Below, in pieces: positions 1-32,000 of a stretch of 32,000 bases of DNA. The notes under the pieces were generated by a model. The model was given only the letters and a program-made list of their open reading frames with translations. It had not been told where the DNA came from and ran no database searches. The stretch is from Acholeplasma laidlawii PG-8A. GTDB lineage: Bacteria; Bacillota_I; Bacilli_A; Acholeplasmatales; Acholeplasmataceae. The DNA lies in the NCBI RefSeq assembly GCF_000018785.1, contig NC_010163.1, forward strand, positions 1,350,001 to 1,382,000. Reading direction: 5' to 3'. The position numbers and the translations under genes were made by a program. Position 1 is the first letter of the stretch; each line of letters opens with the position of its first letter.

Positions 1-89
1 AATACAACAAATCTTAAACCAAATCCATCCACAATAGAATCACTAATGAAGTCATTTACGCGTAACTTAAGAGTGGAAGTGTTTGACAC
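1..89 (-). CDS. nrdG: Anaerobic ribonucleotide reductase activating protein (radical SAM), N-terminal fragment running off the window
   Basis: The minus-strand frame from GTG at 89 reads MSNTSTLKLRVNDFISDSIVDGFGLRFVV with no stop. The SIVDGxGxRfvv segment is the typical NrdG N-terminus just before the CxxxCxxC cluster. It overlaps the nrdD stop, which suggests coupling. The start codon is uncertain. Confidence 0.5.
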   Translation of the reverse strand, partial: MSNTSTLKLRVNDFISDSIVDGFGLRFVV

Positions 90-2355
90 GTTCTTCTACT
101 TCCTTTTTCTTAGCGTTATTAAAGCGGTCTAATGTACCCACTAAATAACCTGTAATTCTTCTGATTCTATCAAATGGTGCATCTGGTGTTTCTTTTCGTC
201 CACATTTCGGACATTCTTCATTAATAATACCAACGTATTTACATACGGGATCAAAATCTACTGGGTGGTTAATCGAACCATATCCAATACCTTTTTTAGC
301 CATATATTTAATAATGGCTTCAAAAGCTGGAATGTTTTTAGCAGGATCTCCATCAAGTTCAATATAAGATATATGTCCACCATTTGTAAGTGCATGATAT
401 GGTGCTTCAATATCTATCTTATGGAAAGCCTCAGTTGGATAATATACGGGTATATGGAATGAGTTGGTATAAAACTCATGATCAGTAATACCTTCTAAGA
501 TACCAAAGCGCTTCTTATCCATTTGTACAAAGCGTCCGGATAATCCTTCAGCTGGAGTTGCGATTAAAGAGAAGTTTAATTTATATTGACGCGCTTTGGC
601 ATCAATTCTATCTCTCATGTGTCCTATGATTTTTAAACCTAAGGCTTGTGATTTAGCATCTTCTCCGTGGTGTTTACCCGTTAATGCTTTTAAAGTTTCT
701 GCAAGTCCAATAAATCCAATAGCTAACGAGCCATGTTTAATCACTTCTTCGATGGTATCATTGCGTCCTAATTTATCAGAATCTATCCATACTCCTTGTC
801 CCATTAAGAATGGGAAGTTATATACATAAAGTTTCTTTTGGATATCAAAACGTTCTAAGAGTTGCTCAGTGACTAAATCAATAGTTTCATCTAATTGATT
901 AAAAAACTGTGCCTCTGATTTAGAAGTTAGCGCTAGTCTAGGTAAGTTAATCGATGTAAAACTTAAATTACCACGCCCAGTTACAATTTCTTTGTTAGAA
1001 TCATGTATATTTGACATGACACGTGTACGACATCCCATATAAGCTATTTCTGTATCTGGATTACCTTCTTTATAAAATGCTTTATTAAAAGGTGCATCCA
1101 AGAACGAGAAGTTAGGGAATAATCTTTTAGCAGATGTTGCCATTGCTTTTTGGAATAAGTCGTAGTTAGGATCTCCTTGATTTAAGTTAACACCTTCTTT
1201 TAACTTAAATATTTGAATAGGAAATATTGGTGTTTCACCACTACCTAGTCCTCTAGTAGTTGCATCTAAGATAGATGAAACGACTAATCTACCTTCATGA
1301 GATGTATCTGTTCCATAGTTAATGGATGAGAATGGTACTTGAGCACCTGCACGTGAGTGCATGGTGTTTAAGTTATGTACTAAACTCTCCATTGCTTGTT
1401 CAGTATCTCTTGTTGTTTCTTTTAAAGCCTCTTTAGTCGTAAATAAAACGACTTTATGAGCGATATCATTATTACCTAGTACTTCGAGTAAATGCGGGTT
1501 AATTTCATCATTTAGAAGTCTTGGTTCAATACCTGTCTTACTTAAAATATCATTTAGAATGGTTTTAGCATCTAAATCAATTTGGAAGATATCAAGTGCT
1601 TTAGCTAGGTTGTTTCTAAAGTGTCTAACATAAGTCTTTTTAACACCGGTTGCCATATCATAATCAAATTTAGGTACAGATTGTCCACCGTGTTGATCAT
1701 TTTGATTTGACTGAATCGCAATACACGCAAGTGCTGCATATGTTTTGATATCTTGTGGTTCTCTTAAACTACCATGCCCAGTTTGGAATCCGTTTGTAAA
1801 TAGTTTAGTTAGGTCAATTTGACAACAAGTAAGTGTTAAGGTTAAGAAGTCTAAGTCATGGATATGAATAATACCTTCATCATGTGCTCTAGAGTGTCTA
1901 GGGTTTAAAACAAACATTCTGTTAAACTCTTTTGCACCTTCACTACCATACTTTAACATCGCACCCATTGGGGTGTCTCCGTTGACGTTTGCATTTTCTC
2001 TTTTCAAATCAGAATCTGTTGATTTTGAAAATGCAATGTCATGATAAGTATGCATAAGACGAGTATTTCTATCTCTTACTTTATTTCTATCTTCACGGTA
2101 AATAATATAAGATTTAGCAACATCTGCATAGTTTAATTCTATGAGAGTACGTTCTACTTCATCTTGTATATCTTCAACAGTTGGAATTTGCTTTTTGAAC
2201 TTACTATCTACCTTATTTAGTACACCTGTTGTGACCTCATCTGCAAGTTTTGGATCCTTTCCTAGTGCTATAAATGCCTTAGTAACGGCATCGTTAATCT
2301 TTTCTGGATTAAATCTTACGATTCTTCCATCTCTTTTTTTTATCTTCTCTAGCAT
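67..2355 (-). CDS. nrdD: Anaerobic (class III) ribonucleoside-triphosphate reductase
   Basis: 762 aa. N-terminal ATP-cone (KRDGRIVRFNPEKI). C-terminal Zn-Cys cluster (CKYV...CPKCG). Glycyl-radical motif RIRRITGYLVG near the C-terminus. Confidence 0.95.
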   Translation of the reverse strand: MLEKIKKRDGRIVRFNPEKINDAVTKAFIALGKDPKLADEVTTGVLNKVDSKFKKQIPTVEDIQDEVERTLIELNYADVAKSYIIYREDRNKVRDRNTRLMHTYHDIAFSKSTDSDLKRENANVNGDTPMGAMLKYGSEGAKEFNRMFVLNPRHSRAHDEGIIHIHDLDFLTLTLTCCQIDLTKLFTNGFQTGHGSLREPQDIKTYAALACIAIQSNQNDQHGGQSVPKFDYDMATGVKKTYVRHFRNNLAKALDIFQIDLDAKTILNDILSKTGIEPRLLNDEINPHLLEVLGNNDIAHKVVLFTTKEALKETTRDTEQAMESLVHNLNTMHSRAGAQVPFSSINYGTDTSHEGRLVVSSILDATTRGLGSGETPIFPIQIFKLKEGVNLNQGDPNYDLFQKAMATSAKRLFPNFSFLDAPFNKAFYKEGNPDTEIAYMGCRTRVMSNIHDSNKEIVTGRGNLSFTSINLPRLALTSKSEAQFFNQLDETIDLVTEQLLERFDIQKKLYVYNFPFLMGQGVWIDSDKLGRNDTIEEVIKHGSLAIGFIGLAETLKALTGKHHGEDAKSQALGLKIIGHMRDRIDAKARQYKLNFSLIATPAEGLSGRFVQMDKKRFGILEGITDHEFYTNSFHIPVYYPTEAFHKIDIEAPYHALTNGGHISYIELDGDPAKNIPAFEAIIKYMAKKGIGYGSINHPVDFDPVCKYVGIINEECPKCGRKETPDAPFDRIRRITGYLVGTLDRFNNAKKKEVEERVKHFHS

Positions 2356-2544
2356 GGTTTTATACCCCTTTTCACATATTGTTTAGAGTTACTAATCAAC
2401 ACTCGGGCATAGCTATCCATTAAGAAAATAAAACTTAAAACTTAATCGATTTCATATACCCGGATGTTTGAGTATATACATTTTATACAAAGGTAAAGTC
2501 ATTTGCAACTCTAACAATTATGTAAATGCTTACGGTCATTTTCA

Positions 2545-2576
2545 TAAAAAAACACCTTGCATCGAAGGTGTTTTTG
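2545..2576 (-). terminator. Rho-independent terminator after the serine hydrolase gene (bidirectional in shape)
   Basis: Stem acacctt/aaggtgt with loop gcatcg, flanked by an A-run on one side and a T-run on the other. Confidence 0.7.
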
Positions 2577-2639
2577 TGCTTCAAATAATGTAATAAAATG
2601 AATGTAAATACATCAACTTTTTACAGTTATTTTAAAATA

Positions 2640-3989
2640 CTATTTACTTGTTACTGTAAAGCCATTAAACAAGAAGTTAGCACTTGGTACGAATGAAAAC
2701 GTAAGTGCTTCATCTTCAAATTTAAACTTATACTCTGCGAAAAATGGCGTTTCAATGTATAAGATTTTTAGAGTTAATTCGTTATCTTCATAATTTGGTA
2801 TGACCCAATGTTTTTGATTAACTACTTTTAAATCTTTGGCATAGTGACTCATGCCATAAGAACTTTGATCAAAATTATACTCAAGTTTATCTGTTAGGCC
2901 ATTATTAAAATGTAGTAAAAGATAGTCATGACTAAACTCTAACGTATCAATATTTAATATGTTTTCTTTTAGATGAAATATTTTATGTAAATTAAAGTGA
3001 TTTTCTTTAGGTGCTTCTTTAAAAGTTAAGCTTGAAACAAACCCTTCTAACTTACCCTTTTCAATTGTAGGTATCGACTCACTTGTAAAATGTTTATATA
3101 TAGTAGCATATAAGAACTCATAATCTGTAAACTGCGCAGTTGAAATAAAGGCTAAATCATTAAAGATTACGACGATTTGACCAAATGCTCCATCTGCTCT
3201 ATAACTTAAGTTAGGTGATACATGGAATTGAAAACCATATTGGTAACCGATTGCTTTAGCATTCGGGTTACCCACATAGTCTTGTTTTATAGCCTGAGGT
3301 GAGGTTGCCATATCAAGATAGGCTTTTGAAATAAGTTGTTTTCCTTTATAATTTCCGTGATTTAGTAAGAGTTGGCCAAGCTTAACTAATGCATCATTAT
3401 TCAAACTTAAACCATACCCACCAAAATTAATACCTTCCGGGGCTTTTGACCAGTGGTAATTTGTAATATTTAGTGGTTCAAATAGATGATCTTTTAAGTA
3501 ATCCTCTACAGTAGCACCTGTGATCTTAGTAAACAGTGCACTTAACATATGTGACGTTGCTGAGTGATATTGATAATGTGTACCTGGTTTATAAGCCACT
3601 TCCTGGCTTAAAAAATAAGTTCTATAATCACTTGTTTTAAGCATCTGGATATTATTTTCTTTAACTATGCCGCTTGTCATGGTAAGGATATGTCTAATGG
3701 TTATCTCACTAATTAAAGGATCATAATTCACTGGTAGTTCATCTTTAAAGTAACCAATTATTTTTTCATCTAAGTTGATTAATCCTTTATCATATAACAT
3801 ACCTATTGCTAAGGATGTGAATGATTTTGTAATAGAAAAGACTAACTGTAAACCATCCTTAAGATACGGTTCTTTCTTGTAATCAAACAATACTTCATCT
3901 TTGTTTGCAACTGTAAAACTAATCATACTTAAACTTTTGTTATCTTCTACTTCTTTTAAGAAGTTATAGATTTTTGCTTCTAAATTCAT
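2640..3989 (-). CDS. Serine hydrolase, beta-lactamase / PBP4*-like family, with a C-terminal extra domain
   Basis: 449 aa. SxxK active-site motif (FSITKSFTS) about 55 aa from the N-terminus. Overall class C beta-lactamase-like layout. The last roughly 120 aa are an extra beta-rich domain. Confidence 0.8.
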   Translation of the reverse strand: MNLEAKIYNFLKEVEDNKSLSMISFTVANKDEVLFDYKKEPYLKDGLQLVFSITKSFTSLAIGMLYDKGLINLDEKIIGYFKDELPVNYDPLISEITIRHILTMTSGIVKENNIQMLKTSDYRTYFLSQEVAYKPGTHYQYHSATSHMLSALFTKITGATVEDYLKDHLFEPLNITNYHWSKAPEGINFGGYGLSLNNDALVKLGQLLLNHGNYKGKQLISKAYLDMATSPQAIKQDYVGNPNAKAIGYQYGFQFHVSPNLSYRADGAFGQIVVIFNDLAFISTAQFTDYEFLYATIYKHFTSESIPTIEKGKLEGFVSSLTFKEAPKENHFNLHKIFHLKENILNIDTLEFSHDYLLLHFNNGLTDKLEYNFDQSSYGMSHYAKDLKVVNQKHWVIPNYEDNELTLKILYIETPFFAEYKFKFEDEALTFSFVPSANFLFNGFTVTSK

Positions 3990-4017
3990 TCTGACATCAC
4001 CTCATGTAATTAATTGT

Positions 4018-4935
4018 TTATTGATTTTCTTCTAGATCCTTCAACTTACTTGCAGTTGTTTTATTATATATAATTTTTGCACTAAATAAAATTCCAACAA
4101 AGTTACCAATTAGTAAGAATACTAAATCTGATAAAAAGAGTGGTAATATTTCTTTATCACTTAATAAGATACCTAATGTCATATCATTATGAAATGCTAA
4201 GTTTGCCCATGTGTATAAAAACATACTCAAACTTACAACAACTGTAATCACACCAATGATGAGTGGTACAAGCCTGTGCAGTGGACCCTTTGCATTTTTA
4301 TATGAATAAAATGATGCAAATGGCACAATGATATATAGCCACCAACTCATAAACCCTAGTTCGTATGCAATTAATGAAGGTATCGATCCTAAGATTGCTC
4401 CAATAACTGCGAAGATAATACCACCAACTTTATTATTATTACCTTTTTCTTCATTAATGATTTTTGCAATCTCTTGTTGATGTTTTTCTTTATATATAGC
4501 CTCATTAATTGGAACCACCAAATTAAACTTCAGACCTGTCTGAATTTTAATTGAAATAGTTTTATGATTTGTTATCTCTTCATTAGATCCATAGATATCT
4601 TTTGAAACAATTTTAAAACTTCTATCTTTGAAGTAACTTGTTAGTTTTCTTGCTCGTTCTTTACCTTTTAGTGGATTTCTTACAAATATTAAAACAGTAT
4701 TATTTAGATGAACCGCACTAGTAAAAAATAACCCTGTGGCACCTACTTCTTGTCTAATCGCCTTCATTTCTGATGCTTCTAGTGATCTATCTAATATAAA
4801 TGCCATATAATATTGCTTTATACCAAATCCTGCATTTATAGAACATATTTGAAACTCATATCCATTAACTTCACCACGGTATGCGCCGCGCTCAAACTTT
4901 GCAGTAAGTTTTACTGCTATCTCTTCAATTTTCAT
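4018..4935 (-). CDS. Hypothetical membrane protein (about 170 aa soluble N-terminal domain plus about 4 TM helices)
   Basis: 305-aa ORF, 28 bp upstream of the hydrolase gene. The C-terminal half is strongly hydrophobic (GGIIFAVIGAILGSIPSLIAY..., LIIGVITVVVSLSMFLY...). No motif I recognise. Confidence 0.7.
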   Translation of the reverse strand: MKIEEIAVKLTAKFERGAYRGEVNGYEFQICSINAGFGIKQYYMAFILDRSLEASEMKAIRQEVGATGLFFTSAVHLNNTVLIFVRNPLKGKERARKLTSYFKDRSFKIVSKDIYGSNEEITNHKTISIKIQTGLKFNLVVPINEAIYKEKHQQEIAKIINEEKGNNNKVGGIIFAVIGAILGSIPSLIAYELGFMSWWLYIIVPFASFYSYKNAKGPLHRLVPLIIGVITVVVSLSMFLYTWANLAFHNDMTLGILLSDKEILPLFLSDLVFLLIGNFVGILFSAKIIYNKTTASKLKDLEENQ

Positions 4936-4983
4936 ATAATTTCCCCTTATACTTATTAGTTTTAATTATAACATTAATGTATT

Positions 4984-5013
4984 AAAAAAACCTTCATTTT
5001 ATGAAGGTTTTAA
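4984..5013 (-). terminator. Rho-independent terminator after the DUF975-like gene
   Basis: 9-bp stem aaccttcat/atgaaggtt with a short loop. On the minus strand it is followed by a T-run (the A-run at 4984-4990 on the plus strand). Confidence 0.7.
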
Positions 5014-5032
5014 GGTAATTCTATAATATTAA

Positions 5033-5620
5033 TTAAGCATCTATGATGGTTGTACTATCCGCTTTTATTGCTTTTAGGTGTATATAGTAGTTATGCATAG
5101 ATAACATGATATAAGGCATTGCATAAACTAAATAAATACCAAATGTAATCATACCTAATAGGATGTGACCGATAAATGAAAGTGCAAAAATGAATAAATC
5201 CATCTTATAACCTTCTGTTAGTTTCCCACTTTCTTTAATTGCATCAAATATATCCATATCCTTATGTTCACTCATAATAAAGATAGCTTGCCCATATTTA
5301 AGTGCTACATAAATACCTGGAATGATAAATAAGAGCATGCCTATAGCAACTGCAAGACTTACTATTAATACAACAACAAATATTTTAAGTCCATGTTCAA
5401 TATCTTTAAAATATGTAAATAAAGGATCTAGTCTTACTTCTTTTTTAGCAAGTACTTCCTTACCAATAACAAATAATCCAGCAGTTAAGATAGGTCCTAC
5501 AATGAACCCAATACCTGGTATCCCGCTTAATACACCTACTACAATAATGGCTACTAAAAACATTAATCTTTTTCCAACTAATGCTTCTTTAGCCTCCGTT
5601 TTGATTGCACTTCTATTCAT
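5033..5620 (-). CDS. DUF975-family integral membrane protein
   Basis: 195 aa. The N-terminus MNRSAIKTEAKEALVGK followed by multiple TM helices is the typical DUF975 layout. It lies 37 bp downstream of the histidine kinase. Confidence 0.6.
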   Translation of the reverse strand: MNRSAIKTEAKEALVGKRLMFLVAIIVVGVLSGIPGIGFIVGPILTAGLFVIGKEVLAKKEVRLDPLFTYFKDIEHGLKIFVVVLIVSLAVAIGMLLFIIPGIYVALKYGQAIFIMSEHKDMDIFDAIKESGKLTEGYKMDLFIFALSFIGHILLGMITFGIYLVYAMPYIMLSMHNYYIHLKAIKADSTTIIDA

Positions 5621-5657
5621 TTTTATATACCCCCTTGTATAAATGAATCTATCTATA

Positions 5658-6905
5658 TTATATTACAATTGTAAATTTTGTAAATTCATTTTCAACCGAT
5701 TCAACACTAATGTGTCCATGATATTTATTAACGATGTGTTTTACTATTGCAAGTCCTAGTCCAGTACCAGGTTCTTTTCTCACTTCGTTCACACGGTAAA
5801 ATCTTTCAAATACTCTGTCTTGATCCTTAAAAGGAATACCTAATCCAGTGTCTTCAATAACAAAGACTATTTGATTTAGATTTCTTTTTAAATCGATTTT
5901 AATCGTACCCTGTTCCTTATTATATTTAATGGCGTTTTCTATCATGTTTTTAAATAATTTTGTAATATCTATTTTATCGCCTTCAAATGAGATGTCGTCG
6001 ACATTAAGTTCTACTTTAATCGATTTTTCTTGAATGGATCTATGATAGTAATCAAGTGTATCTAACAACATCTTCTTTAAATCAATGGTTTCAATGGGTC
6101 CATCAACAAACGTTTCTAAACGGCTTAACATAAGCATATCATCAACAAAGCCCTTCATGTAGTCAGCTAACTCCACCATTTTAGTTGAAACTTCTTTAGC
6201 TTCACTACCTGTAATGATTTCATGCTGAATTAATTCAGCATAACCACGTAACACCGTAATCGGTGTTTTAAGTTCATGTCCTGCATAACTAAAGAAATCT
6301 TTTTTAACATTTTGAAGTTGAACTTGATCAGTTAAGTCTTCAATAATGACTAAGACAAAGTTTTCTTTACTTTGTTCAGTTGAGATCGTATTCACATTTA
6401 AGTTTTTGTGTCCTATTTTATAGTTTTGTTTCTCATGAGCTTTGGATTCAAATGTTTTTAGGATTTGTTCTTTAATGACCGTATGACGAATACGGTTCAT
6501 AAATAACTTATCCTTAGTCTCTACTATATGTAGTAGGTTTACTGCAGTGTCATTGGCATAAATGATCTCTTTTAAGTGGTTAATTAAAATAATTCCTTGA
6601 CCAGCAAAACTAGACATAAATAGCATTTGATCTTCTTTAGCTTTTAATTCGTGGTTTAATCTATCTAGTTCTTTAACCAAAAAGTCTCTATCCACTGCTT
6701 GTTTATTAATATCATATCTAGAAAAATAAGCTTTATATTCAAAATATAAAGCAATGACTAATATTTCTCCGGTTGCTAGAAATATTAAATATATAAATAT
6801 GTTAGACATTTCCGGATGAAGTATTTGATTTACAATAAAAAACAAGGTTAATAAAATACCTACATAGATACCTAATCGTATAAATATTTTCTTATTTAAA
6901 TCCAT
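5658..6905 (-). CDS. phoR: Sensor histidine kinase, PhoR-like
   Basis: 415 aa. Two N-terminal TM helices with almost no external loop. PAS-like region. H-box FFSYAGHELKTPIT, N-box IENAIKYN, G1 IEDTGLGIP, G2 GTGLGLAIVKHIV. It sits at the end of the pst-phoU cluster. Confidence 0.85.
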   Translation of the reverse strand: MDLNKKIFIRLGIYVGILLTLFFIVNQILHPEMSNIFIYLIFLATGEILVIALYFEYKAYFSRYDINKQAVDRDFLVKELDRLNHELKAKEDQMLFMSSFAGQGIILINHLKEIIYANDTAVNLLHIVETKDKLFMNRIRHTVIKEQILKTFESKAHEKQNYKIGHKNLNVNTISTEQSKENFVLVIIEDLTDQVQLQNVKKDFFSYAGHELKTPITVLRGYAELIQHEIITGSEAKEVSTKMVELADYMKGFVDDMLMLSRLETFVDGPIETIDLKKMLLDTLDYYHRSIQEKSIKVELNVDDISFEGDKIDITKLFKNMIENAIKYNKEQGTIKIDLKRNLNQIVFVIEDTGLGIPFKDQDRVFERFYRVNEVRKEPGTGLGLAIVKHIVNKYHGHISVESVENEFTKFTIVI

Positions 6906-6919
6906 AGTACTTATCCTTT

Positions 6920-7570
6920 TTATAGACTATAACCGACACCACGTATCGTTTTAATTTCTATATCTGCACCTTTTAATTTATCTCTTAATGATTTAATATG
7001 CATATCTAAGGTTCTTGTTTCTATTGAAACATCCATTTGCCAAATTTCATTAAAGAGTGTTTCTTTTGTTACAACTTTACCGTCATTTTTCAGGATGAGG
7101 TAAAGTACGTCAAACTCTTTGGTTGTAAGAGCAATCTCATTGTTACCTACAAAACATTTATATTTTTCTTTATCAATGGTGACATTACCTTTAGTAATGA
7201 CACTACGCGCACCTGATTTTCTTAAGTGGGCATTCATTCTAGCGGTTAACTCTAAAATACCAAACGGTTTTGACATATAGTCATCAGCACCTAAATCAAG
7301 TGCTTTGACTTTATCCATTTCAGTATCTAGTGCAGATAACATAATAACGGGTAGTTCTTTATAAAACTCTCTTAGTTTTGCTAGTACTTCTAAACCAGAC
7401 ATATCTGGTAGAAGTACATCTAACAGTACTAAGTCTGGTGCTTTTTTTCTAACGGCTTCTAAAAAGTCTTTACCTTTCATAAAGCCTTGTTGTTCATACC
7501 CTGCATTTATAATTGTTTTTTGAATGATATACGATATTTGTACATCATCTTCTAAAAAATAAATTAACAT
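6920..7570 (-). CDS. phoP: OmpR/PhoB-family response regulator
   Basis: 216 aa. Receiver domain with phospho-acceptor context LVLLDVLLPDMSG and KPF. Winged-helix C-terminus ending IRGVGYSL. Confidence 0.9.
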   Translation of the reverse strand: MLIYFLEDDVQISYIIQKTIINAGYEQQGFMKGKDFLEAVRKKAPDLVLLDVLLPDMSGLEVLAKLREFYKELPVIMLSALDTEMDKVKALDLGADDYMSKPFGILELTARMNAHLRKSGARSVITKGNVTIDKEKYKCFVGNNEIALTTKEFDVLYLILKNDGKVVTKETLFNEIWQMDVSIETRTLDMHIKSLRDKLKGADIEIKTIRGVGYSL

Positions 7571-7588
7571 AAGCTTACAAGCCCTTTC

Positions 7589-8254
7589 TTAAAACAATGG
7601 CGTTTTCTTGTGTTCCCCTGTAATCATAAATATGGTCCACTCTGCAAGATTTACAGCGTGATCAGCAACACGTTCCATATATTTAGCAACCATAATCACA
7701 GATACTGCATATTGTGAATCAATAGAGTCATTTTTAATTTGTTCTGTAACAGATGCCATAACATCATTGAACTGAGCATCCACAATATCATCATCTTCAA
7801 TGACTTGTCTTGCTAACTGTATATCTTGTTTGACAAAGGCATTAATCGCATTTAACACCATTTGATAAGCAGCTTCACTCATAATCGTTGTCTTAGGTAA
7901 AAGCCTTTGGTTTTTTAAGTCTCCGATGTGTATCGTTTGTTCTGCAATATCAGTTGCATGATCCCCAATACGCTCAAGGTCTGTAACTAACTTTAATATA
8001 CCAGTAACAACTCTTAGGTCTTGAGCGTAAGGTTGTTCCTTCCAAATGACTCTTAAAGCAGCTTTTGAAATATCTTCTTCAAGTTGATCAACTTGATCAT
8101 CTGCTTTCATTAAACTTTCAGCTTTTGTCAAATTATTTGTTTTAAAAGCTAAAAAGGACTCATTAATATTATTTAATACAAGGTCTGCCATCGTTACGAC
8201 TTCACCCTTTAACTCTTCGATTGCTTTTAATAAAGATGCTCTTAATGCTGACAT
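7589..8254 (-). CDS. phoU: Phosphate signalling complex protein PhoU
   Basis: 221 aa. Two PhoU repeats carrying LERIGDHATDIAE and MERVADHAVNLAE. Confidence 0.93.
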   Translation of the reverse strand: MSALRASLLKAIEELKGEVVTMADLVLNNINESFLAFKTNNLTKAESLMKADDQVDQLEEDISKAALRVIWKEQPYAQDLRVVTGILKLVTDLERIGDHATDIAEQTIHIGDLKNQRLLPKTTIMSEAAYQMVLNAINAFVKQDIQLARQVIEDDDIVDAQFNDVMASVTEQIKNDSIDSQYAVSVIMVAKYMERVADHAVNLAEWTIFMITGEHKKTPLF

Positions 8255-8272
8255 AGATATTCCTTTCTTAGA

Positions 8273-9040
8273 TTAACCGAATTTACCGGTAATATAATCT
8301 TCTGTTTGTGAGTGTTTTGGATTTGTAAATATTTTGTTTGTTTCATCAAACTCAATGAGTTCACCCATATAAAAGAATGCAGTTTTATCAGATATTCTAG
8401 CTGCTTGTTGCATGTTATGTGTGACTATAACTATAGTATACTCTTTTTTGAGTTCTAAAATCAATTCTTCTATTTTAACTGTGGCTATAGGATCGAGTGC
8501 TGATGTTGGTTCGTCCATTAAAATAACTTCAGGTTTCATCGCTAAGGCTCTAGCGATACATAGTCTTTGTTGTTGACCACCGGATAAGGCAAGTGCTGAA
8601 TCATGAAGACGGTCAGAGACTTCATCGTATAACGCAGCTTCTTTAAGAGAGTTTTCAACTATCTTATCTAATATGTCACGTTTTTTAACACCTTGACATC
8701 TAGGACCATAAGCGATGTTATCATAGATACTCATAGGAAATGGATTTGGTGATTGGAAGACCATACCTACATTTTTTCTTAATCCATAAATATCAATATT
8801 CTTATCATAGATATTTTGATTATGATATTTAACTTCACCTTCGATTTTTACATTTTCAATTAAATCGTTCATACGATTTAATGTTCTTAAGAAAGTCGAT
8901 TTACCACAACCAGATGGACCGATTAAAGCAACTATTTCTTTAGAACCAATTTCAATATTGATATTCTTTAAAGCCTGTTTTTCACCATAGGATAAATTTA
9001 GGTTTTCAACTTCAAATGTTTTAATTTCATTTTTCATCAA
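8273..9040 (-). CDS. pstB: Phosphate ABC transporter ATP-binding protein
   Basis: Walker [10 protein letters not shown], signature LSGGQQQRL, Walker [12 protein letters not shown]. The C-terminus [10 protein letters not shown] is typical of PstB. Confidence 0.95.
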
Positions 9041-10251
9041 ACTGTCCTTCCGTTTCTTCTCATAAATCGTTTAGATAAAAACTTCACTAGTAGATTTAAC
9101 ATAAGTACCATCATTAATATAATGAGGGCAACCGTATTAGATAGTGCAACGTTTGCAGGTTCATCTGACATCATCGTTAAGATATGTACTGCAAGTGATG
9201 TTGAACTACTTGTAAGTGATACATCATCTTTAATGGTTGCACCAATTGCAAACACAAGTGCTGCTGATTCACCAATAATTCTACCAATCGCGAGTAATGT
9301 TGCTGTTAATATACCTGAAAATGCGCTTGGTAGGACAACCTTGAAGGTTGTTTGTGTCTCATTTGCACCAAGTGCAAGGGAAGCAAATCTATAATCCATA
9401 GGTACCACTTTAAGTGATTCTTCTGTCGTTCTTATAATTACTGGTAAGACAATAACCGCTAACGTTAATGCACCAGATATTAGGTTACCACCAGTTGCAC
9501 TTGTTAGTGATATCGTAATAGGTACAAAGAGTGCCAATCCCATAAGACCGTAGATAATAGATGGTACACCAGTAAGTGTTTCAATAAATGTTCTAAGTCG
9601 TTTATTAAACCAATTATTACCTGCATACTCATTTAAGAAAATAGATGCTCCAATACCAATAGGTAGTGCAAATACTAAGGTTAATCCGATAAGTACTAAA
9701 GTTGTAATAATAGATCCTCTAATACCACCACCTGGAGTTTGAAATTCAAACTCTCTAATACTTTCTACCATATCCAGCATGCTAATCATATTTTCTGCAC
9801 CTTGAATAGAGAGTGCAGAAGGTTGATTCGTAAATGCAATTCTTACAACAGCATATTTATCTTTAAGCTCAATCTCACTTTGACCAATACCTTTATTCAC
9901 CATATGAAGTAGTGGTGAATCTTCATGTACATAATCAATAAAGATTATATTTTTACCTAATAGGTCCATATCATCTCTTAATGCAATACCCCATTTTGTA
10001 GAATAATACACATCTTCATCTAATTCAAAATCAATGGTGTAGTTCCCCACACTGTAATCTTCTTTTAACTTAGTAACATAAGTTACAGATTCATAGTTAT
10101 TTAAAATTAGATCCATATTAAGTAAAGGAATCCCTTGAATAAAGACATTAACTACAATCAGCATTAATACAGCAAAACTTACAAAAGCTCCGCCGTAAGT
10201 TAATAGATTTCTAATGACATCTTTATATCGAAATTTAGGTTTATTTAACAT
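9037..10251 (-). CDS. pstA: Phosphate ABC transporter permease PstA, with a large loop insertion
   Basis: 404 aa. EAA-type loop [25 protein letters not shown]. 4-bp overlap with pstB. About 130 non-hydrophobic aa lie between TM1 and TM2. Confidence 0.9.
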
Positions 10252-11197
10252 CGATGTTACCTACCTTTTTCTTTATAAAGTTTAGGATTGCATTTGTTAA
10301 TAGAATAACAACCATTAAGATAATACCCACAGAAAAACGAATATCATAATCAATACCTGTTGTTTCCTTCATACCTTCTAACATGATGGAGGTTAATGTC
10401 GATGTTGTATCTAAAATGTCAAATGAAAATCCACTTTTTCTACCACCAGCAACTAAAGATACTGCAGTAGCTTCACCTAGTGCTCGACCAATACCTAAAA
10501 TAGCTGATGCAAATATACCGGATTTTGCTGCAGTTAAAACCACTTTAAAATTGGTTTGAGATTTGGTTGCACCAAGTGCAAGGGATGCATTAACAATCTT
10601 TTGATTGACACTACGAATCGCTACCTCAGAAATAGATGCAATTGTTGGAATCGTCATAATTGCTAAAACTAAAACAGTTGCTAGCATGGAGTTACCACCT
10701 TTGGATTGGTAACCAAATGCTGCAGATAAATTGTATACAAAAGGTTTAATAATTGTAGCACCAAATAAACCAAAAATGATCGATGGTATCGATGCTAAAA
10801 TTTCAATGATTGTTCTAAATGTTTCAGATAGTTTTTTTGGTGCGACTCTTGCAATAAAAAGGGCAGTCATTACACCAATTGGTAAAGATATTAATAAAGA
10901 AAGTAATGCAATAAAAATTGTTGACACAATAATAAATCCGATACTATACAAGTTGGACTGGAAAGCAGTACCTGTAAGCCATGTATCACCGGTAATAAAT
11001 CTGAAGAAATCTACACGTCCTAAGCCTTGATTATACGTGACAAAAGGGGTTATCCCCTTAACGATAATGACCCCTACGATGATAAAAATAAATGAGGCTG
11101 AGGCGATTGTAAATACATACAATACGCCTCTAACCATTTTATCTATTAATTTATTATGGTGTTTTATATTATTTGATATATCCGTCATATAACCCAT
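10241..11197 (-). CDS. pstC: Phosphate ABC transporter permease PstC
   Basis: 318 aa, six or more TM segments. EAA loop ASLALGATKSQTNFKVVLTAAKSGI. 11-bp overlap with pstA. Confidence 0.9.
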   Translation of the reverse strand: MGYMTDISNNIKHHNKLIDKMVRGVLYVFTIASASFIFIIVGVIIVKGITPFVTYNQGLGRVDFFRFITGDTWLTGTAFQSNLYSIGFIIVSTIFIALLSLLISLPIGVMTALFIARVAPKKLSETFRTIIEILASIPSIIFGLFGATIIKPFVYNLSAAFGYQSKGGNSMLATVLVLAIMTIPTIASISEVAIRSVNQKIVNASLALGATKSQTNFKVVLTAAKSGIFASAILGIGRALGEATAVSLVAGGRKSGFSFDILDTTSTLTSIMLEGMKETTGIDYDIRFSVGIILMVVILLTNAILNFIKKKVGNIDVK

Positions 11198-11216
11198 CCT
11201 TACTTAAACACATAAC

Positions 11217-12161
11217 TTATGCTTGGGCTGTTAAGATTGCACCCCAAGTTTTATAAGTGCCATTGTAAATACCTTTTAGTTGTTCAGCAGTAATGTTAGA
11301 CACTGGATTGTTTTTATGTACAATTGCAACAATTGCGTCCCACGCTAATTGTCCAGTATGTTCAACATCTGAACCTGCAATTTCACTTGCTGTGAATGGT
11401 CTAGATGAGAACCCAACATCTTTACCTACTGATGTATCTTTTACTGCTGGATCCCAAGTTCTTTTGAATGCATCTCCAGAACCTGTATGATCATGCTCAG
11501 CAATAAAGTTACCAGCTTTAGGTTTAAATGCGTTTGTAAGTGCTTCTGCTACTTTTTGGATAGAATCTGATCCACCAAATCTTACAGTAACGCCTGAGTT
11601 ATCTTGATTTGTAACTGGGTGATTTGCTTTAATATCATCCCATGTTTGTGTTGCAGGTAGTGCTATCGCACCACTGTTATTAATAATATCTGATGCATCC
11701 GTTGTACCTAGGAAAGCAACAAAAGCTTCTACTAACTGTTCAACAGTTTCTGATGCATAATCACCGCTTGCTCTTGTCATATACATAAATGGTCTTTTTA
11801 ATCCATATGTATCATTTAATACATTCGCAACCGTTGGTTTTACACCTTCAAAATTTAAGCCTTTAACTTGGTTATTTAGTGTAGATAATGAAATATAACC
11901 AATACCATATTCATCTGTTTGCATGGATGAAAATATTTGAGTGTTATCTTGTGTAACAAACCCTCGCACTAATACTGAGTCATTTGCAGATGCTTCTTTA
12001 AACCCAATACCTTCCATAAATCCGGCACGTGTTCCAGAAGTTGTATCTCTTGTATAAACTACGATATTAGCATCTTCATTAAATCCATCGTTTGATGGTC
12101 CACATGCTACAAGTAATACTGATAAAACTATAACCGATAAGATTGAAAAAGTTTTTTTCAT
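11217..12161 (-). CDS. pstS: Phosphate-binding lipoprotein PstS
   Basis: 314 aa. Signal peptide with lipobox LLVAC-G. TRDTTSGTR phosphate-binding-type motif. First gene of the pst cluster. Confidence 0.88.
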   Translation of the reverse strand: MKKTFSILSVIVLSVLLVACGPSNDGFNEDANIVVYTRDTTSGTRAGFMEGIGFKEASANDSVLVRGFVTQDNTQIFSSMQTDEYGIGYISLSTLNNQVKGLNFEGVKPTVANVLNDTYGLKRPFMYMTRASGDYASETVEQLVEAFVAFLGTTDASDIINNSGAIALPATQTWDDIKANHPVTNQDNSGVTVRFGGSDSIQKVAEALTNAFKPKAGNFIAEHDHTGSGDAFKRTWDPAVKDTSVGKDVGFSSRPFTASEIAGSDVEHTGQLAWDAIVAIVHKNNPVSNITAEQLKGIYNGTYKTWGAILTAQA

Positions 12162-12189
12162 GTTATCTCCTTAGATTTAAATTTTCTAC

Positions 12190-12259
12190 CCTAATTATAG
12201 ACTTTTAAAATCGGTAGAAAAACCAAAGGATGTAAGGAGATTGTAAAGATTTTGTAAAG
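12190..12259 (-). promoter_or_regulatory. pstS promoter with PhoP-type direct repeats (Pho boxes)
   Basis: The minus strand reads CTTTACAaaatCTTTACAatctCCTTACA. These are three TT(T)ACA-type hexamers at exact 11-bp spacing (plus-strand tgtaagg 12231-12237, tgtaaag 12242-12248, tgtaaag 12253-12259). A TATAAT follows about 31 nt downstream (plus-strand attata 12195-12200), and the RBS is aaggagat. Confidence 0.6.
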
Positions 12260-13168
12260 TTATTTTTTAATACGTTTACTCATAATTGTTGAGGATAATA
12301 CAAGTAGTCCCATACTTAAGAGGATGCACCCTATCATAATAACAAACATAGGTACATCGATACCCAAGATACCCAACTCATTAAATCCATAAGCAACCTT
12401 AAGTTCACCCATCACTTCATTATATTGTTCCAGTGATTCAAACTTGTTTGGATCAAACAAATCAAATGCTTGTGTCATCACGACACGCTTTAATAAAATA
12501 TTCATATGTGTAAATGGTACAAGGCTAGCAACCTTTGTCATAAACTCCGGTAACACAAATAGTGGCATATAAATACCTGATGTAAACCCGATGAATGTAC
12601 CAAACACACCAGATACTGCACCAAATGCATTCACTGATTTAATTAATGATGTAATAAATATCATGATTGCAGTAGAGATAAATGAAAACAATACAACAAG
12701 TAAGATACTTTGAATATAAATCATGAATGCTAAATGTTCACCGGTTGAAATACCCATAATTAAAAAGGCTGCAACTGTTAGTAGTATTGAGATAATAACT
12801 GTAATAACAAATGAAGATAGATAGTAAGCTAGTATGACTTTATAACGTTTTACTGGTGTGACTAGAAAACTATCAATTTGACGATACTCAAAGTCATTAA
12901 TGATGTTACCCAAATTACCTAATGGAATAGATACGCTATTAATTACAATTAATCCAGGGATTAATTGTGAGTACACTAAGAAGGTAATTTGGTTATCTGT
13001 TAAGATACCTTCTAATCCACCCGGTCTTAAGTTATTACCTAAAAATAGAATATATAATCCAAGTAAGATTATAACTGATAGGAATGAGAAAAAGACTGCT
13101 GTTTTATCTCTTAAATAGGCTTTGATATTACGATTTACTAACGATATTGTACTATACATTTTGTTCAC
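12260..13168 (-). CDS. ABC-2 type transporter permease
   Basis: 302 aa, six predicted TM helices. 17-bp overlap with the upstream ATPase gene. Typical ABC-2 exporter organisation. Confidence 0.82.
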   Translation of the reverse strand: MNKMYSTISLVNRNIKAYLRDKTAVFFSFLSVIILLGLYILFLGNNLRPGGLEGILTDNQITFLVYSQLIPGLIVINSVSIPLGNLGNIINDFEYRQIDSFLVTPVKRYKVILAYYLSSFVITVIISILLTVAAFLIMGISTGEHLAFMIYIQSILLVVLFSFISTAIMIFITSLIKSVNAFGAVSGVFGTFIGFTSGIYMPLFVLPEFMTKVASLVPFTHMNILLKRVVMTQAFDLFDPNKFESLEQYNEVMGELKVAYGFNELGILGIDVPMFVIMIGCILLSMGLLVLSSTIMSKRIKK

Positions 13169-14054
13169 CTACTACATTGACAAACACATCATCTAATGTA
13201 CCCTTTACAACTTCAAATGTTTTAATGTTTTCTTTAATATCTGTAATTAAGTCCAGTGTATCTTGAGTATCTTTAATTTCAATATAATATTGATCAGCAA
13301 TGAGCTCATATACTCTTTTTTGTTTATCTAAATAGTTAATCAGTAACACTTTATCTTTAGGTACAACCCTAAAGTAGTCCTTAGAATACTTATCCTTTAA
13401 CTCCGATGGTGAACCATGTACAACAATATTCCCCTTATGGATAACTACAATATGATCTGCATTGGCAGCTTCTTCCATGTAGTGTGTTGTTAAAAATACT
13501 GTGATACCATCATGTTTTCTTAAATCATTAATTACACGCCAAATCACTTGGCGTGTTTCAGGGTCAAGCCCTGTTGTTGGTTCATCTAATATAAGTAGTT
13601 CCGGATTAGAAAATAATGCTCTGGCAATTTCTACTCTTCTTTTTTGCCCACCAGATAAGGTTTTAAATCTTTGGTTTTCAATTTCAATTAAATTAAGTTT
13701 TTCCGCTAAAATTTCATATCTAGCTAAAACTTCCTTTTTTGAACTTAAATATAAAGCGCCTCTATTAAGTAAATTTTCCTTAACTGTAAGAGCTCCATCT
13801 AATACGTTATCTTGAAAGACGACACCAATATGATTTCTAATGTAGTTTTCATCCGTCTTACCATTTAAAAGGACTTTCCCACCATCTTTTTCAAGTAGTG
13901 TGATAATCATTCTGATGGTTGTAGACTTACCTGCACCGTTTTGACCTAAAAAGGCATAAAGTTCACCTTTTCTTACATAAAAAGAAATATTGTTGACGGC
14001 AGTTAGCTCACCATATTTCTTGTGTAGATTATTGACTTCTAATATTTTTTCCAT
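13152..14054 (-). CDS. ABC transporter ATP-binding protein (ABC-2 / DrrA-like exporter)
   Basis: Walker A GQNGAGKST, signature LSGGQKRRVEIA, Walker B LLILDEPTTGLD, H-loop TTHYMEEA. Confidence 0.92.
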   Translation of the reverse strand: MEKILEVNNLHKKYGELTAVNNISFYVRKGELYAFLGQNGAGKSTTIRMIITLLEKDGGKVLLNGKTDENYIRNHIGVVFQDNVLDGALTVKENLLNRGALYLSSKKEVLARYEILAEKLNLIEIENQRFKTLSGGQKRRVEIARALFSNPELLILDEPTTGLDPETRQVIWRVINDLRKHDGITVFLTTHYMEEAANADHIVVIHKGNIVVHGSPSELKDKYSKDYFRVVPKDKVLLINYLDKQKRVYELIADQYYIEIKDTQDTLDLITDIKENIKTFEVVKGTLDDVFVNVVGEQNV

Positions 14055-14072
14055 GTATTCCTTTTCCCTTTT

Positions 14073-14981
14073 CTAAAACAATTTATTTATTTTCTTTGGG
14101 TGTACATAAACTTCTATTTCTTCTTTTAATGTCTTAACTATAATTTCACCAGTCGGACCAGCTTCACCATCTACATTCCAAATATATTTATCTGGTAATG
14201 TAATCTTTGCATAATCAGTTGTGATATGTATATCGTTGTGGAAGTATCTTCCTTTAAACAAATAAAACCAAATAATTTTCATCCATGAAAATATATGGTT
14301 TCTTGTAAAGATACGTATGTTGACTTTACCATCGTTAAACTTAGTATCTTTTGTAAACTTACTTATATTAAATCCACCTACTCTAGAACCTGAGGCGATC
14401 AATATAAGAAATGCTTTTCTATGTATTTTTAGGTTTTTAGTCTCTAAACATAGATTCATGTGATACTTATTGAAAAGATCTCTTTTTGCATTCATTAAAT
14501 AACCAAAAGAACCCATTTTTTTCAAGGTACTTCTATTAATAGTGTAACTTACATTAGAAAATTTACCAACAGCTGCCGCATAAACAAAAAACTCATTGTT
14601 GAGACTATATACATCGCTATATCTGTAGTGACTGGTTTTTAGAAGTGTTAGATTAAATTCTAAATCTTTACCTAATCCTAGCATATTAGCATAATCATTT
14701 GTTGTACCAAATGGTAAAATTAATAGTCTAGGTCTTTTATCTTTACTAATACTCATAAGACCATTGATAACTGAATGAATTGTACCATCACCTCCAGCAA
14801 TGGTAATTACATCATAATTTGGCGCCAATTTTTCAATGTCATGTGCTACTTTATCCGTTACCCTAATATCATATATATCATATTTAAAATTGTTTAGTTT
14901 AAAAAAGGTTTTGACTTTACCAAAACTTTGCATAAATTTTCCATTACCTGAAGATACGTTGTATATCAGCAATATGTTCAT
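14073..14981 (-). CDS. Diacylglycerol-kinase-family lipid kinase (YegS/DagK/BmrU family)
   Basis: 302 aa. N-terminal NVSSGNG and the GGDGT motif (ITIAGGDGTIHSVINGL), then LPFGTTNDYA. Confidence 0.85.
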   Translation of the reverse strand: MNILLIYNVSSGNGKFMQSFGKVKTFFKLNNFKYDIYDIRVTDKVAHDIEKLAPNYDVITIAGGDGTIHSVINGLMSISKDKRPRLLILPFGTTNDYANMLGLGKDLEFNLTLLKTSHYRYSDVYSLNNEFFVYAAAVGKFSNVSYTINRSTLKKMGSFGYLMNAKRDLFNKYHMNLCLETKNLKIHRKAFLILIASGSRVGGFNISKFTKDTKFNDGKVNIRIFTRNHIFSWMKIIWFYLFKGRYFHNDIHITTDYAKITLPDKYIWNVDGEAGPTGEIIVKTLKEEIEVYVHPKKINKLF

Positions 14982-15057
14982 AATCTTTTCCCCTGAGTAC
15001 CTTATAGTTCCATTATATAATATTATTATGATAAGATTAATTAAACGAGGTAATAAA

Positions 15058-15975
15058 ATGAAAACTATACATGCAATCAGTCAAGATCCTTACTTTAATT
15101 TAGCTTGGGAAGAATATATATTTAAACATATCCATAAAGATGAAGACATCTTTTTGTTGTGGCAAAATGCCCCTTCTATCATAATTGGAAGAAATCAAAA
15201 TGTATTTGAAGAAGTCTATTTAGATTATATTGTTAAACATCATATACCCCTGATACGTAGAAACTCAGGTGGTGGTACAGTCTATCATGATCTAGGTAAT
15301 ATTAATTTTAGTTTTATGACAAGCGCTAAAGGCACAATCAATAATTATAAGTTGATGACAGAAAAGATCAGGGAAGCTTTAAAAAAGTTAGGTATACCAG
15401 TTGAATTTATCGAAAAGTCAGACTTAAAAGTGAATGGTTTAAAGGTTAGTGGTAATTCTCAGTTCGTCTTTAAAGATAAACTACTGCATCACGGCACACT
15501 ACTTTTCGACTCTAATTTAGATACACTAAATAGCGTGATTAAACCTAAACATGATGCAATCGATAGTATCGGTGTGAAGTCCAATCGTTCTTTAGTGACA
15601 AACTTAAAAGAATATACTTCCCTTTCTATTGAAGAATTTAAGGCTTATTTACTCAAAGAAATAAGTGGTGAAAGTGAAGTATTAGAATTATCTACCAAAG
15701 ATATTAAGAAAATTGAAATGCTTAAAGAAGAACGTTACTTATCATTTAACTGGAATTATGGACAATCTCCAAAATCCACAATTATTAAGTCTTTGGGGGA
15801 CTACAGTATTAAATTGACTGTGAGTTTTGGTCATGTTGAGGACTGTTTTATTATGCATGAAGGTACGGTTGCACTTTCTTTATCATCTAGTTTAGTTGGG
15901 GAAAGACTTTTCCCAACCGACTTAAGTTTCTTAAAGAAAAAAGCACCTGAAGTATATCAGATGCTTTTTGAATAA
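15058..15975 (+). CDS. lplA: Lipoate-protein ligase
   Basis: The ATG at 15058 is preceded by aaacgaggtaataaa. The N-terminus MKTIHAISQDPYFNLAWEEYIF is typical of LplA. RRNSGGGTVYHDLGN is present, as is the catalytic-lysine context LKVSGNSQ. The ORF-track start at 14836 lies inside the opposite-strand kinase gene and is an artefactual extension. Confidence 0.9.
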   Translation: MKTIHAISQDPYFNLAWEEYIFKHIHKDEDIFLLWQNAPSIIIGRNQNVFEEVYLDYIVKHHIPLIRRNSGGGTVYHDLGNINFSFMTSAKGTINNYKLMTEKIREALKKLGIPVEFIEKSDLKVNGLKVSGNSQFVFKDKLLHHGTLLFDSNLDTLNSVIKPKHDAIDSIGVKSNRSLVTNLKEYTSLSIEEFKAYLLKEISGESEVLELSTKDIKKIEMLKEERYLSFNWNYGQSPKSTIIKSLGDYSIKLTVSFGHVEDCFIMHEGTVALSLSSSLVGERLFPTDLSFLKKKAPEVYQMLFE

Positions 15976-15979
15976 GTTA

Positions 15980-16618
15980 TTATGATAAATCGCCTAATAC
16001 AGGCACTACAACTTTTTCAAATTGGCCAATAATTGGTCCTAATAAGAATGCAGATACTAATGTAAACCAACCAATTTGTATAAAGTTGTTTGCTATAAAT
16101 GCTAATGTAATAGCAATTGAAATCATCACTGCTTCAATTGCAACTTTAGCAACCCAGGTCTTCTTAATGTAATTCTTTAAGTGGACCAAAAATACTTCTG
16201 ATGGTGCAAGTGGCATAGTTTTATTTGTAATAATAATAGATAAACTAAATCCTGATAAGATTAGGCCAACAAACGCCATTGCTGCATTAAACCACATATC
16301 ATGGCCAGCTGCACTATAGTGTACTAATACATATTTAAACCATAAATCCATTAATGATCCAAATCCAAATACGATAATTAATGACCAAAATACATAAGGC
16401 TTTTTAATGATTGCAAAGTTTAATAAAACCCATACAAGACCAAATAAAATAGATGACATACCAATTGTAAAGAAATCGTTTGGAATTAATTCAGATATAT
16501 AGTAGCTAATTGCATCATAAGGGAATGCACCTTGTTCGGTTTTTACAATAAGTGATACAGCAAACGTCATAATTGAGAAACCAACAATATGCGTCATGAT
16601 TTTTTTAAATAATTTCAT
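15980..16618 (-). CDS. Integral membrane protein, YczE/YitT-like (function unknown)
   Basis: 212 aa, about 6 TM helices. The N-terminal segment GFSIMTFAVSLIVKTEQGAFPYDAISYYISE resembles the YczE-family signature. It lies 58 bp downstream of pdhD with no terminator between them. Confidence 0.6.
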   Translation of the reverse strand: MKLFKKIMTHIVGFSIMTFAVSLIVKTEQGAFPYDAISYYISELIPNDFFTIGMSSILFGLVWVLLNFAIIKKPYVFWSLIIVFGFGSLMDLWFKYVLVHYSAAGHDMWFNAAMAFVGLILSGFSLSIIITNKTMPLAPSEVFLVHLKNYIKKTWVAKVAIEAVMISIAITLAFIANNFIQIGWFTLVSAFLLGPIIGQFEKVVVPVLGDLS

Positions 16619-16676
16619 AGTTCTTCCTTTAAGTAGTATTTTATTTTATAAAATATATTTAGTTATTTACTAAGTA

Positions 16677-18053
16677 TTAAATATGGATTGCTTTATCAAT
16701 TGCACCGTGTGCAGCTTCTTTAGTTAATTCAGAAAGTGTTGGGTGTGGGTGAACTGCATGAGCAATTTCATGTGCAGTAGCCTCAGATGTCATAGCAACA
16801 GCATACTCAGAAATTAATTCTGTAGCATTGTATGCATAAATATGTGCACCAAGAACTTCTAAGTATTTCTTATCCACGATTAATTTAACAAAACCTTCTT
16901 TTTCACCATCTGCTACAGCTTTACCAATTGCAGCAATAGGTACTTTAGATACTTTATAATCTAATCCTCTTGCTTTAGCTTCTCTTTCAGTTAAGCCAAT
17001 CGCTGCAATTTCTGGGAAACCATAAATTGCTGAAGGGATTTGATCATAGTTCATCTTAGCGTGACCTATTTTTAGGATATGTTGAACAGCTGTGATACCT
17101 TCATGTTCTGCAACGTGTGCTAACATGAATTTACCGTTAACGTCTCCAATAGCGTAAACACCAGGAACATTGGTTTGTAGGTATTCATTTGTTTTAATGT
17201 TTGCGCGGTCCATTTCTAATCCTAAATGCTCTAGGCCTTTAGAATTTGCACGTGTACCAACTGACATTAAAATTAAGTCACCTTCAATTGTAGTTTCTTT
17301 ACCATCTAAGCTATAAGTTACTTTATGGTCATCAACCTTTTTAACTTCTGCTTTAGTTAGAATTTCGATACCGTCACGTTTTAATGTTTTAGCATAAGCC
17401 ACACGGATATCATCATCCATAGTTGGTAAGATACCATCCATCATTTCAATGATAGTTACTTTAGAACCGAATGAATTAAATACTGTTGCAAACTCAACAC
17501 CAATAACACCACCACCTACGATAACGATAGATTTTGGATAGTTTTTAACATTTAATAATTCACGGCTTGTTACAACGATACCTTTTTCATATGCTTCTTT
17601 AACACCAGGAATTGGTGGTACTACAGCAGATGAACCGGTTGCGATAATAACATTTTTAGTTTTTAGTGATTCGCCGTTTACGACAACTTCATTTGCTGAT
17701 TTAATGTCACCAAACCCGTTATAAACGTCTACACCATTTTTCTTTAATAAGAATGCGACACCATTAGTTAATTGCTTAACAACGCCATCTTTTCTAGATA
17801 CAATTTTTGACCAGTCAAAGCCAACTTCACCTGATGTTGATACACCAAAGTCCATTGATTTTTTAACAGTGTTAAATACTTTAGCAGATTTTAAGAATGT
17901 TTTAGTTGGAATACAACCGTGGTTTAAACAAATACCACCAACAACTTCTTTTTCTACTAGAGCGACTTTTGCACCATATTGTGCAGCTTTAATCGCAGCT
18001 ACGTAACCGCCGGGACCTCCACCAACAATTATGATTTCATATTCTTTTGACAT
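16677..18053 (-). CDS. pdhD: Dihydrolipoyl dehydrogenase (E3)
   Basis: 458 aa. FAD motif VGGGPGGYVAA, redox-active disulfide CLNHGCIPTK, NAD motif VGGGVIGVEF, C-terminal HPHPTLSE. Confidence 0.96.
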   Translation of the reverse strand: MSKEYEIIIVGGGPGGYVAAIKAAQYGAKVALVEKEVVGGICLNHGCIPTKTFLKSAKVFNTVKKSMDFGVSTSGEVGFDWSKIVSRKDGVVKQLTNGVAFLLKKNGVDVYNGFGDIKSANEVVVNGESLKTKNVIIATGSSAVVPPIPGVKEAYEKGIVVTSRELLNVKNYPKSIVIVGGGVIGVEFATVFNSFGSKVTIIEMMDGILPTMDDDIRVAYAKTLKRDGIEILTKAEVKKVDDHKVTYSLDGKETTIEGDLILMSVGTRANSKGLEHLGLEMDRANIKTNEYLQTNVPGVYAIGDVNGKFMLAHVAEHEGITAVQHILKIGHAKMNYDQIPSAIYGFPEIAAIGLTEREAKARGLDYKVSKVPIAAIGKAVADGEKEGFVKLIVDKKYLEVLGAHIYAYNATELISEYAVAMTSEATAHEIAHAVHPHPTLSELTKEAAHGAIDKAIHI

Positions 18054-18068
18054 TTTGGAGTTCCTTTC

Positions 18069-19703
18069 TTAGCTTAATAACAATAATGTAGGGTTAGTTA
18101 ATAACTCTTTTACTCTCATTAAGAATCTACCACCATCTGCACCATCAATGATTCTGTGGTCAACAGCTAATGATAATGGTAATGTATGAGCAATTTTAAT
18201 TTCATTACCTACAACCCAAGGTTTTCTATCAATCTTACCAATACCTAAGATTGCCAATTCTGGGTAGTTAATTACAGGTGTTCCAAATGCAATACCTGCT
18301 GAACCAAAGTTAGTGATTGTAAATGTACCACCAGTTTGTTGATCCATAGAAATCTTTCTTGCAATTGTATCATCAGCAAGTGAACGCACTTGTGAAGCAA
18401 GTTCAAATACACTTAGTCTGTCTGCATTCTTGATATTTGGAACAATTAAACCATCTGGTGTATCAACAGCCATACCTAGGTTAATGAATTTTTTGATATA
18501 CACTTCATCTGTATCATGGTTAAATGATGCATTGAACATTGGGAATTCTTTTAATGCAATTAATACTGCTTTAGCAATAAATGCCATGTAAGTTAATTTA
18601 ATACCTTTAGATTCAGCTAAACCTTTAGCTTCATTTCTAAAGTTTACTAATGCATCTACGTTGATTTCATCCATTAATACTGTTTCAGGAATAATAGATT
18701 TAGAACGTGTCATTGCATTAGATACTGCTTTACGTAAACGTGTGATCTTAACAACTTCAACATCACCTTGTGGTTTACCTGCAGCAGCAAAACTTGGAGC
18801 AACTGAAGCAGCTGCTTGTGCTGGAGCCTGTGTTTGTTGAACTGGTGCTTGAGCCTTAGCTGGAGCTTTAGAGTTTTGAACATCATCTTTCATAACTCTA
18901 CCTTGTTCGCCACTACCTTTAATAGTTGCAATATCAACACCTAAATCACTTGCTAATTTACGAGCAACTGGAGACGCTAATACTTTACCAGTAGTTGCAA
19001 CAACATGAACTTCTTCTGAACCACCGATGATATCATCAGATACTTCGATTTCACCAACAACACCTGCACCTTTTTTAGGTTCAGATACTGGAGCTTCAGC
19101 TTTTGGAGCTTGAGCTTGTTCTAATGTAGCACCATTTTGTCCAATTAATACAACAGTTTCGCCTACGTGAATCACTTCACCTTCAGCTTTACCTAATTTT
19201 AGGATAGTTCCATCTACTGGAGATGGTAATTCAGCGTTCACTTTATCTGTTTCAACAACAACTAATGTTTCGCCTTCTTTTACTTTGTCGCCAACTTTGA
19301 AGTTCCATTGTAGAATTGTTCCTTCATGGATACCTTCTCCAATGTCAGCAAATTTGAAATCATAGATATCGCCACTTGCAGCTGGTGCAGCTACTTGAGG
19401 TGCTGCAGCTGGTGCTGGAGTTGGAGCTGATACTTGAGCAGGAGCTGGAGCAGCAGCAGGTGTACCTGTGCCGTCATCGATTGTAACGATGATTTGACCA
19501 ACGTGAATTTCTTCACCTTCTTTAGCACCTAATGAAACAATTGTTCCATCAACTGGAGATGGTAATTCAGCGTTTACTTTGTCTGTTTCAACAATAACTA
19601 ATGTTTCGCCTTCTTTTACTTTATCTCCAACTTTAAAATTCCATTGTAAGACGGTACCTTCATGGATACCTTCGCCGATGTCGGCAAATTTAAATTCATA
19701 CAT
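18069..19703 (-). CDS. pdhC: Dihydrolipoamide acetyltransferase (E2) with two lipoyl domains
   Basis: 544 aa. Two lipoyl domains (VETDKVNAELPSP twice), Ala/Pro-rich linkers, a peripheral-subunit-binding domain (ASPVARKLASDLGVD) and the catalytic DHRIIDGADGGRF. Confidence 0.96.
   Translation of the reverse strand: MYEFKFADIGEGIHEGTVLQWNFKVGDKVKEGETLVIVETDKVNAELPSPVDGTIVSLGAKEGEEIHVGQIIVTIDDGTGTPAAAPAPAQVSAPTPAPAAAPQVAAPAASGDIYDFKFADIGEGIHEGTILQWNFKVGDKVKEGETLVVVETDKVNAELPSPVDGTILKLGKAEGEVIHVGETVVLIGQNGATLEQAQAPKAEAPVSEPKKGAGVVGEIEVSDDIIGGSEEVHVVATTGKVLASPVARKLASDLGVDIATIKGSGEQGRVMKDDVQNSKAPAKAQAPVQQTQAPAQAAASVAPSFAAAGKPQGDVEVVKITRLRKAVSNAMTRSKSIIPETVLMDEINVDALVNFRNEAKGLAESKGIKLTYMAFIAKAVLIALKEFPMFNASFNHDTDEVYIKKFINLGMAVDTPDGLIVPNIKNADRLSVFELASQVRSLADDTIARKISMDQQTGGTFTITNFGSAGIAFGTPVINYPELAILGIGKIDRKPWVVGNEIKIAHTLPLSLAVDHRIIDGADGGRFLMRVKELLTNPTLLLLS
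19140..19703 (-). repeat. Tandem intragenic duplication encoding the two lipoyl domains of E2 (336-bp period)
   Basis: aa 2-60 and aa 114-172 are near-identical (YxFKFADIGEGIHEGT[VI]LQWNFKVGDKVKEGETLV[IV]VETDKVNAELPSPVDGTI). The DNA copies at about 19196-19366 and 19532-19703 align by eye with few substitutions. Confidence 0.85.
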
Positions 19704-19716
19704 ATGTCGTACCTCC

Positions 19717-20700
19717 TTATGGTCTTGCTTTAGCTAATTTTCTAATGTAAGCAGCAATCTTTTCAGGTTGTGGGAAGTGATAATGTTCTCCTCTAGCTAA
19801 AGGTACTGTAATATCAAATCCTGTAAAACGTACTGGAGCAGCTTCTAAATGGAAGAATGCTTTTTCATTAACCATTGTAATAAGTTCTGCAGCTGGACCA
19901 TAAGATTTAACAGCTTCTGTAACAACCATGAATTTACCTGTTTTCTTAACAGAGTTTAAAATAGTTTCTTCATCAATTGGTGAAATAGTTCTTAAGTCAA
20001 TAATTTCAACAGAAATACCTTCTGCTTCAACTAACTTAACAGCCTTTTCAACTTCACGTACGATTGAACCCCATGCAACAACGGTCATATCAGTACCTTG
20101 TTTTACAACTTTTGCTTTACCAATTGGAATTTCATACATTTCTGCAGGAACTTCTTGTTTACCAGCTCTATAAATTCTCTTAGGTTCTAAGAAAACAACT
20201 GGGTCTGGATCATTGATGGCAGCAAGTAATAAACCTTTTGCATCATATGGTGTAGAAGGTGTTACTACTTTTAAACCTGGGATTGAACCAAATAAAACTT
20301 CTAATGCTTCAGAGTGGTGTTCTAAAGCACGGATACCACCACCGTGTGGTAAACGTAATACCATTGGAACAGTAAATTGTCCACGGCTTCTATTACGCAT
20401 ACGTGCAGCGTGTGTAACTAAATCTGTATAACCTGGGAAAATAAATCCGTCAAATTGAATTTCAGCGATTGGTTTAAGACCATTAATTGCCATACCTACT
20501 GCAGAACCTACGATTGCAGATTCAGCGATTGGAGTGTCAAATACTCTTGTCTCACCATATTTCTTTTGAAGGCCAGCTGTGACACGGAATACCCCACCTT
20601 CAAAACCAGCGTCTTCACCAAATACAACGATAGACTCATCTTTTTCCATTGCTTGGTCAATAGCTTGATTGATTGCTTCTAATAGTGTGATGATTGCCAT
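19717..20700 (-). CDS. pdhB: Pyruvate dehydrogenase E1 beta subunit
   Basis: 327 aa. Typical transketolase-like pyrimidine-binding and C-terminal domains (FGEDAG..GGVFRVT, FDTPIAE, RLPHGGG). Confidence 0.95.
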   Translation of the reverse strand: MAIITLLEAINQAIDQAMEKDESIVVFGEDAGFEGGVFRVTAGLQKKYGETRVFDTPIAESAIVGSAVGMAINGLKPIAEIQFDGFIFPGYTDLVTHAARMRNRSRGQFTVPMVLRLPHGGGIRALEHHSEALEVLFGSIPGLKVVTPSTPYDAKGLLLAAINDPDPVVFLEPKRIYRAGKQEVPAEMYEIPIGKAKVVKQGTDMTVVAWGSIVREVEKAVKLVEAEGISVEIIDLRTISPIDEETILNSVKKTGKFMVVTEAVKSYGPAAELITMVNEKAFFHLEAAPVRFTGFDITVPLARGEHYHFPQPEKIAAYIRKLAKARP

Positions 20701-20701
20701 A

Positions 20702-21787
20702 TTACTTTACTCCTTCCAAATACTTTTTGTGTTCTTCGTATTGTTCCTTTAATTGAGGAGTCATTTCTGCATATGTATGTTCGAAGATTTCGATTAATTC
20801 AACATTTGCTCCATAACTTTCAACTTTCTTGAATGTATCATTGATTTCTGCTAATACTTCTTCTTCTAATTTCTTATCTTCTTCTTCAGACCAATAGCCT
20901 TTATTGATTAAGTATGTCTTAAATCTAGCAATTTGATCTTTCTTTGCCCATTCGTTTTCTTCTTCTTTAGTTCTGTAAATTGAAGGGTCATCAGAAGTTG
21001 TATGAGGTCCCATACGGTATGTGAATGCTTCAATTAAAGTTGGACCATCACCTTTTCTAGCACGATCCATAGCTTCTTTACTTGCAACATACATAGCTAA
21101 CATATCGTTACCATCTACTTGGATGTAAGGAATACCGAATGCTACACCTTTTTGAGCTAATGTTTCTGAGTTAGAAGCTTTTCTAACTGGAGTTGAAATC
21201 GCCCATTGGTTGTTTTGGATAACAGCAACAACTGGAGCTTTAAATGATGCAGCAAAGTTTAATCCTTCATAGAATTCACCATGTGCTGTACCACCATCAC
21301 CGATTGTGAATGCAGTTACTTCATTTGTTTTTCTAATTTTTGAAGCCATTGCTAAACCAGCAGCAATATTTGATTGTGAACCAATAATAATATTTGTTGG
21401 TAAGATTTTCACGCCTTCAGGTTTGATTGAACCTCTTTCGTTACCATACCAGTATAAGAACACATTTTCTAATTTATCGCCACGATATAATAAAGTGTTT
21501 AACTCTCTATACATTGGTGAGTTCCAGTCTTGTGGTTCCATTGCAGCAGCCATACCAATTTGTGCTGCTTCTTGTCCCATGTTTGGTGCATAGGTTAACA
21601 TACGACCTTGTCTTTGGTATTGTAATGCTTTAATATCAGCATTACGACCTAAAACTGCAGTCTTATACATTTTTAACAATGTCTCTTTCGGTAATTTTGG
21701 TTCCATTTTCTCGTTAACCACTTTACCGTTTTGATCTAGTATTTGAAATTGCTTATCTTTTGAAGCATCATATTTCTTTGCGATCAT
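20702..21787 (-). CDS. pdhA: Pyruvate dehydrogenase E1 alpha subunit
   Basis: 361 aa. ThDP-binding motif IGDGGTAHGEFYEGLNFAASFKAPVVAVIQNNQWAIS. It is 1 bp from pdhB, and an RBS aggagg is upstream. Confidence 0.95.
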   Translation of the reverse strand: MIAKKYDASKDKQFQILDQNGKVVNEKMEPKLPKETLLKMYKTAVLGRNADIKALQYQRQGRMLTYAPNMGQEAAQIGMAAAMEPQDWNSPMYRELNTLLYRGDKLENVFLYWYGNERGSIKPEGVKILPTNIIIGSQSNIAAGLAMASKIRKTNEVTAFTIGDGGTAHGEFYEGLNFAASFKAPVVAVIQNNQWAISTPVRKASNSETLAQKGVAFGIPYIQVDGNDMLAMYVASKEAMDRARKGDGPTLIEAFTYRMGPHTTSDDPSIYRTKEEENEWAKKDQIARFKTYLINKGYWSEEEDKKLEEEVLAEINDTFKKVESYGANVELIEIFEHTYAEMTPQLKEQYEEHKKYLEGVK

Positions 21788-21835
21788 AACTTCCTCCTAA
21801 TTAAAAAGTTTTTATCATAACTAGATTATATAATA

Positions 21836-21866
21836 AAAAAGCCTAATCACATTGAAAAAGGCTTTT
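21836..21866 (-). terminator. Probable terminator after the Fic gene, overlapping the pdhA promoter
   Basis: Stem aaaagcct/aggctttt with a large (about 14 nt) loop. On the minus strand it is followed by a T-run and then TATAAT upstream of pdhA. Confidence 0.45.
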
Positions 21867-21942
21867 AAAAAACTTACGCTGTTAACCGATTGTGTATTTC
21901 TTCCACACATTTTGGTATTTATACAACATTTGATGAACTTTT

Positions 21943-22542
21943 TTAATTCTCTTTAACGATGATTTTATTTAAAATCGTCTTAATGTTCAAGAATTCTCCG
22001 ATTGCGCCCCACACAAATCCATTACGTAAATCATTACTTGCTAAACCAAACCCTTCTAAGTCGATTTGGTAGCCATATTTTCTAACAAATAAGTCCATAT
22101 ACACGATTAAAGTTCTTGTATTACCTTCTCTAAGTGGGTGGACCACCCAAAGATCAACTATAAACTTACATAAATGGTCAATAAACTCTGATTTTGTTAC
22201 AAATTTCCATGGATAGCCTTGGTATTTTAAATCTATTTGTTTAAGTTCTTTTTCAATTGTTCTAAAGTCTGCAAATTCAACTAAACCATCACCTAAAATA
22301 AATTCTGAGGTTGTCATATTTACAGTTCTAATTTGTCCAGCCCATGGAAAAACATTCTCAAATAGCAGTTTATGCAACTCTAAAAAATCAAACGCACTCT
22401 CCATTTTTGGTGGATTTTTAAGGATATTTAGCATTGCAAGGCCAAATTGGTTGGCTGTATAGGTCTTTAATAGTGCTTTATCCCTTATACCCATGACATT
22501 TACATGGGTATTAGTGCCTTCATAAAAATATGGATCACTCAT
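21943..22542 (-). CDS. Fic-domain protein, VbhT/FicT-like toxin with a non-canonical Fic motif
   Basis: 199 aa. The N-terminus MSDPYFYEGTNTHVNVMGIRDKALL matches the DPYxYPGT..L.N..GI start of E. coli Fic/VbhT-type proteins. The active-site loop is HPLREGNTRTLI against the canonical HxFx(D/E)GNGRxxR. ATGA start/stop overlap with the upstream gene. Confidence 0.88.
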   Translation of the reverse strand: MSDPYFYEGTNTHVNVMGIRDKALLKTYTANQFGLAMLNILKNPPKMESAFDFLELHKLLFENVFPWAGQIRTVNMTTSEFILGDGLVEFADFRTIEKELKQIDLKYQGYPWKFVTKSEFIDHLCKFIVDLWVVHPLREGNTRTLIVYMDLFVRKYGYQIDLEGFGLASNDLRNGFVWGAIGEFLNIKTILNKIIVKEN

Positions 22543-22862
22543 CGTATTTTCCTACTTAATGCAAAGACTGCAGTATCTAAATCTATTAAGTTCTTAGCAT
22601 AGAGTTTTAAGATGTTATTTGCATAATCACTAGGTATACCTCCACCAAAGGCATTATAAGCTACTGCTTTTTCTAGTTCTTTATATGCTTTCTCGTATTG
22701 AGGTAGTTTTACTTCAAAAGGAATACCTTCTTCTAGTACTACTTGACGTAAAAATATATTGATAGCATCAGAAATTCTTAAATTAAAGTTTTTTAATATC
22801 TCTTCTGCTTTAGTTTTTGTATCTTCATCAATTCTTACATTGATATATTCATTCTTTTTCAT
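22539..22862 (-). CDS. DinJ/RelB-family (ribbon-helix-helix) antitoxin with a roughly 50-aa C-terminal extension
   Basis: MKKNEYINVRIDEDTKTKAEEILKNFNLRISDAINIFLRQVVLEEGIPFEV closely parallels E. coli DinJ (VRARIDEDLKNQA...GLTISD...PF). I place the start at the ATG at 22862, which has an aggtga RBS 5 nt upstream, rather than the ORF-track start at 22889. The predicted -10 would lie inside that longer ORF. Confidence 0.82.
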   Translation of the reverse strand: MKKNEYINVRIDEDTKTKAEEILKNFNLRISDAINIFLRQVVLEEGIPFEVKLPQYEKAYKELEKAVAYNAFGGGIPSDYANNILKLYAKNLIDLDTAVFALSRKIR

Positions 22863-22865
22863 ATT

Positions 22866-22905
22866 ATCACCTAACTCATTGTAACACATTTGTTTTACAA
22901 AATAA
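22866..22905 (-). promoter_or_regulatory. Putative promoter/operator of the antitoxin-Fic pair
   Basis: The minus strand carries an extended -10, TGtTACAAT (plus-strand attgta at 22878-22883). The inverted repeat TTGTAA-N10-TTACAA (22879-22900) overlaps it, as expected for RHH antitoxin autoregulation. Confidence 0.4.
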
Positions 22906-22991
22906 ACTATAAAACATTCTAAAATATTCTTTTATTTCTCATAATATTTAATTAGATATTTCATACACTATTTTTTTATCTAGTTATAATA

Positions 22992-23028
22992 AAAACAAGT
23001 CACCCCTATCTATGGGATGACTTGTTTT
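22992..23028 (-). terminator. Rho-independent terminator after the 166-aa membrane protein gene
   Basis: Stem acaagtcaccc/ggg(a)tgacttgt with loop ctatctat. Flanked by A and T runs, with a T-run on the minus strand. Confidence 0.65.
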
Positions 23029-23047
23029 ACTACAAATTATTTGATTG

Positions 23048-23548
23048 TTATTTTTTATTTTCTACATCGTTTATATTGTTATTCTTATTTTTCTTTTGAA
23101 TATATACATGTGTTGCAGACATTGATATAATTGCAAGTCCGGTGGCTATAAATATTCTAGGATTAATACCGTTTAACACTAACCAATTTGGAATTCTAAT
23201 ACCATCATTATAATATCGATTCGTTGTTATATATCCGAATGTTGAGTTAACAATCGCTAACGTCCCTGAGTCTTCCCCTTCATAACGATACATCGCAAGT
23301 GAAACAGAAGTATATAGTGTTAATTCTTCTATATTATTACTTGTTAATATGATGTACATAGTGCCTTCATTATATAAAGCTTGATGTATCTTTATTTCAG
23401 TTAAATCACCTAGATACTTTTCTAATCTATAAACTGCAGTACTATAATCTCTTTCACTTTTGGTTGGTAAACACATTAATACAAACATTATCATAGTAAA
23501 TATGCCTACAACCCAATATATTTTTTTACGTTCACTTAATACTTTCAT
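23048..23548 (-). CDS. Hypothetical membrane protein (N- and C-terminal TM helices)
   Basis: 166-aa ORF. TM near the N-terminus (IYWVVGIFTMIMFVLMCL) and near the C-terminus (IFIATGLAIISMSATHVYI). Asn/Lys-rich tail. No recognisable motif. Confidence 0.65.
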   Translation of the reverse strand: MKVLSERKKIYWVVGIFTMIMFVLMCLPTKSERDYSTAVYRLEKYLGDLTEIKIHQALYNEGTMYIILTSNNIEELTLYTSVSLAMYRYEGEDSGTLAIVNSTFGYITTNRYYNDGIRIPNWLVLNGINPRIFIATGLAIISMSATHVYIQKKNKNNNINDVENKK

Positions 23549-23646
23549 ATCCTATTTTCCCCTTTAATAGTAGATATTTATTTCATTTAATATTTTATCA
23601 GCACTTAAGTGTAAGAAATTATTTATATAACATGTATGACATCTAA

Positions 23647-24516
23647 TTATTTATTTTTATTCTTATGAAGTATTAAAATTAATTCTCTTAAAGATTTTGC
23701 AGCAACTGCATTGGATGCACCACTTGGATCTAAGTAAGGTGATAACTCAACAATATCAGCACCTACTATATGGTTTAATTTCTCAAATTGATCAAAAGCC
23801 CATAATAAGTCTTTGTATTGCATACCACCTGGTTCAGGTGTACCTGTACCAGGAAATACTGCAGGATCTAGTACATCTAAGTCGATTGTAATATATACAG
23901 GTTTATCTTTGATTTGTTCAACAATCTTATCTAGACCTTCAAAATCAAACTTTTGTTGGTGGATATGTTTTTTGGCCCACTCAAACTCATGCTTGTCACC
24001 ACTTCTAATACCGAATTGGAATATTTTGTGGTCTCCTAAGAATTTATGAGCTTGTCTCATAAATGTTGCATGAGATAGTTCTCTACCAAAAAACTCTTCG
24101 CGTAAATCTGTATGTGCATCTAAATGAATAACATGTAAATCATTATACTTTTCATGTAATGCTTTTAATACAGGATAAGTAATTAAGTGTTCTCCACCAA
24201 TAACCATCGGTTTCTTGCCGTCTTTAATGACAGTTTTAGTTGCTTCATATACGATATCTAGTGCATCTTCAACTGCACCAATTGGTAAATCTAAATCCCC
24301 CGTATCTACAGTTTTAAAATCTTTTAAGTCTGCATCACGGTAAGGTGAGTACCATTCTACCCCAAAAGAGTCTACACGTATTGCATTACCTGCAAAACGT
24401 GTACCTGGTCTAAAGGATGTTGTTGCATCCATTGGTACTGAATATATAACTACATCTGCTTCATCATAGCTTGATGTGCATGATTGAAATGATAAATCTA
24501 CTTTACTTAATTTCAT
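23647..24516 (-). CDS. speB: Agmatinase (ureohydrolase family)
   Basis: 289 aa. Mn-binding motifs GGEH, HLDAHTDL, TIDLDVLDP and SLRELI. 4-bp overlap with the upstream decarboxylase. Confidence 0.92.
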   Translation of the reverse strand: MKLSKVDLSFQSCTSSYDEADVVIYSVPMDATTSFRPGTRFAGNAIRVDSFGVEWYSPYRDADLKDFKTVDTGDLDLPIGAVEDALDIVYEATKTVIKDGKKPMVIGGEHLITYPVLKALHEKYNDLHVIHLDAHTDLREEFFGRELSHATFMRQAHKFLGDHKIFQFGIRSGDKHEFEWAKKHIHQQKFDFEGLDKIVEQIKDKPVYITIDLDVLDPAVFPGTGTPEPGGMQYKDLLWAFDQFEKLNHIVGADIVELSPYLDPSGASNAVAAKSLRELILILHKNKNK

Positions 24517-25988
24517 AAGTCTCCCTCATATTTAAACCACAAGTCTTTGTCTACTACTTTAATATATCCATCTTCTGTGTCAGATAATATGGTAGATCCT
24601 TGGGCTGTATAAAATTCTAAGTCCTCTAATATTTCTTGATTAATAATTTCTCCTGGTATGACAAGCGGTATGCCTGGAGGATACACCATGATGTTTTCTG
24701 CAGCTACTTCATTTAAAGCATCTTCTATTTTTACATATTTTTTAGGTGCGTGATATGCCTCACGTGGTCTGGTATAAGAATCTGGATATGTAAATCTAAT
24801 CTTGTGAGCAATCTTAACATCTTTTTTATACGCGACTAGCCCTTTTAAACCTTCAACAAATCTATCTAGATCGTTTTGAGTAGTACCAATGGATAGGACC
24901 GCCAATATAAGGTGCGTTTCAGCTAACTCCATTTGAATACCAAACTTATCACTTAATATGTTATATGCTTCAAAACCTGTAATACCTAAGTCTGATACTT
25001 TAACCATAATTTTTGTTTCATCATAGTTAAAACCTTTATTGTTTATAACATCTTGTTTGGTCATAGCTTTTAAACCAGATATCTGATTGATTTCATCTCT
25101 AGTTTTTCGAGTCATCTCGATGACTTTATCTAATGCTTCTTTACCATGCACTGCGATATGGCTTCTAGATGCATCTATCGATGCCATAAATAAGGAGGAT
25201 GGTGATGTAGACTGTAAGATATTTAAAGTAGATTGAACTCTACTTGGTTCTATGCGGTCTCCTTTAATAAGTAAGATAGAAGACTGTGTTAATGAACCTA
25301 CTGTTTTATGAATACTTCCTGCTGACATATCAGCACCAGCAGCCATAGCGCTAATTGGTAACTTATCATTAAAGTTAAAGTGTGCACCATGCGCTTCATC
25401 ACATAACACTAACATGTCATGTGCATGTGCAATCTTTACAACTTCTTCTAAGTTAGAAGTTACGCCAAAATAAGTCGGGTTAATTACAAATACTGCCTTA
25501 GCATCTGGATGTTCTGCAATCGTTTCTTTTAACTCTTCAATATCAATCCCATTAGCAATACCTAAGTCACTATCAATATAAGGTTTCATAAAAATAGGCA
25601 TAGCACCTGATAGGATAAGCCCATTAATCGCAGATTTATGGACATTTCTAGGTATAATGATCTTTTCTTTGGCACGGCAAGCAGTCATAATCATTGCCAT
25701 AATACCTTGTGATGTACCATTCATTAAAAAGTAAGCATGGTCTGCACCAAAAGCATCCGCTGCTAGCGCTTGTGCTTCTTTAATAACGCCTTTAGGTTTT
25801 GATAGATTATCTAAACCTCTTGGAGCATTAGCATCTAACAAAAATAGATGTTCTCCAACGTAGTTTCTAAAGTCGTTTTGTATAGCGCCTAGTTTATGAT
25901 CGGGCACGTCTAATGCGACAGTATGTGACTGTCCATAACTTTTAATTTTATCATAAAAAGGTGTTTTGGTTTGGTCTAATTTTGCCAC
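24513..25988 (-). CDS. speA: PLP-dependent Orn/Lys/Arg decarboxylase (B. subtilis SpeA-type arginine decarboxylase)
   Basis: 491 aa. PLP-lysine context SAGSIHKTVGSLTQSS. GTSQG and DEAHGAH motifs. GTG start with a gggag RBS about 10 nt upstream. Its pairing with speB implies the arginine to agmatine to putrescine route. Confidence 0.88.
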   Translation of the reverse strand: MAKLDQTKTPFYDKIKSYGQSHTVALDVPDHKLGAIQNDFRNYVGEHLFLLDANAPRGLDNLSKPKGVIKEAQALAADAFGADHAYFLMNGTSQGIMAMIMTACRAKEKIIIPRNVHKSAINGLILSGAMPIFMKPYIDSDLGIANGIDIEELKETIAEHPDAKAVFVINPTYFGVTSNLEEVVKIAHAHDMLVLCDEAHGAHFNFNDKLPISAMAAGADMSAGSIHKTVGSLTQSSILLIKGDRIEPSRVQSTLNILQSTSPSSLFMASIDASRSHIAVHGKEALDKVIEMTRKTRDEINQISGLKAMTKQDVINNKGFNYDETKIMVKVSDLGITGFEAYNILSDKFGIQMELAETHLILAVLSIGTTQNDLDRFVEGLKGLVAYKKDVKIAHKIRFTYPDSYTRPREAYHAPKKYVKIEDALNEVAAENIMVYPPGIPLVIPGEIINQEILEDLEFYTAQGSTILSDTEDGYIKVVDKDLWFKYEGDL

Positions 25989-26115
25989 TGATGCACACTC
26001 CCTTATTGTATTATTATTTTGTTAATTTATAATACCATATTATTCATTTTTTTAAAGAATAAATAACCATATTTTGTGTAAATGTCGTATAATATAATCT
26101 ACTGGGGGTTACGTT

Positions 26116-26970
26116 ATGAAAAGAAGACAAATTATTATTTTTAGCATCGTCATTGCATTTAGTATTTTAGTGTTAACACTATCTATTTTATCGCTTGTTT
26201 TTGATGAATATTTAGCATCAACTATTGATGTTATTGGTATTCGTATTGCTGCAATTGTTATTGCATTTGGTTCCTTTGGTTCAAGTACTTTATTTAGTCT
26301 ATTAATCCTTCATCACAATACAACCGTCAGTCAAATTAATGATGACGTCAACAGACGTGCAGAATTATTTAGAGAGTTACAATTTAACTCTAGTAACTAC
26401 TCCATTATTGAATTTATGGACCGCATGTTAATATATAACGAATCAGAAAGATACGTTGAAAGATATGTCCAAAGAAAAGATTATGTATTCCATATGATTG
26501 AACAAAATGCTGATATTGATCATGTTGCATCAAATATTAACGACTATAAATTCTTCTCCTTTAAAATACCATTTAAGGTTGTTGAAGGTAAACTTATATC
26601 TAAAATTACATTTAATCAAATTTACTTTGAAAGACAGGATACAAGATTCTTCTTTGTACCTCCAAAGGGGTATCCATATAGTAGAGCATTCTTGCTATAT
26701 AATGAAACAACCAAACGAAACAACGTCATTATTAACTTGATTGTTAAAAAGGAAAGTGCATTCTTTGTTCCTGAAGAAATTAATGTATTCTCTAAAATTA
26801 AGATGGATATGACAATCGTCAGTTTACTTGGTGTAGGTATTCACGGTTTAAGTGAACTTTACTTTACAAACCCAGTTAAAATTGAAGGCGATCTCACAAA
26901 TACATATAAGATCAACTCTTCAAACTTCATATTAAAAGGTATGCCTTTCTTATCTAAAGAAGAACAATAA
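26116..26970 (+). CDS. Hypothetical protein, two N-terminal TM helices plus a roughly 200-aa domain of unknown function
   Basis: 284-aa ORF with its own TATAAT and gggggt RBS and a strong downstream terminator. No motif I recognise. Confidence 0.7.
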   Translation: MKRRQIIIFSIVIAFSILVLTLSILSLVFDEYLASTIDVIGIRIAAIVIAFGSFGSSTLFSLLILHHNTTVSQINDDVNRRAELFRELQFNSSNYSIIEFMDRMLIYNESERYVERYVQRKDYVFHMIEQNADIDHVASNINDYKFFSFKIPFKVVEGKLISKITFNQIYFERQDTRFFFVPPKGYPYSRAFLLYNETTKRNNVIINLIVKKESAFFVPEEINVFSKIKMDMTIVSLLGVGIHGLSELYFTNPVKIEGDLTNTYKINSSNFILKGMPFLSKEEQ

Positions 26971-27010
26971 TCATAATGAAGATGGATTTCTATCTTCATT
27001 ATGATTTTTA
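26971..27010 (+). terminator. Rho-independent terminator
   Basis: Perfect 13-bp stem tcataatgaagat/atcttcattatga (26971-26983 and 26992-27004), 8-nt loop, followed by ttttt. Confidence 0.8.
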
Positions 27011-27045
27011 TGTTAAAGTATACATATAATAAGAGGGTGTACAAT

Positions 27046-27627
27046 ATGACTATTGATTCTATTAGAAATGATATTATAAATCATTCTGATCAAACTGAAT
27101 TTACATCAAAAGGGTGGAAACCATTATTTGATGTAAGTAGTTCCTCCAAAATACTGATCATTGGCCAAGCACCAGGGATAAAGACTCAAGAAAAAAACTT
27201 GCTTTGGATGGATCAAAGTGGTAAAAAGTTAAGAAGTTGGTTGGGTGTTGATGAAAAGACATTCTATGACAACAAGTTATTTGGTCAAATGCCTATGGAT
27301 TTTTATTTTCCTGGTAAATCAAAGTCTGGTGATAAACCTCCAAGGAAGGACTTCGCATCAATGTGGCATCCAAAACTACTTAGTTTAATGCCCAATGTAA
27401 AACTAATTATACTTATTGGACAATACAGTCAAAGTTATTATTTAGGTAAAGATTTCAATCAAAACCTGACTCAAACAGTTAAATCTTATAATCAATATTT
27501 ACCAAAGTATTTTCCCCTACCACATCCATCACCTTTAAACTTATTTTGGTTAAAGAAAAACCCTTGGTTTGAAACGGATGTTCTACCTGTTTTACAACAA
27601 ATGATTCAAGAGATACTTCATACTTAA
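27046..27627 (+). CDS. Uracil-DNA glycosylase superfamily protein (non-family-1, cysteine-free)
   Basis: The ATG at 27046 is preceded by aagagggtg. Motif A is IIGQAPG and motif B is HPSPLN. 193 aa. The ORF-track start at 27001 lies inside the upstream terminator. Confidence 0.78.
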   Translation: MTIDSIRNDIINHSDQTEFTSKGWKPLFDVSSSSKILIIGQAPGIKTQEKNLLWMDQSGKKLRSWLGVDEKTFYDNKLFGQMPMDFYFPGKSKSGDKPPRKDFASMWHPKLLSLMPNVKLIILIGQYSQSYYLGKDFNQNLTQTVKSYNQYLPKYFPLPHPSPLNLFWLKKNPWFETDVLPVLQQMIQEILHT

Positions 27628-27635
27628 AGTACATT

Positions 27636-27665
27636 AAAAAACTCAAGCCTAGCTTGAGTTTTAAA
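27636..27665. terminator. Bidirectional terminator between convergent genes
   Basis: aaaaa-actcaagc-cta-gcttgagt-tttt. Confidence 0.75.
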
Positions 27666-27668
27666 TTT

Positions 27669-29390
27669 TTAGTTGAACTTGATGTTATCTATATTGACTG
27701 TACCATAAAGTACTTCTATTTTGATTTGTACATTAGATTTATTGATTGTAGTTTTATAATACACGAAATCTTCTGTTAAGTCAGATATAGTATCTAGTAA
27801 TTCAAAAGTAGATGTTTCATCATTCATATAATAGATGTTGATGACACTTTCAAATGTGAAGTAACCGTTAGATCCAAATAGTCTTGCATCAAAGGATAAC
27901 GTATCTACATGGTCAAATGCGTCCACATTATACATATAGGCACTTTCAGTACTCATATAATGTGTACTAAGTCCTCTAAATCTTGCAACGACATTGCCAT
28001 GTACTTCACTATCCATATATGCAAGTTCTTTTTCACCATGCATATTGAGTGTATGTACTTCTTTCATCATAAAATCAATGTTTCCGATGGTTCTTACTTG
28101 TTCTACATAGTCAAAATCATTTGATGCCGTTTCAAAATCAATCACAACTGGTTCAGATTCTGGTGTATCTCCTGATTTATTAGTTACCCATAAAATATTA
28201 TCAAGCGTTAACCTGTGTCCACTACTTACTTCAATAGAAAGACTGTATGTACCTGTAATGTTTAAATTATCTATACTAAATGTTTTACCTTTATTAGCTT
28301 CGTCATCATCTTTAAATTTAAAGGATTCTATGAGTTCACCATTAATAAATACTTTAATAACTACATTGATTGCTTTATCTTTGCCATTGACTTGTGGGTA
28401 TGTAGATTTAGGTGAAAACGGTAGTCTTGCATCAAAGGATATACTTTGTAAACCATCATGAATTTCTGCTGCATAAATGCGTCCCATACCAGCATCTGTG
28501 TAGATATTACCGAAGCCTCCAATAGTTATGGCATTACCACCTTTTTTCATACCTAAGTCAATACGTGCATTTACCAGCTCCCAAAGTACATAGGTTTCGC
28601 CAATATAATCATAATCCATATACTCACTAGAGTTTTGTCCACTATCTTTAATTGCTTGAAGTGATTCAAAGTTTTCTCTAAGTGTTTCATTAGACTCTAC
28701 AATTATTTTTCCCCAAACCGCTTTAAAGTTTATATCATGAGCTGGCATTGTATCAGGAAGTTGATTGTCCCAACCTATAAATATATAACCTGGTTTTGTA
28801 GGATCTAGTGGTGCATAGATGTTTTCTTCATATGATAGTACTATAGGGTCAATCTCACTACCACCATCTGTATCAAAGGTAATGGTATAAGATGCTTTCG
28901 TCCAGATTGCTTTGACAGTTAAGCCGTTTAACGGCATCGTATCTGGTAATGTAGTATCCCAACCACTAAATATGTAACCTTCTTTGGTAGGTGCATCTAT
29001 TTCAGGTATTACCTCCAAATAAGGAAGCGTTAGTGCATCTATATTACTACCACCATCTGTATCAAACGTAATCTTATAGTTATTTGGTTCCCAAGTTGCC
29101 TTTAAAGTGACATGATGTGCCGGCATGATGGTTGGTACACTTGGTTCCCATCCAATAAAGATGTAGCCATCTTTAGTTGGTGGTGTTAGTTCTAGTTCAA
29201 TTTTGTCTCCTACTTTAAATGTTGCTGTATCAATATTTGATCCCCCATCGGTATCAAACATTAATGTATAACTTAATGGTATTTCTATGTGATCATCTGT
29301 TTGAGTCTTCGTATCACACGCCATTAAAAAAAGCATCATGGTTAGTAGAAAGACACCAAAAATGCTTATTTTAAATTTTTTGTTCATCAT
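27669..29390 (-). CDS. Surface lipoprotein with three Listeria-Bacteroides (Flg_new/InlB B-repeat type) repeats and two paralogous C-terminal domains
   Basis: 573 aa. Lipobox LFLMAC-D. Three repeats of the form FDTDGGS.ID....P.K.GYIF.GW....P.TMP......KA.W. Two roughly 165-aa C-terminal halves each contain (S/L)SFDARL. Confidence 0.85.
   Translation of the reverse strand: MMNKKFKISIFGVFLLTMMLFLMACDTKTQTDDHIEIPLSYTLMFDTDGGSNIDTATFKVGDKIELELTPPTKDGYIFIGWEPSVPTIMPAHHVTLKATWEPNNYKITFDTDGGSNIDALTLPYLEVIPEIDAPTKEGYIFSGWDTTLPDTMPLNGLTVKAIWTKASYTITFDTDGGSEIDPIVLSYEENIYAPLDPTKPGYIFIGWDNQLPDTMPAHDINFKAVWGKIIVESNETLRENFESLQAIKDSGQNSSEYMDYDYIGETYVLWELVNARIDLGMKKGGNAITIGGFGNIYTDAGMGRIYAAEIHDGLQSISFDARLPFSPKSTYPQVNGKDKAINVVIKVFINGELIESFKFKDDDEANKGKTFSIDNLNITGTYSLSIEVSSGHRLTLDNILWVTNKSGDTPESEPVVIDFETASNDFDYVEQVRTIGNIDFMMKEVHTLNMHGEKELAYMDSEVHGNVVARFRGLSTHYMSTESAYMYNVDAFDHVDTLSFDARLFGSNGYFTFESVINIYYMNDETSTFELLDTISDLTEDFVYYKTTINKSNVQIKIEVLYGTVNIDNIKFN
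28710..29270 (-). repeat. Three tandem roughly 63-aa coding repeats (Flg_new-type) inside the lipoprotein gene
   Basis: aa about 41-101, 103-164 and 167-227 share FDTDGGSxID and GYIFxGW motifs. Confidence 0.75.
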
Positions 29391-29455
29391 GTTATAGCCC
29401 CTCGCTTATGTTTTGTTTATGAGTTATTATAACATTATTGATTTAAATTTTTAAA

Positions 29456-30646
29456 TTAATCTTTATACTTTAGAAGATGACCCATTTTCTTTTGTTTAGT
29501 TCTTAGGTATTCTTCATTTTTTTCATTATGATTTAAAATAATAGGTTCTCTTGAAGTAATCTCCAAGCCATATCCAGATAACCCAGATATTTTAAGTGGG
29601 TTATTCGTCATTAATCTAATTTTACCCACACCTAAATCTTTAAGAATTTGAGCACCAATACCGTAATCTCTTAAGTCTTCTTCAAAACCTAATGCGATGT
29701 TAGCTTCTACAGTATCCATACCTAAATCTTGTAAGTGATATGCTTTAATCTTATTGATTAAACCAATACCACGTCCTTCTTGTCTCATGTAAAGAAGTAC
29801 ACCTTTGCCCGCTTTTTCGATGTTATCTAAAGCAGCTTGAAGCTGTTCACCACAATCACATTTAAGTGATCCAAAAGCATCACCTGTTAAACATTCAGAG
29901 TGTACACGTACTAATACTTCTTCACCTGGTTTAATATCACCTTTAACTAAGGCAACATGATGTTCACCACTAATGGCATTTTCAAAACCAACCATTCTAA
30001 ACTCACCATGTTTTGTAGGAAGCTTAGCCTCAGCTGCTTTTTTTACTAAACTTTCAGTCATTTGACGGTATCTAATAATAGATTCAACAGAAACGATTGG
30101 TAGTGCATGTTTTGTAGCAAATGCTATAATCTCATCCATCTTCATTGGTTGTTTATCTTTATTTAATAATAGTGATAACACACCAACTGGTTTAAGATTA
30201 GCTAGTTCAGACAAATCTACGATAGCTTCAGGATGTGCAACTCTTTTTAAAGTACCTCCTAATCTCGTAATTAAAGGAAATACAACACCATTTTTATGGT
30301 ATTCCACTTTCTTCTTATTTAATACAGATTGGGTGGTTGCCAATATATTGGATGGATCGTCTTTATGAGTATCAGTTAGTGAAATAGTAGTATCTTTAAA
30401 AGCGTGCATAGACCCAACTACTTCATAAACTGGATCAATGTTTAAACCTTCATAAAATTGTTTACTTGCAGCAACATAGATGTATTTATCACCATACTCT
30501 TTTAAAAAATTGATGTTCTCTAAGTTTAATTTTTCTGCATTAAAAATTAAACTCCCCGTATTTTGTAAATCATGATCATCTACAACAATGACAGGCTTAC
30601 TCATCTTGATTGCTTCAATGATGGATTGTACAGTATTAAACTCCAT
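29456..30646 (-). CDS. ribBA: RibBA-type fusion: degenerate DHBP-synthase-like domain plus intact GTP cyclohydrolase II
   Basis: 396 aa. The C-terminal half has [40 protein letters not shown] and [11 protein letters not shown] (GCH II). The N-terminal half aligns to RibB, but DDEDRENEGD is replaced by [10 protein letters not shown] and PGHVFPL by NGVVFPL. Confidence 0.88.
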
Positions 30647-30859
30647 GTTAAATTCATCTCCCTTTATTAGAAGTCACTTTCTTATAGGATCTTCTTTTTT
30701 TTGTTTTGTAACTTATTTTACAATGTAAGTTTCTATTTAATATAAAATATACTTCTATGTTTAGAAGTTTAACATAAAGTATATTTTATTGTAGGAAATA
30801 TTACATAAATTAAGTAAAGCATAGGTAAAAAGCTTTACCACACCAACCAAACTTAAGAA

Positions 30860-31276
30860 CTACTTATAACTTTCTGCATACTTCTTGATATTATCTAGAA
30901 TTGCTTGCCAACCTTTTTGTTGATGTTCAATTGGAAATTCATTTTCAGCATCTACAGTAAGCTTAACAGTAACAACACCTCTATGTTTAATAAATTCCAC
31001 TTCAATTTGTCTTTTATCGGTTAAATGATAATGAATTGATTGATGATATATGATCGAATCATATGTACCCATAAAATTAAATCCCATCGATTCATCCTTG
31101 GCTTCCATGCGGTAGTTAAATGCACCACCTTCTACAAAATTTGACTTTCCCTCTGTGACATGCCAATCATCACTTGCAAAACTCCATTTTACAACGTGTT
31201 TTGCATTATTATAAGTTTCCCAAACTACATCTATGTTTTGATGTATATCTGCTGTGATAACAAATTTTTTCATCAT
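30860..31276 (-). CDS. SRPBCC / AHSA1-domain protein
   Basis: About 138 aa. Typical pattern: I.A.......VW..............W.........GG.F.Y.M.......F...G.Y, and the C-terminal GWQAILDNIKKY. I place the start at the second ATG (31276), spaced about 10 nt from aaggag. The first ATG is only 1 nt from the RBS. Confidence 0.78.
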   Translation of the reverse strand: MMKKFVITADIHQNIDVVWETYNNAKHVVKWSFASDDWHVTEGKSNFVEGGAFNYRMEAKDESMGFNFMGTYDSIIYHQSIHYHLTDKRQIEVEFIKHRGVVTVKLTVDAENEFPIEHQQKGWQAILDNIKKYAESYK

Positions 31277-31453
31277 AGAAATCATTCTCCTTATACTACA
31301 TTATATGCCTGTTTTTAGGACAATGTAATTTATATGCTTACGAGAAACTTATAATTTATACCATTTTTTTACTTTTATTACACTTTATACTTTACTACGG
31401 TAGAGTAATAAAGTATAATAGTTTTAAATTAAATTGGAAAATGAGGAAAACAC

Positions 31454-32000
31454 ATGAAAAAATTATTTTTACTACTAAGTATCATGCTTACTACAATCGT
31501 ACTTACAGCTTGTAACGCAAACAACCTAACAGATTATGAATATATCGAACAAAAGGGGAGTTTCACTTTAGGTTACACAGACTTCCCACCAATGGGCTAT
31601 TTAGATAATGGTACACCAAGTGGCTTTGATATAGAAATAGCCACATTAGTCTTTGAACGTTTAGGTATTGAACTTAAATTTAAGTATATTGATTGGGATG
31701 CAAAAGTTGTAGAACTTGATTCAAAGAGAATTGACGCAATTTGGAATGGTTTGACAATCACAGATGAAAGAAAACTAGAAATGACCTTTTCTAAACCATA
31801 TTTTGACAACAATCTAATTATCATATCTAAAGAAGGATCTAACATTGATACTATAAGTGATCTAAGTGATAAAAATATCGGTTTAGAATTAGGTTCATCT
31901 GCAGATTTAAGTGTTGGTAAAAATGAGAACATTTTAAGCATTAGTAAAGAAGTTAAAAAATATAGTACATCTTCTGATGCAATTCTGGCGCTTAATGCTG
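31454..32000 (+). CDS. Amino-acid ABC transporter substrate-binding lipoprotein (family 3 SBP), 5' partial
   Basis: It is not in the ORF track because it runs off the window. My translation is MKKLFLLLSIMLTTIVLTAC-NANN...GFDIEIATLVFERLG...IDWDAKVVELDSKRIDAIWNGLTITDERKLEMTFSKPYF. Lipobox LTAC. The listed minus ORF 31597..31941 is its antisense shadow. Confidence 0.85.
   Translation, partial: MKKLFLLLSIMLTTIVLTACNANNLTDYEYIEQKGSFTLGYTDFPPMGYLDNGTPSGFDIEIATLVFERLGIELKFKYIDWDAKVVELDSKRIDAIWNGLTITDERKLEMTFSKPYFDNNLIIISKEGSNIDTISDLSDKNIGLELGSSADLSVGKNENILSISKEVKKYSTSSDAILALNA

Follow-up and report, generated by a model that had tools for sequence, protein, structure and literature searches.

A non-canonical FicTA-type module in Acholeplasma laidlawii pairs a RelB/DinJ-VbhA-like fusion antitoxin with a Fic protein lacking the second motif arginine

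[quoted passage not shown] This arginine binds the γ-phosphate in the competent mode, and exchange of the glutamate for glycine in the inhibitory motif relieves inhibition in all three canonical Fic classes (PMC3667792). A two-gene locus of Acholeplasma laidlawii PG-8A, which lies in the stretch of 32,000 nucleotides of contig NC_010163.1 analysed here (the window), encodes a Fic protein in which the arginine is replaced, preceded by a partner with glycine at the position of the glutamate, and it belongs to a whole Fic clade without the latch arginine. The question it raises is how such a pair might be controlled, and what reaction its active site might catalyse. On balance we favour the view that it is a fixed, autoregulated module of the class I Fic toxin-antitoxin lineage in a non-canonical form, with an inhibition that does not depend on glutamate and an activity that is probably not AMPylation. 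This account takes domain identities, homology, pairing, synteny, selection and motif states from computation, and reasons from these to DNA binding, the geometry of the complex, the mode of inhibition, the chemistry and the target.

Both genes of the module are on the minus strand, the antitoxin gene first and then the Fic gene (Table 1). The ATGA in which the stop codon of one overlaps the start codon of the other (22539-22542), pointed out in a first-pass annotation of this DNA, is real as read in the sequence. Counted from its first ATG, the antitoxin open reading frame would occupy 22539-22889. Translation almost certainly begins instead at 22862, with an ATG that gives a protein of 107 aa beginning MKKNEY, because an AGGTGA Shine-Dalgarno sequence precedes it and the longer frame would begin inside the promoter; three homologues of 107 aa also back this choice. 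An intrinsic terminator insulates the module from the upstream gene. The neighbours in the window are core metabolic genes, with no mobile-element genes close by, and no defence-island context was seen among them.

Table 1. Features of the module (positions in the window)
Feature	Position	Strand	Basis
Fic-domain gene (putative toxin)	21943..22542	-	199 aa ORF; Pfam Fic E 6e-10; PADLOC PDC-S04 E 9e-41
Fic active-site loop HPLREGNTRTLI (aa 135-146)	22105..22140	-	sequence; homologue alignment
Antitoxin gene	22539..22862	-	107 aa + stop; stop overlaps Fic start (ATGA)
Diverged VbhA/FicA/BiaA-like three-helix domain (aa 54-107, ~53 aa)	22542..22703	-	hhalign; AF2; Foldseek
YNAFGG (aa 69-74), register of (S/T)xxxE(G/N)	22641..22658	-	hhalign registers; fusion-protein tally
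RelB/DinJ ribbon-helix-helix DNA-binding domain (aa 1-53)	22704..22862	-	Pfam RelB, TIGR02384, PDB DinJ sequence + fold
Shine-Dalgarno AGGTGA, antitoxin start 22862	22867..22872	-	sequence; GGTGAT invariant in 4-genome comparison
Extended -10 promoter element TGTTACAAT	22878..22886	-	sequence; invariant in 4 genomes
Putative operator, palindrome GTAAAACA-AA-TGTGTTAC overlapping -10	22881..22898	-	cross-genome conservation
Intrinsic terminator of upstream gene	22991..23028	-	RNA fold -22.6 kcal/mol, z -6.6, then U-run

The extended -10 element and its overlapping inverted repeat, likewise anticipated in the first-pass annotation, form a block that is the sole conserved part of the intergenic region in the four related genomes compared, and in two of the four the palindrome takes the perfect form GTAACACAAATGTGTTAC. 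A generic scan for promoters and terminators did not flag TGTTACAAT, and its match counts for the region were no higher than those of shuffles; support for the promoter and operator therefore comes from cross-species conservation and not from that scan. It is most likely to this palindrome that the ribbon-helix-helix (RHH) domain of the antitoxin would bind, so repressing the operon.

That the antitoxin begins with a DinJ/RelB RHH domain was confirmed by Pfam RelB (PF04221), which matches aa 4-59 with 54.9 bits (E 9e-15), and by NCBIfam TIGR02384 (RelB_DinJ), which matches with 71.5 bits (E 5e-20), both above cutoff; DinJ in the PDB matches it by sequence and is also its top fold match in Foldseek. 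The likeness to DinJ-YafQ and RelBE, in sequence and in fold, is confined to this half, whereas the C-terminal half is VbhA-like and the partner is a Fic protein, not an RNase of the RelE family.

The relationship of the C-terminal extension to VbhA is distant. Pfam gave no match to its 53-55 aa at E up to 10, VbhA (PF18495) included; a PDB sequence search returned only spurious matches of LRR kinases to 'YNxFxGxIPS'; and phmmer against 1.84 billion representatives recovered only its own cluster. These failures are best read as divergence and shortness of the query, not absence of homology, because later profile-profile tests did find homology. When the set of extensions was aligned by hhalign with the VbhA-like partners of Fic proteins carrying GNTR in their motif, the probability was 96% (E 3e-9; 91% when unanchored), with a score of 43.9 against a maximum of 11.7 in column-shuffle controls. 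These partners in turn match Pfam VbhA above the gathering score, and they align with canonical VbhA antitoxins bearing SxxxEG at 95%. The window family alone reaches a probability of only 12%, and an RHH-fused relative has a weak match to Pfam VbhA, its 15.4 bits (E 0.019) falling below the cutoff of 25.9; the proposed homology of the window extension to VbhA rests on transitive profile-profile and fold comparison. An AF2 model of the antitoxin built from 84 sequences (pLDDT 82.6, compared with 65 from 11 sequences) has three helices in the extension, at 54-72, 79-89 and 95-106, the first of which ends at GGG. With this model Foldseek recovered BiaA (5eu0_B, prob 1.00, TMt 0.63) and VbhA (3zcb_B, TMt 0.66) among only 18 PDB matches, with weak E-values of 0.12 to 9. 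Long GNTR Fic proteins, too, gave a VbhA match in their N-termini by hhalign where Pfam found none.

In the hhalign registers Gly73 of YNAFGG falls at the position of the inhibitory Glu and a Tyr at that of the inhibitory Ser, and the pattern [ST]xxxE[GN] has no match in either the antitoxin or the Fic protein. On both counts the first-pass annotation, which had placed YNAFGG where SxxxEG would sit and had seen no inhibitory motif in the pair, was right; by hhalign and by fold the extension is of the VbhA/FicA type and not a toxin-binding tail of the DinJ type. The module thus shares with VbhT/VbhA, FicT/FicA and Bep/BiaA a small upstream gene overlapping a Fic gene of about 200 aa, the N-terminus and fold family of the Fic protein, and a three-helix antitoxin domain in the same register. 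It differs from them in the added N-terminal RHH domain and the exchange of the inhibitory Ser and Glu for Tyr and Gly and, in the Fic protein, in a Thr for the second Gly, an Ile for the second Arg and a 7-residue flap insertion. The upstream partner acting in trans that characterises class I (FicTA) is present; (S/T)xxxE(G/N) and its Glu-Arg pairing are not, YNAFGG and Ile standing in their places. The module is accordingly a non-canonical variant of the FicTA kind. Judged from these residues, the Glu-Arg latch of class I enzymes (PMC3667792), and with it the misorientation of ATP, cannot operate here, because Gly replaces the Glu in the antitoxin and the partner Arg is missing from the enzyme; inhibition would probably be Glu-independent.

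The Fic protein itself is an evident member of the Fic/Doc (Fido) family, matching Pfam PF02661 with 40.3 bits (cutoff 24) and Fic proteins in the PDB at E 1e-13. Its top NCBIfam matches, PRK10347 Fic and VbhT, both fall below cutoff. The motif variant noted at first pass is present: compared with the canonical AMPylating motif HxFx(D/E)GNGRxxR, the loop keeps His, Glu, Asn and the first Arg but has F3L, G8T and R12I. HPLREGNTRTLI recurs in 12 of 13 close homologues and HPFVEGNTRTII is found in the other, with H, P, E, G, N, T and the first R fixed. The supposed novelty of this motif state does not hold, as Khater & Mohanty had in 2015 defined a group Hxxx[D/E]GNTRxx[!R], in which a 'modified inhibitory helix' was noted (PMC4454073), and a toxic member was reported in 2017 (PMC5651007). 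The window Fic has every clade-specific signature residue tested for this group: the 7-residue flap insertion, W132 (Trp for Asn at the third position ahead of the His) and R173, an Arg specific to the clade. T142 is invariant in the clade (55/55), against Gly in 35/35 canonical relatives, and the second Arg is present in 33 of 35 GNGR proteins and in none of the 55 GNTR proteins. Within this near-monophyletic clade the window family branches off early as a sub-branch of short proteins (199 aa), set apart by the F-to-L change in the motif, by Thr in place of K78 in the flap and by Asp in place of Y171.

It might be argued that these changes are cosmetic, and that the protein is an ordinary FicT-type AMPylase (acting, for example, on GyrB/ParE) whose site the antitoxin blocks sterically; Thr would keep the backbone amide, and a basic residue such as R173, conserved in 54/55 clade members, would replace the second Arg. 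The best sequence matches of the protein are indeed EcFicT, VbhT and the Fic protein of PDB 8wt0, its His, Glu, Asn and first Arg are intact, and ATP might still be bound in the canonical way with the help of R173 or some other residue. Against this, the competent ATP mode needs the second Arg (PMC3667792), Doc, in which the Gly is likewise replaced and the Arg absent (PMC4454073), has a different chemistry, and Fic2 of the same motif group affected ribosomes (PMC5651007). T142, the non-Arg residue at 146, W132 and the flap insertion have moreover been fixed together across the clade, which argues for a changed active site rather than drift, and we consider an ordinary AMPylase unlikely.

Doc is a kinase, and its antitoxin Phd joins an N-terminal DNA-binding domain to a C-terminal toxin-neutralising segment and is autoregulating, as the window antitoxin would be if its RHH domain binds DNA as predicted. 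Doc and the window Fic have in common the Fic fold, the replacement of the second Gly of the motif and the absence of its last Arg (PMC4454073). Doc, however, has Lys where the window Fic has Thr, so that GNTR stands in place of the NKR of the Doc motif HxFx(D/N)(A/G)NKR; the match to TIGR01550 (DOC_P1) is weak (E 0.046, 13.9 bits against a cutoff of 38.65); and Phd is not an RHH-VbhA protein. A Doc-like kinase chemistry for the window Fic may be suggested by analogy. A closer parallel in motif is Fic2 of C. fetus (HPFREGNTRTIA), which is toxic, loses its toxicity with H184A and lowers 70S levels (Sprenger et al. 2017, PMC5651007). Its motif state is identical to that of the window Fic, which has all the signature residues of the clade. 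The two proteins are only distantly related: Fic2 is one of the long members, and neutralisation of it by another Fic protein has been reported (PMC5651007), whereas the window family is short and is paired with an RHH-fused VbhA-like protein that has Gly in place of the Glu.

The architecture of the antitoxin, which had been thought new, is recurrent. RHH+VbhA-like fusions account for at least 120 protein-database clusters, all annotated RelB/DinJ only, and occur at 80 metagenome loci; a literature search found no paper that describes such a fusion. In the genome scan the best match among the matches listed had 35% identity, and the close relatives came from contigs encoding similar proteins. 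The fusion gene is followed by a Fic gene, usually with an overlap of 1-8 nt, and the Fic partner is GNTR/non-Arg in 48/48 metagenome loci where a partner was found, as it is at five other loci. These figures bear on the view that the extension is an ordinary DinJ/RelB tail serving a toxin of the RelE/YafQ type, with the Fic gene a chance neighbour or a decaying pseudo-enzyme. The uniform database label and the fact that Pfam finds only RelB in the window protein would suit it, but where a locus leaves room for a downstream partner, this is in the large majority of cases a Fic gene and in none a RelE/YafQ gene, the extension matches VbhA-like profiles and the BiaA and VbhA folds, the catalytic residues are invariant and both genes are under strong purifying selection; we give it hardly any credence. 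Hundreds of entries labelled simply 'RelB/DinJ antitoxin' are on our reading Fic antitoxins, which bears on the annotation of toxin-antitoxin and defence systems. A phage or mobile-element origin was also considered and rejected, as viral contigs gave only RHH-only matches and no full-length module, and the genes flanking it in the window belong to core metabolism.

Across 121 fusion proteins the Glu position is occupied by G (90 proteins), D (30) or A (one), and never by E; the position of Asn70 is Asn in 120/121, and the Gly that follows the Glu position is present in all 121. The commonest trans-acting partners of the GNTR clade in Bacillota and Mollicutes carry naturally the very E-to-G change that de-represses canonical Fic proteins experimentally. 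The first-pass annotation had supposed that both members of the Glu-Arg pair were lost together. A non-Arg residue at motif position 12 accompanies GNTR in 55/55 sequences of the clade; at the Glu position, E, D and G all occur among the partners within it. Strict co-loss was rejected on this ground, E- and D-bearing partners occurring with non-Arg Fic proteins. The sequences indicate that loss of the Arg is clade-wide and older, because it is fixed while the partners still vary, and that loss of the Glu is a later event in one sub-branch.

How might such a module work? We envisage a chromosomally fixed, autoregulated two-gene form of the class I FicT/FicA, VbhT/VbhA lineage, whose enzyme retains the His for catalysis, the Glu for metal binding, the Asn and the β-phosphate Arg, lacks the γ-phosphate Arg, and has Thr in the anion nest. 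The RHH half of the antitoxin is most likely the operon repressor, acting at the palindrome over the -10 element, and the three-helix half, from its homology, most likely wraps around the core of the Fic protein in the manner of VbhA and BiaA. Neutralisation would then most likely be steric, the helix ending in the GGG turn occluding the donor or the target site, with the near-invariant Asn70 as the candidate for contact with the active site. A nucleotide most likely still serves the enzyme as donor of a phosphoryl-containing group, but canonical AMPylation is probably not the reaction; by analogy with C. fetus Fic2, the sole tested member of the clade, the enzyme may have its target in the translation apparatus. 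A more far-reaching version, to which we would give somewhat less than an even chance, sees in the RHH-VbhA(Gly/Asp) proteins and their GNTR partners a large, unannotated Fic toxin-antitoxin lineage that has given up the latch entirely. Its enzymes would use a donor or binding mode other than canonical transfer of AMP from ATP, and the VbhA-like domain would neutralise them through a new contact that is independent of Glu and centres on the invariant Asn and the Gly-Gly turn; the reaction may then be Doc-like phosphoryl transfer or transfer of another nucleotide-derived group. The 120 or more clusters offer a defined and abundant test case for Fic control without the latch and for the reaction of a GNTR active site.

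Four Acholeplasma-like genomes have the module in synteny, between agmatinase and pdhA, a position kept where the Fic proteins are 79%, 67% and 57% identical. For a toxin-antitoxin module it is in itself unusual to be inherited vertically to such depth next to genes of core metabolism, and this counts against that reading. Both genes, the extension included, are under purifying selection (dN/dS 0.05-0.2, dS about 1.0-1.3), the antitoxin is more conserved than the Fic protein, and neither gene is decaying.

These data might be accommodated without any toxin-antitoxin function if the two proteins formed a stable, constitutively active heterocomplex, a housekeeping or regulatory enzyme with the VbhA-like domain as obligate subunit. 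The retention of the agmatinase-pdhA position down to 57% Fic identity, the metabolic setting free of mobile-element genes and the greater conservation of the antitoxin would agree with this, as would the activity of E-to-G complexes of canonical Fic proteins (PMC3667792). We nevertheless regard it as improbable. An operon of overlapping genes with an RHH autorepressor has the layout of a type II toxin-antitoxin system; related antitoxins found as orphans and related Fic genes found as broken ORFs are typical of the turnover of such systems; the module occurs in varied contexts in other taxa; and C. fetus Fic2 is toxic (PMC5651007). The match of the window Fic to the PADLOC defence-candidate family PDC-S04 (E 9e-41) also speaks against a housekeeping enzyme. 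It is a likeness shared with the Fic-based anti-phage defence of SoFic, from which the window protein differs in its GNTR motif, that of SoFic being canonical in the papers found.

The antitoxin and Fic genes of the module lie on the minus strand (see table) and share an ATGA, in which the antitoxin stop overlaps the Fic start as read from the ORFs. The antitoxin ORF could begin at an ATG at 22889 or at that at 22862 (MKKNEY...). The latter was chosen because an AGGTGA Shine-Dalgarno sequence stands 4 nt upstream of it, because the codons between the two fall within the promoter, and because 107 amino acids is the length of several antitoxin homologues. The N-terminal 'MCYN...GD' extension annotated for homologues P0021-P0024 and P0030 is an artefact: the ATG called as the start falls within the conserved promoter/operator (ATGTGTTACAAT), and what is conserved there is the DNA, not the protein. 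Pfam and NCBIfam identify a RelB/DinJ RHH domain in antitoxin residues 1–59 and a Fic domain in the downstream protein, whose closest solved relatives are the class I Fic proteins 8wt0, EcFicT (5jfz) and VbhT (3zcb). A regex search found the inhibitory motif (S/T)xxxE(G/N) in neither window protein. All the sequence observations of the first-pass annotation (overlapping genes, RHH domain, Fic protein, altered loop, lack of this motif) were thus present.

Features of the module and its surroundings in the window
Feature	Position	Strand	Remarks
Fic gene	21943-22542	minus	199 aa; ORF call
Fic active-site loop	22105-22140	minus	HPLREGNTRTLI
Antitoxin gene	22539-22862	minus	start chosen from SD and homologue lengths
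Equivalent of 'MCYN...GD'	22863-22889		
Terminator between module and upstream gene	22991-23028		strong; -22.6 kcal/mol, z -6.6
Predicted membrane protein	23048-23548	minus	166 aa; between agmatinase and module, followed by the terminator
ORF	26116-26970		284 aa; no Pfam match; unrelated to module
Listeria-Bacteroides repeat (Flg_new) protein	27672-29390	minus	573 aa; unrelated to module

The 53-residue C-terminal extension of the antitoxin gave no useful match in direct searches of Pfam, of PDB sequences or, with phmmer, of 1.84 billion representatives, and its identity was reached through relatives, using a genome scan with a Fic alignment that yielded at least 80 loci. Among the loci listed, canonical Fic genes (HPFREGNGRxxR) have small ORFs with SxxxE(G/N) before them, and in front of HPFREGNTRxx[non-R] genes (GNTR Fic) stand comparable small ORFs or C-terminal domains, with the hexapeptide xNxIEG, xxxVDG or xNxLGG, and YNAFGG in the window. 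The small partner proteins of both types score above the Pfam gathering score for VbhA (PF18495), and an RHH-fused protein at locus L011 matches it weakly (E 0.019). In profile-profile comparison the RHH-fused extensions match the VbhA-like set of GNTR partners (probability 96%, E 3e-9, 50 columns; score 43.9, versus a maximum of 11.7 for column-shuffled controls), and that set matches canonical VbhA (95%, E 2e-8); the extensions match canonical VbhA directly at 24% (E 8e-4), in the same register. An unanchored comparison of 84 full-length fusion proteins with untrimmed partners (91%, E 1e-6) pairs residues 57–107 of the window antitoxin with the VbhA domain. The AF2 model, built from the 84-sequence alignment (pLDDT 82.6), has the RHH domain followed by helices at 54–72, 79–89 and 95–106, GGG ending the first of the three. 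Among the mere 18 PDB hits from Foldseek, DinJ and RelB match the N-terminal half, and BiaA (5eu0_B, prob 1.00, TMt 0.63; also 5nh2_B) and VbhA (3zcb_B, TMt 0.66) match the C-terminal half. The proposal that the extension is of VbhA type is borne out by the profile comparisons and these structural matches, as is its alignment of YNAFGG with SxxxEG, in which Tyr69 takes the place of the Ser/Thr and Gly73 that of the inhibitory Glu.

The architecture is widespread. Searching with a profile of RHH domain plus extension gave at least 120 clusters of 105–110-residue proteins that cover the whole query, all annotated only as RelB/DinJ antitoxin, and a metagenome scan added 80 loci; its novelty is accordingly smaller than had been claimed. 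Across 121 fusion proteins the Glu position holds Gly (90), Asp (30) or Ala (1) and never Glu, while Asn stands three residues ahead in 120 and Gly follows immediately in all 121. RHH-VbhA fusions in which Gly or Asp occupies the Glu position appear to be undescribed, and they are systematically misannotated in databases. Wherever the downstream partner was readable in the metagenome loci (48 of 48) it is a GNTR Fic with non-Arg at position 12, the two genes usually overlapping by 1–8 nt; a minority of loci have orphan antitoxins (L083:2501-2830, L117, L118, L121-L124, L133, L134, L145) or split or broken Fic genes (L086, L140), that of L086 adjoining a group II intron reverse transcriptase. 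Pairing within sub-branches is consistent: YN[AS]FGG with HPLREGNTRTLI, INLTGG with HPFREGNTRT[VLI][SA], IN[ST]VDG with HCFREGNTR, and IIEST[GA]G with H[SA]FREGNTRVV. In this last sub-branch (IIEST[G/A/D]G; L136, L147, L149, L153-L168) the near-invariant Asn gives way to Glu, which stands three residues ahead of where the canonical Glu would be and may represent an acidic residue that has shifted position. Other N-terminal domains are also fused to VbhA-like C-termini before GNTR Fic genes (L018:3575-3976; L009:3111-3989; upstream ORFs of L005, L007, L008, L013 and L015), among them an Xre-type DNA-binding HTH_3 (Pfam), a 292-residue protein, and fusions of about 175 residues whose N-terminal domain of about 120 residues has no Pfam match.

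Nor is the motif state of the Fic protein new, as had been supposed. Hxxx[D|E]GNTRxx[!R] is one of five Fic/Doc motif groups of Khater & Mohanty 2015, who refer to a 'modified inhibitory helix' (PMC4454073), and the C. fetus Fic2 protein (HPFREGNTRTIA) studied by Sprenger et al. 2017 is toxic in E. coli, loses toxicity on H184A mutation and lowers 70S ribosomes (PMC5651007). We found no later biochemical study of a GNTR Fic in the searchable literature, and no solved structure by sequence search. Among fetched Fic relatives the two motif positions covary: position 12 is Arg in 33 of the 35 GNGR sequences and non-Arg in all 55 GNTR sequences. The GNTR proteins form one clade in a rough NJ tree, the window family branching early. 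Their signature is a seven-residue flap insertion (E80...L83), W132 (Asn in canonical proteins), T142, non-Arg at 146, R173 (54 of 55; Leu, Met or Ile in canonical proteins) and V177. Every one of these is present in the window Fic, whose own departures are F137L, K78T and Y171D.

The competent conformation of ATP has its gamma-phosphate salt-bridged to the second Arg; in each of the three canonical Fic classes this conformation is what the inhibitory Glu blocks, and an E-to-G change relieves inhibition while leaving the complex intact (Goepfert et al. 2013, PMC3667792). The window pair naturally unites an 'E-to-G' antitoxin with a Fic protein lacking the second Arg, and the canonical Glu-Arg latch is therefore impossible. 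The VbhA-like domain either inhibits in another way or is no inhibitor at all. We favour the former, in which it would neutralise Fic sterically and independently of Glu, because of the type II toxin-antitoxin operon layout and the toxin-antitoxin-like turnover of related modules. GNTR Fic may also bind its donor in an altered mode, a reading favoured because the changes in the active site are fixed throughout the clade and parallel Doc, in which the same Gly is replaced and the Arg is absent. It had been suggested that Glu and Arg were lost together. Both are indeed absent here, but Arg loss marks the whole clade, while partners there carry Glu, Asp or Gly, so that Glu loss is the later event, mainly in the RHH-fused branch.

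The module has the arginine decarboxylase/agmatinase genes on one side and the pdhABCD operon on the other. It occupies the same place in Acholeplasma granularum, whose Fic is 79% identical, and in two metagenomic relatives with Fic identities of 67% and 57%. At dS of about 1.0–1.3, dN/dS is 0.11–0.20 for Fic, 0.06–0.08 for the antitoxin and 0.05–0.08 for the extension alone. Conservation of the intergenic region is confined to the surroundings of GTAA(A/C)ACAAATGTGTTACAAT, an 8+2+8 palindrome overlapping the extended -10, plus the SD; the palindrome is plausibly an RHH operator. A weak hairpin with a U-run lies 3' of the Fic gene. The predicted membrane protein upstream has no Pfam match, and none of the three syntenic relatives (L081, L082, L087) has it in the corresponding place. 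The window Fic matches the PADLOC defence-candidate family PDC-S04 (E 9e-41); no sign of a defence island was seen within the window, and a search of viral contigs turned up no full-length module.

One 327-residue protein, P0017 (L169:2032-3015), encoded directly after parE, is an in-frame fusion of the N-terminal 245 residues of ParC (topoisomerase IV subunit A) with the C-terminal 82 of a close homologue of the window Fic, HPLREGNTRTLI included. It is confined to a single 3.8-kb metagenome contig, and its probable origin is therefore a chimeric assembly or a rearrangement. Long GNTR Fic proteins of 264–400 residues occur at L020:3689-4783, L025:2885-3967, L056:3794-4597 and about 20 other loci, in Bacteroidales, Streptococcus pneumoniae/mitis/suis, Akkermansia and others; the L020 gene has large flanking ORFs, by eye putative type I R-M genes. 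At the N-terminus these long proteins have a cis domain, 'W..AIGLQ.VD[GN]LKPS.YL', that hhalign matches to VbhA-like domains (97.9%, E 6e-13) although Pfam finds no VbhA in it, and the streptococcal ones also have TAFFEN at the C-terminus.
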